NCBI GenBank assembly: GCA_963775425.1 | Contig: CAVZJB010000005.1 | Span: 608,001-672,000 of the forward strand | Direction of reading: 5' to 3' | Source of the DNA: an uncultured delta proteobacterium | GTDB lineage: Bacteria > Myxococcota > UBA727 > VGSZ01 | Length of the DNA: 64,000 nucleotides | Part shown: one piece after another, positions 1 through 64,000 of the stretch | How the letters are laid out: the number at the start of each line of letters is the position of its first letter | Numbering within the stretch: position 1 is the stretch's first letter | The notes under the pieces: generated by a model | What the model was told of the DNA's origin: nothing | What the model saw: only the letters and a program-made list of their open reading frames with translations | Database searches by the model: none | Made by a program: the position numbers and the translations under genes

Positions 1-228
1 GGTGGGCAGCGCGTGGTCCTCGACGACGATCACGGTGAGGCCGTTTTTGAGCGTGACCTCGGTGAACGCCGGCAAGACCACGTTCGCCGCGGGCGTCGCC
101 GGCGGCATGGTGGCGCGCCAGGGCTCGTCGGGCGGGGTGCGACGTCCGTCGACCTTGGTGTTCTTCGACGTCGTCGCGCACGACGCCACGAGGGCCACGG
201 TGACGAACGCGAGCGCGGCGCGGGTCAC
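1..228 (-). CDS. M16 (insulinase-family) peptidase-like lipoprotein, second subunit; truncated by window edge
   Basis: Not in the ORF track. GTG at 228 overlaps the TGA of the upstream M16 gene (GTGA). Translates MTRAALAFVTVALVASC (lipobox)...FTEVTLKNGLTVIVVEDHALPT, a typical M16 N-terminus. Confidence 0.75.
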   Translation of the reverse strand, partial: MTRAALAFVTVALVASCATTSKNTKVDGRRTPPDEPWRATMPPATPAANVVLPAFTEVTLKNGLTVIVVEDHALPT

Positions 229-1718
229 GGCGCACCTCCTGCGGTCTTGGCCGCTGCATCGGCCGGCGCCGGCGGCGGCGCGCCGCTTTGGCTCATGCCC
301 TTGGGTTTCATCACGAGCACGAGGCGCTGGTCCTTTCCGAGGTACCTGGCGAGCGCGGCCGAGACGCTCTCGGGCGTGACGGCGTGGAAGCGCTGCATGT
401 CGGTGTCGAAGCCGGCGTCGCCGGCGAGGGCGTAGCCCTGCATGCGGGCGGCGCGCGCGAGGGGATCTTCGAGGGAGCGCGTGGCCTCGCCCTCGAGACC
501 GGCGACGACGCGCACGAGCTCCTCGGGCGTGGGCGGCAGGTCCACCAGGAGCTCGAGCTGCGACTGCATCGCGTCGAGGACGGTGGCCGCGTCGACGCCG
601 GGGTGGACCGTGGCCGACAGCGTGAGGACGGACGCGTTCTTGGCGCGCGCGAGGTGGACGGCGACGCCCGCGGCGAGCTGGCTGTCGACCATCAACCCGC
701 GGTGCAGCCGCGAGCTCTTGCCGTCACCGAGGAGGTGAGCGAGCACGGTGATGTCGGCGTCGCCGGGCTGAAAGCGCGCCGGCACCACATACGACACCTC
801 CACGCGCGACAGCGGCGCGAGCGCGTCAAAGACGTCGATGCGCGTCTCCTTGGCGATCACGGGGCCCGCCGCCGCCGGCGCCGCCGGCTTCGAGGAGCGC
901 GGCAAGGTCTTGAAGTATTTCTCGACGAGGCTCTTGGCGGCGGCGGCGTCGACGTCGCCGGTGACCGCGACGGTCGCGTTCTGGGGCGCGTAGGCGCTGT
1001 CGTAGCGCGTGCGAACATCCTCGAGCGAGAGCCGGTCGAGGTCGCCGATGCCGGCGCCGGGGTAGAGCGCCTGTTGCACCGCGGCGTGGCCGCCGGCCCA
1101 GGCGCGCGCGTCGGGGCTCGCCTCGGCCTCGAGCACGGCGCGCTCGGCGTTGAGCTTCTTGTCGTCGAGCGTGTCCATCAAAAAGCCCATGCGATCCGCC
1201 TCGAGCCAGAGCGCGCGCTCGAGGGCGCCCGGGGGCACGCACTCGTAGTAGCGCGTGTGATCGAGGGCGGTCTCGCTGCCCACGGCGGTGGCGCCGGCGG
1301 CTTCGAGGAGCTTTCGGTGATCGCCCGCGGCGACGTGCGCGGAGCCGTCGAACATCAGGCGCTCGAGGAGTCGCGCGAGGCCCGCCTTCCCTGGGGCGTC
1401 CTCGAGAGAGCCGCTGCGGTACCACACGCTCACGCACGCGACCGGGACGCGCTTGTCGGCGTGGACGAGGACGGTGAGGCCGTTGTCGAGCGCGCTCCTG
1501 TCCACGGCGAGCGCGCCGGTCTTGGCCCCATCGGCGGGCTTGGCCCCATCGGCGGGCTTGGCGGCGGGCTTGGCGTCGGCGGGGGCCGCCTCCGCCGGGG
1601 GCGGCGCTTCCTCCGCCGCGGCGGACGAGGGCCCGAAGGCGAAGGCGAGGCCGGCGGCGAGGAGCCCGGCGCCGCAGGGGAGGGCGGGGCGTGTTCGCGA
1701 TCCAGACATGGCGTGCAT
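225..1718 (-). CDS. M16B family peptidase homologue, probably catalytically inactive
   Basis: Signal peptide, LDNGLTVLVH, WYRSGS, ALWLEADRMG. The HxxEH zinc site reads RLLER. Alternative start at 1709. Confidence 0.85.
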   Translation of the reverse strand: MHAMSGSRTRPALPCGAGLLAAGLAFAFGPSSAAAEEAPPPAEAAPADAKPAAKPADGAKPADGAKTGALAVDRSALDNGLTVLVHADKRVPVACVSVWYRSGSLEDAPGKAGLARLLERLMFDGSAHVAAGDHRKLLEAAGATAVGSETALDHTRYYECVPPGALERALWLEADRMGFLMDTLDDKKLNAERAVLEAEASPDARAWAGGHAAVQQALYPGAGIGDLDRLSLEDVRTRYDSAYAPQNATVAVTGDVDAAAAKSLVEKYFKTLPRSSKPAAPAAAGPVIAKETRIDVFDALAPLSRVEVSYVVPARFQPGDADITVLAHLLGDGKSSRLHRGLMVDSQLAAGVAVHLARAKNASVLTLSATVHPGVDAATVLDAMQSQLELLVDLPPTPEELVRVVAGLEGEATRSLEDPLARAARMQGYALAGDAGFDTDMQRFHAVTPESVSAALARYLGKDQRLVLVMKPKGMSQSGAPPPAPADAAAKTAGGAP

Positions 1719-1851
1719 GTTCGGGGAGATGGCGGGACAATTGCCAGCCGCGGCGTGGCTCCGGCGTCGGCGCGGCCTCGCGCGGAGAAGCGCTTGACGC
1801 CGCCTCCGCTATCACGGAAGGTGCAGAGAGCTTGTTGGAGGCCTCGCTGCG

Positions 1852-2469
1852 ATGGCGACGATGGCGAAACAGGACGGCGCTCCGGACACAGAGGAGGGCA
1901 CGACCGACCTCGCGCCGGTGGTCGGCCAGAACCTCCGCCGGCTGCGCGGCGAGCGGAAGCTCTCGCTCGAGGGCCTCGCCAAAATCTCGGGCGTGTCGCG
2001 CGCGATGCTCGGCCAGATCGAGCTCGGCCACTCGGCCCCCACCATCAACGTCCTCTGGAAGATCGCGCGCGCGCTCGACCTGCCGTTCTCGGCGCTCATC
2101 AGCGCACCCAAGCACGTCGGCGGCACCCGGGTCCTCCACGCCACGCGCACCAAGCGGCTGATGTCGCACGACGGCAGCTTCTCCTCGCGCGCGCTCTTTC
2201 CGATCGACGAGCCGCGCCGCGTGGAGCTCTACGAGCTCATCTTGAAGAAGGGCGGCGTGGAAGAGGCCGACGCGCACCCGGCGGGCACCCGCGAGAACCT
2301 GGTGGTGGCGCACGGCGACGTCGAGATCGTCGTCGGCGGCGAGTCGCACCGGTTGACGACGGGCGACGCCATCCTGTTCGAAGCCGACAGCCCGCACAGC
2401 TACAACAACGTCGGCGACGTCGACGCCACCATGTACCTCGTGATGACGTACGCCGAGCAAGTCGGTTGA
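1852..2469 (+). CDS. XRE-family HTH plus cupin transcriptional regulator
   Basis: VGQNLRRLR...SLEGLAKISGVSRAMLGQIELG..PTINVLWKIA HTH. C-terminal cupin (HPAGTRENLVV...GDAILFEADSPHSYNN). Confidence 0.9.
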   Translation: MATMAKQDGAPDTEEGTTDLAPVVGQNLRRLRGERKLSLEGLAKISGVSRAMLGQIELGHSAPTINVLWKIARALDLPFSALISAPKHVGGTRVLHATRTKRLMSHDGSFSSRALFPIDEPRRVELYELILKKGGVEEADAHPAGTRENLVVAHGDVEIVVGGESHRLTTGDAILFEADSPHSYNNVGDVDATMYLVMTYAEQVG

Positions 2470-2517
2470 GGTGAGCGCCGGACGCGCCGGCGCCCACGCA
2501 TCATCGGCGGGGAGCGT

Positions 2518-3270
2518 TCAGCCGCGCCGCGCCTTGCCGGCGCGCCACACGCGCGCCGGCTTCTTCGTCGTCACGCGCTTGCCGGGCGCCGGCACCACCA
2601 CGCCGTCGTCGACGAGCTTCAGGAAGCGGCGGCGGAAGTTCCCCGGATCGAGCGCGCGGCCGTGCAGCGCCTCGTGCACCGCGCGCAGCTCGGCGATGGT
2701 GAAGGTCTGCGGCGCGAGGTGCAGCGCGAGCGGTCCGCGGTCGACGTCCCGGCGCATGCGAGCGAGCGCGGCGTCGACGATGGCGGCGTGGTCGAAGGCG
2801 AGCGGCGGCAGCGCCGCCGCGGGGAACCACCCTGCCGCGGCGGCGTCGGAGCCCGCCTTCACGAAGCCCGCGAGCTCGGGGCGCACGAGCGCGAAGTACG
2901 CCACGGTGATCACGCGCCCGCGCGGATCGCGGCCCGGCGTCCCGAACGCGCCGAGCTGCTCGAGCAGCACCTGCGCCCGCGACAAGCCCGTCTCCTCGAC
3001 GAGCTCGCGCGCCGCCGCGTCGTCGAGCGGCTCCCCGCCCTTGCCGCCGGCGCCCACCTGCAGGAACCCGCCGGGCAAAGCGTGCGTGCCCGCGAAGGGG
3101 GGACCGCCGCGCACGACGAGCAGAACGTGCAGCGCCCCGTCGATGAGCGTGAACACGACGATGTCGGCGGTGACGGACGCGCGCGGATGGTGCGCCAGGA
3201 ACTCCGCGTCGGCGGCGCGGCGGCTCGACGCGCGCTCAGCCACGGCGCGCCAGCTCCTCGAGCGGCCCAT
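2518..3270 (-). CDS. nrtR: NrtR-family Nudix-related transcriptional regulator
   Basis: SVTADIVVFT, ALPGGF, Nudix box EPLDDAAARELVEETGL, LEQLGAFGTPGRDPRGRVITVAY, LAFDH. Winged-helix end FTIAELRAVHEALHGRALDPGNFRRR. Confidence 0.9.
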   Translation of the reverse strand: MGRSRSWRAVAERASSRRAADAEFLAHHPRASVTADIVVFTLIDGALHVLLVVRGGPPFAGTHALPGGFLQVGAGGKGGEPLDDAAARELVEETGLSRAQVLLEQLGAFGTPGRDPRGRVITVAYFALVRPELAGFVKAGSDAAAAGWFPAAALPPLAFDHAAIVDAALARMRRDVDRGPLALHLAPQTFTIAELRAVHEALHGRALDPGNFRRRFLKLVDDGVVVPAPGKRVTTKKPARVWRAGKARRG

Positions 3271-3348
3271 GCCGGTACACGTTCCACGGCGGCGACGTCA
3301 CGCGCCGACGCTACACCGGCCGCAAGGCGGCGCGCGCGTTCGGCTGTG

Positions 3349-4170
3349 TCACGGTGCGAAGAAGCCGGCGCCGGCGCCGGGGGCGACGCGGCCCTGGCTC
3401 GCGCGAACGGCGCTCTGCGACACCATCTGGAACGCGCCGCGCAGCCCCGCCGGCGTCGCGTCCTTCTGGACGAGCACGCAGCCGTCGGGGAACCCCATGT
3501 TCGCGGCGACCGTCTTGAAGTCGTCGTCGCCCACGCCGACGAAAGCGAGGATGAACTGCTCGCTCTTCAAGAGGTCGGCCGCGAGCTTCCGGCACGCGCG
3601 CGCCGAGCGGCGGCTCCCGACGTCCTGTCCGTCCGTGACGACGACCACGATGCTGCGCGTGGGTGTCCCCGCGTCGCGCAGCCGTTGCGCGTAGGCGACG
3701 TTGGCGGCGCAGGCGTCGATGAACGTGTCGTACAGGTGCGTGGTGCCGCCCGAGCGGTACGTGGCCCCGGGCTGCAAGCGCACCGCGTCGTCGACGGGGA
3801 CGTAGCCGTGCACGACGTCGGCGTGGCTCTGGAAGGTCCACAGCGCCACCAGCACCGCGTCCTTCTCCTTGGAGCCCGCGAAGGCGTCGAGCAACGCGCG
3901 CTCGCCGTCGCAGACCGCCTGCTCGAGGCCTCGTCCCCCGATGGAAGACGAGGCGTCGAGCACCAGGGTGATGAGCGTGACGTCGCTCGCCTGGATGTCG
4001 TCGGCGGCCATGCCTGCGGCGCCGGCGATGACGAGCGCGCCGAGGTCGCCGGACAAGAGCGTCGCCGACTGCGCCGACAGCGTGCCCGTCTGCTGCGCGC
4101 GCGAGAAGAGCGCGGCGACGTCGAGGGCGTTGCGGTTTTTATTGTTGCCGTTGTTGTTTCCGTGGGTCAC
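3349..4170 (-). CDS. TerY-like von Willebrand factor A domain protein
   Basis: GTG at 4170 overlaps the TGA at 4167-4169. MIDAS motif LVLDASSSI (DxSxS), GGTTHLYD, VVVTDGQD, AFVGVG. This is the C-terminal 273 aa of track ORF 3349..6147. Confidence 0.8.
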   Translation of the reverse strand: MTHGNNNGNNKNRNALDVAALFSRAQQTGTLSAQSATLLSGDLGALVIAGAAGMAADDIQASDVTLITLVLDASSSIGGRGLEQAVCDGERALLDAFAGSKEKDAVLVALWTFQSHADVVHGYVPVDDAVRLQPGATYRSGGTTHLYDTFIDACAANVAYAQRLRDAGTPTRSIVVVVTDGQDVGSRRSARACRKLAADLLKSEQFILAFVGVGDDDFKTVAANMGFPDGCVLVQKDATPAGLRGAFQMVSQSAVRASQGRVAPGAGAGFFAP

Positions 4171-5109
4171 GGGAGCACCTCCGTGGAGCGAACGATGTGC
4201 ATGCCGGCGCGCTTGAAGCCCTCCATGGCCTCGGCGGCGATGCGCGGGAAGTCGAGCGAGGGCGGCAGCGGGTCGAGCGGCGGCGGCGGCACCGGGCTCA
4301 TGCAGTCCTCGAGGATCCAGAATCTTGTCGAGGAGCGCAGGGTCGCACTGCGCCTCCATGTCCTTGAGCGTCGCGAGCACGCAGTGGCTCTTGGCCTGGC
4401 CGAACACATAGACCTTGTCGTAGTCCATGAGCAGCTTGAAGAACGGCGCGTTGAAGGCGCCGACGCTCTTGTGTCCGAGCTCCTTCACCTCGGGCGACAA
4501 CACCGAGTAGTTCTCGGTCATCGCGTGCGTGCCCTTGGTCTCGAAGTGCGTCTGGGCCTTGCGCGCCACCGCGTGGAAGATCGCCGCCTCCATCAGCGAC
4601 GGCACCAACGCGTGCGAGAGCCCGCCGAGGAGGGTGTGGAAGGGCCACACGGTGAGCACGTACTTGCCGGTCTCCTCGAGCCTCTTGGTGTACTCGAGGC
4701 ACTCGCGCGGGTGCGCCAGCGGCGTCCAGCGCCCGGCGCGCACGTCCTCGTGGAAGATGGGCGTGAACGGCGCGGGGTGGTTGCCCTTGTCGTCGGTCCA
4801 CCACGCGGGGTGGAAGATCTGGAACACGCGGTGCGTGTCGAGCGAGAAGTGCAGCGCGGTGATGCGCTCCATGTTGCGGTAGAGCCAGTCGAGCGTGCGC
4901 CGCATGTCGTCGACGGCGCCGGGGACGAAGAGGGACGCGCCGGGGGTGCAAAAGCCTACCTGGCAGTCGATCCCGAAGGCGGCGATTCGCTCCTTGTCGG
5001 CGGAGGCGGGCGCGAGGTCCGCCGTTCGCGCCGCGTCGGCGACCTCGGCGGCGCGTTCGATCCAGAGCTCGCCGATGCGTTTGTCGTCGTGGAATGCCGG
5101 TGTCCTCAT
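4167..5109 (-). CDS. pncA: Nicotinamidase / isochorismatase-family cysteine hydrolase, with a single-base frameshift near 4321
   Basis: GAGGAGG RBS before ATG 5109. Catalytic triad D (IDCQVGF), K (ETKG), C (AKSHCV). Metal ligands DTH and WPFH. The conserved tail WILEDCMSPV...DF continues in another frame after an extra A at 4321-4322. Confidence 0.75.
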
Positions 5110-5123
5110 GGTGTCCTCCTCGT

Positions 5124-7061
5124 TCAAGGCCGCAAACGCAGCCGGGTGATGACCCTGCGGGCGACGACAAGGAGGGAGCCGCCCGCACCGGGCAGGAGCT
5201 CCACGCTGTCGTCGACGAAGGGCCGGGTGTCCGAAAACGTCGTCCCCGTGATCAGGCGGTCGCCGTCCACCTCGACCGCGCACACGCCCTCGTTGGATGC
5301 CGACAAAATCTTGCCGCCGGCGATGCACTTGCCGCGGATGCTCGCGAGGATGGGCGCGCTCTCGGGTGCCCCCGACGCCGCCGCGACGAGGTGGCCGCTC
5401 CCATCGACGAGCGACAGCGTGTGCATGCGCCTGCCGTCGACGTCCTCGGCGATGCCCACGAGGCACCATGCCGGCGACGGGCGCGCGCCCGCCTCGCTCC
5501 GTGCGAAGACGGCCTCGACGTCGACGACCTTTCCCCGCGGCTGCGGGAGCGTCACGTCGAAGAAGCGGTCGCGGGCGAAGCCGAACGCCATCAGCGCGCG
5601 CCCGGCGCGATACAGGCCGAGGCCGCCGTCGTCCGCCGACAGGAGCGCGGTCTTTCCGGCGAGCACGCGGCCGACGCGCGTCCGCGTCTCGTGGTGCACG
5701 AGCGCGTCGCCCTCCACGACGAACAGCCCGCCGCGTCCCGCGGCGAACGCGTCGCCGCTCGTGTGCGCCCGATCGACGACGGCGCCGCCGCGCACCTTCA
5801 CCAAAGCGCCGTCGAGCCCGATCCACGTCTCTTCGCCCGCGATCACGAAGCGCATCCCCGCCGGCCGCTCCCCCGTGAGCACCGTGGCGTCCGTCGTGGG
5901 ACGCGCCCCCGCGGTGGGGCGCCCGAGCTTCGTCATCGCCCGCGCCTCCCGGCGCACCCCGCCGTCCTCCTCGATCAGGTACGCCACGTCGCCGCCGTCG
6001 TTGCCGCGCACGGCGCGCGCGAGCAGCACGAGGCCGCGGGCCTCCACCACGACCTCCTCGACGACGCCGCCGCGGGTCTTCACCACCGGCGCCGGCACCG
6101 CGGTCCTGCACGCGGGGCACGCGGCGCGGGCGTGCTCCAGGCCGCATGACGCGCAGGCGCGAAAGCGCAGCCGATCGAGCGCCGTCGACGACGACAACGG
6201 CGCGCGCTCACCTTTGTCGAAGCAGCGCGCGAAGTCGTCGAGCATCTCGTCGCTGAGCGTCTCGAGCGGGAGCGCCGCGCGCGGCAGTTGCACGTCGCCG
6301 CGCAGCACGCTCCACGAGGCCTCCGCGCGCCGCAGGAGCGTCGGCAGCTTCGCGTGCACGCCGCCGTACGGGTGGATGCACAGGAGCGACTGAAAGAGGA
6401 GCGCGCGCAGCGCGAAGGCGTCGCTGCCGGCGTCGAAGCAGGGAGCGTCGACGAGGCTGCGCCCGTAGAGCCGCGGGTCGAGGAAGCGCTCGTGGGCCAC
6501 CGGGCAGGGCAGCGCGCCGACCTGCATGGAGTCCGCGTCGATGAGGAACGGGGCCGGCGCGCCCGCGGCGCCGGGCGCGAGCACCACGTTGCCGTCGTTG
6601 AGGTCGCCGACCACCACGCCTGTCGCGTGGAGCGCGTCGAGGGCCGCCGCGAGGGCGCGAAAGATCGACACGACGTCGCCCGCGCGCTCGCTGCGGCCCT
6701 TGCGCGCGAGCCGCGCGATGTCGGCGGCGTCGCGGACGCGTCGCATGGCGTAGCCGGCCACGCCGCCGCGCTCGTCGAGGATGAGCTCCTCGGGCGTGAT
6801 GACGAGCGCGGGCAGGCCGGTGGGGAACGCGCGCAGCTTCTGCTCGCGCAGCCGGGCGATCTTCTGCGCGAGCGCGGCGGAGGACGACGCCGGCGCGGCG
6901 CTCGTCGTCGTCGCGAGCGCATCGTGGAAGATCTTCAGGGCGAGCTCGAGCGTCGGGTGCGCATACACCCGCGCCTCGCCGCCCTGGCCGAGGAGCAGCG
7001 TGTCGTCGAGGACGAGCGGCGCGCCGCGAAACGTCAAGCGCGCTGCGGGGGTGGTCTTCAT
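5124..7061 (-). CDS. YegI-like (TerY-P type) atypical Ser/Thr kinase with CxxC..CxxC ribbon and beta-rich C-terminal domain
   Basis: ATGA overlap with the PP2C stop. LGQGGEARVY Gly loop, ALKIF, VVGDLNDGNV catalytic loop, IDADS in place of DFG, SDAFAL..HPYGG, CASC...CPAC. Confidence 0.85.
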   Translation of the reverse strand: MKTTPAARLTFRGAPLVLDDTLLLGQGGEARVYAHPTLELALKIFHDALATTTSAAPASSSAALAQKIARLREQKLRAFPTGLPALVITPEELILDERGGVAGYAMRRVRDAADIARLARKGRSERAGDVVSIFRALAAALDALHATGVVVGDLNDGNVVLAPGAAGAPAPFLIDADSMQVGALPCPVAHERFLDPRLYGRSLVDAPCFDAGSDAFALRALLFQSLLCIHPYGGVHAKLPTLLRRAEASWSVLRGDVQLPRAALPLETLSDEMLDDFARCFDKGERAPLSSSTALDRLRFRACASCGLEHARAACPACRTAVPAPVVKTRGGVVEEVVVEARGLVLLARAVRGNDGGDVAYLIEEDGGVRREARAMTKLGRPTAGARPTTDATVLTGERPAGMRFVIAGEETWIGLDGALVKVRGGAVVDRAHTSGDAFAAGRGGLFVVEGDALVHHETRTRVGRVLAGKTALLSADDGGLGLYRAGRALMAFGFARDRFFDVTLPQPRGKVVDVEAVFARSEAGARPSPAWCLVGIAEDVDGRRMHTLSLVDGSGHLVAAASGAPESAPILASIRGKCIAGGKILSASNEGVCAVEVDGDRLITGTTFSDTRPFVDDSVELLPGAGGSLLVVARRVITRLRLRP

Positions 7062-7813
7062 GGGCACGGCGGCCCCCTGCGGATCACGGCCACGCTGCAG
7101 TCGTCGACGGGGCCGCCGCATGCGCACCAGGCGTTCATGCGCTTTTGCGCGAGGCTCTTGTTGTGCAGGTAGCGCGCGCCGCGCTCGAATTCGGCGAGGC
7201 CGCCGAGGGCGGTGCCGTCGGCGAGCACGGCGTCGCGCGCCGCGATGAGCTCGCCGGCGCCGTCGCTGCAGACCGCCAACGACGACGAAAACGACCCGAC
7301 GTGGTGAACGTGCGCGCGGAGCCTGCCGTCGAACAGCGCGTACGCGGGGTAGTCGGGTGCCGGCCCCTCGTCGAGGACGATCACGCGCCCGTCCACGCTC
7401 ACCAGGCCGTCTCCCGCGCCGAACACGACCGCGCTGTCACCGGTGGCCACCGCTGCGACCACGGTGAACAAGAGGTGCTCTTCGACCACCGCGGCGACGT
7501 CGCCTTCGTCGACGGCGAGGGCGCGCGTAAGGCGGCGCAGCTCGTGGACGAGCGCGCCCATGACGAGCGCAGGCAGCGCCGCCAGCGTCGCCCCCTCCCG
7601 CACGCGGCGGGCGGCGTCGGCGGCGACGAAGCGGGCACCCACGCCCGCTCCGACCTCCGACCGCGCCCCCGCCGAGCAGCCGTCGGCCACGCAGACCGCG
7701 ACGCACGCGCCGTCGTCGACCATCGCCGTGACGTCCTGGCCGCCGCGCCCGAGGCGGCGATGCGCACGGCCGGGCACGCTCGCGGTGAGGACGACCGGCG
7801 CCGCGCCCGTCAT
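7058..7813 (-). CDS. PP2C-like (YegK/PphC type) protein phosphatase
   Basis: SVPGRAH...QD, VADG, GAGDG, CSDG and DDCSVAV motifs. Start is ATG 7813, or a leaderless ATG at 7852. Confidence 0.85.
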   Translation of the reverse strand: MTGAAPVVLTASVPGRAHRRLGRGGQDVTAMVDDGACVAVCVADGCSAGARSEVGAGVGARFVAADAARRVREGATLAALPALVMGALVHELRRLTRALAVDEGDVAAVVEEHLLFTVVAAVATGDSAVVFGAGDGLVSVDGRVIVLDEGPAPDYPAYALFDGRLRAHVHHVGSFSSSLAVCSDGAGELIAARDAVLADGTALGGLAEFERGARYLHNKSLAQKRMNAWCACGGPVDDCSVAVIRRGPPCP

Positions 7814-7843
7814 GGCGTGGCTGCCGTTTGCTTGTGATGCGAC

Positions 7844-7862
7844 AAGAGTCATTAAGACTATT
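7844..7862. promoter_or_regulatory. Candidate NrtR operator (imperfect palindrome AAGAGTCATTAAGACTATT)
   Basis: AGTC-N5-GACT dyad, matching the GT-N7-AC core of NrtR sites. AT-rich in a very GC-rich background. Overlaps the -10/+1 region of the operon that encodes nrtR. Confidence 0.7.
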
Positions 7863-7888
7863 ATCGTGTCGAAAGAGGCGCTCGTCAA
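7860..7888 (-). promoter_or_regulatory. sigma70-type promoter of the PP2C-kinase-pncA-vWA-nrtR operon
   Basis: Minus strand TTGACG (7888-7883), 17 bp spacer, GATAAT (7865-7860). Confidence 0.7.
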
Positions 7889-7980
7889 GGGCCGGCCAAA
7901 TGCGCCAAGGAATTCACAGGGTTCGGGGCAGATCACCCCGGCGTCGAGGGTTGTGCGAGCACGCCGTCGCGCCGCGTTCC

Positions 7981-8006
7981 GGAATCAGGAGCGCGCGCGC
8001 GCCGTT
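7981..8006 (+). promoter_or_regulatory. Possible ECF-sigma promoter of degP
   Basis: GGAATC-N17-GTT, about 75 bp upstream of the ATG. Confidence 0.35.
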
Positions 8007-8079
8007 TTCGCCTTCGGTTCCACAGCGGCCATTGCCCGCGTTTTCGACGTGGCTACACGCTCAAGGTGGAGATGTTCCG

Positions 8080-9519
8080 ATGAAGAAGCCTCTTTCCTCT
8101 CTCATTCTCGTCGTCGCCGTCCTCGCCACTCCGGCGCTCGCGCGTGCCGACAATCTCTGGCTCGAGCGCTCGTCCGCTGCGCCGCGGGTGCAGCTCCCGT
8201 CGCTCTCGCCGCTCGTGAAGGAGTCGGAGCCGGCGGTGCTGTCCATCTACGTCGAGAGCACCGTGCGTCCCGACGTCGACACGAACGACCCCCGGCTCGA
8301 CTTTTTCCGGCGCTTCGGCTTCAAGGTCCCTGACTTCAAGCAGCAAGGCCAGGGTACGGGGTTCATCATCTCGCCCCAGGGTTACGCGCTCACCAATCAC
8401 CACGTCGTCGAGAACGCCACCAAGATCCAGGTGCGCGTCGACGGCTCACCGCAGCTCCTGGGCGCGCACGTCGTCGGCGATGATCCGCGCACCGACGTGG
8501 CGCTCATCAAGATCGACAGCAGCCGCAAGGACTGGCCGGCGTTGCCGCTCGGCAACAGCGACATCCTTCAGGTGGGCGACTTCGTCGTCGCCATCGGCAA
8601 CCCCTTCGGCCTGTCGCAGTCGGTCTCCATGGGCATCGTCTCCGCCAAGGGGCGCCGCGACATCGCGCCCTCGGGGCGCCACGGGCTCTACGACTTCATC
8701 CAGACCGACGCGAGCATCAACCCGGGCAACTCGGGGGGGCCGCTGCTCAACGTCGCCGGTGAGGTCATCGGCATCAACTCGGCCATCAACGCCGCCGGGC
8801 AGGGCATCGGCTTCGCCATCCCCATCAACATGGTGAAGCAGGAGCTCCCGCAGCTCGAGAAGAGCGGCCACGTCGACCGCGCCTGGATCGGCGTCGCCAT
8901 CGAGGACGTCAACCCCACCGTCGCCAAGGGCCTCGGCCTCGATCACGCCCGCGGCGCGCTGGTGGCCTCCGTCGTCGACAAGAGCCCGGCGTACAAGGCC
9001 GGCCTCAAGCCGGGCGACGTCATCACCAAGTTCGACGGCAAGAAGATCGAGCGGGCGAGCAATCTCCCGCTCCTCGCCTCGAACGCGGGCATCGGCAAGT
9101 CCGTCATGGTCGAGCTCGTGCGGGACGGGGAGCTGCGCTCGGCGCGCGTCACGCTCGCCAAGATGCCGAACCAGGGTGAGGAGGCGGGCGCCGGCCCGGG
9201 GAGCTCGTCGCAGGGCGAAGAGCAGAACAACCCGGGCAAGATCGGCGTCAGGGTCGACACGCTCGACGACAACTACCGCCAGCGCCTGGATCTGCCGGGC
9301 AGCGTCCACGGCGCCATCATCATCGACGTCGACCAGAACGGCGTCGCGGCGCAGGCCGGGCTCGAGGCGGGCGACGTCGTCACCCAGGTGAACGGCGCCT
9401 CCGTCACCAGCGCTCGCGCCTTCGTGCGCCAGCTCGACAAGGTGAAGAGCGGTGGGCTCTTGAAGCTCATCGTCAACCGCCGCGGCACGCAGACGTTCGT
9501 GGCGTTCGTCAAGCCATAG
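8080..9519 (+). CDS. degP: Do/DegP/HtrA-family periplasmic serine protease with two PDZ domains
   Basis: Signal peptide. Triad TNHHVV / TDVA / INPGNSGGPL. Two PDZ domains (SPAYKAGLKPGDVI, AAQAGLEAGDVV). Confidence 0.92.
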   Translation: MKKPLSSLILVVAVLATPALARADNLWLERSSAAPRVQLPSLSPLVKESEPAVLSIYVESTVRPDVDTNDPRLDFFRRFGFKVPDFKQQGQGTGFIISPQGYALTNHHVVENATKIQVRVDGSPQLLGAHVVGDDPRTDVALIKIDSSRKDWPALPLGNSDILQVGDFVVAIGNPFGLSQSVSMGIVSAKGRRDIAPSGRHGLYDFIQTDASINPGNSGGPLLNVAGEVIGINSAINAAGQGIGFAIPINMVKQELPQLEKSGHVDRAWIGVAIEDVNPTVAKGLGLDHARGALVASVVDKSPAYKAGLKPGDVITKFDGKKIERASNLPLLASNAGIGKSVMVELVRDGELRSARVTLAKMPNQGEEAGAGPGSSSQGEEQNNPGKIGVRVDTLDDNYRQRLDLPGSVHGAIIIDVDQNGVAAQAGLEAGDVVTQVNGASVTSARAFVRQLDKVKSGGLLKLIVNRRGTQTFVAFVKP

Positions 9520-9654
9520 CCCGCTCTCGGTCATCGCGCCGATAAGCGCGCGCGGCGGTCGCCCTTCCGGCGTCGCCGTGCGCGCTTGTCGCATCAGGCG
9601 ATCGTGACCCGGCGCGCCCGTGCCCCCCGCCGATACCTTGGGGAGAGGTGGTCC

Positions 9655-11181
9655 ATGGCGGACGGGACGACGGTCGACAGCGCGAGCAACGCGGAGCGGC
9701 AGCGGCAGGTGGCGCAGGCGCAGGCCGCGCAGACGCAGCAGCAGCAGCAGGCGCAGGCGCCCGCCACGGACCCGGCCAAGCAGGCCGCGCAGCGCGACGA
9801 CACCGTGGCGGCGGCCGCCACCGCCAACGACGTGCAGGGTCAGCGCGGGCAGAAGCTCCTCGACGCCAAGCCCAAGGCGCCCGGCGCGCCCGCGCTCCCC
9901 GGCGGCGATCCCGTCACGCCCGCCGCCACCAGGCTCACCGCCGACCAGGAGAGGACCGCGGCGTCGTTGCGCGCGCGGTTCACCCAAAAGCCCGACGCCG
10001 CCGGCTTCAACACGTACGACATCAAGAACGACAAGATGCGGGCGCTGCGCGACGCCACCGACTACGCGTCGAAGATCACGGACCCCGGGCAGCGGGAGCG
10101 GTTCGTCGCGTCCATCGCGCCGCAGGCGGGCGCCGCCGCGGGCGACGTCAAGAACCCCGGCGCCATCGAGCAACTCAAGAGGCTCGGCGAGCTCGGCACC
10201 ACGCAGAGCGCGCAGACCATGGCCAGGGAGGCCGTGCGCACCGGCTTCTTCGAAAACACCGTCCCCTTCGCCGACGGAAAGACCAAGGTCGGGCAGGCGC
10301 TCGGGGACATCCGGCAGCGGTCCAACGACAAGCTCGCCGGCGTCGCCGGCGACGTCGCCAAGGCCGTGATCCCGTTCGTCGACGCGGGCAACAAGCTCGT
10401 GCACGGTGACGTGAAGGGCGCGGCGAAGAGCGCGGGCATCGACGCCGCGCTGCTGCTCGCCGGCGGCGTCATCGGCAAGGGCGTGAAGCTCGCTGCGCCC
10501 CTCATCAAGGACGGCGTGAAGGCGGGCCTCGACCTCCTGAGAGGCTCCGCGAGCACGGCGGAGCGCACGGTGGGGACCGAGGCGAAGGTCGTCGAGCAGC
10601 TCGCCAAGCCCACGGTGACGGCGCCGCCGACGGCGGAGACGCCGCCCGCCGGACGGGACCTGCTCCACGATCCCAAGCAGACCGAGCCCTTCAAGAACCA
10701 GAAGATCACCGACACGGGCATCCACGCGCAGGGCGGGCTCACGCGCGCCGAGGGCGAGGCGATCAACGGCTTTCGCGACAAGCTGAACGCGTACAACGAC
10801 AAGTTCGGCCTCAACCGCGACCTCCCGCCGACGGCGGGCAGCGCGCGCGACGCCGTGTCGAGCGCCAACCGCGGCAAGGACGGGCTCGCGCGGCTCAACG
10901 CGGAGATCCGCCGCACCGACGAGACCGTGAACAAGCACCTCACGCCCGATGACCTCGCCGGCCGCGCCAAGGAAGCGCGCGGCGTCAGCACCGGCTACGA
11001 CCACGTCAAAGAGACCCAGGACGCGTACCTGAACCTCAAGAGCTCCGTGGCGCGCATCGACAAGTACCTCGCCGATCACCCGAACCTGCCCGAGGCGCAG
11101 GCGCGCTACCTCCTCGAGCGCAGGAACGGCCACGCCGACCTGGCGAGGACGCTCGAGAACACGCTCGGCTTTTACGAGTAG
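9655..11181 (+). CDS. Putative polymorphic toxin with C-terminal Ntox28-like nuclease domain
   Basis: GAGGT RBS. Q/A-rich N-terminus. Gly-rich hydrophobic pre-toxin-like segment (IPFVDAG..GDVKGAAKSAGIDAALLLAGGVIGKG). C-terminal HLTPDDLAG..E.RG...GYDHVKETQDA. Confidence 0.6.
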   Translation: MADGTTVDSASNAERQRQVAQAQAAQTQQQQQAQAPATDPAKQAAQRDDTVAAAATANDVQGQRGQKLLDAKPKAPGAPALPGGDPVTPAATRLTADQERTAASLRARFTQKPDAAGFNTYDIKNDKMRALRDATDYASKITDPGQRERFVASIAPQAGAAAGDVKNPGAIEQLKRLGELGTTQSAQTMAREAVRTGFFENTVPFADGKTKVGQALGDIRQRSNDKLAGVAGDVAKAVIPFVDAGNKLVHGDVKGAAKSAGIDAALLLAGGVIGKGVKLAAPLIKDGVKAGLDLLRGSASTAERTVGTEAKVVEQLAKPTVTAPPTAETPPAGRDLLHDPKQTEPFKNQKITDTGIHAQGGLTRAEGEAINGFRDKLNAYNDKFGLNRDLPPTAGSARDAVSSANRGKDGLARLNAEIRRTDETVNKHLTPDDLAGRAKEARGVSTGYDHVKETQDAYLNLKSSVARIDKYLADHPNLPEAQARYLLERRNGHADLARTLENTLGFYE

Positions 11182-11243
11182 GGCGCGTCGGCGCAGGTGG
11201 ACACGACACGGCACGGACGCGAGCGGGACTGTAAGCTTGGCTC

Positions 11244-11894
11244 GTGTTCGAACAGCTCGCCGCCTTCGCCTTGTTCCGCCGCCTGCGCGTCGCCCGTGAC
11301 GTCGACCCCCGCGTCGTCGACGCCATGGAGCTCGTGCCGCGCCACGCCTTCGTCGACGAGACCGTCGGCGCCCGCGTCTACGCCGACACGCCGTTCCCCA
11401 TCGGGCACGGCCAGACCATCTCGCAGCCACGCATGCTCGCGCACATGCTCACCGCCGCCGCCGTGCAGCCCGGCGAGCGCGTGCTCGAGGTGGGCGCGGG
11501 CTCGGGCTACGCGGCGGCGGTGCTGTCGGTGCTCGCGCGCGAGGTGGTCGCCGTCGAGCGCATCTCGGCGCTGGCCGACAAGGCCCGCGAGCGCCTGGCG
11601 TCGTACGAGAACGTGCGCGTGCTCTCGGGAGACGCCATCGACGACGCCCTCGACGACGAGCTCGGCGGCCCCTTCGACGTGGTGTTCGTCTCCGCCGGCG
11701 CCGTCGACGTGCCCGAGGAGCTCGTGCGCCGCACCAGGAGCGGCGGGCGCATCATCATCCCGGTGGGCGAGCGCACGCCGCGCGGCTCCGTGGACGGCGA
11801 GCTGTGCCGGGTCACCGTCGTCGACGGTGAGATCGTGCGTCACGAGCAGATCATGCGCTGCAGCTTCGTGCCGCTGGTGTCACGAACGCGTTGA
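11244..11894 (+). CDS. pcm: Protein-L-isoaspartate O-methyltransferase
   Basis: VPRHAFV, YADTPFPIGHGQTISQP, VLEVGAGSGYAAA, PFDVV, FVPLV. Confidence 0.92.
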   Translation: MFEQLAAFALFRRLRVARDVDPRVVDAMELVPRHAFVDETVGARVYADTPFPIGHGQTISQPRMLAHMLTAAAVQPGERVLEVGAGSGYAAAVLSVLAREVVAVERISALADKARERLASYENVRVLSGDAIDDALDDELGGPFDVVFVSAGAVDVPEELVRRTRSGGRIIIPVGERTPRGSVDGELCRVTVVDGEIVRHEQIMRCSFVPLVSRTR

Positions 11895-13079
11895 GCGGTA
11901 CGCGGCCACGCCGCGCCCGAGGACCTCGATGCCGCGGCGGAGCACGGCCTCGTCGCGCACCGCGGCGAGGCGCACCTCGGTGCGGCCGCTCTGCGGCTCG
12001 GCGTAGAAGCCGCCGCCGGGGGCGACGACGACGCTCTCGGGCTCGCCCTTCGACGTGTCACGGAACCCGGAGACGAGGAAGCGCGCGAGCTTTTCGGTGT
12101 CGTCCACGGGCAAGCGGACCATGGTGTAGAAGGCGCCGGCCGGCCGATGGAAGGTGACGTCGGGGAGCGCCGAGAGCGCCTCCATCATGGCGTCGACGCG
12201 GCGCTTGTAGAGCGCGCGCACGCCCTCGACGTACGACGGCGGGAGCTGGAGCGCACGGATGGCGGCCCGCTGCGCGCGCGGCTGCGGCCCGAGGCGCGCC
12301 TGGCCGAGGCGCTCGACGCGCTCCATGAGCGCGGCGTTTCGCGAGATGAGGAAGCCGATGCGCAAACCACACGCCGAGAATGTCTTGGACGTGCTGTCGA
12401 CGACGACGACGTGGTCCCGGTGCTCGGCGAGCTCGAGCGCGGAGAACGGCGGGCGCTCGAACCAGATGGCGCGGTAGACCTCGTCGGAGATGATCCAGAC
12501 GCCGCGCTTCTTGGCCCACGCGGCCACGCGGCGCAGCGAGGCCTCGTCGTAGACGGCGCCGGTGGGGTTGCCGGGGTTGGAAAAGAGGATGGCGCGGGTG
12601 CGCGGGCCGGCGACGGCGTCGAGGGCTTCGTTCGACGGGAGCCCGAAGCCGTCTTCGAGGTGCGAGCGGACAGGGACGACCTTGACGCCCGCCGCCGTCG
12701 AGAAGCCGTTGTAGTTCGTGTAGTACGGCTCGGGGATGATGACCTCGTCGCCGGGGTCGCAGACGGCGACCATGGCGAAGAGGATGGCCTCGGAGCCGCC
12801 CTGCGTGACGACGACGTGCTCGGCGCCGAGGCCGGGGCTCGTGCGCGCGTGCCACTGGGCGGCGGCCGCGCGGCACGCGGGGAGGCCGGAGGCGGGGCCG
12901 TAGGCGAGCACGGGGCCGTCGTCGGCGGCGAAGGCGTCGAGGATCTCCCTGGGCGTGGGGACGTCGGGCTGGCCGATGTTGAGCCTGTGGAACGCGACGC
13001 CGGTCTGCTTGGCGACGTCGAGGTCGAGCTTGCGGATGGCCGACTCTTGCAGCGAGAGCGCGCGTCGCGACAGGTGCAT
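11880..13079 (-). CDS. PLP-dependent aminotransferase class I/II (aspartate aminotransferase-like)
   Basis: LNIGQPD, TQGGSEA, NPGNPTG, SDEVY, STSKTFSACGLRIG (PLP lysine). Confidence 0.92.
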   Translation of the reverse strand: MHLSRRALSLQESAIRKLDLDVAKQTGVAFHRLNIGQPDVPTPREILDAFAADDGPVLAYGPASGLPACRAAAAQWHARTSPGLGAEHVVVTQGGSEAILFAMVAVCDPGDEVIIPEPYYTNYNGFSTAAGVKVVPVRSHLEDGFGLPSNEALDAVAGPRTRAILFSNPGNPTGAVYDEASLRRVAAWAKKRGVWIISDEVYRAIWFERPPFSALELAEHRDHVVVVDSTSKTFSACGLRIGFLISRNAALMERVERLGQARLGPQPRAQRAAIRALQLPPSYVEGVRALYKRRVDAMMEALSALPDVTFHRPAGAFYTMVRLPVDDTEKLARFLVSGFRDTSKGEPESVVVAPGGGFYAEPQSGRTEVRLAAVRDEAVLRRGIEVLGRGVAAYRSTRS

Positions 13080-13185
13080 CGGCCCTGTTATCCGGCACGG
13101 CCAGACCCGTCGAGGCCCGGCCGTCGTCGTGGACCGCTGCCGTCGTCGTGGGGACGCCCCGTGGCGCGCGTGCTACGACGGCGCC

Positions 13186-14694
13186 ATGGGCACCGCCGCC
13201 GTCGCCGCCCTGTTCGCATGCGCGCTGCCGGCGTCCCACGCGGCCTGGTGGCGCGACGACGTCTTCTACGAGATCTACCCGCGCAGCTTCGCCGACAGCG
13301 ACGGCGACGGCACCGGCGACCTGCGCGGGATCATCGCGCACCTCGACGACCTGCGCGCCCTCGGCGTCGACGACGTCTGGCTCACGCCCATCCACCCGAC
13401 GCCGAGCGAGCACGGCTACGACGTCATCGACTACGAGGCCGTGGCCAAGGACCTCGGCACGCTCGCTGACGTCGACGCGCTCACGAAACAAGCGCACGCG
13501 CGCGGGATGCACGTCATCCTCGACTTCGTGCTGAACCACACCTCGGTGAAGCACCCGTGGTTCAAGGAGCACCCCGAGCGCTACGTGTGGCGCGACAAGC
13601 CCGACGACCGCTGGAGGCGTCCGTGGGACGGCGCGCCCGTCTGGCACGAGAAGGACGGCCGCGCCTACCTCGGGCTGTTCTGGAGCGGCATGCCGGACCT
13701 CGACCTCGAGGACCCCGGCGCCGTCGCCGCGATGCTGCACGCCATGCGTTTCTGGCGCGCCCACGGCGTCGACGGCTTCCGCATCGACGCCGCCCGCTAC
13801 CTCATCGAGGACGACCCGTGCGCCCGCCGCGCAGCGCTGCACGCGGCCGGTCCATGCACCGCCGCCGTGCAGATGGCGGACACGCCCGAGACCCACGCGC
13901 TCCTCGCGCGCCTGCGCCACGAGCTCGGCGACGACACCCTCCTCGTCGTCGAGGTTTGGGCGGACGACGGCGTCATCGCGCCCTACGCCCACGACGTGCA
14001 GCTCGCCTTTTCCTTCGGCACCGCCGGCGGCCTCGTCGACGCGCTCGAACAAGAGCAGCGCGCGCCGCTGGTGGAGGCGTTGCAGGCGGCGGAGGCGGCG
14101 TTCCCCGATCGCGGGTTCGAAGCGCCGTTCCTCACCAACCACGACATGGTCCGTGTGATGCGCGACCTCGCCGGTGACGTGTCGCGCGCGCGCCTCGGGG
14201 CCGCGGCGCTGATGGCGCTGCCGGGGACGCCGTTCGTCTACTACGGCGAAGAGGTCGGCATGCAGGGCGCCCCGCCGCGCCACCCCCACGACGACCACAG
14301 CCAGCGAACGGCGCTCGACTGGAAGGAGGTCGCCCGCGAGCGCGCCGCGCCCGCGTCGCTGTGGCACGCGTATTTCGACGTCATCGCGCTGCGACACGCG
14401 CACCCCGCGCTCACCGCCGGCGCCGCGCGAAGGCCGCGCACCACGGGCGGCGGCCGCGGGGCGTTCGCGCTCTTGCGCGACGGAGCCGGCGAGCGCGTGC
14501 TGTTCGTGGCGAACTTCGCGGGAGCGGCCACGGGCCCGTTCGACGTCGACGTGGCCGCGGGAGCGCCCGAGGCCCCGCACGCGCTCCTCGCGGAGGGCCT
14601 CGTCGCCGGCGGCGCGCGCGTCGGCCCCGGCGTCGTGCACATCGACGGCCTCGCCGCCCACGGCTTCGCCTTCCTGGCGCTCGCGCCTCGCTGA
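13186..14694 (+). CDS. GH13 alpha-amylase-family glycoside hydrolase
   Basis: FYEIYPRSFADSDGDGTGDLRG, HGYDV, DFVLNH. Catalytic DGFRIDAA, VEVW, NHD. PGTPFVYYGEEVG. Confidence 0.9.
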   Translation: MGTAAVAALFACALPASHAAWWRDDVFYEIYPRSFADSDGDGTGDLRGIIAHLDDLRALGVDDVWLTPIHPTPSEHGYDVIDYEAVAKDLGTLADVDALTKQAHARGMHVILDFVLNHTSVKHPWFKEHPERYVWRDKPDDRWRRPWDGAPVWHEKDGRAYLGLFWSGMPDLDLEDPGAVAAMLHAMRFWRAHGVDGFRIDAARYLIEDDPCARRAALHAAGPCTAAVQMADTPETHALLARLRHELGDDTLLVVEVWADDGVIAPYAHDVQLAFSFGTAGGLVDALEQEQRAPLVEALQAAEAAFPDRGFEAPFLTNHDMVRVMRDLAGDVSRARLGAAALMALPGTPFVYYGEEVGMQGAPPRHPHDDHSQRTALDWKEVARERAAPASLWHAYFDVIALRHAHPALTAGAARRPRTTGGGRGAFALLRDGAGERVLFVANFAGAATGPFDVDVAAGAPEAPHALLAEGLVAGGARVGPGVVHIDGLAAHGFAFLALAPR

Positions 14695-14823
14695 CCGCGA
14701 TTCGACAGCGGCGGACGCAGCCGCCGAAGTCGCTCCGAAGACGCTCGAACCTGTCAGGTGTCTGAAGGCGACTTCGGACGTTGCCGTCGCCGCCCGCGAG
14801 CGGAGCGAGCCGCGCGCAAGTGA

Positions 14824-14841
14824 GGTCGCCGACGGGCGACC
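14824..14841. terminator. Hairpin between convergent genes
   Basis: GGTCGCC-gacg-GGCGACC perfect 7-bp stem, 6 bp from the stop of the minus-strand small gene. Confidence 0.4.
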
Positions 14842-14847
14842 GAACAA

Positions 14848-15078
14848 TTACGTCTCGTCGGGCTCGGCCTTCTTCTCGGTGGCCGTCTTGTAGATGACCC
14901 AGAGCGCGGTGGAGGCCGGCAGCAGGATCACGAGACAGAAGGCGAGCACCGGGAAGAGGAAGTCGTAGTAGGTGGGCTCGGTGATGCGCTGGACGGCGCC
15001 TTGGTGCGCGGCGGCGGTGCCCTGGCTGGGGTCAACCTGCATTGCGACCTGGGTGAGCAGCGGAATGAGCGCGTACAT
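14848..15078 (-). CDS. Small single-TM membrane protein, hypothetical
   Basis: 76 aa with genome-typical codon use. Hydrophobic FLFPVLAFCLVILLPASTALWVIY. Directly follows the DUF1385 gene. Confidence 0.6.
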   Translation of the reverse strand: MYALIPLLTQVAMQVDPSQGTAAAHQGAVQRITEPTYYDFLFPVLAFCLVILLPASTALWVIYKTATEKKAEPDET

Positions 15079-15096
15079 GGCGTCTTCAGCCTACCT

Positions 15097-16131
15097 TCAC
15101 GCGACTTGTTTGGCGACCGCTTCGAAGTCCGGGAAAACCTCCACGGTCGAAGTGCCACGGATGGGGACGACGACGTCCCCCGACTCGCCGGCGACGCGCT
15201 CCCGCCAGACGGTCTTTCGAAGGGCGGCGAGGGCGACCTCGAGCTCGGGATCCCCGGGCTGCCGCGTGGTGAGGCGCTGCATGAGCATGCCGGGGGCGAT
15301 CAGGGCCCGCACGAAGGGGTTCTTCGGGTACCTGGCGGCGAGGCGTTGCGCCTCATAGGCCAGGCCGGCGATGGGCAGCATCAGGGGGATCTTGAGGAAG
15401 AGGACCGACACGTTCTGCACCAGCTCGTTGTCCGAGACGTGCACGAACGAGAGCACCGCGGCGAACACCACCGTGGACACGACGATCACGAGGAGGATCA
15501 GGCTGGTGCCGCAGCGCGGGTGCGCCGTGGACTTGCCGCGCGCGTGCTCGACGTTGAGGTCCTCGCCCGCCTCCCACACGTGGACGCTCTTGTGCTCGGC
15601 GCCGTGGTACATGAACAGCCGCTTCACCTGCTTCAGCGACGAGATGAGGCCGATGTAGCCGGCGAAGACGCCGAGCTTCACGACGCCGTCGATGATGTGA
15701 AACAGCGGGCTGGTGGTGGGCAGCGCGGTCTGGCCGTCGACGGAGAAGTACTTGCCGATGGAGTACGCCGAGAATTGCGGCACCACCTTGAAGATCAAGA
15801 AGGCGAAGGTGAGCGACACCAGCAGCGTGAGCGTGAGCCCCGCGTTGCCCTTCTTCACCTCTTCTTGCGCCTTCTTGTCGTCGGGGAACGCCGTGGCCGC
15901 GGACCAGTTCAACGCGAGCACGCCGTTGTACATGGACTCGATCAGCATGTTGGCCCCGCGGAGCAGGGGCCAGCGCAGGAACGGGAAGCGCTGGGCGAAG
16001 CTGAGCCACGCCTCCTCGCGGACGGCGATGGTGCCGTCGGGCTGGCGCACGGCCACCGAGAAGCTCTTCGGCGACCGCATCATCACGCCTTCGACGACGG
16101 CCTGGCCACCGATGACGGGGCGCGCGGCCAT
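15097..16131 (-). CDS. DUF1385 (YqhQ-like) membrane protein
   Basis: IGGQAVVEGVMMR, FMYHGAEHKSVH, HPRCGTS, QRLTTRQP. Usual neighbour of rpmE. Confidence 0.9.
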   Translation of the reverse strand: MAARPVIGGQAVVEGVMMRSPKSFSVAVRQPDGTIAVREEAWLSFAQRFPFLRWPLLRGANMLIESMYNGVLALNWSAATAFPDDKKAQEEVKKGNAGLTLTLLVSLTFAFLIFKVVPQFSAYSIGKYFSVDGQTALPTTSPLFHIIDGVVKLGVFAGYIGLISSLKQVKRLFMYHGAEHKSVHVWEAGEDLNVEHARGKSTAHPRCGTSLILLVIVVSTVVFAAVLSFVHVSDNELVQNVSVLFLKIPLMLPIAGLAYEAQRLAARYPKNPFVRALIAPGMLMQRLTTRQPGDPELEVALAALRKTVWRERVAGESGDVVVPIRGTSTVEVFPDFEAVAKQVA

Positions 16132-16154
16132 CGCCAACAGCGCCGTGGCGAGCC

Positions 16155-16364
16155 TCACTTCCGGCCGCCCGCCTTGTACTTGGACTTGAAGCGCTCGACG
16201 CGGCCTTCCTTGTCCATGATGCGGGCCTTGCCCGTGAAGAACGGGTGGCACGCCGAGCACACGTCGACGGCGTAGGACGTGCGCGTGCTGCGCGTGTCGT
16301 ACGTCGCGCCGCAGGCGCACGTGATGGTGGCGTTCTTGTAGACGGGGTGGATGTCGGCTTTCAT
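16155..16364 (-). CDS. rpmE: 50S ribosomal protein L31, zinc-binding type
   Basis: MKADIHPVY...TCACG...DVCSACHPFFTG..IMDKEGRVERF. Hidden at the end of track ORF 16155..17657. Confidence 0.96.
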   Translation of the reverse strand: MKADIHPVYKNATITCACGATYDTRSTRTSYAVDVCSACHPFFTGKARIMDKEGRVERFKSKYKAGGRK

Positions 16365-16384
16365 GGGAGTGTCCAGGAACGAAG

Positions 16385-16422
16385 AAAAACGTCGGGGCCC
16401 ATCCGTGTAGGGATGGGCCCCG
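16385..16422 (-). terminator. Intrinsic terminator of the MYXO-CTERM gene, overlapping the rpmE promoter
   Basis: Perfect 12-bp stem CGGGGCCCATCC/GGATGGGCCCCG followed on the minus strand by ACGTTTTT. TTGACG-N17-TACACG overlaps it at 16432-16404. Confidence 0.6.
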
Positions 16423-16444
16423 CCGTCGTCAACGCCCGATCTGC

Positions 16445-18340
16445 TCACCGCTTGCGGCGGCGCAGGCCGAGCCCGAGCAGCGCCACGAGGAGGGCGGCGG
16501 GCGCCCCCGGGACGCCGCTCGCGGCGCAGCCGAACAGGCCCTGCGGGGGCTTGTTCACCTTGGGCGCGGTGCAGGTGACGGTGATGGTGTAGTCGCCGGC
16601 GCTCGCGTTCGCGGGCAGCACGCCGAACTTCACGTTGGTGCCGTCGCCGTCGAGGGAGACGGCGTTGTCGGTCTTGTCGATGACGTCGCCGGCCGCGGGG
16701 CCGCGGGTGGCCACGAGGCTGATGTTGTTCTTGGCGGCGCCCTCGACGTCGACGGTGACGCGCTGGCCCTTGGGCAGGTCCACGGCGAACCAGTCGGCGT
16801 CGGCGGCCACGCCGTCGATGGAGTCGCCGCAGCGGAGGACCGTGGCGGTGTCGATGGTGTTGTCGTTTTCGTGGTTGTCGTCGCTGACGGACGCGCCCGC
16901 CTGCAGCGAGATGGTGCGCGAGTCGGTCTCGGTGACGTTGCCGACGAGGTCGGTGGCGCGCACGCTGAAGGTGCGGGAGCCGCTGCCGACGTTGAGGGTC
17001 CAGGTGTAGGTGGATCCCGCCACCACGCAGCCGACGGCGCCCTGGCCGGCGGGCGACGGGCAGGGGAAGCTCTCGAGGCCGTTGGGCCCGTTCCACACGA
17101 GCTCCGCCCGCGACAGGCCCGAGTCGTCGCCGATCTGCGCCACGACGTTGATGGGGCCGTTGGAGGGCAGCACGGCGCCGTCGGCGGGGGACGCGATGAT
17201 GACCTCCGGCGGGCCCGCGTCCTGCGGCGGGCCGGAGCCGTCGTCGGACAGCCAGATGGTGCGGCTCTCGGTGATGGCGTCGTTGCCGGAGGGGTCGCGC
17301 ACGTGGACGCGGAAGGTGCGGGAGCCCTCGCCGACGTTGATGTGCCAGGTGTAGGTGTCGCCGCTCTGGTCGCAGGAGTAGGCGCCGGTCTGGTCGATGG
17401 TGGCCGGGCAGAACATCGACTCCCCGGTGAAGTCCCACTGCAGCTCGACGACGGTGAGGCCGACGTCGTCGCTGGCGCTGGCGCTCACGGTGATCTCGGA
17501 GTTCGACTGGAGGATGTCGCCGTCGGCGGGGGACACGAGCGACACCGTCGGCGGCGCCGTGTCCTCGGGCGGCGGCGGCGGGACGGTGCCGTCGGAGGCG
17601 CCGATCACCTGGAGGATGGACTGCACGCTGTTCTGGCTGGCGCCGCCGCAGGAGCACTGGCGGGGCTCGTACTCACCGCAGGACGCCGCCTGGTCCTGGA
17701 AGGTCTTGGGGCCGCAGTCGGTGAGGTAGGTCATCGGGTCCTGGCAGAGGAACTCGTGGTCGAGGCCGAAGGCGTGGCTGACCTCCTGCGCCACCGTCTC
17801 GCAGATGCCCTGGGTGTCGTTGCCGTAGACGTCGGCGAAGGCGTAGACGATGGCGTTGGGGATGAGGCCGCAGGTGAACGGCGCGACGCCGCCGACGCCG
17901 AAGGGCATCCCCGCCTGGTCGGGGGTGCCGCCGACGACGGCCTCGACGTAGTCGCCGCTGGCGGGCTCGACGTCGGTGACGGTGATGTTGAACTGCGAGA
18001 ACTCGTCGGTGACGCAGGCCATGACGTCGGCCCAGCGCGAGTCGCTGAGGGAGAACGCGCCGACGTTGCCGCTGGCGTTGCTGCCGCACACCACGGAGGA
18101 GAGGTTGTGCGAGCTGTCGTCGTCGCCGCAGGAGTAGTGCCCGCCGTGGCGGTTCAGGTAGACCGGCAGGCGCTCGCCGGTCGCGTACAGCCGCGTCTGG
18201 GGCGGCGGCGCGATCTTGATCATCGACGGGAAGGGCCGGTTCAGCCGGGCTGCCTCGCGCGCGGCTTCGAGCGGGGTGAAGGCCGAGGCGGGAACGGCGG
18301 CGACGGCGGCAGCGAGGATCACCAGCGAGCGAACGATCAC
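16445..18340 (-). CDS. Secreted metzincin-like domain with tandem Ig-like (Big) domains, PPC-like domain and MYXO-CTERM
   Basis: GGAGG RBS before GTG 18340. AQEVSHAFGLDH...DPMTY. Two repeats of D..PP.V...SPADG...GSRTF.V..D..GN..T.SRTI. C-terminus GCAASG..LLVALLGLGLRRRKR. Confidence 0.8.
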   Translation of the reverse strand: MIVRSLVILAAAVAAVPASAFTPLEAAREAARLNRPFPSMIKIAPPPQTRLYATGERLPVYLNRHGGHYSCGDDDSSHNLSSVVCGSNASGNVGAFSLSDSRWADVMACVTDEFSQFNITVTDVEPASGDYVEAVVGGTPDQAGMPFGVGGVAPFTCGLIPNAIVYAFADVYGNDTQGICETVAQEVSHAFGLDHEFLCQDPMTYLTDCGPKTFQDQAASCGEYEPRQCSCGGASQNSVQSILQVIGASDGTVPPPPPEDTAPPTVSLVSPADGDILQSNSEITVSASASDDVGLTVVELQWDFTGESMFCPATIDQTGAYSCDQSGDTYTWHINVGEGSRTFRVHVRDPSGNDAITESRTIWLSDDGSGPPQDAGPPEVIIASPADGAVLPSNGPINVVAQIGDDSGLSRAELVWNGPNGLESFPCPSPAGQGAVGCVVAGSTYTWTLNVGSGSRTFSVRATDLVGNVTETDSRTISLQAGASVSDDNHENDNTIDTATVLRCGDSIDGVAADADWFAVDLPKGQRVTVDVEGAAKNNISLVATRGPAAGDVIDKTDNAVSLDGDGTNVKFGVLPANASAGDYTITVTCTAPKVNKPPQGLFGCAASGVPGAPAALLVALLGLGLRRRKR

Positions 18341-18593
18341 GGAGACCTCCAAGGAGTGTGCGCTGGTTTCCATACTTCGTGCCAGCCTTCCTTACGCCGT
18401 CCCCAAAGCCGGGAACCGCGTCCAGATGCGCTGAAGTCTCGTGTGGGCACAGGTGGGTGTCAGTCCTCCTGTCTACCGAGGGATCACCCCGATCGTGCGC
18501 CCTGACAACAGCTTTCGGTGACTGTCATCACGCATCTGTCGTCGCCGGCCCCACACATGCCGCGCGTCCAGCGACCGGAGGGAGCGGTCGTGA

Positions 18594-20486
18594 TCACGCC
18601 GGGAGATCGATCGCGAAGCTCGCGCCCCCCAGGGGAGACGTCTCCACCGCCAGCTCGCCCTTGTGCTCGAGGACGATCTCCCTCGCGAGCATCAGGCCGA
18701 GCCCCGTGCCCGAGGGCTTGGTCGTGAAGAACGGCTGAAAGAGCTTGTCCTTGACGTCGTCGGGGACGCCGGGGCCCGTGTCCTCGACGGTGACGCGGGC
18801 GCCCTTGGGGCTCGCCCGGGCTCCGATGCGCACGGTGCCGCCGTGGCCGGCGGCCTCGACGCCGTTTCTGAGCAGGTTCAGCACGGCCTGGCGCAGGCGC
18901 GCGGGGTCGTGCGGCACCGCCGGGAGCCCGGGCTCCACGTTCAGCTCGAGCATCACGCCCGCCTTGGCGGCGTCGCCCTGGGAGAAGGCCACGAGGTCCG
19001 CGAGCAGGTCGCCGACGTCGGCGGCCACGCGCCTGGTGGCGGGCAGCCGGGCGAAGCGCAGGTAGCCCTCCGTGATCTGCGTGAGGCGCTCCACCTCGCT
19101 GCCCACGGCGTCGAGGATGGCGCGCACCTCCTTCTGGCGGTCCGCGGGCAGCGCCGGCACGTCGTCGCCGAGGAGATCGATGTTGAGCGCCACCGAGCTC
19201 AGGGGATTTCTGATCTCGTGCGTGATCTGCGCGGCCAGCCGGCCGATGGCGGCCAGCCGCTCCGACTGCAACAGCCGCTCGCGCGTCTCCTCGCGCAACG
19301 TCACGTCCTCGCCGAGCACCAGCACGTCCGGCAGGGACGCGCCCGCGCGATCGCGCATCGGCACCAGGATGACGTCGACGACGCGCTCGCCCAGGCGCAC
19401 CAGCGGGAAGGTGGCCATCTCGCCCTTGGCCCGCACCGCGTCGATGGCCTCGACCACCGGGGCCAGGGCCGGCCGCAGCGCCGGCTCGATGAGCTCCCCG
19501 AGCGGGCGGCCGTCGACGTCGACGAGCGGCAGGTGGAACACCGAGCGCGCCGCGGGGTTCAGCGTGCGCACCCGGCCGGCGTCGTCGACGACGACGATGC
19601 CGACGCGGACGGAGCGGATGACGTTTTCGGCGAAGCCGGTGAGGCGCATGAGCTCCTCGCTGCGCGCGGCCAGCACGCTCTGCCGGTCGGACAGCGCCTG
19701 CGCCATCGCGTTCAGCTCCTGCGCAAGCTCGCCGACCTCGTCGTCGCCGGGGTTCTCCACGCGCACGTCGAGGGAGCCGCGGCCGACGGCCTTGGCGATG
19801 CCCACGAGATCGCGCAGCGGCTTGAGCGCCCGCAGCATCATGACGAGCACCACCGCCCCCGTCGCCGCCGCCAGCAGCGACAAGAGCACCACCGCGTACG
19901 CCGCGTCCTTCTCGTCGCGCTCGGCGCGCAGCACCGCCTCGGAGACCTTGCCGTCGACGGCGACGCTCAACGAGCGCAGCTCGCGCGAGAAGCTGTCGCC
20001 ACGCTCCCGCTGCTCGTCGCGCAGCGCGGCCGTGTCGGCGTCGGCCGCGGCGTGGTCGAGGAGCTTGGCGGTGCTCTCGTCGTAGGCGTCGTTGAGCTCC
20101 TGCGCCTGCTTCACCCGCTCGATGATGGTGGTGAGGAAGCGAACGTCGTCGTCGCGCAGGTGGCCGCCCTGGAGCTCCTTGGCGAGCGAGTCCATCTCGT
20201 CGAGGCGGTCGCGCACCGCCCGCGCATACAGCTCGCGTGCATACGCGACGAGCTGGCGGCGCAGCTCGGGTGCCTGGGTGGCGAGCGCGCGGGTCACGTA
20301 GGCGTCCTTGGCCTCCTGGAGCGTGCGCACCTGGGTCGCGGTCCGCCCCATGGCCAGGTAGCCGCGGTGGATGAGGACCAGGTCCTCGCGGATGGCGTGG
20401 AGCCGACGCACCGACAGGACGCTCGCCCCCGCGAACACGAGGAGCAGCACCAGGAAGCCGGCGAAGATGCGGGAGGACAAACCCAC
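18594..20486 (-). CDS. Membrane sensor histidine kinase (HAMP, PAS, HisKA, HATPase)
   Basis: Two TM segments, HAMP (DDEVGELAQELNAM), PAS (LNPAA), H-box THEIRNPL, NLLRNG, DTGPG, FQPFFTTK, GTGLGL. GTG 20486 start inferred. Confidence 0.9.
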   Translation of the reverse strand: MGLSSRIFAGFLVLLLVFAGASVLSVRRLHAIREDLVLIHRGYLAMGRTATQVRTLQEAKDAYVTRALATQAPELRRQLVAYARELYARAVRDRLDEMDSLAKELQGGHLRDDDVRFLTTIIERVKQAQELNDAYDESTAKLLDHAAADADTAALRDEQRERGDSFSRELRSLSVAVDGKVSEAVLRAERDEKDAAYAVVLLSLLAAATGAVVLVMMLRALKPLRDLVGIAKAVGRGSLDVRVENPGDDEVGELAQELNAMAQALSDRQSVLAARSEELMRLTGFAENVIRSVRVGIVVVDDAGRVRTLNPAARSVFHLPLVDVDGRPLGELIEPALRPALAPVVEAIDAVRAKGEMATFPLVRLGERVVDVILVPMRDRAGASLPDVLVLGEDVTLREETRERLLQSERLAAIGRLAAQITHEIRNPLSSVALNIDLLGDDVPALPADRQKEVRAILDAVGSEVERLTQITEGYLRFARLPATRRVAADVGDLLADLVAFSQGDAAKAGVMLELNVEPGLPAVPHDPARLRQAVLNLLRNGVEAAGHGGTVRIGARASPKGARVTVEDTGPGVPDDVKDKLFQPFFTTKPSGTGLGLMLAREIVLEHKGELAVETSPLGGASFAIDLPA

Positions 20487-20526
20487 GCTTTGAACAACCT
20501 CGACGCCAATGGTAGGACGCAGGCCC

Positions 20527-22185
20527 ATGCTGCGCATCTTCCCCGCCGTGCTCGTCGTCGCTCTGGCCTCTCCCGCGGGCGCGCAGGTGATCCACAGGGA
20601 TCCGCCTGCGGCGAAGAAGCCGGCCGACGACAAGAAGCCCGACGACAAGAAGGCCGACGACAAGGCCGATGAAGACAAGGCCGGCGACGACGACATCCTC
20701 GCCCCCGAGGGCGCCGAAAAGGCCACCGGACCCGTCGAGCAGAAGCCCAAGGCGTACAGCGTCGGTCTCGTCGCCATCGTCCCCGTCGGCGAGGCGGGCA
20801 AGACCGCCGCCGACACCGCCACCACCGGCCTGTTGAAGGAGCTCGGCGCGGGGCACGTGTTCGCCACCGCGCCCCTCGCCGTCGACGTCGGCGGCGGCGC
20901 CGGCGCCCCCGATCAGGCGGCGGCGCAAGCCGCGTTGAAGGACGCCAAGGCCGCGTTCGACAAGGGCCACCTCGCCCTCGACAAGCTCAAGATGGGCATC
21001 GCCAAGAAGGCGTTCGCGAGCGCGCTCGCGAGCTACGAGAAGGCCGCGCCCGTCCTCAAGGACGCCACCCAGCTCTTCGACTGCCACGTCTTCCTCGCCG
21101 AGGTCGCCGCGCGCGAGGGCCGCGACGCGGACGCCGACGTCGAGCTCACCGCCGCCGCCGCGCTCGACCCGGAGCGCAACCTCGACACCAAGCGCTACCC
21201 GGGCGCGTTCATCACCAGCTACGAAAAGGCGCGCGACAAGCTCTTGAAGAAGGCGAAGGACGGCGGGCCAGGGCGCGGCAGCATCGTCGTGGACCCGAGC
21301 GGCGCCGGCGCCTCCGTCGAGGTCGACGGCCGCGCCACCGCGGGCGCGCCGGTCACGGTCAACGAGGTCCCGGTCGGCCGGCACCTGGTGCGCGCGCTCC
21401 GTGAGGGGCTCCCCGGCTACGGCACCATCGTCGAGGTGAAGGCGGGAGAGACGGTCACCGTGTCCCCCGGCTTCATCGCGCAAAACGGCAACAGCTACGT
21501 CGATGATCTCCAGAACAACCGCCTGACGCCCGCGGCCGCCAAGGCCGTCGCCGCCGCGGCCAAGGCCGCGTCGCTCAAGGGCGCCGTCGTCGGCGTGGTC
21601 AACAAGACCGCCACCGGCAGCGAGGTCCAGCTCGTCCTCGTCGACGCCGGCGGCGCCGGCATGAAGGAGCTGCCGGCGCTCGAGTTCACCGGCGACATGC
21701 TCGACATCGGCATCGAGACCCTCAAGGCGCGCGACGCCATCGAGGCCGCCTTCGACAAGCCCGCGTTCGAGACGGCCGCCATCGACACGCTCGTCGAGGG
21801 CGCCACCGCCAGCGCCGCCCGCATGGCCACGTTCGCCATGCGCTTCGACGTGCAGGCGTTGAAGGCGCCCTCGCGCTCGCGCCTGGTGACCGACGAGGGC
21901 GAGGGCCGCGCCAAGGTGCTCGCCGCCGGAAAGAGCGGGACGCGCGCGCGCCTCGACGACGACGAGGACCCGTACGCGATCCACGACGACAACAGCAAGG
22001 CCGCCGTCCCGGATCCGGACGCGCCCATGACCGACCAGGCCTGGTTCTGGCCCACCGTCATCGGCGGCGGCGCCGGCGCCCTCGTCGTCCTCGGCGGCGC
22101 CGCCTACGCCTCGCTGGTGGCGGCCAAGGTCGTGCCCGACCCGCGCCCCGCGGGCGGCGCCCAGATCCACGTCGCCCTTCCGTGA
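20527..22185 (+). CDS. PEGA-domain protein with TPR-like helices and C-terminal TM
   Basis: Signal peptide. GSIVVDPSGAGASVEVDG...VPVGRHLVRALREG (PEGA). QAWFWPTVIGG tail typical of myxobacteria. Confidence 0.75.
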   Translation: MLRIFPAVLVVALASPAGAQVIHRDPPAAKKPADDKKPDDKKADDKADEDKAGDDDILAPEGAEKATGPVEQKPKAYSVGLVAIVPVGEAGKTAADTATTGLLKELGAGHVFATAPLAVDVGGGAGAPDQAAAQAALKDAKAAFDKGHLALDKLKMGIAKKAFASALASYEKAAPVLKDATQLFDCHVFLAEVAAREGRDADADVELTAAAALDPERNLDTKRYPGAFITSYEKARDKLLKKAKDGGPGRGSIVVDPSGAGASVEVDGRATAGAPVTVNEVPVGRHLVRALREGLPGYGTIVEVKAGETVTVSPGFIAQNGNSYVDDLQNNRLTPAAAKAVAAAAKAASLKGAVVGVVNKTATGSEVQLVLVDAGGAGMKELPALEFTGDMLDIGIETLKARDAIEAAFDKPAFETAAIDTLVEGATASAARMATFAMRFDVQALKAPSRSRLVTDEGEGRAKVLAAGKSGTRARLDDDEDPYAIHDDNSKAAVPDPDAPMTDQAWFWPTVIGGGAGALVVLGGAAYASLVAAKVVPDPRPAGGAQIHVALP

Positions 22186-23861
22186 CAGGCCCTGCCGTGA
22201 TGAGGACCCCCATGCCCAGGCTCTTTCCCGTCGCAGGCGCGGCGCTCGCGCTCGCGCTCGCGGCCGGCTGCACCAAGACCGTGTCCGTCGATCTCTCGCT
22301 CGTCGAGCCCTGCGATCAGAAGGACCAGGCGCTCAACGGCGTGTCGAGCTTCACCGTGTCGAGCACCGGCTCCACGCTCGGCGACAACGCCGTCTCCTTC
22401 AGCATCGACCAGGGCGTGGCGCCCCTCGACGTGGGCCTCGGCAACGTCGTCATCACCGTCCAGGCCTTCGCCGACGACGTCTCCGCCGGCGGCGCCGGTG
22501 GCGCGTTGCCGCAATCCGTGGGCCGCACCGTGCCCCTGCCCATCACGGAGGCGAGCGGGGACTTCAAGAGCATCGTCGTCGTCGGCGAGCGTGACTCCTT
22601 CGGAAAGACCACCGGCGCCGACGGCAAGTGCACCTCCATGACGGCGAGCGCCGCCGTCAAGGGAAGGCACGGTCACACCGCCACGTTCATCCCGGGGCTC
22701 AACAAGGTGCTCATCTTCGGCGGCGCCGTGTTCGAGGCGGACGGCGTCACCGAGGACTTCCTGTCGTCCGCGGAGCTGTACGATCCCGCCACCGGCACGT
22801 TCGAGGAGCTCCCGGACACCGGAATCTCGCGCGCGTACCACGCCGCCACCGCGCTCCCCGATGGGCGCGTGCTCATCACCGGCGGCCTCGGCATCCAATC
22901 CGGTCACGTCATCGCGCTGGCCAACGGCGTCGTCTTCGATCCGCAGCTCGGCGCGGACTTCCCCTACCAGAACGTCGGGCTGGTTCAGGCGCGCGCGCAT
23001 CACACGCAGACGCTCCTCGAGGGCGCCGGCATCATCGTGGTGACCGGCGGCTGCGTCCGGGCCAACGACGCCGACCACTGCACCACCACCCAAGCGGGCG
23101 CTGGCGGCGTCGGCAAGACCACGGAATCCACGGGCGCCGACGGCCAGGTCCACGCGCTCGTCACCGAGACCTTCAACATCAAGGACGCGGTGCTGGCCTC
23201 CACGCCCGTGCCCCCGAACGCAGGCCTCACCCACGGCCGCGCCTTCCACCAGGCGACCGCGCTCGGCAGCGGCACCAACGAGATCCTCGTCGTCAGCGGC
23301 GGCGCCGACGCCGACGGCCCCGTCCCCGACATCGAGGTGTTCCGCGCGGCGAACGGGGAGCTCGCGCACGTGGCGGGCACCGAGGGCAACATCGGCTTTC
23401 CGCAGGACAAGGTGCCCGTGCGCCACGCCGCCGTCGCCATAGACGATCAGCGCATCCTGATGATCGGCGGCCAGACCGAGGCGCCCGACGGGTTGCCGTC
23501 GGGGCCGGCGAGCGCGGACGTCTTCTTCTTCTCCACCGCGGCCGGGGTCGATCGCGACCACCCGGTGGAGCTGCTCCAGGGCGGCCGCACGGGAGCGCTC
23601 GCCGCGCAGATGAGCGACGGCTCCATCGTCGTCATCGGCGGCCCCACGGCGCCGGGCCAGCCGGCGGCGGAGGTGCTGCGGCCGGGCGTGGGCACCGGGC
23701 TCCTCACGGCGGAGCCGCTGTCGGGGCCGCCGCTCGGCCAGGCGCGCGACCACGCCGCGCTCACCGTGCTCCCCAACAACGAGCTGCTCTACTCGGGCGG
23801 CCACACCACGTCGGCGCCGTTCACCACCACCAACGCGGTCGACGTCTACTTCGGCGACTGA
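22182..23861 (+). CDS. Kelch-repeat lipoprotein
   Basis: Lipobox LAAGC. Repeats RHGHTAT..KVLIFGG, RAYHAATALPDGRVLITGG, RDHAALTVL..LLYSGG. Start could be 22200 or 22212. Confidence 0.8.
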   Translation: MTGPAVMRTPMPRLFPVAGAALALALAAGCTKTVSVDLSLVEPCDQKDQALNGVSSFTVSSTGSTLGDNAVSFSIDQGVAPLDVGLGNVVITVQAFADDVSAGGAGGALPQSVGRTVPLPITEASGDFKSIVVVGERDSFGKTTGADGKCTSMTASAAVKGRHGHTATFIPGLNKVLIFGGAVFEADGVTEDFLSSAELYDPATGTFEELPDTGISRAYHAATALPDGRVLITGGLGIQSGHVIALANGVVFDPQLGADFPYQNVGLVQARAHHTQTLLEGAGIIVVTGGCVRANDADHCTTTQAGAGGVGKTTESTGADGQVHALVTETFNIKDAVLASTPVPPNAGLTHGRAFHQATALGSGTNEILVVSGGADADGPVPDIEVFRAANGELAHVAGTEGNIGFPQDKVPVRHAAVAIDDQRILMIGGQTEAPDGLPSGPASADVFFFSTAAGVDRDHPVELLQGGRTGALAAQMSDGSIVVIGGPTAPGQPAAEVLRPGVGTGLLTAEPLSGPPLGQARDHAALTVLPNNELLYSGGHTTSAPFTTTNAVDVYFGD

Positions 23862-23888
23862 CGACGGCGTCGCACGGAAGGTGCGCAA

Positions 23889-24941
<1,053 letters not shown>

Positions 24942-25003
24942 GCGGCGCCGCGAGCTTTGCGGCGCGGCTGCACGCCGGAGCGCTTCCGGTCTAGATTGGG
25001 CGT

Positions 25004-26383
25004 ATGACCGACCCGCCGATGGGGACGCCGGCCGAGAAGCTCGCCGCGCTGAACGAGCGCCTGAAGGGGCCGGAGCTGCTCGCGCTGCTCAACATCAAGA
25101 GCGGCCCCGCGCCCGACGTCCTCGTCCGGCGCGTCAACGACCTGCGCGAGGTCGTGATGGGCCTGTGCTCGCACCTCGCGCCCGACGATCCGGTGCGCGC
25201 CGCCGCCCTCGAGCGGCTCAAGGGCGTCGAGCGGCTGCTCCAGGACCCCTTCGAGTGGCACATCCTCAGCCGGGCGAGCGAGCTGCGGCAGGACGTGAAC
25301 GATCCCGCGGTGCACGCCCTCATCGAGGCCGGCTTCTTCGAGGAGCACGTGCCGCGCATGGTGTGGCTGAGCGCGCCGCCCGACGGCGGCAACGCCGACC
25401 TGCGCAAGAGCATGCGCCTCCCCGTGGCCGTGGGCGTCGAGCTCGACGCCGGCGCCGGCAACCGCGTGCGCTGCCACACGCTGAACCTCTCGCGCGACGG
25501 CGTCTGCCTCGATCTCCCCGCCGGCTTCAACGCCGGCAGCGTGAGCATGGTGCTCGATCTCACGAGCACGGGCGTCAAGCTCCCCGTCACCGGCGACGTC
25601 ATGTGGCGCGAGGGCGTGCGCGCCGGCGTCTCGTTCAAGATCGGCGTCAACGAGCGCAACGCCATCGACGCCGCGTTGCGCGCGCACTTCGCGGATCTGT
25701 CGCGCGCGGTGGACCGCTGGCGCCAGGTGGCGCCCCACAGCGCCGCCGCGCTCGCATGCGCGCACCTCATCGGTTACGCGTCGAGCGCCCTGCCGAGCAC
25801 GCGCCGCGAGCACCTCGACAAGCTCGCCGCCGCGGCCGAGGCCGATCGCGGCCAGAAGGAGCTGCAGCTCGCGCTCGCCAAGCTCCACCTCGAAGAGGGC
25901 GAATTCGACAACGCCGCCACCGTGTTGAAGCGGGTCGTGGTCGCCGATCGCGCCGACGCGCGCTGGCGGCTGCTCGATCAGACGCTCGCGCAACGCACCG
26001 GGCGGCGCGTAGGCGGCGGCGGCGGTCCCATCGGGGGCCCGATGCAGATCGCCATCGCCGCGCTCCTCGGCGTCGGGCTCGTCGTCGCGGTGGGCTTCGC
26101 GGTGGTGTCCATGCAGCAGCCGCTCAAGGACGCGCCCGTGCCGTCGACGGGCCTGCGCTGCACCCAGCTCCAGATCGTGCAGACCAACGCCTTGTGCACC
26201 ATGGACAGCGGCGCCTACGCCAGGCTCGCGCCCGGGGACAAGGCGCGCCTCGCCAAGGACACGCTGCACGCGCTCGACTCGTACGGCGTGAGCTTCGTCA
26301 CCGTGTACGGCTCGCACGACGAGGGCGTGCTCGACACGTTCAGCCGCGCGGTGCTCGACGCCGTGCCGCCCCGCGCGCCCTGA
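25004..26383 (+). CDS. PilZ-domain membrane protein with TPR-like segment
   Basis: RKSMR (RxxxR) and NLSRDG (D/NxSxxG) c-di-GMP motifs. LALAKLHLEEGEFDNA TPR-like helix. One TM. Confidence 0.65.
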   Translation: MTDPPMGTPAEKLAALNERLKGPELLALLNIKSGPAPDVLVRRVNDLREVVMGLCSHLAPDDPVRAAALERLKGVERLLQDPFEWHILSRASELRQDVNDPAVHALIEAGFFEEHVPRMVWLSAPPDGGNADLRKSMRLPVAVGVELDAGAGNRVRCHTLNLSRDGVCLDLPAGFNAGSVSMVLDLTSTGVKLPVTGDVMWREGVRAGVSFKIGVNERNAIDAALRAHFADLSRAVDRWRQVAPHSAAALACAHLIGYASSALPSTRREHLDKLAAAAEADRGQKELQLALAKLHLEEGEFDNAATVLKRVVVADRADARWRLLDQTLAQRTGRRVGGGGGPIGGPMQIAIAALLGVGLVVAVGFAVVSMQQPLKDAPVPSTGLRCTQLQIVQTNALCTMDSGAYARLAPGDKARLAKDTLHALDSYGVSFVTVYGSHDEGVLDTFSRAVLDAVPPRAP

Positions 26384-26389
26384 CAGGCG

Positions 26390-26836
26390 TCAGCGACAGA
26401 CGTTCGTCGGGTGCTGGAGCCCCGTGGTGTCGTAGGTGCGGCCGGTGGTGAAGAAGATGTCGCCCTTCACGTGGCCCTTGCAGCCGGACGCGATGATGAT
26501 CCAGTCGACGGGGTTGCTGGTCGTCTTGGTGAACCTGTAGGCGTAGCGCCGAGACGTCCCCGTGACGCCGTAGCCGAGCGCGTTGGTGGGGAACGGTGCG
26601 TCGCAGAGCGCGTTGAAATCGAACGCGCCGCTGGTGTCGAGCGCGATGTCTTCCTTGCGACCGACGGCGATCCTCTGGAGGCGGTTGGCGATGACCTCCG
26701 CCTCGGTCTGCTCCGCGTGGCAACTGAACTTCTGGTAGTTCGGCACAGCGATCGCGGAGAGGATGCCGACGATGGCAACCACGATCATCAGCTCGATGAG
26801 TGTGAATGCTCGCACCTGGTGGGAGGATCGCCGCAT
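26390..26836 (-). CDS. Type IV pilin-like protein (N-terminal methylation motif)
   Basis: RA|FTLIELMIVVAIVGILSAIAVPNYQKF with E5, and four Cys in the mature part. ATG 26836. Confidence 0.8.
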   Translation of the reverse strand: MRRSSHQVRAFTLIELMIVVAIVGILSAIAVPNYQKFSCHAEQTEAEVIANRLQRIAVGRKEDIALDTSGAFDFNALCDAPFPTNALGYGVTGTSRRYAYRFTKTTSNPVDWIIIASGCKGHVKGDIFFTTGRTYDTTGLQHPTNVCR

Positions 26837-26925
26837 GCTTCGAGTATGTCGCAAATCGACACGTTTCTGGTAGAGCCCGCAGACCCTGCTAGCGTGATCG
26901 TGTTGCTGCTGCTTAGCCGCGCGAG

Positions 26926-29900
26926 GTGCACATGCTGGGTCGAAGGGGCACGATTCTCAGCTTCTTGATTGCTTCAGGTCTGACGAGCTCCGCCGCGTTC
27001 GCGGCGAACGTCTCGACGATCGCGGGCAGCGGAACCAACGGCTTCTCCGGCGACGGCGGACAGGCGACGTCGGCGCAGATCGCCAACCCGCACGGGCTCG
27101 CCGTCGCACCCGACGGCACCGTCTACTTCGCGGACACCGGCAACTCGCGCATCCGCAAGATCAGCCCCTCGGGCACGATCACCACCGTGGTGGGCAGCGG
27201 CGCCTTCGGCGACACCGGCGACGGCGGCCCCGCCACCGCGGCGTCCGTCTCCACGGTGCTTGGCATCGCGCTCGACCCCACGGGCTCGGTCCTCTACTTC
27301 GTCGACTTCGACAACAACCGCGTTCGCAGCGTCAACCTCACCACGGGGATCATCCAGGGCTTCGCTGGCCTCGGCATCTTCGGCGTCGGCTACGCCGGTG
27401 ACGGCGGCGCCGCCACCAGCGCCTCGCTCACCTTTCCGCAGGGCGTCGCCACCGGCAGCGACGGCTCCGTGTACATCGCGGACACCACCAACTGTGTCAT
27501 TCGCAAGGTGAGCACCTCCGGCATCATCAGCACGGTCGCGGGCATCGGCTTCGTGTGCGGCCAGGGCGGCGACGGTCTCCCGGCCACCTCCGCCACCTTC
27601 GCGTCGCCGACCCGGGTGACGGTGGACGCGTCCGACAACATCTACGTGCTCGACAGCAACACCCATGTCGTTCGCGCCGTCGATCACGCCACCGGCATCA
27701 TCACCACCGTGGCCGGCGGCGGCGCCACCACGCCCGGGTTCGGCGCGGCCACCGACATGGACCTCGGCACGCCCTCGGACCTCGTCACCGACACCGCCGG
27801 TCAGCTCTACATCTCCAACTTTGCGCAGGTCTTCAAGGTGGACCTCGCCTCCGACGTCCTCTCCGTCTTCGCGGGCACCGCCACGGCCGGCTTCGGCGGC
27901 GACGGCGGCCCGGCCATCGCGGCGTCGTTCGACGACATCAGCGGCCTCAGCCTGCGCGACAACAACCTCGTCGTCTCGGACAACGTGAACGCGCGCCTGC
28001 GCGGGATCTCCCCGCCCCCCGCCGTGCCGGTCGACGTGATCATCGACCTGCTCACCAGCCAGGGCTTCCTCGACTCGCTGTCGACCATCGACGGCAGTCT
28101 GCTGATGGTCAACGTCGCCGGCCGCGATCTTCTGATCGTCCCCAACCTCACCAGCGTCGGCAGCGACGTCACCGTCACCGGGAACGACAACCTCACCGTC
28201 GTCGACCTCGGCGAGCTCGCCAGCGCCGGCGGGAACATCGACATCTCCGGCGACCTCGCCATGACGTCGCTCGACCTCAGCTCGCTGCAGACCGTCGGCG
28301 GCGACCTCAACGTGGTGAATGATCCCAACTTGAGCGCCATCTTGATCTCGGGAGTGACCACCATCGGCGGCGATCTCACCATCGTCGGCACGGCCGCGAC
28401 CGTCATCGGTCTTGGCTCGCTGACCGGCGTTGCCGGCACGGTGACCATCTCGGACAACCTCTCGGCCGGGAGCGTCGACCTCGGCTCTCTCACCAACACG
28501 GGCGGGGGTCTGGCGATCGACGGCAACACTGCCGCCGGGAGCGTCGATCTCGGATCGCTGACCTCGACCGGGGGCGACCTGAGCGTCAGCGACAACACCT
28601 CGGCGGGCAGCGTCTCGCTGCCCTCGCTCGGGAGTGTCGCGGGCTCCGTCGATATCTCGGGCAACACCAGCGCGGGCAGCGTCGATCTACCTTCGCTCGA
28701 CAACACGGGCGGCGGCCTCGCCATCGACGACAACACGGCTGCCGGCAGCGTCAGCCTCCCGGCCCTGACCAGCGTCAATGGCGACCTGAGCATCAGCGGC
28801 GACACGTCCGCCGGCAGCGTCTCGCTTCCGGCGCTCGGCTCCACCGCCGGGAGCGTCAGCATCACGGGCGACAGCTCCGCGGGCAGCGTCGACCTGAGCG
28901 GGCTCACCAACGTCGGCGGTGATCTCGCCATCGGCGACAACGCCGCAGGCACCACCGTCTCGATCAACTCCCTGCTTCAGGTCGCCGGCAGCGTGAGCAT
29001 CGACACCACCGGCACGGGCACGTTCGCCATCGGCGACTCCGCACAGGTTGCCGGGAGCGTGAGCCTCGACGCCACCGACTACACGACGGTGACAGGGACG
29101 ACGGGCGGCGCCGGCACGACCATCAACGCCACGACGCTCGACGCCATCATGCACCTCCAGATCAGCGCCGCCAGCTTCTCCGCGCCGGTCGACTTCTCGC
29201 TGACCAAGCTCGACGCCGCGGCGCTCGTGCCTGAAGACGGCGTCGCGAGCGATGGGAGCCCGGCCACGGTCGACCCGGTCGTTGCCTACGAGTTCTCTTT
29301 CACGACGCCCGTCTTGAACGAGGACGCGACTTTGTCGTTCGACGTCAACGTCGGCGGGCTCGATGCGGCGACGCAAACCGAGCTCCTCGATGCGCTCGCG
29401 GCCGGCACCGCCACCATGGTGACGAAACCCGACGGCGCCGGAAGCGTGTATCAGGCGTTTGATCTTTGTGCTTCGGGGCAATCGCCCGCGACGAACGGCT
29501 GCGTGCTCGTCGAGACCCTCGACGGCGCGGGCCAACCCACCACTGCGACGCCCGCGACCATCCGCTTCAGCAACGTCGTGGGACACTTCTCCTCGTGGGG
29601 CGTCGCCATCGTCACGCCGCAGGGCGGCGCCGATCAGTGCCCCGCGCCGTCGACCGACGTCTGCAGCGACCTCACCGGGTACGACACCGTCTACGATGAG
29701 ACCTTCTCGCGCGATCCGGGGGAGACGTTGGAGCTCGACCGCACCTTCAGCGCGTCCGGCAGCGGCGCCACGCTCGTCGTCCACAACGACGGCTGCCCCA
29801 TCGCGACCATCGTGCTGAACGGGACCAGCGTGTACGGCGCCAGCGACCCGAACATCGGCAACACCTGCGAGGCCATCGAGATCCCGCTCGATCCGAGCGG

Positions 29901-30381
29901 CGACAACGGTCTGCACATCGTTGTGCCCGCCGTCGCCGGGGCGTTCCATCACCACCACGACTGCGAGCACGGCGGCGAAGGCGAAGGCGAAGGCGACGCA
30001 GGCGAAGGCGAAGGCGAAGGGGACGCAGGCGAGGGCGAAGGCGAAGGCGAAGGTGACGCCGGCGAAGGCGAAGGCGAAGGCGACGCCGGCGAAGGCGAGG
30101 GCGAGGGCGACGACACCGGCGACGGCGGGTGCGTCCTCACCGTGGGCGTCGAGCAGCCCAGCGGCTGCTCCGCCGGCGAAGGCGAAGGCGAAGGCGAAGG
30201 GGAAGGCGAAGGCGAAGGCGACGACGGAGGCGACGACGGCGGCAACGACGGCCACGGCCACGGCGGCGGCCACGGCCACGGCCACGGCCACGGCCACGGC
30301 TGCAGCGCCGGCGGCGGATCGCCTGCCATGTTCGGCTTCTTCGCGCTCGGCCTCCTGCTGGTCCGCCGCCGGCGCCGATGA
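26926..30381 (+). CDS. Large surface protein: NHL repeats, L-domain-like solenoid repeats, GE-rich and His-rich linker, MYXO-CTERM
   Basis: Signal peptide. GDGGPATAA..P.G.A.D NHL repeats. About 22-aa repeats L.SLT..GG.L.I..NT.AGSV. C-terminus GCSAGGG..FALGLLLVRRRRR. Confidence 0.8.
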   Translation: MHMLGRRGTILSFLIASGLTSSAAFAANVSTIAGSGTNGFSGDGGQATSAQIANPHGLAVAPDGTVYFADTGNSRIRKISPSGTITTVVGSGAFGDTGDGGPATAASVSTVLGIALDPTGSVLYFVDFDNNRVRSVNLTTGIIQGFAGLGIFGVGYAGDGGAATSASLTFPQGVATGSDGSVYIADTTNCVIRKVSTSGIISTVAGIGFVCGQGGDGLPATSATFASPTRVTVDASDNIYVLDSNTHVVRAVDHATGIITTVAGGGATTPGFGAATDMDLGTPSDLVTDTAGQLYISNFAQVFKVDLASDVLSVFAGTATAGFGGDGGPAIAASFDDISGLSLRDNNLVVSDNVNARLRGISPPPAVPVDVIIDLLTSQGFLDSLSTIDGSLLMVNVAGRDLLIVPNLTSVGSDVTVTGNDNLTVVDLGELASAGGNIDISGDLAMTSLDLSSLQTVGGDLNVVNDPNLSAILISGVTTIGGDLTIVGTAATVIGLGSLTGVAGTVTISDNLSAGSVDLGSLTNTGGGLAIDGNTAAGSVDLGSLTSTGGDLSVSDNTSAGSVSLPSLGSVAGSVDISGNTSAGSVDLPSLDNTGGGLAIDDNTAAGSVSLPALTSVNGDLSISGDTSAGSVSLPALGSTAGSVSITGDSSAGSVDLSGLTNVGGDLAIGDNAAGTTVSINSLLQVAGSVSIDTTGTGTFAIGDSAQVAGSVSLDATDYTTVTGTTGGAGTTINATTLDAIMHLQISAASFSAPVDFSLTKLDAAALVPEDGVASDGSPATVDPVVAYEFSFTTPVLNEDATLSFDVNVGGLDAATQTELLDALAAGTATMVTKPDGAGSVYQAFDLCASGQSPATNGCVLVETLDGAGQPTTATPATIRFSNVVGHFSSWGVAIVTPQGGADQCPAPSTDVCSDLTGYDTVYDETFSRDPGETLELDRTFSASGSGATLVVHNDGCPIATIVLNGTSVYGASDPNIGNTCEAIEIPLDPSGDNGLHIVVPAVAGAFHHHHDCEHGGEGEGEGDAGEGEGEGDAGEGEGEGEGDAGEGEGEGDAGEGEGEGDDTGDGGCVLTVGVEQPSGCSAGEGEGEGEGEGEGEGDDGGDDGGNDGHGHGGGHGHGHGHGHGCSAGGGSPAMFGFFALGLLLVRRRRR
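29974..30300 (+). repeat. Coding low-complexity repeats (GE)n and (GH)n
   Basis: GGCGAA/GGCGAG hexamer arrays followed by a GGCCAC array. Confidence 0.9.
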
Positions 30382-30435
30382 GCGTTGCAGGCCACTGCCC
30401 GGGCGCGAGATGCTCCGGGGGTACGTGGGGTCTGG

Positions 30436-31380
30436 ATGCTCGAAGCCCGTTGGCTCGGAACTGTTCTCTGTCTGATCGCCGCCGTGGGCGCTCCGGCTGC
30501 GCACGCGCTGCCGGAGGAGTACACGGCGGCGCTGCTGCCGGTGATGGCGAAGGATCTGCTCGAGCCGCAGAAGCGCGCCATCGACGACCGCATCCGCGAG
30601 ATCGCCGCCAACAACGCACTCAAGGTGCAGCCGGCGGCGGAGACGGTGCGCAACATCGACAAGGCCAAGAGGGCGGGCGCCGCCTGCAACATCGAGTCGC
30701 TCGCCTGCCAGGCGCAGATGGGCGTTCTCCTCGGCACCAAGCAGGTGATCGTGGCGCGCGTGGCGTCGGACTGGGCGGGTGATCGCCTGGAGCTTCGCCT
30801 CCTCGACGCCCTGCGCGGCTCCACGATCCGGGAGGCCACGCACGTGCTGCCCAAGGAGACCAAGCTGCGCAGGCGCGTGATCGACGGCATCATCTTCTCG
30901 GTGCTCGTGCCGCCCAAGACCGGCAGCGTGGCCATCACGTCGGGCAAGGGGGATCTCTTCCTCGACGGCGTTCCCCTCAAGGCGGACGGGGACACGGCGC
31001 ACGCAGACGGCCTCGCGCCCGGCGCGCACGACGTCGAGCTCCGCGTCGAGGGACAGCCGCCGAAGAGGGCGTCGTTCGTCACCGTCAGCGGCGAGACCGC
31101 GGAGGTCGCCGTGGGCGCGCCGCTGCCGGTCACCCCGCCGCCCGCCACCGATGGGGCGTCCGGCGTCGGCCTCTGGCTCGTCGGCGGCGGCGGCGCGTTG
31201 GCGGTCGCCGCGGTGATCGGCGCCGGGAGCCTCGAAGCCGCGTTGGAGTTGTCGCCGATGGAGCGTTCCACCCGTGACACCGTCCAGGCCACCGGCCTCG
31301 GCCTCCTCGGCGCGACCGCCGTCGGTGTCGTCGTCGCCGGCGCCGGCGGCGCGATGATGGCCCTGGAGCCTTCGCCATGA
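30436..31380 (+). CDS. PEGA-like domain membrane protein
   Basis: Signal peptide, C...LACQAQMG, GSVAITS..LFLDG..LAPGAHDVEL, two C-terminal TMs. ATGA-coupled to the next gene. Confidence 0.65.
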   Translation: MLEARWLGTVLCLIAAVGAPAAHALPEEYTAALLPVMAKDLLEPQKRAIDDRIREIAANNALKVQPAAETVRNIDKAKRAGAACNIESLACQAQMGVLLGTKQVIVARVASDWAGDRLELRLLDALRGSTIREATHVLPKETKLRRRVIDGIIFSVLVPPKTGSVAITSGKGDLFLDGVPLKADGDTAHADGLAPGAHDVELRVEGQPPKRASFVTVSGETAEVAVGAPLPVTPPPATDGASGVGLWLVGGGGALAVAAVIGAGSLEAALELSPMERSTRDTVQATGLGLLGATAVGVVVAGAGGAMMALEPSP

Positions 31381-33113
31381 GCACGCGCCTCGTCGTCGTT
31401 GTCGCCTACGTCATCGCAGCCGCGTTCAGCCTCGGCGGCTGTCGCTTCTTCGACGACCACGAAGCCCCGTGCCGCACCGACGCGGACTGCTTCCCCGAGG
31501 AGGAGTGCAACCCCGCGAACGACCGGTGCCGCCTCGCGATCCACACCGGCGAGGGCGAGGGCGAAGGGGAGGGCGAGGGCGAAGGCGAAGGCGAGGGCGA
31601 AGGCGAAGGCGAGGGTGAAGGAGAGGGCGAAGGAGAGGGCGAAGGAGAGGGTGAAGGGGAAGGCGAGGGCGAGGGTGAGGGAGAAGGCGAGGGCGAGGGA
31701 GAGGCGTGTCCGAATGATGTCTTCGGCGCGGACATCGACGGCGATTGCGGCGTCGACCTCATCGTGGGCTCACCCGCCGCCGAGGTCCCCGTGATCGATT
31801 GGACGACGACGTCGTCCCCGACGGCTGCGTTTCGCTATTTCGTCGGCGACGGGAGCGGTGGCTTCGCCCCGCCGCTGACGTTCGAAAACATCATCTCCGA
31901 TGGCACCGTCGCTCGCGCCCGGCTCGCCATCTCCGTCGCGCTCGCGCGCCTGCCGGCGGCCGACGGCACCCGCGACGTGCTCATCGGTGAGCCGTCGCCG
32001 ACGCGCGATCCGGCCGGGAACCCCCACGATGGCCTCGTCCACCTGGCCACGCCCAACGGTCAAGCCACGACGTTCGACGACATCTCTTCCGAGGTCGGCG
32101 GCGCGACCAACACGGGCGCGTCGGTCGCGTTCACCGAGGGAGCTGGCGGCAGTCGCGTCGTCCTCCGGTCTCGCGCCGGAGCCTCGGTCATCGTCGCCGC
32201 CGTGCCCGACAAGACCGAGGCCGGGGGCTCCTTTCTGGCGGATCTCGGCGCGGCGAGCGCGGCCAGCCTCGTGCTCACGGGGCCCGACACGCTCGGTGAG
32301 ACGATTCGGCGCATCGACGACATCAACGGCGACGGCATGCCCGAGGTCGGCGTCTCCGTCGTCGGAGACGCGCAGTCGGGGACGCCGGTCGGGGTCCTCG
32401 CGCTCAACGTGAAGCCCATCTCGGGTGCCCAGATCCAGATCGACGCGCCCGTCGCGTGGGCCACGCCGACCAACGCGCTGGGCTTCGGCGCGGCGTTCGC
32501 GTCGCTCGGCAACGTGCTCGGCGACTCGAAGGCGGAGCTCGCGATCGGTGCGCCGCTCGAGGGCGCCGGCGCGGTCTACGTCGCCGTCGGCGGCTCGCCC
32601 ACGCCGGTCAACGTCTATGCACGCGTCGCGCCCCCGGGGGGCCTGTCTGCCGACGCTGCGTTTGGCGCCGCCGTGGAGCCGCTCGGCGACCTCGACGGCG
32701 ACGGCAAGCCCGAGCTGCTGGTCGGGGCCCCGTACCATAGCCTCGGCGGAACGGTGAACGAGTGCGGCGACGAGCCCGGCGCCCCGTCCTCGTACGCCGG
32801 CGACTGTGCGGGAGCAATCGTTGTCGTCCGCGGCAGCGACCTCGCCGTCCCGGACGCGAACGATGTCGACTCCAGTTGCGTCCAGCCCGGCGTCTCCGGG
32901 GAGCGCCTCGGCGCGGCGATGCGCGCGCTCGAGCCCGTCGCGTCAGGCGGTGTGCGGGTCGCCGTGGGCGCACCCGCGACGGCGGTCGCACCAGGGAGCG
33001 CCTTCGTCTTCACGATCACGATGGATGGAAGCGGCGTATGTAGCTTCAGCAGCGTCGCGCTCCCGGCCCGCGGGCAGAACGGGGATCGCTTCGGGTTCTC
33101 GTTCGCGCAGTGA
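31377..33113 (+). CDS. FG-GAP (integrin alpha-like) repeat lipoprotein with poly-GE linker
   Basis: Lipobox LGGC, Cys-rich CRTDADC module, [30 protein letters not shown] motifs. Confidence 0.8.
31548..31703 (+). repeat. (GE)26 coding tandem repeat
   Basis: 156 nt of GGN-GAR dicodons with varied synonymous codons. Confidence 0.95.
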
Positions 33114-33138
33114 CGACCGTCAGGCGGGCGAACGTCGG

Positions 33139-35523
<2,385 letters not shown>

Positions 35524-35544
35524 TCCACGACGACCATAGCGCGC

Positions 35545-36039
35545 CTACACGCGCGGCGACATGCGGTCCACGAAGTACATGAGCGCGGGCACGTCCATGA
35601 AGGTCAGGCAGATGTCGCCGAATTGCACCTCGTCGCCGGAGCGGAGCGTGGCGGTGCCGGCGACGGCGCCGCCGTTGATCCGGGTGCCGAGACGGGAGCC
35701 GACGTCGCGCACGGTCCACGGGGGTCCGGGCTCGAAGAAGGCGTGGAGGCGGGAGACCGATGGATCCTCGATGGGGACGTCGTTGTTCGCCGTGCGTCCC
35801 ACAGTGACCTTCACGATCGACAGGGATCGGTCGCGCTTGCGCACCGGGAGGATCAGCCAGTCGACGGCGAGGCCGCCGGCGCCGGGCGCGGGCGACGCCG
35901 GCGCCGAGCGCGTCTGCTCGAAGCGCTTGGGCGGGCGCAGGCTGCCGGCGACGGCGACGAGGAAGGCGTCCCCGTGGCGCGCCGTGAATTCGTCTGCGGA
36001 GAGGGCGCGCACGTCCCCGGTGAGATCACCGAGCTTCAC
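35545..36039 (-). CDS. FHA-domain protein
   Basis: VGRTANNDV, SVSRLHA, DVGSRLGT.ING, LRSGDEVQFG. Confidence 0.9.
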   Translation of the reverse strand: MKLGDLTGDVRALSADEFTARHGDAFLVAVAGSLRPPKRFEQTRSAPASPAPGAGGLAVDWLILPVRKRDRSLSIVKVTVGRTANNDVPIEDPSVSRLHAFFEPGPPWTVRDVGSRLGTRINGGAVAGTATLRSGDEVQFGDICLTFMDVPALMYFVDRMSPRV

Positions 36040-36101
36040 ACGGGAAAATTACCGTACCGAGCGCCGGCCGCGAAATATCTCCTCGGGTGTATCCTCGTGG
36101 C

Positions 36102-36941
36102 GTGATGCTCCTCGTCGTGCCCGGAGCCGGCGACGTCGAAGTCGCAGCGCAGCGGCTGGCGGGCCTCGGGATCGCTGCGTACGACGCCCGCCAGAGGCTG
36201 CTGCGGGGGGTGCCCTTCGCCCTCGGCTGCGACGTGGAGCGCGCCCGAGGGACCGCCGTGGAGCTGCGCGGCGCCGGCGTGGAGGCGTTCGCCGTCGACG
36301 AGGAGGTCCTGGCGCGCTCGCCGCCGCTCCTCGTGGTCAGGAGCTTCAACCTCTTCCCCGAGGGCATCGAGATCACCACCCGGCCCACCGCGGCGGTGCC
36401 GGCGGCCACGCACGCGGTGCGCTGGTCCCACATCGAGCTCATCGCCGCGGCGCGGGCGGTGCAGAGCACCGTCGTTCACACCGAGACGACGCGACGCAAG
36501 ATGACCGCGAACCCCGTGAAGATGATGCGCAAGAAGACACAGGTGGATCGCCAACACGAGCAGTCCGACGAGCGCTTCACCCTCGTGCTCGCCCGCGAGC
36601 CCGACGTGCTGATGCGCTTCGACCTCGAGGGCCTCGACTACACGGGCCTCGCCGAGCGGCGCCAGCCGGTGGCGCGCGGCAACTACGACGCCCTCGTGGC
36701 GCTGGTGCGCGCGTCGGCGCCGCAGGCGGCCGTCGACGATCGCCTCGAAAAGCTCGCCGCGCGCCTCGCCGGCGCGCCGGCGGCGTCGTCGTTGTCGGCG
36801 CAGAGCCGCGGCAGGGTGAAGACCGTCACGCAGAGCTTCAGCGACGACAACGAGGGCGCCGTGGTCGCCGCCGCGCGCCTGTTGTGCCTGGCGCAGCGCC
36901 TGCGCGCGCCGGCGCAAGGGCGCGCGGCCCCCGAGCGCTAG
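36102..36941 (+). CDS. Hypothetical protein
   Basis: Long ORF with genome-typical codon use. TATCCT lies 6 nt before GTG 36102. No family recognised. Confidence 0.65.
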   Translation: MMLLVVPGAGDVEVAAQRLAGLGIAAYDARQRLLRGVPFALGCDVERARGTAVELRGAGVEAFAVDEEVLARSPPLLVVRSFNLFPEGIEITTRPTAAVPAATHAVRWSHIELIAAARAVQSTVVHTETTRRKMTANPVKMMRKKTQVDRQHEQSDERFTLVLAREPDVLMRFDLEGLDYTGLAERRQPVARGNYDALVALVRASAPQAAVDDRLEKLAARLAGAPAASSLSAQSRGRVKTVTQSFSDDNEGAVVAAARLLCLAQRLRAPAQGRAAPER

Positions 36942-36952
36942 GCGGATCGCCG

Positions 36953-36980
36953 GGAACCGGGGCGCCGCGCGGGGTGTCTC
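36953..36980 (+). promoter_or_regulatory. Possible autoregulatory ECF-sigma promoter
   Basis: GGAACC-N17-GTCTC upstream of the ECF sigma gene. Confidence 0.45.
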
Positions 36981-37029
36981 ACCGGGGCCGCCCACAGGCG
37001 CCCCGGGGAGTGTGAGAATGGCTCGTGCC

Positions 37030-37692
37030 ATGACCGCGAAGACCACCGACGAAGCCCGTCCGCGGCCGGCCGCCACGTCGCTGCGCCCCCTGCCCCAGGG
37101 GGACGGCGCGGAGGAGGCCCTGGCGGAGCGCGCCGCCCAGGGGGACACCGGGGCGTTCGACGCCCTGGTCACCCTGTTTTCCGGACGGGTGTTCGCGGTG
37201 GCCTACCGGATGCTGCAGGACCGGGCGGAGGCGGAGGACCTCTCCCAGGAGGTCTTCGTGGCGCTCTACCACGCGCTGCCGACGTTCCGGGGGGAGAGCC
37301 GGCTGTCGACGTGGATCTACCGGATCACGCGCAACCGCTGCCTGAACAAGATGAAGTTCCTCAAGCGGCGCCACGTCGGCAGCCACGCCGACATCGACGA
37401 CCCCGCCGTCGCGCGCGGCGTCGCCGACCCCGAGACCGACGTCCGCGGCGCCAGAGACGCCGATCGCCGCCTCGAGCGCGGCGAGCTGTCGAAGGTCCTC
37501 GAGCGGCACCTGCGCGACCTCCCCGAGGAGCAGCGCACGCTGGTGATCCTGCGCGATCTCGAGGACCTCTCCTACGACGAGATCGCGGAGGTCACCGGCC
37601 TCCCGCTCGGGACGGTGAAGTCCCGTTTGCATCGAGCGCGCGCGGAGCTTTCGCAGCGGCTCGGCCCCGTCCTCGACGAACTCGTGATCTGA
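37030..37692 (+). CDS. ECF (RpoE-like) sigma-70 factor
   Basis: GDTGAFDALV, EAEDLSQEVF, FRGESRLSTWIYRI..N, LSYDEIAEVTGLPLGTVKSRLHRAR. Start 37018 or 37030. Confidence 0.92.
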   Translation: MTAKTTDEARPRPAATSLRPLPQGDGAEEALAERAAQGDTGAFDALVTLFSGRVFAVAYRMLQDRAEAEDLSQEVFVALYHALPTFRGESRLSTWIYRITRNRCLNKMKFLKRRHVGSHADIDDPAVARGVADPETDVRGARDADRRLERGELSKVLERHLRDLPEEQRTLVILRDLEDLSYDEIAEVTGLPLGTVKSRLHRARAELSQRLGPVLDELVI

Positions 37693-37693
37693 A

Positions 37694-38413
37694 ATGCCTC
37701 GCCTGGAGCTCATCATGACCGACAAGAAGCTGACCCCCGATGACGCGCGCGCGCTCTTGAGCGACCACGTCGAGGGCGCCCTCGACGACGACACGCGCGC
37801 CGAGGTGGACGCCCTCCTCGCGTCCGACGCCGCGCTCGCCGCGGAGCGCCGCCGCCTCGCGGCGACGATGTCCCTGCTGCAGACGTTGCCGCGGCCGGAG
37901 CCGCCCGCCGACGTCGTCGGCAAGGTGCGCGACCGCCTCGCCGCCGAGCGCCGCTCGGCTCTCGAGGCGAGCGGCGCCGCGGACGCGCCGCCGGCGCGCT
38001 TCGACGACGGCCTCGCGCGTCGGGCCCGGCGCGGCTGGCGCCGCTTTGGCGGGATCGAGGCCGCGATGGGGCTGTCGGCGCTCGCGGCGGTCGCGGTGCT
38101 CATCGCGGTCGCCGGCCACGAGGCGTCGTCGGTGCCGGCGGGCCCCGCCGCGGGCACCATCGAGGTCGCCGGCACCAGCGGCGGCGAGCGCGCGGTGACG
38201 GCCACCCTCGTCGTCCCCGGCGTCCCCCACAGCCTCGTCGCCGCGCTCGCCGCCAAGGCCGGGATGGAGACCGTCGACGGCAACGTCTACGAGGGCGACC
38301 GCCGCGCGGCCGCCCGCTTCTTGATCGAGCTGAAGACGGCGGCGGCCGAGCGGGGCGTCGAGGTCTCGGGCTTCGTCCCCGACGCCACCCGCGTCCGCCT
38401 CGAGATCCGTTGA
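37694..38413 (+). CDS. Transmembrane anti-sigma factor
   Basis: Follows the ECF sigma. ASD-like LLSDHVEGALDDDTRAEVDALL. Single TM. Confidence 0.75.
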   Translation: MPRLELIMTDKKLTPDDARALLSDHVEGALDDDTRAEVDALLASDAALAAERRRLAATMSLLQTLPRPEPPADVVGKVRDRLAAERRSALEASGAADAPPARFDDGLARRARRGWRRFGGIEAAMGLSALAAVAVLIAVAGHEASSVPAGPAAGTIEVAGTSGGERAVTATLVVPGVPHSLVAALAAKAGMETVDGNVYEGDRRAAARFLIELKTAAAERGVEVSGFVPDATRVRLEIR

Positions 38414-38432
38414 GCGGCGGGCCGCGCCCCCG

Positions 38433-40052
38433 TCAGGGCGGCGGGCCGCCGAAGCGGACGCCCTCTCCCTCGAGGGCTGCCTTCAGGCGCGTGGCGCGGC
38501 CGCGGCCGTCGATGCCGGGGAAGGCGAGCAACGAGGCCGCGAGCTTTTCGACGGCGACGCGGGCCTTGTCGCGGTCGTCGCAATACCAGCTCCACGGCAG
38601 CACCTGATCGAGCGTCTCGTTGAGCTCGTCGCCGAGCACCTTCTTCAGGCACGCCGGCCCCTTGCCCCACACCGGCCGCGCCGCGTCGAGGGCCGCGGCG
38701 AGCTCCTCGGGCGCGAAGCAGCCCTGGTCGTCGGTGACCTGCCGGATCCCCGCCGTGAAGCCTGGACCCACAATCGGCCCCGCCGCCGCCAGGAACGCGC
38801 GGGTGTCGGCGCCCTTGGCGAGGGCGGCGAGCTGCGTGTCGCTGCGGTCGAGGTGGAACAGCTCGCCGTCGCCGAGGGCGAGGCCCGGCAGCGCGTCGGC
38901 GAGCGCCTCGACGGCCTTCTCGTACGCGTCGAGCTTCGCCGTGTCGCCGAGCACGGCGGAGCGCTGCGCGTCCAGCGGATCCTCGGAGGCGTCGGCGACG
39001 ACGTCGGCCTCGGCGCGCAGCGCACACAGCTTGTCGTCGCTCGTGAGCTTCCGGGCGTGGGACCGGTATGCGACGAGCGCGTCGACGACCCTCTTCGGCA
39101 GGTCGAGCTGCGCGCCGAGCGCGCGGATGTCGGCGGCGTGCCTCGCTGCGCCGGCCGGGGCCGCGCGCTCCTTCACCACGGCGCCGAGCGCGTCGAGCGC
39201 CGCCGCCGCCTTCGTCCGCGCCGCCGACGCGGGCAGGGCCGCCACCGCGGCGCGCGCCTTGTCGACGAGCGGGCCGACGTCGTCCAGCGGCAGGTCCGCG
39301 TTCCCGCCGATGTCGTCGACGAGCCACGTGGCGGTGCCGGCGATATGCGCGAGGGCCGCGCCCGCGTGCGGCCCCTGCGGGTGCGCGCGCAGGTAACGGA
39401 CCTCGAGCCGCACCATCCAGTCCATGTGGCAGCCGGCGTTGGTCTCGCACTCGCCGTCGCGCCCGTGCTCGACGAGGAACCACATCGCGGGCTCGGAGAC
39501 GGGCGTGTCGCGCGCGTCGTCGACGAGCTTGAGGATGGGGGCCCGGCGGAGGCGCTTGCCCTGGCTCGGGTCGTCGTAGATGCGCTTGTCGCCCGCGAAG
39601 ACGGCGGCGTGTTTGTCGAGGAGGCGGAGCTCGTCGAGGCGCGCGGCGAGGCGCAGGTTGCGGTCGGCGGTGCCGTCGATCTGGCGGCGGATGAGGCCGT
39701 CGAGCTCGTAGAGGTCGGCGCGCTCGGCGTCGTCGAGGGCGCCCATGCGCTTGTCGATGAGCGCCTGGAGCTGGGCGTCCCCGTCGTCGGCGACGGGCGC
39801 CGTCAGCGGCTCGAAGGCCCAGCCGACGCGATCGCCCGCGCGCACCTTGCAGAACGCGCCGTGGGTGCCGCCGACATCGACGTCGGGGCTGCGCTCCCCG
39901 CACTCGATGACGGTGCCGAGGGGGACGCGCAGCACCACCGCCGACGACGCGTTGGGCTCCGCGTGCAGGCGCAGGCCCGTGACGGTGACGAGGCGGAGGT
40001 CGCCGCCGACGGCGGACGCGACGAGCAAGGGGAGGAGCAGCGCGCGCAGCAT
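38433..40052 (-). CDS. Exported protein with N-terminal bacterial SH3-like domain
   Basis: Signal peptide. TGLRLHAEPNASSAVVLRVPLGT...KVRAGDRVGWAF. TACCTT lies 7 nt before ATG 40052. Confidence 0.6.
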   Translation of the reverse strand: MLRALLLPLLVASAVGGDLRLVTVTGLRLHAEPNASSAVVLRVPLGTVIECGERSPDVDVGGTHGAFCKVRAGDRVGWAFEPLTAPVADDGDAQLQALIDKRMGALDDAERADLYELDGLIRRQIDGTADRNLRLAARLDELRLLDKHAAVFAGDKRIYDDPSQGKRLRRAPILKLVDDARDTPVSEPAMWFLVEHGRDGECETNAGCHMDWMVRLEVRYLRAHPQGPHAGAALAHIAGTATWLVDDIGGNADLPLDDVGPLVDKARAAVAALPASAARTKAAAALDALGAVVKERAAPAGAARHAADIRALGAQLDLPKRVVDALVAYRSHARKLTSDDKLCALRAEADVVADASEDPLDAQRSAVLGDTAKLDAYEKAVEALADALPGLALGDGELFHLDRSDTQLAALAKGADTRAFLAAAGPIVGPGFTAGIRQVTDDQGCFAPEELAAALDAARPVWGKGPACLKKVLGDELNETLDQVLPWSWYCDDRDKARVAVEKLAASLLAFPGIDGRGRATRLKAALEGEGVRFGGPPP

Positions 40053-40206
40053 GGCGACCAAGGTACCTCTCCGCGGGCGACGGGGGCTCACGGATCCTGC
40101 CGAGGTCCGCCGCCCGCTTCTCGCCGGTCGACAGGGAGCGAGCGCGGTTTTTTACCCCGCGGAGGCATCTCCCACGCGCTCGAGCATCGCGCGGACGAGA
40201 TCGCCG

Positions 40207-41574
40207 TCAGGCGCGCTCGAGGAAGAACAGGGTCTCGACCTCGGGCGTGGCGGGGAACAGGTCGAGGGGCTCCACCGCGAGGAGGCGGTAGCCGGCGTCG
40301 ACGAACGCGCGGGCGTCGCGGGCGCCGGCGTCGGGGTCGCAGGCGACGAGGACGACGCGGCGGGCGCCGAGGGCGGCGAGGCCGGCGGCGGCGTCTTTGA
40401 GGCCGGCCTTGGGCGGGTCCGCGACCAGGCCCGCGAGCGGCCCCCGGGCGCGCAGGGCGGGGAGCGCGTCCTCGACGCTGCGGGCCACGACGTCGATGGA
40501 CGACAGCGCCCGCAGCGCCTCCACCCCGGCGGGCGCGCGCTCGACGGCGACGACCCCCGCGGCGCCGGCCGCGAGGAGGGCGCGCGCGAAGCCGCCGGCG
40601 CCCGCGTAGAGGTCGGCGAAGGTGGCCTCGCTCGCGCCCGCCGGGGCGGCGGTGAGGAAGGCGGCGGCGCGGGCGGTCATGTGCGCGGCGAGCGCGGGGT
40701 CGGCCTGGCAGAAGGCGTCGACGGACGCAGGCGGGCCGCCCTCGAGGGGCGTCAGCGCGCGCGGTCCGGCGACGCGCTCGACGGCGCCGCCGACGATGCT
40801 GTTGCCCCGGCCCTCGTCCACGCGCAGGGCCAACGACAGGACGACGCCGCCGGGGGCGGCCCCGTCGCCGGCCGACCCCGAAGGTGCGACGAGCGCCGCC
40901 AGCGTCGCCCAGGTCGCGTCGTCCACGGGAGCGCCCGTGACGACGACGACGCCGGCCCCCTCGACGAAGGCGCGCGCGATCACGGCCTTCACGCCGCGCG
41001 GGTCCGTCGACGCGGGCGCCACGCCGGCGCGGTCGAGCGCCCGGGTGACGGCGCCGAGCGCGGCCGTGATGCGCGGGTCCTGGTGGGGGCAGCGCGCGGC
41101 GTCCTCGAGGTCGTGCGAGTGGGGCACGTACATGCCGAGCACGACGCGGCCGGCCGCGCCGCCGGCGGTGAGCTTGACCTTCTGGCGCCGCGCGCGCGCG
41201 GGCTCGACGTCGCCGACGTCGATGGCGCCCTCGGAGCGCTCGACGAGGCCGGCGTCCTCGAGCGCCTGCACCACGCGCTGGCGTTTCAGCGCGCGCACGA
41301 AGCCGGGGTCGGCGCCCTCGAGGGGGCAGCCGGCGCAAGGCGCGGGGTGGGGGCAGGCGCGCTCCCCGTGCAGCGGCCCGCGCCAGACGAAGTCGTCGGC
41401 GCGCGCCTGCGCGAGCCCCCGCGCCGCAAAGACGCGCTCGACAATCGCGCGCACGCGATCGCCGGGGAGCGCGCCGCGCACGGCGACGTCGAGGCCGCCC
41501 ACCACGGCGCGGCCGCGGCCCTCGTCGTCGACGCCGTCGACGACGACGTCCATGACCTGGCCGGGCGTCACCAC
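40207..41574 (-). CDS. TRAM-domain RNA m5U methyltransferase (RlmD/TrmA family)
   Basis: GALPGDRV TRAM, CPHPAPCAGC Fe-S motif, AFCQ, DLYAGAGGF, DPPKAG, VACDP, DLFPAT.EVE. Confidence 0.85.
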   Translation of the reverse strand: MVTPGQVMDVVVDGVDDEGRGRAVVGGLDVAVRGALPGDRVRAIVERVFAARGLAQARADDFVWRGPLHGERACPHPAPCAGCPLEGADPGFVRALKRQRVVQALEDAGLVERSEGAIDVGDVEPARARRQKVKLTAGGAAGRVVLGMYVPHSHDLEDAARCPHQDPRITAALGAVTRALDRAGVAPASTDPRGVKAVIARAFVEGAGVVVVTGAPVDDATWATLAALVAPSGSAGDGAAPGGVVLSLALRVDEGRGNSIVGGAVERVAGPRALTPLEGGPPASVDAFCQADPALAAHMTARAAAFLTAAPAGASEATFADLYAGAGGFARALLAAGAAGVVAVERAPAGVEALRALSSIDVVARSVEDALPALRARGPLAGLVADPPKAGLKDAAAGLAALGARRVVLVACDPDAGARDARAFVDAGYRLLAVEPLDLFPATPEVETLFFLERA

Positions 41575-41629
41575 CGCCCCGCTGTGGCGAAGGCGTTCGG
41601 GCCGAGGCCGGCGGCGCCACGACGCGCGG

Positions 41630-42055
41630 TCATGGGCCGAGGCCGACCCAGGTGACGCCGTCCTTGCCGTGCTCCCGCTTCCAGATCGGCGCGTCTTCCT
41701 TCAGCCGATCGATCAGCACCTCGCACGCACGGAACGCTTCTTTGCGGTGCGGCGCGCTGGCCGCGACCACCACGGCGAGGTCGCCGACGGTGAGCGCGCC
41801 CACGCGGTGCTGCACCGAGACCTTCGCCCCGGCAAAGCGCGCGACGGTCTCCTCGGCGATCTTCGTGATGACCCTGGTCGCCATCTCGGCGTACGCCTCG
41901 TACTCGAGCTTGTCGACGCTGACGACGTCGCCGTCCTTCAGCGTGTGGTCGCGCACGCAGCCGAGCATCACGACGACGGCGCCGGCGCCCGGGTGCTTGA
42001 CGAACGCGACGGCGGCGTCGACGGAGAGCGGCTGGTCCTGCACCGACACATGCAT
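41630..42055 (-). CDS. moaE: Molybdopterin synthase catalytic subunit
   Basis: GAVVVMLGCVR, LEYEAYAEMA, HRVGAL.VG, SAPHRKEAF, LKEDAPIWKRE. Confidence 0.95.
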   Translation of the reverse strand: MHVSVQDQPLSVDAAVAFVKHPGAGAVVVMLGCVRDHTLKDGDVVSVDKLEYEAYAEMATRVITKIAEETVARFAGAKVSVQHRVGALTVGDLAVVVAASAPHRKEAFRACEVLIDRLKEDAPIWKREHGKDGVTWVGLGP

Positions 42056-42060
42056 CTCGA

Positions 42061-42297
42061 TCAACCTCCGGCCACGGGCGGGATGAGCGCCACCTCGGCG
42101 CCCTCGGGCACCGCGTCCCCCGGCAGCGCGAACGCCTGGTTTACGGCCACGCGGCACCGCGGCACGAGGTCGGCCAGGACCGGGTGCCGCGCCACGATGG
42201 CGGCGACGACGTCGGCCACGGTGCCCGACGCCGGGACCTCGTCGGACGAAAGGCCCACCCGCTCCCGACACGCGGCGAAGTAGAGCACCCGCACCAT
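42061..42297 (-). CDS. moaD: Molybdopterin synthase sulfur carrier subunit
   Basis: MVRVLYFAACRE...VAVNQ...EVALIPPVAGG with C-terminal GG. Confidence 0.93.
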   Translation of the reverse strand: MVRVLYFAACRERVGLSSDEVPASGTVADVVAAIVARHPVLADLVPRCRVAVNQAFALPGDAVPEGAEVALIPPVAGG

Positions 42298-42321
42298 GGG
42301 GTCCCCATACCGAGCGCGCCG

Positions 42322-42350
42322 TTGACCGTCCACGGAGTCACCGCTAGGCA
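42322..42350 (+). promoter_or_regulatory. sigma70-type promoter of the fab operon (likely leaderless fabD)
   Basis: TTGACC-N17-TAGGCA, 7 nt before ATG 42358. Confidence 0.45.
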
Positions 42351-42357
42351 CGGCGCC

Positions 42358-43293
42358 ATGCGCATCGCATTTCTCTTCCCGGGGCAGGGCAGCCAGGCCG
42401 TGGGCATGGGCAAGGCCCTCGCCGAAACGAGCGCCGCCGCGCGCCGCGTCTTCGAGGAGGCCGACGAGGCCCTCGGCGAGAAGCTCTCGCAGACCATCTT
42501 CGAGGGCCCGGCCGATGAGCTGAAGCGCACCCGCACCACCCAGCCCGCCATCCTCACGACGTCCATCGCCTGCCTGCGCGCCCTCGAGGAGCGCGCCCCC
42601 GGCTTCAGCCCGGTCTACGTCGCCGGCCACTCCCTCGGGGAGCTCAGCGCGCTCGTGGGCGCCGGCGCCATGTCGCTCGCCGACGCCGTCAAGGCCGTCC
42701 GCGCCCGCGGCACCTTCATGCAGGAGGCCGTGCCCGAGGGGCAGGGGGCCATGGCCGCCGTGCTCGGCCTCGACGCCGCCCGCATCGGCGAGGTGCTCGA
42801 CGGGGTCGACGGCGCGTGGGTCGCCAACTTCAACGGCGCCGAGCAGACCGTCATCGCGGGCACCCAGGCCGGCGTCGACGCCGCCGGCGCCGCCCTCAAG
42901 GCCGCCGGCGCCCGCCGGGTGCTGCCGCTGCCGGTGAGCGCCCCGTTCCACAGCCCGCTGATGGAGCCGGTGAAGCCGCGCCTCGCCGAGGTCCTGTCCG
43001 GCGTCGCCTTCGCGGCGCCCAAGGTCCCCGTCGTCACCAACGTCGAGGCCAAGCCCAACGCCGACGCCTCGCGCATCCAGGAGCTGCTCGTGCAGCAGGT
43101 GACGGCGCCCGTGCGCTTCACCGAGATCGCGCGCTTCCTCCTCGACGACGCCGTCGAGGGTTTCGTCGAGGTCGGCCCCGGCAAGGTGCTCACCGGCATC
43201 GTCAAGCGGATGGCGCCGAAGGACGGCGGGCCGAGGCTCGGCAACGTCGAGGACGACAAGTCGCTCGAAGAGGTGCTGTCGTGGATGAGCTGA
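42358..43293 (+). CDS. fabD: Malonyl-CoA:ACP transacylase
   Basis: FLFPGQGSQ, TQPAI, GHSLGE, VSAPFHS, EVGPGKVL. Confidence 0.96.
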   Translation: MRIAFLFPGQGSQAVGMGKALAETSAAARRVFEEADEALGEKLSQTIFEGPADELKRTRTTQPAILTTSIACLRALEERAPGFSPVYVAGHSLGELSALVGAGAMSLADAVKAVRARGTFMQEAVPEGQGAMAAVLGLDAARIGEVLDGVDGAWVANFNGAEQTVIAGTQAGVDAAGAALKAAGARRVLPLPVSAPFHSPLMEPVKPRLAEVLSGVAFAAPKVPVVTNVEAKPNADASRIQELLVQQVTAPVRFTEIARFLLDDAVEGFVEVGPGKVLTGIVKRMAPKDGGPRLGNVEDDKSLEEVLSWMS

Positions 43294-44018
43294 AGGACAA
43301 GATCGCCGTCGTCACCGGCGCCTCCCGCGGCATCGGCCGCGCCGTCGCCGTCGCCCTCGCCAAGGAGGGCGCGCGCGTGGTCGTCAACTACGCCGGCAAC
43401 GAGGCCGCGGCCAACGAGACGGCCAAGCTGTGCGGCGACGGCGCCGTGGTCATGAAGTTCGACGTCTCCAAGCGCGACGAGGTCGACGCGGCGTTCGACG
43501 AGGTCAAGCAGAAGCTCGGCGGGCTCCACGTGCTGGTCAACAACGCGGGCATCTCCAAGGACGGCCTGCTCCTGCGCTTCAAGGACGACGACTGGGCGCA
43601 GACGCTCGCCACCAACCTCACGGGCGCGTTCCAGTGCGCCCGCGCCGGCGCCCGCATGATGACCAAGCAGCGCTGGGGACGGATCATCAACATCTCGTCG
43701 GTGGTGGGCCAAAGCGGCAACGCCGGCCAGGTGGCGTACGCGTCGGCCAAGGCGGGCCTCCTCGGGCTCACCAAGACCCTCGCCCAGGAGCTCGCGTCGC
43801 GGAGCGTCACGGTGAACGCGGTCACCCCCGGCTTCATCGACACCGACATGACGGCCGCGCTCAACGAACAGCAGCGCGCCGCCATCCTCGAGCAGATCCC
43901 GCTCAGGTTCATCGGGGCCGCCGAAGACGTCGCCCACGCCGTCGCGTACCTCGCCTCTGACAAGGCGCGTTACGTCACCGGCCATGTGCTCGCCGTGAAC
44001 GGCGGCATGTACATGTGA
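43281..44018 (+). CDS. fabG: 3-oxoacyl-ACP reductase
   Basis: [28 protein letters not shown]. Sits between fabD and acpP. Confidence 0.96.
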
Positions 44019-44079
44019 CGGTTCCGATTGTCTCGCCGACGAAACCCGGCTAACCGCACCCGCATCTTCCGGAGACACC

Positions 44080-44310
44080 ATGTCGATCGAAGCCCGCGTT
44101 CGCTCCATCATCGCCGACCAGCTCGGCATCACCGAGGACGAGATCAAGCCCGAGAGCAAGTTCATCGAGGATCTCGGCGCTGACTCCCTCGACATCGTCG
44201 AGCTCATCATGGCGATGGAGGAGGAGTTCCAGACCGAGATCCCCGACGAGGAAGCGGAGAAGATCCGTTCCGTCGGCGACGCGATCGAGTACGTCAAGTC
44301 GCACTCGTGA
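44080..44310 (+). CDS. acpP: Acyl carrier protein
   Basis: [30 protein letters not shown]. Confidence 0.97.
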
Positions 44311-44320
44311 GGAGCCTCGA

Positions 44321-45604
44321 ATGACGCGCAGGGTGGTGGTGACGGGCGTCGGCATGACGACGCCGCTCGGTGTGACCACGCAAGAGAGCTGGGACGGTCT
44401 CGTCGCCGGCAAGAGCGGGGTGCGCACCAAGGCGGAGTGGGTGGACGCCGAGTTCGGCGGCCACAAGCTCCCCGTCACCATCGCCGGCGAGGTCCTCGGC
44501 TTCGACCCGGAGCCGTGGCTCGAGCAGAAGAAGGATGCCAAGCGGATGGACCGCTTCATCCAGCTCGCCATGTGCGCCGGCCACCAGGCCTGGACCATGG
44601 CCGGCCTGCCCCACAAGCTCGACGACGCCACCGGCAACCGCGCCGGCTCCATCGTCGGCGTCGGCCTCGGCGGCCTCGGCACCATCTTGTCGGCCTACGA
44701 CAACTTCAAGGAGCGGGGCCCGCGCCGCGTCAGCGCCTTCTTCATCCCGGCCATCATCGCCAACCTGGTGCCCGGCAACATGGCCATCCGCTACGGCCTG
44801 CGCAACGCCAACTGGGCGCCGGCCTCGGCGTGCTCGTCGGGCAACCACGGCATCGGCGAAGCGTTCATGCACATCCGCGACGACCGTGCAGACCTCATGG
44901 TCTGCGGCGGCGCGGAGAGCGCGCTCGAGCCGTTGGCGGTGGCGGGCTTCGCGTCCATGCACGCGCTCTGCACCTCGAAGAACGCGGACCCGGCGGGAGC
45001 CTCGCGCCCCTTCGACAAGTCGCGCGACGGCTTCGTCATGGGCGAGGGCGCGGGCATCATGGTCCTCGAGGAGCTCGAGCACGCCAAGAAGCGCGGCGCC
45101 CGCATCATCTGCGAGCTCGCCGGCTACGGCAGCTCCGACGACGCCAACCACATCACCGCTCCCGCGCCCGAGGGCGAGGGCGCGCAGCGCGCCATCCGCG
45201 ACGCGCTCGCCATGGGCCAGGTGAACCCCGGCGCCATCGGCTACGTCAACGCCCACGGCACCTCCACGCAGTACAACGACAAGAGCGAGAGCGACGCGCT
45301 CAGGGCCGTCTTCGGCGCGCACACCAAGGCCGGGCCGGGCAAGGGGCTGGCGGTGTCGTCCACCAAGTCGATGATCGGCCACCTGCTCGGCGCCGCCGGC
45401 GGCGTCGAGGGCGTCATCGCGGCGCTCGCCATCGAGCGCGGCGTGCTCCCGCCGACCATCAACTACCACGAGCCCGATCCGGACTGCGATCTCGACTACA
45501 TCCCCAACCAGGCACGCGAGCAGCGGGTCGACGCCGCCATCTCCAACTCGTTCGGCTTCGGCGGCACCAACGCGGTCTTGCTCTTCAAACGTTTCTCCGG
45601 CTGA
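44321..45604 (+). CDS. fabF: 3-oxoacyl-ACP synthase II
   Basis: RRVVVTG, SACSSG, NAHGTST, KSMIGHLLGAAG, SNSFGFGGTN. Confidence 0.97.
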   Translation: MTRRVVVTGVGMTTPLGVTTQESWDGLVAGKSGVRTKAEWVDAEFGGHKLPVTIAGEVLGFDPEPWLEQKKDAKRMDRFIQLAMCAGHQAWTMAGLPHKLDDATGNRAGSIVGVGLGGLGTILSAYDNFKERGPRRVSAFFIPAIIANLVPGNMAIRYGLRNANWAPASACSSGNHGIGEAFMHIRDDRADLMVCGGAESALEPLAVAGFASMHALCTSKNADPAGASRPFDKSRDGFVMGEGAGIMVLEELEHAKKRGARIICELAGYGSSDDANHITAPAPEGEGAQRAIRDALAMGQVNPGAIGYVNAHGTSTQYNDKSESDALRAVFGAHTKAGPGKGLAVSSTKSMIGHLLGAAGGVEGVIAALAIERGVLPPTINYHEPDPDCDLDYIPNQAREQRVDAAISNSFGFGGTNAVLLFKRFSG

Positions 45605-45681
45605 GCGCGCCTCCGCAGGCGGTCCGCCGCCTGCCGCGCAGCGATTGAACGTCGACGAGCGGGTCAGGGTATGCTCGCCCG

Positions 45682-47496
45682 GTGGCAGACCCCCACGTCC
45701 TGTTCTGCGCCTTCGCCGAGGTGCCGGGCGCGTCCGCGGCCGGGACGCGAATGGGGCAGTGGCTGAGCGTCTTCGGCAACCGCGAGGTGGACGCGCTCTC
45801 CCTGAAGGGCCGCGAGGCCGCGCACATCCAACGGCTCGGCGGCGCGCGCATGATGCGCGTGCCCAACACGTCGGGGAAGCCGTTCCTCGAGCGGCTGTCG
45901 ACGTACCAGCGCGCGCTGCAGAGGCAGCTCGCCGGCGACCAATACGATCTCATCTGGTGCGGTGACCTCTTCTCGGGCGCCGTCGTCGCGCAGGCCACCA
46001 AGGACAGGGTGCCCATCGTCGTCGAGATCGCCGAGGTGCCCTCGCAGAGCCTGGGCGGCAAGCAGCTCGTCGCCGAGGACACCGGCGTGGTGCAGAAGCG
46101 CTGGCGCGAGCAGGAGCGGCTGGCGGTGCGCGCGGCCAGCAAGGTGCTGTTGCCGTCGAGGCACGCGGCCAAGCTCCTGTCGGAGCGCGTCGACGCGCGC
46201 ATCTTCCAGGTGGTGCCCCGCTGCGTGGACCGCACGGTGTTCACGCCGCCGTCGGTGGAGATCGACATCGACGACGATCGCCGCGTCCTCGTCTTCGGCG
46301 GCCGCGAGGGCGGACCGGCGTTGCGCGCCGCGGTCGGCATCGCCCACGCGCTGGCCACGCGGCTGCCGGCCAACGTCTCCATCGGCCTGCTCGGGCAGCC
46401 GTCGCTCAACGACGCCGAGGTGCGGGCGGCGCTGCAGAAGAAGAACCTCGCCGACCGCGTCGACCTCGTCGACGCCGACGGCCCCCTCGCCGTCTCCGCC
46501 GCCCTCTCGCTGGCCCACGTCGTCGTGGTGCCGAGCGCAGCCGAGGAGGAGGCGGAGCCCTTCGGCATCCCGCACCGCGCGCTCGAGGCCATGTCCTGCG
46601 GCCGCGCCGTCGTGCTCACCGGCCCCGAGGCCGCCTTTCGCGACGCCGCCACCCCCGGCGAGCACGTCGTCGTCTCGCCGGCCCGCGACCCGCAGCGGGC
46701 GGCGGCCGCCGCCGAGTCGCTCCTCGACGACGACGAGCGCCGCGGCGCGCTCGCCATCGCCGCCTCCCGCCACGTCGAGCGCACCGCGGATCTGGCGGCG
46801 CGGTCCACCGAGGTGGCGCAGATGGTCCTCGAGGCCGCGCGCATCAAGCTGCGCATCCACGCCCCGCGCACCGACGACCCCGACACCTCCTCCAAGTCCG
46901 TCCCGAGCCAGGCCCGGGCCGCGCCGCGCGCGGAGGCGTCGGCGCCGTCGGGGCCGAACCCGCTCGGGCCCGGGGGCACCTCGATCCCCACGGTCCGGAT
47001 GGAGGCGCCCGCCTTCAGCCACGTCGAGAGCGCGGCGTGGGAGGGCGACACCTTCCTCGACGGCGGGCCGGCGCCGCACATGGAGACGTCGCCGGACGCG
47101 GTGCGCGCGGCGATGCTCCTGTCGTCGGACGCGCAGTCCAAGGCGGGGGAGTCGTCGCTGCCGACGGTGCCGCCGGGATCCGTGCAGTCGGTGCCGTCCG
47201 CGGCGTCGGTGCCGACGTCGATCATCGTGCAGGCGGCGCTGGAGTCGCGGTCGTCGTCGTCGGATCCGTGGGCCGCGGACACCATCGCCGACGGGATGCC
47301 GGTGGAGACGCGGGGCGCGGATCCGGCCGTGCTGCACCGGGCGCCGACGTCGGCGTCGAACAGCAGGAAGAGCTTCCTGGTGGACGCGCGGCAGCCCTCG
47401 CGGCCGGAGACGCCCCCGACGGATCTCACCGCGGAGGACGCGGCGCTCTCGGACTCGTCGTCGTCGTCGTCGTCGTCGGACTCCGACGAGGACTGA
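45682..47496 (+). CDS. GT4-like glycosyltransferase with long low-complexity C-terminal tail
   Basis: VVPRCVDRTVF, HVVVVPS...EPFGIPHRALEAMSCGRAVV. About 200-aa Ser/Pro/acidic tail. Confidence 0.75.
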   Translation: MADPHVLFCAFAEVPGASAAGTRMGQWLSVFGNREVDALSLKGREAAHIQRLGGARMMRVPNTSGKPFLERLSTYQRALQRQLAGDQYDLIWCGDLFSGAVVAQATKDRVPIVVEIAEVPSQSLGGKQLVAEDTGVVQKRWREQERLAVRAASKVLLPSRHAAKLLSERVDARIFQVVPRCVDRTVFTPPSVEIDIDDDRRVLVFGGREGGPALRAAVGIAHALATRLPANVSIGLLGQPSLNDAEVRAALQKKNLADRVDLVDADGPLAVSAALSLAHVVVVPSAAEEEAEPFGIPHRALEAMSCGRAVVLTGPEAAFRDAATPGEHVVVSPARDPQRAAAAAESLLDDDERRGALAIAASRHVERTADLAARSTEVAQMVLEAARIKLRIHAPRTDDPDTSSKSVPSQARAAPRAEASAPSGPNPLGPGGTSIPTVRMEAPAFSHVESAAWEGDTFLDGGPAPHMETSPDAVRAAMLLSSDAQSKAGESSLPTVPPGSVQSVPSAASVPTSIIVQAALESRSSSSDPWAADTIADGMPVETRGADPAVLHRAPTSASNSRKSFLVDARQPSRPETPPTDLTAEDAALSDSSSSSSSSDSDED

Positions 47497-47511
47497 TCGG
47501 CGGGGGCGGGC

Positions 47512-48207
47512 TCAACCGGCGAGCGACTCGTCGTCGACGATCTCCACCGGCGTGACGATGCGGACCTCCCCGAGCGGCTCGCCGCCGGACAGATCGACGC
47601 GGGCGGCGTCTTCCACCGCGACGAAGCCGTCCTCGCGCGGGGCGCCGAAGCGCGACACCGGGAACACGCGGGTCTCGCCGGCGCCGGCGACGTCGACGTT
47701 GGCCAGGACGTCGAACGGGGGCAGCAGCGCGGGGCCCGCGGGGGGCAGGCCGACGACGACGCGCGTGGGGGGATCGATCGCCAGGAGCGGGCCGGCGGCC
47801 CCGGGGGTCAGGGCGATCTTCAGGAGCCAGGCGTGGAGATCGAGGAGGGCGGCGCGCGGCAGGTGCGGGGGGATCTCGGCGGGATCGAGCTCACGGCAGG
47901 CTTGCTCGTGCAGGGCGTCCCAGACGGCGATCGGATCTCCGGGGATCGGCCCCACCCAGACGCCGCCGGCGTCGTCGGCCGCGCGCACGAGCGTGGGCAG
48001 CAGATCCCGCGCGGCCGTTGGGGTGCGCAGGAGCGGCAGGTGCAGCCGGAAGACGCCGCCATCGTCGACGAGGAGGCAGGTGGCGCCGGTCTCCGGCCGG
48101 CCGATCTCCTGGGAGGCGGATCCGTCGTCGTCGAGGCCAAGCGACGAAAGAAGACGTTCTCGGCGCAGTGCGCTATTGCGGGGGAACAGGGAGAAGACGA
48201 CGGACAC
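47512..48207 (-). CDS. Hypothetical protein
   Basis: Open frame that fills the gap with plausible codon use. Start uncertain (GTG 48207, or 48339/48354). Confidence 0.5.
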   Translation of the reverse strand: MSVVFSLFPRNSALRRERLLSSLGLDDDGSASQEIGRPETGATCLLVDDGGVFRLHLPLLRTPTAARDLLPTLVRAADDAGGVWVGPIPGDPIAVWDALHEQACRELDPAEIPPHLPRAALLDLHAWLLKIALTPGAAGPLLAIDPPTRVVVGLPPAGPALLPPFDVLANVDVAGAGETRVFPVSRFGAPREDGFVAVEDAARVDLSGGEPLGEVRIVTPVEIVDDESLAG

Positions 48208-48384
48208 GCGGGAACCCTTGGGGAGATCCGGTGTCACACCCGGTAAGCAGGCGGAAGGGTGCTGAGCCCATTTGCCTAGTCGAGCGTGGGTGGTGTAGGA
48301 ACCGGTGTCCGATGTCGACGAAGGCGTCGTCCGAGTCATGAGCAAAGCGGTCACAGGAACAAGCGCCCGCTAAGGAGCAGAGGA

Positions 48385-49047
48385 ATGTTCGAGGCAATCG
48401 CAGAGCACTATCGCGAAGGCAGGCAGATGATGTACGTCATCTCCCTCTTCGAGGGCGTTTCGATCGCCCTGATGATCGAGCGTGTGTACGTCCTGTTCTT
48501 CAAGACGCGCCTGAACAAGGAGGCGGTCCTCGCCGGCCTTCGCGAGCGCATCTTCCGTGGCGACGTGATGGGAGGCATCCGCTTCCTCAGCGATCAGCCC
48601 CAGAGCCCCCTGACCCGCATCCTCAAGGCCGGCCTCCTCGAGGTCCGGCACGGCGAAGAGGAAGTGCAGGCGGCCATGGACGAGGCGGCCATCCACGAGA
48701 TGCCGTACCTCGAGAAGCGCACCGGCTACCTCTCGATGATCTCCAACGCCGCCACGCTGACCGGTCTCCTCGGAACCGTCGTCGGCATGATCCAGGTGTT
48801 CAAGGCCGTCGCCAGCGTGTCCGCGGCGGACAAGTCCACCATGCTGTCGGAAGGCATCGCCGAAGCCATGAACTGCACGGCGTACGGCCTCATCACCGCC
48901 ATCCCGCCCCTCGTGATCTACTCGATCCTCCAGGGCCGCACCCAGTCCCTCAGCGACGACATCAACGGCGCTGTTGCCTCGACCATCAACATGGTCATGC
49001 GCAACAAGGACAAGCTGAACGTGTCCGCGATCGAGGAGCAGGGCTGA
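48385..49047 (+). CDS. aglR: MotA/TolQ/ExbB proton channel (AglR-like)
   Basis: LEKRTGYLSMISNAATLTGLLGTVVGMI, LSEGIAEAMNCTAYGL. Followed by two TolR-like genes. Confidence 0.8.
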   Translation: MFEAIAEHYREGRQMMYVISLFEGVSIALMIERVYVLFFKTRLNKEAVLAGLRERIFRGDVMGGIRFLSDQPQSPLTRILKAGLLEVRHGEEEVQAAMDEAAIHEMPYLEKRTGYLSMISNAATLTGLLGTVVGMIQVFKAVASVSAADKSTMLSEGIAEAMNCTAYGLITAIPPLVIYSILQGRTQSLSDDINGAVASTINMVMRNKDKLNVSAIEEQG

Positions 49048-49075
49048 GCTGAAGCCGTAGCGGCTTCGGCTTGTT
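49047..49075 (+). terminator. Intra-operon hairpin between aglR and aglQ
   Basis: AGCTGAAGCCG-tag-CGGCTTCGGCT, an 11-bp stem with one G-U pair, followed by TGTT. Confidence 0.5.
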
Positions 49076-49087
49076 CGAGGAGGTTCC

Positions 49088-49579
49088 ATGGGCGGCGCAG
49101 CACCAGAGCCAACAAGCAAAGGGGGGAAGAAACCCCTCGATGCATCCATCAATCTGGTCCCCTACATCGACATGCTCATGACCATCATGACGTTCCTCAT
49201 GATGACCGCGGTGTGGACGCAGATCGCCATGCTCGAGGTGCAGAACGCTTCCGGCGGGCAGGAGGCGCAGCCCGAGGAGCCAGACCCGAACAAGCCGAAG
49301 CCCATCCTGGTGCTCGTCACGGAGACGGGCGTCAAGATCCAGGAAGAGCAGAACCCGGACATGCACGAGTTCCCGACCCGGGCCAGCGAAGGCGGCGTCG
49401 ACGTCGACGTCGCGGGCATCCAGACGGAGCTCAAGCGTCTGAAGGACGCCCGGCCGGAACGCCAGGAAGTGAAGATCCAGAGCGAGGACGGCGTGAAGTA
49501 CGTGAACCTCGCGAAGATCATCGACATCGCCACGGGGCTCGACCTCAAGGCGCTCACCCTCACGCCGACGGCGCAGTAG
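49088..49579 (+). CDS. aglQ: ExbD/TolR family protein (AglQ-like)
   Basis: KGGKKPLDASINLVPYID (channel Asp at residue 28), FLMMTAVWTQI. Confidence 0.75.
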   Translation: MGGAAPEPTSKGGKKPLDASINLVPYIDMLMTIMTFLMMTAVWTQIAMLEVQNASGGQEAQPEEPDPNKPKPILVLVTETGVKIQEEQNPDMHEFPTRASEGGVDVDVAGIQTELKRLKDARPERQEVKIQSEDGVKYVNLAKIIDIATGLDLKALTLTPTAQ

Positions 49580-49588
49580 AGGTCGACG

Positions 49589-50167
49589 ATGGCGATCAAA
49601 GTCAGGCGCGAGCGGCAGTCCGAGCGCTTTCACAGCTCGAAGATCCTCGGGAAGACCCACGGCCGCCGCTCCGGCGACCTCTATCTGAACGTCACCGCCA
49701 TGGTCGACATGATGATGGTGTTGGTGATCTTCCTCGTGATGAACTTCAACGCCTCGGGCGAGATGCTCTTCCTGTCGAAGGACATCAAGATGCCGCAGGC
49801 GGAGCACGGGGACACGGTCACCCGCGTGCCCATCGTGGCCATCTCCAACAAGAACCAGCTCTACTTCGAGGGCGTCATCCTCACGGATCTGAACAACATC
49901 GATCCGAACGACCCCAACTGGCGCATCGCCGAGCTCGAGGAAAAGCTCGTCGACAACCGCTCCCGCGCCGAGGCCATCGGCAAGCGCGAGTGGGCCACCC
50001 CCGAGGACGACCCGACCACCACGGTGAACGTCCAGGCCGACATCGGCACGGACTTCAAGCTGCTCAAGCGCGTGCTCTACACCTGCGAGCAGGCGGGCTA
50101 CGGCCGCATTCGCCTGGCGGTGGGTGACGCGCGCAAGGCCGCCGACGTCCCGGCCCCGACGCCCTGA
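49589..50167 (+). CDS. aglS: ExbD/TolR family protein (AglS-like)
   Basis: Basic N-terminal extension MAIKV..HSSKILG, LNVTAMVDMMMVLVIFLVMNF, NVQAD..F..LKRVLYTC..AGY. Confidence 0.75.
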   Translation: MAIKVRRERQSERFHSSKILGKTHGRRSGDLYLNVTAMVDMMMVLVIFLVMNFNASGEMLFLSKDIKMPQAEHGDTVTRVPIVAISNKNQLYFEGVILTDLNNIDPNDPNWRIAELEEKLVDNRSRAEAIGKREWATPEDDPTTTVNVQADIGTDFKLLKRVLYTCEQAGYGRIRLAVGDARKAADVPAPTP

Positions 50168-50484
50168 ACCCTGTAGGGACGGACCGCGCCGCCTGGGGCG
50201 CGGGCGAGCACCTGCCCCTCGGGGCCCGGTCCTCGGCGCTCCCCGCGCGCCCCGTCGCACGCCCCGGCCGGCGCGCCTTCGCGGGACCACGGGCTCAACG
50301 TCGTCCGCGACTGCGCTGACCGCGCCCGCCTGGCCCCGCGGCTGCGGCTCCCCGCGCCACCCCGGCGCTCCGCGGGGCACGGAGACAACACCCTCGAGGG
50401 CGCTCGGCGTGGCGCCTCCGGGAGCCTCCGCCGCCGGCCTGCGGCGCGCGCTTCTGCACGCGGACGGGGAGGCTCCAGCGCCTC

Positions 50485-50562
50485 CGCTCGGTTTGGCTGC
50501 GCTCAGGTTGGCGCGCTCAGGTTGGCTCTATTGACGCTCAGGTTGGCTCCGCTGAGGTGTGA
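50485..50562 (+). repeat. 13-bp direct repeats CGCTCAGGTTGGC (3 exact, 2 degenerate)
   Basis: Exact copies at 50500, 50514 and 50535. Degenerate copies at 50485 and 50550. Confidence 0.85.
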
Positions 50563-50762
50563 TGCCGATGAGCTCCCCGGTGACGCGACTCGACCTTGGC
50601 GTTGAGCGCGGGCGCGTAGCCCGCGCGCGAGGGTCCGCGCGCTGCACGAACGCGGCACGCCTGATCCCTGAACGGGAACAGGCACGTAGGGCACCAAGGA
50701 AGACCTTGCGGCACCTGCCGCTCGGCCTTAGTCTTTCGCGGCCTTAGGGCCATTTTTTCGGG

Positions 50763-52202
50763 GTGTTCGTGCTTCTGCGTGGTCGGACAGTTGGGCCGCT
50801 CCTGGTGCTGTTCGCCGCGGCCGACCGCCCAGGCGCAGACCGCGCCGGGCGGGCCGCCCCCGACACTGCACCCACCACCGAGGGCGAAGCCGCGGCACCG
50901 CCGCGCGCGCCCGCCGCGCGCTCCACCGGGCGTCGGGCGCCCGGTCGCCGGAGGGGTCGGGTTTGCTCTGTCTGGGACGGCCGCTCCCGGCTTCATCTCG
51001 GCATCGACGCCGGTGCCGGGCTACGACTCGAATCCCTACTCCGTGCCGTTCGCGGAGAATACTTTCACCGGCGACGTGACTCTGCGCCTCCGGCCCTCAT
51101 GCGGACATCGACTATCCGGGAAGCCTGCTCGCTTTCAATGGCCGAGGGATGGTCGACTACGGTTATTTGCCCGGTGCAATCAACGGCGCCACACGACCGA
51201 CCGTCGACCCACGATAACCCCTCCGCCCTCGATTACTTCCTGCTCTATCAGTCGCTGCTCGCAGGGAACCTTGAGGTGAACCGCGGCGGCGCTTTCACAC
51301 TCGGCCTCGGCGACTCGTTCAGTTGGAACTCCGACCCCGGGGATATTGCGCTCGGCGTCTTGTTCAACCGAATCAACAATCAACTCCGCGCCGGCATGGG
51401 TCTCACACCCGGGGGCGGCGCCCTCAACCTGCGGCTCGGCTACAGTTCGGGTTCATCAAGTATCTCGACATCCAGGGGCTTAATGGCGCCATCGCGTCCG
51501 GCGTGCTTGACAACATGACCCACACGCTCGCGCTTCGCGCGGACTACAGGTTCCTGCCGCGAACGGGCGTGTTCGGAGAGGTGAGCGGGGGCTGGTCAAC
51601 GTATCCGTTCTCCTCGGTGAACCCACAGGCGTTCCCGGTCACCGCGACCATCGGGTTGCAAGGACAGTTGCTGGCCAAGGTCGCCGGCCTGGCATCCATC
51701 GGCTACTCGAACCCACTCGTCATCGACACGGTCCCTGACGGTAGCCAGGGCATCGTCACCGGAAATCTCATCGGTGTCGTTGGGCAGGCGGAAGTCCAAT
51801 GGCAGCCTTCGCCGCTCACCCACATCGGCGGCGGGTTCCAAGCGTAGCTTCGCCCCCGCGCCGCTGTATCAGTTCCTCGGCAACAACCGCTTCTACGCGC
51901 TCCTGACGCAGATGTTCGGCGGCCGGTTCCTCCTGACCTTGAACACCGGATACTCGATCCTCGAGTTCGGCGAGGAGCAGATTCCGGGGCTGACAACGCA
52001 GCGCGTCGGTCGTCTCGACGGCCACCTCGACGCGAACGTGGGCGTCTCCTACTTCTTCATCGATTGGCTGAGCCTCGGCATCGTGAACAAGACCGACTGG
52101 CGCGTGACGAACGCTGAGGCGCCGCCGTCGAACGGGGTCGGCCCGGAGAACCTCGGTTACATTCGGAATCAGACATTCGTTCTTGCTTCGTTGAGCTATT
52201 GA
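50763..52202 (+). pseudogene. Outer-membrane beta-barrel of polysaccharide export (EpsX/Wzp-like), multiply frameshifted
   Basis: Fragments in all three frames join up: signal peptide, RLHLGIDAGAG-YDSN, amphipathic strands (ADYRFLPRT, AEVQWQPSP), C-terminal LASLSY. Lies directly upstream of the OPX gene. Confidence 0.7.
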
Positions 52203-52203
52203 A

Positions 52204-52806
52204 ATGGCTCGGCTTCTTCTTGTCTGTAGTGTGGCCGCGCTCGCATGCGTAGCGAGTGGGGCGACGTGCGGAGTGCCGCCAGCGACGGCTCTGCCGCCGC
52301 CGGAACTGCAGCAGGTGGCGGTCCTGGGGCCTGGTGACGTCGTCGACGTTCGCGTCTTCAACGAGCCCGACTTGTCAGGGACGCACCAGATTTCGCCGAA
52401 CGGCACCATCAGGCTGCCGCTCGTCGGGGTGGTTCGCGCCGCCGGGTGCACTGCGGATCAACTCGCCGTCCGCATTCAGCAGGCATACAACGAGCGCTAC
52501 CTCAAGGACGCGGACGTCAGCCTCTTCGTTCGGGAGCACAACTCGAGCAAGATCTACGTCCTCGGGCAGGTTGCCAGACCGGGGCCCTACCCGTTCGACG
52601 GGCGCATGACGGTGATCGACGCCGTCGCCCTCGCCGGCGGGACAACCAAGTTGGCGGACGCGGACGACACACGCGTCACCCGCACCGGTGCCGACGGCAA
52701 GCAGACCGTGGTCATCGTGCGGGCGGGCTCAATCGGACAAGGCAAGGAACCGGACGTCGCACTTCAGCCCGGAGACATCGTCTTCGTACCGGAGACGCCG
52801 TTTTAA
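52204..52806 (+). CDS. wza: Short polysaccharide export (OPX/Wza-family) protein, Poly_export plus SLBB
   Basis: LGPGDVVDVRVFNEPDLS, GTIRLPLVG.V.AAG, IYVLGQVARPG.Y, LQPGDIVFVPE. Ends without an outer-membrane helix. Confidence 0.88.
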   Translation: MARLLLVCSVAALACVASGATCGVPPATALPPPELQQVAVLGPGDVVDVRVFNEPDLSGTHQISPNGTIRLPLVGVVRAAGCTADQLAVRIQQAYNERYLKDADVSLFVREHNSSKIYVLGQVARPGPYPFDGRMTVIDAVALAGGTTKLADADDTRVTRTGADGKQTVVIVRAGSIGQGKEPDVALQPGDIVFVPETPF

Positions 52807-52813
52807 GGCACCC

Positions 52814-55057
52814 ATGATCGCGCAACGCCGCCCTGAGCCAGTGGAGCTTGTCGCCGACGAGTGGGAGCCGCCGCAGGCGCAAGGGGACAGCCTCGACGTC
52901 CAGCGGTACCTCGACGCGTTTCGGCGGTACTGGTGGATCGTGCTCATCACGGCGGTCGTCGGCGTCGTGATTGCCGGCGTATGGACGCTCCGCCAGCCGA
53001 AGATCTACAAGGCCGTCGCGAGCATCGTCATCGAAACGCGGACCCCTCGGGTCCTGACAGGCGTGGAAGAAGTCGTCGACGAGGCATCGAGCGGCTGGGT
53101 GCCCGCGAACTTCTTCGAAACCGAATATGAGGTCATGCGCAGTCGGAACGTCGCGCGCGGTGCGGCCTTGGCTCTCGGGCTGATCGACGACGACAAGAGA
53201 AACGGCCTCGCGGGCGTCAGCGATCCGGATGAACGAGCCAAGCGCAAAGCGGCGATCGATCCCGCCGATCTCGTCATCGGCCACTACGTAATCGAGCCGG
53301 ATCGAAAATCGAACGTCGTCCGCATCGCAGTCGAGGACCCTGACGCACAATATGCCGCCGATCTGGCGAACGCCCTGGTGGACTCCTATCGGGATCAGAA
53401 CCGCGATAAGCGCGTCGGCGGTACCAAGGACGCCTCGAAGTGGCTGGCGGTCCAACACGACGAGCTCCGGAAGAAGCTCGACGCCTCCGAGCAAGCGCTC
53501 ATCAAGTTCATGGAGGACAACGACATCATGAACGCCAGCCTCGAGAGCCAGCTCGAGGAGGTGAAGCAGCGTTCGAGCGCCTTCAACGCTCAACTGGCGC
53601 AGGAGGAGGCGTCCGCGATCCGGGATTTCCTCAACGTCGCCACCCTCAAGCAGGTCCGGGAAAACCCGGCGCTCCTCGACACGCTGCCGGAGATCCAGTC
53701 GGCGCCTGTCGTCACGAGCCTGAAGACCAGGCTCGTCGAGCTGCACGCTCAGCAGATGGATCTCGAGTCGCGATATCAACCCGAGCATCCCAAGCTGAAG
53801 CTGCTGCGGGAGCAGGTCGGTGCCATCGAGGCGGACATCAAGGCAGAGGCGGATGCCGTTCTCACCTCCGTCGAGCGCCAGGCGGAGGAGCGTGAGGAGA
53901 CCATCAAGGGCTTGCGGAAGGCGCTCGACGCCGAGCGAATGAAGGAGGCCCGGCTCAACAAGCTTGCGCTCGACTACCATGCGCTGCAGCGTGAACGAGA
54001 CACCAACGTCCATCTCTTCGAGATGGTGACCAGCCGCATGAAGGAAGCGGACATCACCAGCGCGCTGCCGTTCAACAACATCCGGCCGCTCGACGCTGCC
54101 CTCGTGCCCAAGGCGCCGTTCAAACCCAACCCTCGCACCAACATCCTCGTCGGGCTCGCCCTCGGACTCCTGCTCGGGATCTCGCTCATCCTGCTGCTCG
54201 AATACGCCGACAACACGATCAAGAACCAAGACGACGTGGAGCACCTGAAGCTGCCGTTCCTCGGGCTCTTGCCGATCATCGATGGTCCTGCGGAGAACGA
54301 AGGCGACGACGCGCTCAAGAAACGAGAGCGGGACCTTCACGTCTTGCGCACCCCGCGAAGTGCCGTGGCCGAGTGTGCGCGCTTCATCCGTACGAACCTG
54401 CTCTTCATGAGCCCGGACGCACCGCTGAAGATGCTCGTCGTGACGTCGCCGGGTCCCCAGGAAGGCAAGACCACGACGGCCATCAGCATCGCCATCACCA
54501 TGGCTCAGGCTGGGAGTCGCACGCTTCTCGTCGACACCGACCTTCGTCGGCCGCGCGTCCATCATTCGTTCGGGCTCGCAGCCGAGCAAGGCTTGACCAC
54601 GGTCCTCGTCGGCGATTGCACGCTCTCCCATGCCGTCCAGACCACAGAGGTTCCGGGCCTCGACGTTCTCGTCTGCGGGCCTCCGCCGCCGAACCCGGCG
54701 GAGATCCTTCTCTCCGACCGCTTCAAGGAGCTCGTGGCGGACCTGGGCAAGAAGTACGACCGCGTCATCTTCGATACGTCGCCGATAGGACCGGTGACGG
54801 ATCCGGCGATCCTCGGCGGAGTCGTCGATGGCGTCGTCCTGGTCGTGAAATGCGGCAGAACGCGAAAGGACGCCACCAAGCAGGGCCTGCGCTCGCTCAA
54901 TGATGCCAAGGCGCGTGTGCTCGGCGCCATCTTGAACGACGTCGATGTCACATCCAAGCGCTACAGTGGCGTCTACTACAACTACTATCGGCGCTACACG
55001 ACCTACTACACGGATTCGCCCGGCGAGACTCCGCCGGCGCCGGCGGCCAAGGCATGA
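52814..55057 (+). CDS. wzc: Polysaccharide co-polymerase / BY-kinase
   Basis: Two TMs flanking a coiled coil, TSPGPQEGKTT Walker A, DTDLRRP, IFDTSP, C-terminal Tyr cluster YYNYYRRYTTYY. Confidence 0.92.
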   Translation: MIAQRRPEPVELVADEWEPPQAQGDSLDVQRYLDAFRRYWWIVLITAVVGVVIAGVWTLRQPKIYKAVASIVIETRTPRVLTGVEEVVDEASSGWVPANFFETEYEVMRSRNVARGAALALGLIDDDKRNGLAGVSDPDERAKRKAAIDPADLVIGHYVIEPDRKSNVVRIAVEDPDAQYAADLANALVDSYRDQNRDKRVGGTKDASKWLAVQHDELRKKLDASEQALIKFMEDNDIMNASLESQLEEVKQRSSAFNAQLAQEEASAIRDFLNVATLKQVRENPALLDTLPEIQSAPVVTSLKTRLVELHAQQMDLESRYQPEHPKLKLLREQVGAIEADIKAEADAVLTSVERQAEEREETIKGLRKALDAERMKEARLNKLALDYHALQRERDTNVHLFEMVTSRMKEADITSALPFNNIRPLDAALVPKAPFKPNPRTNILVGLALGLLLGISLILLLEYADNTIKNQDDVEHLKLPFLGLLPIIDGPAENEGDDALKKRERDLHVLRTPRSAVAECARFIRTNLLFMSPDAPLKMLVVTSPGPQEGKTTTAISIAITMAQAGSRTLLVDTDLRRPRVHHSFGLAAEQGLTTVLVGDCTLSHAVQTTEVPGLDVLVCGPPPPNPAEILLSDRFKELVADLGKKYDRVIFDTSPIGPVTDPAILGGVVDGVVLVVKCGRTRKDATKQGLRSLNDAKARVLGAILNDVDVTSKRYSGVYYNYYRRYTTYYTDSPGETPPAPAAKA

Positions 55058-55626
55058 CCGTCGTGCGGCGAGCTCCCTGCTCGAATGCCTCCGCAGACGC
55101 GCTCGCCTGGTACGCTCTGTCGGTGCGCTGCCGTGGCGAGAGGATGGTCGCGGAGCGACTGTCAAAGACCGTCGCCGAAGTGTTCCTTCCTGCGCGCATC
55201 GTGCGACGCGCATGGAGCGACCGCGTCGTCAAGACCGAGGATCCGCTGTTTCCTGGCTACTTGTTTGTGCAGACATCGCTGAGCGCGCGGACTCGCACGA
55301 GTCTGCTCCGCGTGCCCGGAGTGCACGCGATCGTCGGACACGTCGAAGTCGCGGGGGGGAGAACGACCTGCGCCGTCCCCGAGCGCGAGATCGAAGCGCT
55401 TCGGATCATTGTGCGCTCCGAGCGCGCCGTGGATCCGATTGAACGCCTCGTCCGCGGCAAGCACGTATCGATCGTCGCTGGGCCCCTGCGTGGCGCGTCC
55501 GGAGTCGTCGAGGAGGCGCCTGACGGGCACCGCAGGCTGGTGGTGCAGGTCGCGCTGCTCGGCCGTGGTGTGCGCACTGTTCTACGGGCGGATGACGTTG
55601 TCGAAGCTACGCCGCTCGCTGCCTGA
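55054..55626 (+). CDS. upxY: UpxY/RfaH-type NusG paralogue, transcription antiterminator
   Basis: WYALSVR, EVFLP..RAWSDR..PLFPGYLFV NGN domain. KOW V.IVAGPLRG..G. Confidence 0.85.
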   Translation: MTVVRRAPCSNASADALAWYALSVRCRGERMVAERLSKTVAEVFLPARIVRRAWSDRVVKTEDPLFPGYLFVQTSLSARTRTSLLRVPGVHAIVGHVEVAGGRTTCAVPEREIEALRIIVRSERAVDPIERLVRGKHVSIVAGPLRGASGVVEEAPDGHRRLVVQVALLGRGVRTVLRADDVVEATPLAA

Positions 55627-55810
55627 GCAACCCTTGTGCGACGTCGTCAAAGGCGTCACCGTTGTCGTGGTCTCCCGGAGACCTTGAGGTGCAAGCCGTT
55701 CCAATGCGGAGCGGGAGACAAGTTGACGCAGACCGTCGGTCGTCGAATGGGACCGAAATGGGCGGAGCCTTCTCCGGCTGCGTCGTGACAGCCGAGCAGA
55801 GGCGGAGCGC

Positions 55811-56719
55811 GTGATGGAGCGTCGACTGGCGCATCTCGAGGAGCTCGAAGCCGAGGCGATCCACATTCTCCGCGAGGTCGCGGAGGAATTCTCGAACCCG
55901 GTGATGCTCTTCTCGGTCGGCAAAGACTCGATGGCGATGCTCCGCATTGCCCAGAAGGCCTTCCACCCCGGGGCCATCCCGTTCCCCCTTCTTCACGTGA
56001 ACACCACGTGGAAGTTCAAGGCGATGATCGAGCACCGCGACCGCATCTGTCGCGAGCTCGGCGTGGAGCTGATCGAGTGGATCAACAAGGACGGCGTTCG
56101 CGAAGGCGCGAACCCGTTCGACCTGGGCACCCAGCGCTACACGCACATCATGAAGACTGTGGCGCTGAAGCAAGCTCTCGATCACCACGGCTTTGACTGC
56201 GCGATCGGCGGCGCACGTCGCGACGAGGAGAAGTCGCGCGCAAAGGAGAGGATCTTCTCGCACCGCGACCGCTTCCATCAATGGGAGCCGCGAAATCAGC
56301 GACCGGAGCTGTGGAACCTCTTCAACTGTCGGATTCACAAGGGCGAAGAGATGCGCGTCTTTCCGCTCTCGAATTGGACGGAGCTCGACGTCTGGCTCTA
56401 CGTGCACCGTGAGCGCATCCCCGTCGTCCCCCTCTACTTCGCCGCTGAGCGACCCGTGGTGCAGCGCGACGGGGCGCTGATCATGGTCGACGACGATCGT
56501 TTCCGTCTGAAGTCGGGGGAGGCGCCCGAGGCTCGCCGCGTGCGTTTCCGAACTCTCGGCTGCTACCCCCTCTCAGGGGCGATTGAGAGCCAGGCTGACA
56601 CGGTGCCGAAGATCATCGAGGAGATGCTCGAGAGTCGCTTCAGCGAGCGTGAAGGTCGCCTCATCGACTATGACGAAGCCGGCACGATGGAAGAGAAGAA
56701 GCGCGAGGGCTACTTCTGA
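55811..56719 (+). CDS. cysD: Sulfate adenylyltransferase subunit 2
   Basis: [53 protein letters not shown]. Confidence 0.97.
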
Positions 56720-58659
56720 TGTCCCGCGCGCCTGCCAGCGACGCAGCAGCCGAAGATCGCGTTGCGCGCTTCGTCGCGGCGCACGAGCGGAAGGAGCTCC
56801 TGCGCTTCCTGACGTGTGGAAGTGTCGACGACGGCAAGTCGACGTTGATCGGGCGCCTGTTGTACGAGTGCGCCGCGATCCACGATGACCAGTTGCGTGC
56901 CCTCCGACGCGACTCGAGAAACCGTCCCATCGGCGACGCGCAGTTCGATCCAAGTCTGTTGACCGACGGTCTCAAGGCGGAGCGCGAACAAGGGATCACC
57001 ATCGACGTCGCATATCGCTATTTCTCGACGCCGAGACGGAAGTTCATCATCGCCGATACGCCAGGCCACCAACAGTACACCAGAAACATGGCGACGGGGG
57101 CGAGCAATTGTGACCTCGCGGTGGTGTTGGTCGACGCTCAGAAGGGCGTTGTCACGCAAACGCGTCGACATAGCTTCATCGCGTCGCTTCTGGGGATTCG
57201 CCATCTGGTCGTCGCGGTCAACAAGATGGATCTCGTCGGGTGGTCGGAAGATCGATTTGAAGAGATCCGCGAGACGTATGTCGAGCTCATCGCGAAGCTG
57301 GGTGTCGACGACATCCGCTTTGTTCCGATGTCGGCGCTGAAGGGAGACAACGTCACATCGTCGTCGGCGGCGTCGCCCTGGTACACGGGAGGAACGCTGC
57401 TGCATCACCTCGAGACCGCCCCGATCGTGAGCCGATCGAACCTGATCGACTTCCGTTTCCCCATTCAACGCGTCATCAGGCTTGCTGGAAACTACCGGGG
57501 ATATGCCGGCACCGTTGCAGCGGGCATTCTTCGCACAGGGGAAGAGCTCGTCGCTCTGCCGTCCGGAAAGCGAGCGGCGGTCAAGGCGTTGCGTATTTTC
57601 GACGGTGAAGTCGCCGAGGCGCGGTCGGGGGAAGCGGTTGTGGTCGAGCTGACCGAAGAGATCGACCTCAGCCGTGGAGACATGCTGATCCGCGCTGGGA
57701 ACGCCCCGAAGGTGCTCCACGAGCTCGATGCGATGATCGTCTGGATGGACGAGGCTCCACTGGATCTCAACAGGGAGTACACGGTCAAGCACACCACGCA
57801 ATCCGTGCCGGCGCGGTTTCTCTCCGTGCGCTATTCCATTGATGTCGGCACGCTGCACCATGCGCCGGCGGAGCGCCTCGGTCTCAACGACATAGGGCGA
57901 TGTGAGCTCCAGACTGCGCGCCCTCTCTTCGTCGACCCATATCGCGGGAACCGCGCAACGGGCTCATTCATCGTGGTCGACCGCGTCTCGAACGCGACGG
58001 TCGCCGCCGGCATGGTGCTCGATCGTCGCGCGCTGGCGGAGGGAGGCATCGCCCCGAACGGCGCTCGCTCGTCGAACACCGCCTGGCACCGCGGCAGCGT
58101 AACGACGGAGGAGACGGAAGCACGCCTCGGGCAACGCGGCGCCGTTGTCTGGCTCACGGGCCTCTCCGGAGCGGGCAAGTCCACGATCGCGCGGGCGCTC
58201 GAGCGCGGGCTGTTCGACGAGGGTCGGCTGGTTGTGGTGCTCGACGGTGACAACGTCCGACACGGTCTCTGCGGGGACCTAGGATTTTCGCAAAAGGACC
58301 GGCAAGAGAACATTCGACGCGTCGCACACGTCGCCGAGCTCTTTCGTCGGGCTGGCATGATCGTCATCGTGGCGTTCATCTCGCCGTACCGTGTCGACCG
58401 CGATCGGGCTCGCTCCCTCGTCCCCGCAGGGCGGTTCTTCGAGATCCACGTGGCGACGGACGTGAAGACTTGCGAGAGCCGCGACCCCAAGGGGCTCTAC
58501 GCGAAGGCACGGCGGGGAGAAATCCCAGATTTCACAGGAATTTCCGCGCCCTACGAACCGCCGTCGGCCCCCGAGCTCGTGGTCGATACCGTCGACGGCT
58601 CCGTGGAGCAGAGTGCAGATTGTGTGAGCATGCTGCTACGCGCGCGTGGCATCATTTGA
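56719..58659 (+). CDS. cysNC: Bifunctional sulfate adenylyltransferase subunit 1 / adenylylsulfate kinase (CysN-CysC fusion)
   Basis: CGSVDDGKSTLIGRLL, EREQGITIDVAYRYF. C-terminal WLTGLSGAGKST, LDGDNVRHGL, DPKGLY. Confidence 0.96.
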   Translation: MSRAPASDAAAEDRVARFVAAHERKELLRFLTCGSVDDGKSTLIGRLLYECAAIHDDQLRALRRDSRNRPIGDAQFDPSLLTDGLKAEREQGITIDVAYRYFSTPRRKFIIADTPGHQQYTRNMATGASNCDLAVVLVDAQKGVVTQTRRHSFIASLLGIRHLVVAVNKMDLVGWSEDRFEEIRETYVELIAKLGVDDIRFVPMSALKGDNVTSSSAASPWYTGGTLLHHLETAPIVSRSNLIDFRFPIQRVIRLAGNYRGYAGTVAAGILRTGEELVALPSGKRAAVKALRIFDGEVAEARSGEAVVVELTEEIDLSRGDMLIRAGNAPKVLHELDAMIVWMDEAPLDLNREYTVKHTTQSVPARFLSVRYSIDVGTLHHAPAERLGLNDIGRCELQTARPLFVDPYRGNRATGSFIVVDRVSNATVAAGMVLDRRALAEGGIAPNGARSSNTAWHRGSVTTEETEARLGQRGAVVWLTGLSGAGKSTIARALERGLFDEGRLVVVLDGDNVRHGLCGDLGFSQKDRQENIRRVAHVAELFRRAGMIVIVAFISPYRVDRDRARSLVPAGRFFEIHVATDVKTCESRDPKGLYAKARRGEIPDFTGISAPYEPPSAPELVVDTVDGSVEQSADCVSMLLRARGII

Positions 58660-59636
58660 TGGGGGCGAAGGTTGGCTCGTCCTCGACAGAGGACATCCTG
58701 GCTGGGGGGCGTGCGAGAATGTTGAGCCGGTTCGACGCAATCGACGCCATCAAGCCGTGGGTTCCTTTGAAATATCGCATCCGGCTGGTCGAAGCTCGCT
58801 TCAAGGCACGCCTGCCGTCCTCCCCGTTTCGCATGCTCCCGCAAGCGCTGTTCATCGGGGCCATGCGCTGCGGAACCAGCTCGCTCTACAAGTATCTCGG
58901 ACGCCACCCGAACGTCGTACCGTCGTTGCGGAAAGAAGTCCGCTTCTTCTCCCAGGAGTTTGCGCGCGGCGAGCTCTGGTACCGCGCCCACTTCCCGTCC
59001 GTCGTCGAGAAGACGGTCCTCGCATCGTTCGGGAGGACCCTGGCCACGTTCGAGAGCTCGCCGGACTACATGCTCAGTCCCTACGCGGCTTCGCGCGCGG
59101 CACGAATGCTCCCGCACACCAAGATCGTAGCGCTCTTGCGGAATCCCGTGGCTCGCGCGTTCTCCCACTACAAGCACATGCTCTCCAAGGGTTTGGAGTC
59201 GCTCGGCTTCGCGGAAGCTCTCAAGCGAGAGCGTGAGCGCCTGGAGCCGGATCTCGAGAAGATGAAGCGAAATCCGCTCTACATGGGGACGCGATTCCGG
59301 CGCTTCTCGTACGTGACCCGGGGCCTCTACGCCGAGCAGCTCGAGCGATGGATGAGCCTCTATCCCGCACAGCAGATTCTCGTCCTCGATGCCGATCGCT
59401 TCTTCTCCAACCCACCCTCGATCTTCGACGAGATCCTTCGATTTCTCGATCTCCCTGTTTGGGCGCCGCCGCAGTTTCGCAACCATTCGTACCTCAGCGA
59501 CCGCGAGCGCGAGAGCCGCGCCACGGTTCGACTCAAGCCTCGCGATCGCGAAGCACTCGAGGAGAGGTTCGCGGAGCCGAACCGGCGCCTGCGCGACCTG
59601 CTCGGTGGCAAAGCGGGTGGGTTCTCCTGGCTCTAG
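58659..59636 (+). CDS. PAPS-dependent sulfotransferase (heparan-sulfate sulfotransferase-like fold)
   Basis: 5'-PSB motif IGAMRCGTSSLY, KEVRFF, ESSPDY, 3'-PB motif LRNPVARAFSHY, RGLYAEQL. TGATG-coupled to cysNC. Confidence 0.9.
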   Translation: MGAKVGSSSTEDILAGGRARMLSRFDAIDAIKPWVPLKYRIRLVEARFKARLPSSPFRMLPQALFIGAMRCGTSSLYKYLGRHPNVVPSLRKEVRFFSQEFARGELWYRAHFPSVVEKTVLASFGRTLATFESSPDYMLSPYAASRAARMLPHTKIVALLRNPVARAFSHYKHMLSKGLESLGFAEALKRERERLEPDLEKMKRNPLYMGTRFRRFSYVTRGLYAEQLERWMSLYPAQQILVLDADRFFSNPPSIFDEILRFLDLPVWAPPQFRNHSYLSDRERESRATVRLKPRDREALEERFAEPNRRLRDLLGGKAGGFSWL

Positions 59637-59720
59637 CGGCGACGGCTTCGCTGACAGCGCGATCTCCGTCCGCCGGGGGCGTCAAGACGTGACTTTCGAC
59701 GATGAAGAAGCGCTGCCGCG

Positions 59721-61562
59721 TTGTCGCGTGGAGGAAGCCTGACTGACAGCGCCCAGGATGAACGGCTCTCGGTCGTGCGCAAGGTCTGGCGCATCCTGTC
59801 CCAGCAGGAGCGCCGCCAATTGCTCGTCCTGCTTCCGTCAGTCGTCCTTACGGCGATCTTTGAGACCGCAGGCGTCGCGTCGATCGTGCCGTTCCTCGGC
59901 CTCCTCTCGAACCCGGACGCGATCGCCAGGAGCAAGGTCCTCTCATGGGGCTTCACCGCGGGCAGCTTTCACACGCGCGAGAGCTTCTTCTTCTGCGTCG
60001 GCCTCATCGTCTTGACGCTGATGACGACAGGCAACGGTGTCTCTGCGTTCACCACATGGCGCCTCTTGCGCTTCTCCTGGATGGGGAATCACACACTCTC
60101 TTTACGGCTGCTGGCCGACTACCTGCGCAAGCCGTACGCGTACTTTCTTCTGCAGAACACCGCGGACCTTTCGAAGAACATCCTCTCCGAGGTGCAGGCA
60201 GTCGTCACTGGCATCCTCGTGCAGGGGCTCCAACTCTCTGCGCGGGCCGTTGCTTTCATCTTCGTCATCATCGCGTTGCTCGCGGTGGATCCGGTGATGG
60301 CGGCGGGCGTGGCAGTTGCGTTCGGCGGCGTCTACGGCGGGATCTTCATGGTCGTGCGACGCAAGTTGGCACACATGGGAAAACGCCGGGTCGCAGCAAA
60401 CCAGGCGCGATTCAAGCTCGCCGCCGAGGCGCTCAGCGGGATCAAGGAGATCAAGCTGTACGGCCTCGAAGAGGCAGTTCTGCAGCGTTACAGCGGGCCG
60501 TCGACGTCGTTTGCGACCCTCCAGGCGCGCCACGCGGTGATGGCGCAGATTCCAAAGTTCCTGCTGGAGACCATTGCATTCGGCGGCCTGCTCATCATGG
60601 TCCTTTACCTGCTGGCGGTGGGGCAAACGCTCACCGATGCGCTCCCTGTTCTCGGGTTGTATGCCTTCGCCGCATACCGCGTGTTGCCGGGGCTCCAGGT
60701 CATCTTCGCCGGCGTCACCACCGTCCGGTTTCAGCTCGGCGCGCTCAACGTGCTCTATCGCGACCTCGATCGCACGCCTGCCGCCCCCCCAGTGCCGGAG
60801 CAGACCGTCAACTTCAACGAGGCGTTGGTCCTCGAAGACGTGCGTTTCAACTACGCCGGCGTTTCGAAGTCCGCGCTCGACGGCGTGAACGTGAAGCTCG
60901 CTCGTGGAGAGTGGCTCGCGCTCGTCGGTGCGACCGGGGCGGGGAAGTCCACGCTCGTGGACGTGATGCTCGGGCTCCTGGAGCCGAGCTCGGGAAGGAT
61001 CCTTCTCGACGGCGCGCCGATGGACGAGGGCCACCGGCGTGCCTGGCAAAACGTCGTGGGGTACGTGCCGCAGCAAATCTTTCTGGCGGACGATACGGTT
61101 GCCAAGAACATCGCGTTCGGGGCTCCGGGGCACGCGGTCGATCACGAGAGGATGCGGTGGGCAGCGCGCGTGGCGCAGATAGACGGCTTCATCGAGAACG
61201 AGCTCCCGTCGGGCTACGAGACGCCCGTGGGCGAAAGGGGCATTCGCCTGTCGGGCGGGCAACGGCAACGAATCGGGATTGCACGTGCGTTGTACCGCAT
61301 GCCGATGCTGATCATCCTCGACGAGGCCACCAGTGCGCTCGACGGGGAAACCGAGGCGCACTTCTTTGATGCCCTCGAGCGCGAGTTGCGCGACACCGCA
61401 GTCGTGTCCATTGCTCATCGTTTGACGACGACGAGGGACTTTGACCGGATCCTCGTCGTCGAGCAGGGCCGCATCGTGGACTCCGGTAGCTACGACGAGC
61501 TGTCGCTGCGTCACCCGATGTTCCAGCAGCAAAGCCGTGTCGGCATCGAGGTCGCTCAATGA
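59721..61562 (+). CDS. ABC transporter permease/ATPase (PglK/MsbA-like glycan flippase)
   Basis: N-terminal TM domain, GATGAGKST, LSGGQRQRIGIARALY, LDEATSALD. Located in a glycan locus. Confidence 0.88.
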   Translation: MSRGGSLTDSAQDERLSVVRKVWRILSQQERRQLLVLLPSVVLTAIFETAGVASIVPFLGLLSNPDAIARSKVLSWGFTAGSFHTRESFFFCVGLIVLTLMTTGNGVSAFTTWRLLRFSWMGNHTLSLRLLADYLRKPYAYFLLQNTADLSKNILSEVQAVVTGILVQGLQLSARAVAFIFVIIALLAVDPVMAAGVAVAFGGVYGGIFMVVRRKLAHMGKRRVAANQARFKLAAEALSGIKEIKLYGLEEAVLQRYSGPSTSFATLQARHAVMAQIPKFLLETIAFGGLLIMVLYLLAVGQTLTDALPVLGLYAFAAYRVLPGLQVIFAGVTTVRFQLGALNVLYRDLDRTPAAPPVPEQTVNFNEALVLEDVRFNYAGVSKSALDGVNVKLARGEWLALVGATGAGKSTLVDVMLGLLEPSSGRILLDGAPMDEGHRRAWQNVVGYVPQQIFLADDTVAKNIAFGAPGHAVDHERMRWAARVAQIDGFIENELPSGYETPVGERGIRLSGGQRQRIGIARALYRMPMLIILDEATSALDGETEAHFFDALERELRDTAVVSIAHRLTTTRDFDRILVVEQGRIVDSGSYDELSLRHPMFQQQSRVGIEVAQ

Positions 61563-62263
61563 GGGTGCTCGGCGTGATCCCCGCGCGGGGCGGATCGAAG
61601 GGTATTCCCCGCAAGAACCTCCATCCGGTTGGAGGTCGCCCTCTCCTCGCCTGGACGATCGACGCGGCCCGCGGCGCGCGAGGTCTCTCGCGCTGCGTCG
61701 TGAGTACCGAGGACGACGAGATCGCGGGCGTGGCGCGATCATTCGGCGGCGACGTCCCGTTTCTGCGGCCGGCGGAGCTGGCCACCGACGAAACGCCAGG
61801 GTCGGCACCAATCCTCCATGCTCTTGACGAAGTCGAAGCCCGCGACGGGGCGTCGTACGACGCGGTGATGTGCCTCCAGCCGACGTCGCCGCTGCGGACT
61901 TCCGCTGACATAGATGCGGCCCTCGCTCTCCTCGACGACGAGGTCGCCGCTGTCATCAGCGTGGCGCCCGCCCGTCACCATCCACTTTGGATGCGCACGA
62001 TGGACGAGCGGGGTCGTTTGCTTCCCTTGAGCGGCAGCTCGTTGCCTGCGCGGCGTCAGGACCTGCCGCGGGCGTACGTGCTGAACGGTGCCGTCTACAT
62101 TGCACGTCAGCACGAGTTTCGCGCGGCGCGCACATTTCACCTCGAAGGCGCGCGCGCGTACGTGATGCCGGAAGAGCGCTCCATCGATGTCGACACGCCG
62201 TTGGACGCCCAGATTGCGGGAATGCTGCTCGCCGCGCGACGGAACGAAGGTTCGGACGGATGA
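61559..62263 (+). CDS. neuA: Acylneuraminate (CMP-nonulosonate) cytidylyltransferase
   Basis: IPARGGSKGIPRKN, FLRPAELATD, LQPTSPLR, RRQDLP, NGAVY, SIDVDT. Confidence 0.93.
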   Translation: MRVLGVIPARGGSKGIPRKNLHPVGGRPLLAWTIDAARGARGLSRCVVSTEDDEIAGVARSFGGDVPFLRPAELATDETPGSAPILHALDEVEARDGASYDAVMCLQPTSPLRTSADIDAALALLDDEVAAVISVAPARHHPLWMRTMDERGRLLPLSGSSLPARRQDLPRAYVLNGAVYIARQHEFRAARTFHLEGARAYVMPEERSIDVDTPLDAQIAGMLLAARRNEGSDG

Positions 62264-63282
62264 GCGCCGCCAAGCACACCTTCATCATCGCCGAGGCCGG
62301 GGTGAACCACGACGGCGATGTGCATAAAGCGCTCGAGCTCGTCGACCTCGCTGCACGGAGCGGTGCCGACGCGGTGAAGTTCCAGACGTTCTCGGCCGAG
62401 CGGCTGGTGACGCGGGAGGCGCCGAAGGCGGAGTACCAGCAGAGAGCTTTGGGTGACGACGGCGGACAGCTCTCGATGCTGAGGAAGCTCGAGCTCGATG
62501 AGGGCGCCCATCGCGCCTTGCTCGCGCGAGCGGCTTCCCGAGGCATCGAGTTCATGTCGACGCCCTTCGACGAAGAGGCTGCGGATTTTCTCCTGAGCCT
62601 GGGCATCACGCGGATCAAGGTCCCCTCGGGGGAGTTGACCAACCTTCCATTTCTCGCGCACGTCGCGAAGTTGGGCAAACCTCTCATTGTGTCGACGGGC
62701 ATGGCGACGCTCGGCGAGCTCAATCGTGCGCTGGAGACCATCCGGAGCGAAGCGCCCGGCCTCCCGGTGACCGTCCTTCACTGTACCAGCACGTACCCGG
62801 CCGAGCCTGACGACGTGAATCTGCGCGCCATGCTCGCGATCGGCACCGCATTCGGTGTTCCGGTCGGCTACTCCGATCACACGCTCGGCATCGAGGTTCC
62901 CATCGCGGCGGCGGCGCTGGGCGCCGCCGTCATCGAAAAGCACTTCACACTCGACAAGACAGCGTCCGGCCCTGACCACGCGATGTCCCTCGACGGCGAC
63001 GAGCTCAGCGCAATGGTGCGCTCCATCCGGAACGTCGAGAGAGCCTTGGGCGACGGCGTGAAACGGCCGCGGCCGCAAGAGCGAGAAGTCGCCGCAGTGG
63101 CCCGCAAGAGCATCGTTGCGAGGAGGCTGGTCCGGCCGGGTGAGGTCATCGTCGAGGCGGACCTGGTGATGCGGAGGCCCGGAACGGGGCTCGGCGCCGA
63201 GCTGCTTCCGTTCATCGTTGGGCGGCACGCGCGCGTAGAGATCCCGGAAGGCACTCTCGTCACGCTCGAGCACCTCACGTGA
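62260..63282 (+). CDS. neuB: N-acetylneuraminate / legionaminate synthase
   Basis: FIIAEAGVNHDG, GADAVKFQ, STPFD, STGMA, LHCTSTYP, GYSDHT, IEKHFTLD, C-terminal SAF domain. Confidence 0.93.
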   Translation: MSAAKHTFIIAEAGVNHDGDVHKALELVDLAARSGADAVKFQTFSAERLVTREAPKAEYQQRALGDDGGQLSMLRKLELDEGAHRALLARAASRGIEFMSTPFDEEAADFLLSLGITRIKVPSGELTNLPFLAHVAKLGKPLIVSTGMATLGELNRALETIRSEAPGLPVTVLHCTSTYPAEPDDVNLRAMLAIGTAFGVPVGYSDHTLGIEVPIAAAALGAAVIEKHFTLDKTASGPDHAMSLDGDELSAMVRSIRNVERALGDGVKRPRPQEREVAAVARKSIVARRLVRPGEVIVEADLVMRRPGTGLGAELLPFIVGRHARVEIPEGTLVTLEHLT

Positions 63283-64000
63283 GGAGCATCGCCGTCGTCA
63301 CCGTCGGTCGCTCGGACTGGGGCATCTACCAGTCGCTGCTGGCGGCCCTGCGTCGGCGAGTCGACGTGCGCCTGAAGATCCTCGCGTCGGGGATGCACGT
63401 CTCCCCGGCCTTCGGCATGACGGTCCGCCGCGTCGAGGCAGCGTTCCCCGGCATCGTCGAGCGGGTCGAGATGGACCTGTCCGAAGACACCCCAGAGAAG
63501 ATAGGCGTCGCCATCGGAGCGGGCGTCTCAGGCTTCGCGAAGAGCTTCGCCCGCGAGCGCCCCGACATCGTTGTCGTCCTCGGAGATCGGTTTGAGATGT
63601 TCAGCGCTGCCGCCGCCGCTGTGCCGTTCCTGCTTCCGATCGCTCACCTCCACGGGGGGGAACGGACGGAGGGGGCAATCGACGAACAACTGCGGCACGC
63701 GATCACCAAGCTGAGCCATCTCCACTTCGTCGCCGCAGAAGCCTATGCGGTGCGTGTCCGCCAACTCGGGGAGGAGCCTTGGCGTGTGATCGTTGCGGGC
63801 GCGCCTGCCCTCGACACGCTCTCGACGCAGGCGCCGCTCGCCGTCGATGAGTTGGCGCGTCGATTGGGTGGCTTCGAGGTGACCCGGCCTTTCTTGCTCT
63901 GCACGTTTCACGCTGTGACGCTCGAGCCCACAGAAGTCGAGGCCCAAGGAAACGCCCTTCTGGCCGCGCTGGATCGGGTCAACCTGCCGGTTCTCTTCAC
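63279..64000 (+). CDS. neuC: UDP-N-acetylglucosamine 2-epimerase (hydrolysing); truncated by window edge
   Basis: Not in the ORF track. GTGA overlap with neuB. VTVGRSDWG, SGMHVSPAFG, LGDRFEM, AHLHGGERTEGAIDEQLRHAITKLSHLHF. Confidence 0.92.
   Translation, partial: MRSIAVVTVGRSDWGIYQSLLAALRRRVDVRLKILASGMHVSPAFGMTVRRVEAAFPGIVERVEMDLSEDTPEKIGVAIGAGVSGFAKSFARERPDIVVVLGDRFEMFSAAAAAVPFLLPIAHLHGGERTEGAIDEQLRHAITKLSHLHFVAAEAYAVRVRQLGEEPWRVIVAGAPALDTLSTQAPLAVDELARRLGGFEVTRPFLLCTFHAVTLEPTEVEAQGNALLAALDRVNLPVLF

Follow-up and report, generated by a model that had tools for sequence, protein, structure and literature searches.

Why should a gene for a nicotinamidase-type enzyme lie among genes for a protein kinase, a protein phosphatase and a vWA-domain protein, behind an NrtR-type operator? 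The question is raised by a five-gene locus of an uncultured delta proteobacterium (Myxococcota) in the window, the whole 64,000-nucleotide stretch of DNA analysed here. An earlier note on the sequence had read the locus as a candidate phospho-switch that senses NAD+ breakdown, or as a defence system.

Operon layout and its promoter

A GC3 frame plot together with the translations places PP2C, YegI-like kinase, amidase, vWA and NrtR genes on the minus strand, all in one direction (Table 1). An ATGA overlap joins the PP2C and kinase genes (7061-7058), 14 nt separate kinase from amidase, the amidase stop and the GTG start of the vWA gene share a GTGA overlap (4170-4167) and a gap of 78 nt precedes nrtR. 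Re-reading thus recovered the genes, overlaps and short gaps that the earlier note had described, and on sequence grounds the five genes at 2518-7888 are confirmed as a real operon. As also claimed before, none of pncB, nadD, nadE and prs lies within this interval.

Table 1. Features of the operon (coordinates are those of the window)
Feature	Coordinates	Strand	Details
PP2C-type Ser/Thr phosphatase	7058..7813	(-)	251 aa; Pfam PP2C_2, E 2.2e-9
Hanks-type Ser/Thr kinase, YegI kind	5124..7061	(-)	645 aa; BLASTP vs E. coli YegI
Long-form nicotinamidase-fold amidase	4167..5109	(-)	~313 aa if read through; 1-nt insertion at ~4321-4322
vWA-domain protein, intact MIDAS	3349..4170	(-)	273 aa; Pfam VWA, E 9.6e-7
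NrtR-family regulator	2518..3270	(-)	250 aa; Pfam NUDIX E 2.6e-14, NrtR_WHD E 2.3e-10
Sigma-70-like promoter	7860..7888	(-)	TTGACG 7888-7883, 17-nt spacer, GATAAT 7865-7860
NrtR-type operator (predicted)	7844..7862		imperfect 19-bp palindrome, AAGAGT-N7-ACTCTT type

The amidase gene of the window is not intact. Relative to four orthologues it carries one extra T, which shifts its frame so that, as assembled, the frame continues into the vWA gene. The frames of the orthologues are intact in all 76 cases that could be extracted from 80 loci (318-343 aa). The earlier note had held that the operon needs repair, and this insertion is what has to be repaired; it marks either a pseudogene or an assembly error. 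With its frame broken by a single base, the gene may encode no active enzyme here, unless the assembly is wrong.

The promoter is the sole promoter-like site in 2300-8150, with 10 of 12 matches, where shuffled sequence gives a mean of 0.1 sites. The palindrome covers the final three nucleotides of the -10 box as well as the position where transcription should start, and has the GT-N7-AC core given for NrtR sites in the main text of PMC2330246. It scores 11/12 and is the best and only site of at least 11 in the 8.26-Mb genome, for which a base-composition model expects 0.87 sites at this threshold. The single promoter overlapped by an NrtR-type palindrome, as first proposed, was therefore found again. 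Of 60 related loci, 40 have the motif at the start of the operon, against 0 of 1130 control windows, a count made with a motif derived from the same loci, which are kin to one another. The motif is present in 12 of the 16 loci with an adjacent nrtR and 28 of the 44 without. The closest relatives of the window (L001, L002 and L005) reach only 7-9/12 and have no nrtR in the locus.

The regulator itself has the NrtR architecture, a Nudix domain followed by a C-terminal winged helix, and scores 114 bits with the NCBIfam NtrR model, below the equivalog cut-off of 400. The genome has three genes with an NrtR_WHD domain, of which this is one; in one genome of the same family the nrtR orthologue stands at a distance of 18 kb.

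The cassette and its salvage-gene neighbours

PP2C, kinase, amidase and vWA genes follow one another in fixed order on one strand in 57 of the 60 Myxococcota loci with room for them. An nrtR gene lies downstream of the cassette in only 19 of 63. The conserved unit, judged by gene order, is PP2C-kinase-amidase-vWA and not the five-gene arrangement; the earlier idea of five genes as a unit holds for this core and fails for nrtR, although the operator is common.

The position of the amidase gene is constant. It always lies between the kinase and vWA genes, and its stop overlaps the vWA start or lies a few bases from it. A second amidase subfamily (35-40% identical) occupies the same place in L096, L097, L099 and L106. 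Five viral-classed contigs of IMG/VR also carry the cassette, four of them with the amidase so placed. These arrangements bear on the reading that amidase and triad are merely co-regulated, the amidase serving plain salvage while the triad uses an ADP-ribose-inducible promoter for general stress signalling with targets elsewhere in the cell. The YegL-PphC-YegI set of E. coli does exist without an amidase, and the main-type amidase occurs in operons without the triad, which means that it does not need the triad. Fixed interleaving, kept in two subfamilies and four of the five viral-classed contigs and coupled to overlap or few-base spacing at the amidase/vWA junction, would be unusual for unrelated functions. 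Nor did the triad occur without the amidase in any of the 60 loci with room, a count biased by the use of the amidase as the query with which the loci were collected. We regard mere co-regulation as unlikely.

A link to NAD salvage emerges from the genes that accompany the cassette in relatives. A divergent pncB-like gene of about 478 aa heads the operon in 35 of 60 loci and is absent from the window operon. It encodes a divergent nicotinate phosphoribosyltransferase by PDB profile search (2f7f, 2.8e-20; 4yub, 1.1e-18), and hhalign aligns it with the genome's own PncB at 97% probability. In five Myxococcaceae loci a main-type amidase (56-62% identical) directly follows the pncB-like gene, with no triad; in three of these nrtR follows and an operator of 11-12/12 precedes. 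The second subfamily likewise occurs in pncB-amidase and nrtR-amidase pairs. To judge from the gene content, these other Myxococcaceae have a plain salvage operon that lacks the triad and consists of the same operator, pncB-like gene and amidase. The earlier statement that this is not a plain salvage operon is therefore correct for the window; it does not extend to the relatives, with their leading pncB-like genes and triad-less salvage operons.

The nearest published counterparts are the NrtR-regulated Preiss-Handler operons, nrtR-pncA-pncB and variants (Rodionov et al. 2008, PMC2330246). The likeness covers the Nudix and winged-helix regulator, the palindromic GT-N7-AC operator over the promoter, as described in the main text of that paper, and an operon that encodes a nicotinamidase-type enzyme, joined in relatives by a pncB-like gene. 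Unlike in those operons, the amidase is of a long form (a family of about 320 aa) outside Pfam Isochorismatase, kinase, PP2C and vWA genes are interleaved with it, and the window operon lacks pncB. The main text of PMC2330246 contains no occurrence of Myxococcota; the regulon it describes includes the unnamed genes nrtX and nrtY.

The amidase and the phospho-signalling proteins

The amidase gave no Pfam, NCBIfam or PDB sequence match, and Isochorismatase (PF00857) was not matched at E 0.01 or better. Its homologues number 1333 (about 320 aa, 65-84% identical). Evidence on function comes from predicted structure and conserved residues. When the AF2 model, moderate in quality with a pLDDT of 77 and three segments under 50, was compared with the PDB by Foldseek, the eight best matches were all nicotinamidases or pyrazinamidases (E 2.5e-7 to 5.5e-5), among them 2wta (2.5e-7), 2wt9, 2h0r, 1ilw, 3v8e, 3pl1 and 9u8m. 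Motifs GIDxQ, ETKG and SHCV, with their Asp, Lys and Cys, and D-x-H...H are invariant. We take D48, K192 and C243 to be candidate catalytic residues and D91, H93 and H100, equally invariant, to be candidate metal ligands, by likeness to PncA motifs and not by superposition. D-x-H...H is typical of metal-dependent nicotinamidases. The earlier assignment of the hydrolase to the nicotinamidase type is borne out at the level of the modelled fold, and we infer that the cassette amidase is a long-form, metal-type nicotinamidase that acts on nicotinamide.

Another substrate has to be considered. In a signalling step of this kind the four proteins would deamidate a protein, or would make or destroy an amide-bearing molecule other than nicotinamide, whether nucleotide or metabolite. 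Compared with canonical PncA the family has long inserts and about 120 additional residues, it escapes the Pfam Isochorismatase model, and carbamoylsarcosine amidase, biuret hydrolase and maleamate amidase appear among its weaker fold matches (E 7e-5 to 8e-4). A canonical PncA-like isochorismatase of 188 aa (Pfam Isochorismatase, 79.9 bits) is encoded 2.8 kb from pncB in the same genome; this makes the cassette amidase a second such enzyme, whose substrate might not be free nicotinamide. We give this little credence, as it has to contend with the identity of the eight best fold matches, with the invariant D-x-H...H (its assignment resting on likeness to PncA motifs) and with the many genomes in which these genes directly adjoin nrtR and pncB or a pncB-like gene.

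In a pairwise BLASTP alignment of 361 aa the kinase shares 27% identity with E. coli YegI (E 2e-11). Its kinase domain is followed by a Cys4 zinc ribbon (~300-320) and a predicted all-beta, propeller-like C-terminal domain (~327-645). In the AF2 model (pLDDT 87.7) the C-terminal part is all-beta and not helical, and the best Foldseek matches are the LRRK2 kinase-WD40 structure and many kinase domains. Residues G25/G27/G28, K43, D153, N158 and D175 are invariant, and at least 90% of alignment rows have C303, C306, C315 and C318. At least 98% of 60 orthologues share the PP2C motifs Q26-D27, D44-G45, G134-D135-G136, D184-G185 and D237-D238. The vWA protein, the second most conserved in the cassette (50-81% identity), has an intact MIDAS, as the earlier note had it, with D77-x-S79-x-S81, T149 and D185 invariant in 26 sequences. 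From these intact motifs the triad looks active.

This make-up is that of the TerY-P triad, to which it had been likened before: a MIDAS vWA protein, a PP2C-like phosphatase and a Ser/Thr kinase with a zinc ribbon, co-encoded (Anantharaman, Iyer and Aravind 2012, as summarised in PMC11090510). The window shares all three proteins, including the order of kinase domain and zinc ribbon. It differs in that (i) the three genes are no self-contained unit, since 57 of 60 loci have the amidase lodged between the kinase and vWA genes, which gives the order PP2C-kinase-amidase-vWA; (ii) the kinase has the additional propeller-like domain; (iii) the module stands with NrtR and NAD salvage, and not with Ter genes or restriction systems. 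The YegL-PphC (YegK)-YegI set of E. coli resembles it in the kinase domain, in protein sizes and, in B strains, in an ATGA overlap of the phosphatase and kinase genes reported in the text of bioRxiv 819920. YegI, described there as an integral membrane protein, differs from the window kinase with its modelled all-beta C-terminal domain; the pairwise similarity of the PP2C to PphC (E 0.16) and of the vWA protein to YegL (E 0.058) is marginal, and the K-12 locus has neither amidase nor NrtR.

Could the operon then be an anti-phage system? Depletion of NAD+ by a phage or an NADase effector would induce the triad, which would carry out an abortive response or undo it, while the amidase would remove nicotinamide. 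PMC11090510 cites Gao et al. 2020 for TerY-P-like modules of vWA, PP2C and kinase that work against phages on their own, and control by NrtR would tie expression to NAD+ cleavage. In that account the published kinase is fused to an OB fold, with no amidase and no NrtR; the window kinase has zinc ribbon and propeller-like domain in its place, and neither its AF2 model nor its Foldseek matches contain an OB fold. The kinase weakly matches the PADLOC models of the PD-T4-6 kinase (E 8.7e-6 to 2.7e-4) and MkoA (E 6.7e-4), whereas PP2C, amidase, vWA and NrtR match none at E 0.01 or better, and no PADLOC system model matched the window operon. Both flanks consist of ordinary housekeeping or metabolic genes, as do those of four related loci. 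The amidase family occurs in 146 of the 171 genomes of one taxonomic family, a near-universal presence and not a patchy one between strains, and the cassette appears inserted into salvage operons of pncB-like gene and amidase. Its presence on the viral-classed contigs suits restoration of NAD by an invader better than defence by a host. The candidate defence system of the earlier note finds no support here, and we consider this function improbable.

Candidate control of NAD recycling

The conservation of the cassette, the shared operator and the link to pncB-like genes make Preiss-Handler salvage with an added TerY-P-like phospho-switch the most likely explanation. We propose, as probable though well short of certain, that this is an NrtR-repressed operon for the opening step of that pathway, the conversion of nicotinamide to nicotinate, with a long-form nicotinamidase inside a TerY-P-like module whose triad gates the amidase. 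Cleavage of NAD+ would yield ADP-ribose and nicotinamide. ADP-ribose would presumably dislodge NrtR from the palindrome that overlaps the -10 box and the start site, and the single promoter would then transcribe all five genes. The amidase would deamidate nicotinamide, and the nicotinate would pass to PncB, which in this genome is encoded elsewhere, outside the operon. Kinase and PP2C may set the phosphorylation of the vWA protein, the amidase or both, gating amidase activity or assembly; these phospho-targets are, above all, the conjectural part of the scheme. The loop after the catalytic Lys, weighed as a phospho-acceptor, is conserved equally in triad-less amidases and so lends phospho-control of the amidase no support.

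A more specific form of the proposal is tentative: the triad may be a dedicated post-translational gate on the nicotinamidase, the kinase propeller sensing a signal of NAD breakdown or of metal, and the phosphorylated vWA protein or amidase switching entry into salvage.

Literature searches found no published description of the PP2C-kinase-amidase-vWA cassette, in keeping with the earlier note, which knew of no characterised precedent. The cassette looks less like a weapon against phages than like a further level of control over NAD recycling, apparently one not described before. If the triad does gate the nicotinamidase, the amidase-vWA pair would give triads of the TerY-P or YegI type their first assigned physiological target, and the cassettes on large viral-classed contigs would help invaders rebuild NAD+ against NAD-depleting immunity.

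Operon layout and conservation of the cassette

The window has a G+C content of 72%, and a third-position GC plot resolves five successive minus-strand coding frames across 2518-7813. A divergent gene for an HtrA-type protease flanks them on one side and a convergent gene for an XRE-cupin regulator on the other. An earlier note on this DNA had proposed that the five genes, encoding a PP2C phosphatase, a kinase, a nicotinamidase-like hydrolase (hereafter the amidase), a vWA protein and an NrtR-type regulator, are closely linked behind one promoter. The overlaps it described were found, ATGA at 7061-7058 and GTGA at 4170-4167, as were the short gaps of 14 nt between kinase and amidase and 78 nt upstream of nrtR. 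A consensus scan returned a single promoter, and the first base of its -35 box is the end coordinate of the proposed unit. Directly 3' of the HtrA gene lies a GC3-supported 553-aa open frame (9520-11181, plus strand) with no Pfam match at E ≤ 1e-4.

Features of the operon and its upstream region (window positions)
Feature	Position	Strand	Basis or remark
Sigma-70-like promoter, TTGACG-17-GATAAT	7888..7860	-	consensus scan; sole site in 2300-8150, shuffles 0.1
NrtR-type operator, predicted	7844-7862		overlaps final bases of -10 box; GT-N7-AC core
PP2C phosphatase	7813..7058	-	PP2C_2, E 2.2e-9
Kinase-like protein, 645 aa	7061..5124	-	translation and family scans
Hydrolase (amidase)	5109..4167	-	translation; reading frame broken
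vWA protein	4170..3349	-	VWA, E 9.6e-7
NrtR-type regulator	3270..2518	-	NUDIX and NrtR_WHD

Searching one genome per species with the amidase gave 80 loci, almost all from Myxococcota MAGs, in which the operon's five proteins were then sought by tblastn (E ≤ 1e-5). Among the 60 loci with enough flanking sequence on either side, all but L011, L074 and L075 (57 loci) have same-strand genes for PP2C, kinase, amidase and vWA in that order, with identities to the window proteins of 64-77% for the amidase, 50-81% for vWA, 31-48% for PP2C and 28-53% for the kinase. Downstream nrtR was found in only 19 of 63 loci with room (17 adjacent, two at 1.6 and 4.6 kb), so the five-gene unit originally proposed holds as a four-gene core and nrtR is a less regular companion. 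One genome of the same family has its nrtR orthologue on the same strand at a distance of 18 kb downstream, and several Myxococcaceae have theirs 8-15 kb downstream. The nrtR orthologues of three Myxococcaceae genomes (G222, G224 and G278) each have one in-frame TGA inside the match. Counted by genome, the amidase is matched in 186 of 355 members of the phylum (a tally that includes one unpublished genome, G225), in 146 of 171 members of one family and in 4 of 6 of the window's own family.

In the window itself the amidase frame shifts at ~4321-4322, where one extra T is present relative to four orthologues (ATTCTGG versus ATCTGG); past the shift, the true C-terminus is encoded in a different frame, whose TGA stop overlaps the start of vWA. 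The orthologous frame is intact in all 76 sequences extractable from the 80 related loci (318-343 aa). The shift may be a pseudogene mutation or an assembly error; none of the public sequencing runs contains this stretch (best share 0.07). A kinase orthologue (L070:5967-7784) has an in-frame stop codon, which may likewise reflect a broken gene or a sequencing error.

The predicted operator and the link to NAD salvage

The window palindrome has the GT-N7-AC core reported for NrtR sites by Rodionov et al. 2008 (PMC2330246). Its perfect arms are only 4-5 nt long, so it was missed by a repeat search with 6-nt seeds and was scored by motif. It matches AAGAGT-N7-ACTCTT at 11 of 12 positions and is both the best and the only site scoring at least 11 in the 8.26-Mb genome, for which base composition predicts 0.87. 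Sites at 10/12 were rejected as further operators, since five were seen against ~15 expected, which is chance level. With a motif derived from these same, related loci and control windows taken from them, 40 of 60 loci have a site of at least 10/12 between -150 and +30 relative to the start gene of the operon, versus 0 of 1130 control windows (12 of 16 loci with adjacent nrtR, 28 of 44 without), and 51 of 60 have one of at least 9/12, versus 12 of 1130. The window's three closest relatives score only 7-9/12.

The window's own genome has three NrtR_WHD genes. One paralogue (C17:275878-277714; NrtR_WHD 80 bits) precedes an SPFH/Band 7 gene and has at its start an AT-rich 21-bp palindrome in a genome of 72% G+C; it appears to belong to a separate NrtR regulon that uses another motif.

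Many loci without adjacent nrtR place the operator ~1.5 kb upstream of PP2C, before one additional gene. This first gene encodes ~478 aa and occurs at 35 of 60 loci. Pfam gave no match to it at E ≤ 0.001; a profile of its product retrieved nicotinate phosphoribosyltransferases from the PDB (2f7f, 2.8e-20; 4yub, 1.1e-18), and the product aligns with the window genome's own PncB at 97% probability. In these operons the order is therefore operator, pncB-like gene, PP2C, kinase, amidase, vWA.

Simpler arrangements exist. Five further Myxococcaceae loci have the pncB-like gene followed directly by a main-type amidase (56-62% identical) without the triad of kinase, PP2C and vWA, and three of them carry an operator (11-12/12) upstream and nrtR downstream of the amidase. 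A second amidase subfamily, 35-40% identical, is found in PP2C-kinase-amidase-vWA cassettes at four loci (L096, L097, L099 and L106), headed by nrtR in the last two. It also occurs without the cassette, as pncB-amidase (L100), as nrtR-amidase with pncB 3.2 kb upstream (L101) and alone (L098). Triad-less operons in both subfamilies thus argue that the amidase is a putative salvage enzyme in its own right. The triad forms a module joined to the amidase, in fixed arrangement, in two subfamilies. In some Myxococcaceae both forms occur in one genome, the plain pncB-like/amidase operon in one place and an nrtR-PP2C-kinase-amidase-vWA cassette in another.

The amidase and its accompanying triad

By sequence the amidase has no match in Pfam, NCBIfam or the PDB. 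Its family (~320 residues) is very conserved, with 1333 homologues, the best 120 of which are 68-84% identical; some sources name homologues nicotinamidase. The model of an 84%-identical orthologue (pLDDT 77) has only nicotinamidases/pyrazinamidases as its eight best PDB matches (2wta, E 2.5e-7). The family keeps invariant Asp, Lys and Cys motifs along with a D-x-H...H motif, which by likeness to those of PncA are the putative catalytic triad and metal site, respectively. Among 1.84 billion entries, the family profile retrieved 669 cluster representatives at E ≤ 1e-30 and 1752 at E ≤ 1e-10. Six of the proteins retrieved (P0139, P0144, P0148, P0163, P0170 and P0188; 583-613 aa) carry a C-terminal amidase behind a conserved ~250-aa domain that matches nothing in Pfam or the Atlas and none of the vWA, kinase or pncB-like profiles. 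P0141 (614 aa) has two tandem amidase domains and P0122 (655 aa) is fused to an alcohol-dehydrogenase GroES-like domain.

Another contig of the window's genome (C7:145572-150301) has canonical genes for PncB and for a PncA-like isochorismatase of 188 aa; 2.8 kb separates the two, and an opposite-strand gene of 790 aa lies in the space. In that interval no AAGAGT-N7-ACTCTT-type operator was seen. The cassette amidase thus comes in addition to a PncA-like enzyme in this genome, which leaves some room for a substrate other than nicotinamide.

The kinase resembles E. coli YegI (27% identity over 361 residues, pairwise E 2e-11). Among 23 orthologues its glycine-rich loop, K43, D153, N158 and D175 are invariant, and the four Cys of a zinc ribbon are present in at least 90% of rows. 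An AlphaFold2 model (pLDDT 87.7) resolves the kinase domain and the ribbon, followed by a C-terminal, all-beta domain of ~320 residues; Foldseek places LRRK2 (kinase and WD40) first, followed by many Hanks-type kinase domains. The PP2C Asp/Gly motifs are retained in at least 98% of 60 sequences and the vWA MIDAS residues are invariant, whereas the likeness of the two proteins to E. coli PphC and YegL is marginal (E 0.16 and 0.058, respectively). To our knowledge TerY-P (YegL-PphC-YegI) triads are widespread, and their inputs and substrates are not known. The YegI preprint (bioRxiv 819920) treats the substrates and stimulus of YegI as open questions.

The amidase keeps a fixed place between kinase and vWA and its stop overlaps the vWA start, which suggests that amidase and vWA may form a pair. 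Complex prediction for the two (alignments A2 and A3) scored 0.00 and speaks neither for nor against binding. A conserved, low-confidence Ser/Thr-rich loop after the catalytic Lys was considered as a phospho-site and dropped, because triad-less amidases keep it equally.

The components, their conservation across loci and the operator site are best read as a salvage operon in which ADP-ribose, the presumed effector, would lift repression, nicotinamide would be the substrate of the entry enzyme, and a kinase/phosphatase/vWA switch with putative kinase targets would accompany that enzyme. A full-text literature search found no paper describing a nicotinamidase combined with vWA, PP2C, TerY or NrtR. 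The NrtR study of Rodionov et al. 2008 (PMC2330246) includes pncA-pncB operons as well as nrtX and nrtY, two unnamed genes whose identity may be given in its supplements. New here are (i) the Myxococcota series from plain pncB-like/amidase operons to triad-containing ones; (ii) the two amidase subfamilies; (iii) the operator common to loci with and without adjacent nrtR.

Defence, viral-classed carriage and implications

The alternative raised earlier, a defence system, found no support here. PADLOC returned no system match, the kinase alone weakly touching the PD-T4-6 and MkoA kinase models. No defence genes were found among the window neighbours (M16 peptidase, HtrA, PCMT, aminotransferase, alpha-amylase, histidine kinase) or those of four related loci (SDR, MatE, SPFH, glycosyltransferases, tRNA synthetase). 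According to the CoCoNuTs paper (eLife, PMC11090510), the kinase is followed by an OB fold in the anti-phage TerY-P-like variant and by a zinc ribbon in the classic triad; the window kinase, with its ribbon, resembles the classic form.

Viral contigs scanned with the main-subfamily profile (A2) gave no match; the second-subfamily profile (A6) found five IMG/VR contigs of 81-266 kb. All four cassette genes lie within the fetched locus in four of these, ordered PP2C-kinase-amidase-vWA in three and vWA-PP2C-kinase-amidase in one; in the fifth the contig end cuts the cassette upstream of the kinase. By IMG/VR class three contigs are linear, one has terminal repeats and one is a provirus; CheckV completeness is 74-100%. 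Terminase_6N and Phage_capsid (HK97-type) were each matched in none of the five, and PHROGs on ten flanking ORFs gave a helicase, one unknown-function family and a Mom-like protein, most ORFs having no family. The assignment of the contigs as viral thus relies on their IMG/VR and CheckV classes. Beside the cassette lie a Mom-like DNA modification gene (L111:10025-10846; phrog_1384, E 7.7e-22) and a large helicase gene (L109:14228-16540; phrog_62, E 1.8e-89). Such carriage, viral by IMG/VR and CheckV class, connects the cassette to the phage-host contest over NAD+.

Here the triad is tied, at the level of individual genes, to a single enzyme whose chemistry is known and to a regulator whose class of effector is known. 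Coupling to a nicotinamidase-type enzyme makes the question of triad input and substrate open to simple assays, and the Myxococcaceae with both operon forms provide a ready-made comparison within a genetically tractable group. Descriptions of how bacterial NAD salvage is controlled have until now dealt mainly with transcription (NrtR, NiaR, NadR). If true, the proposed switch would add a post-translational layer to bacterial NAD salvage.
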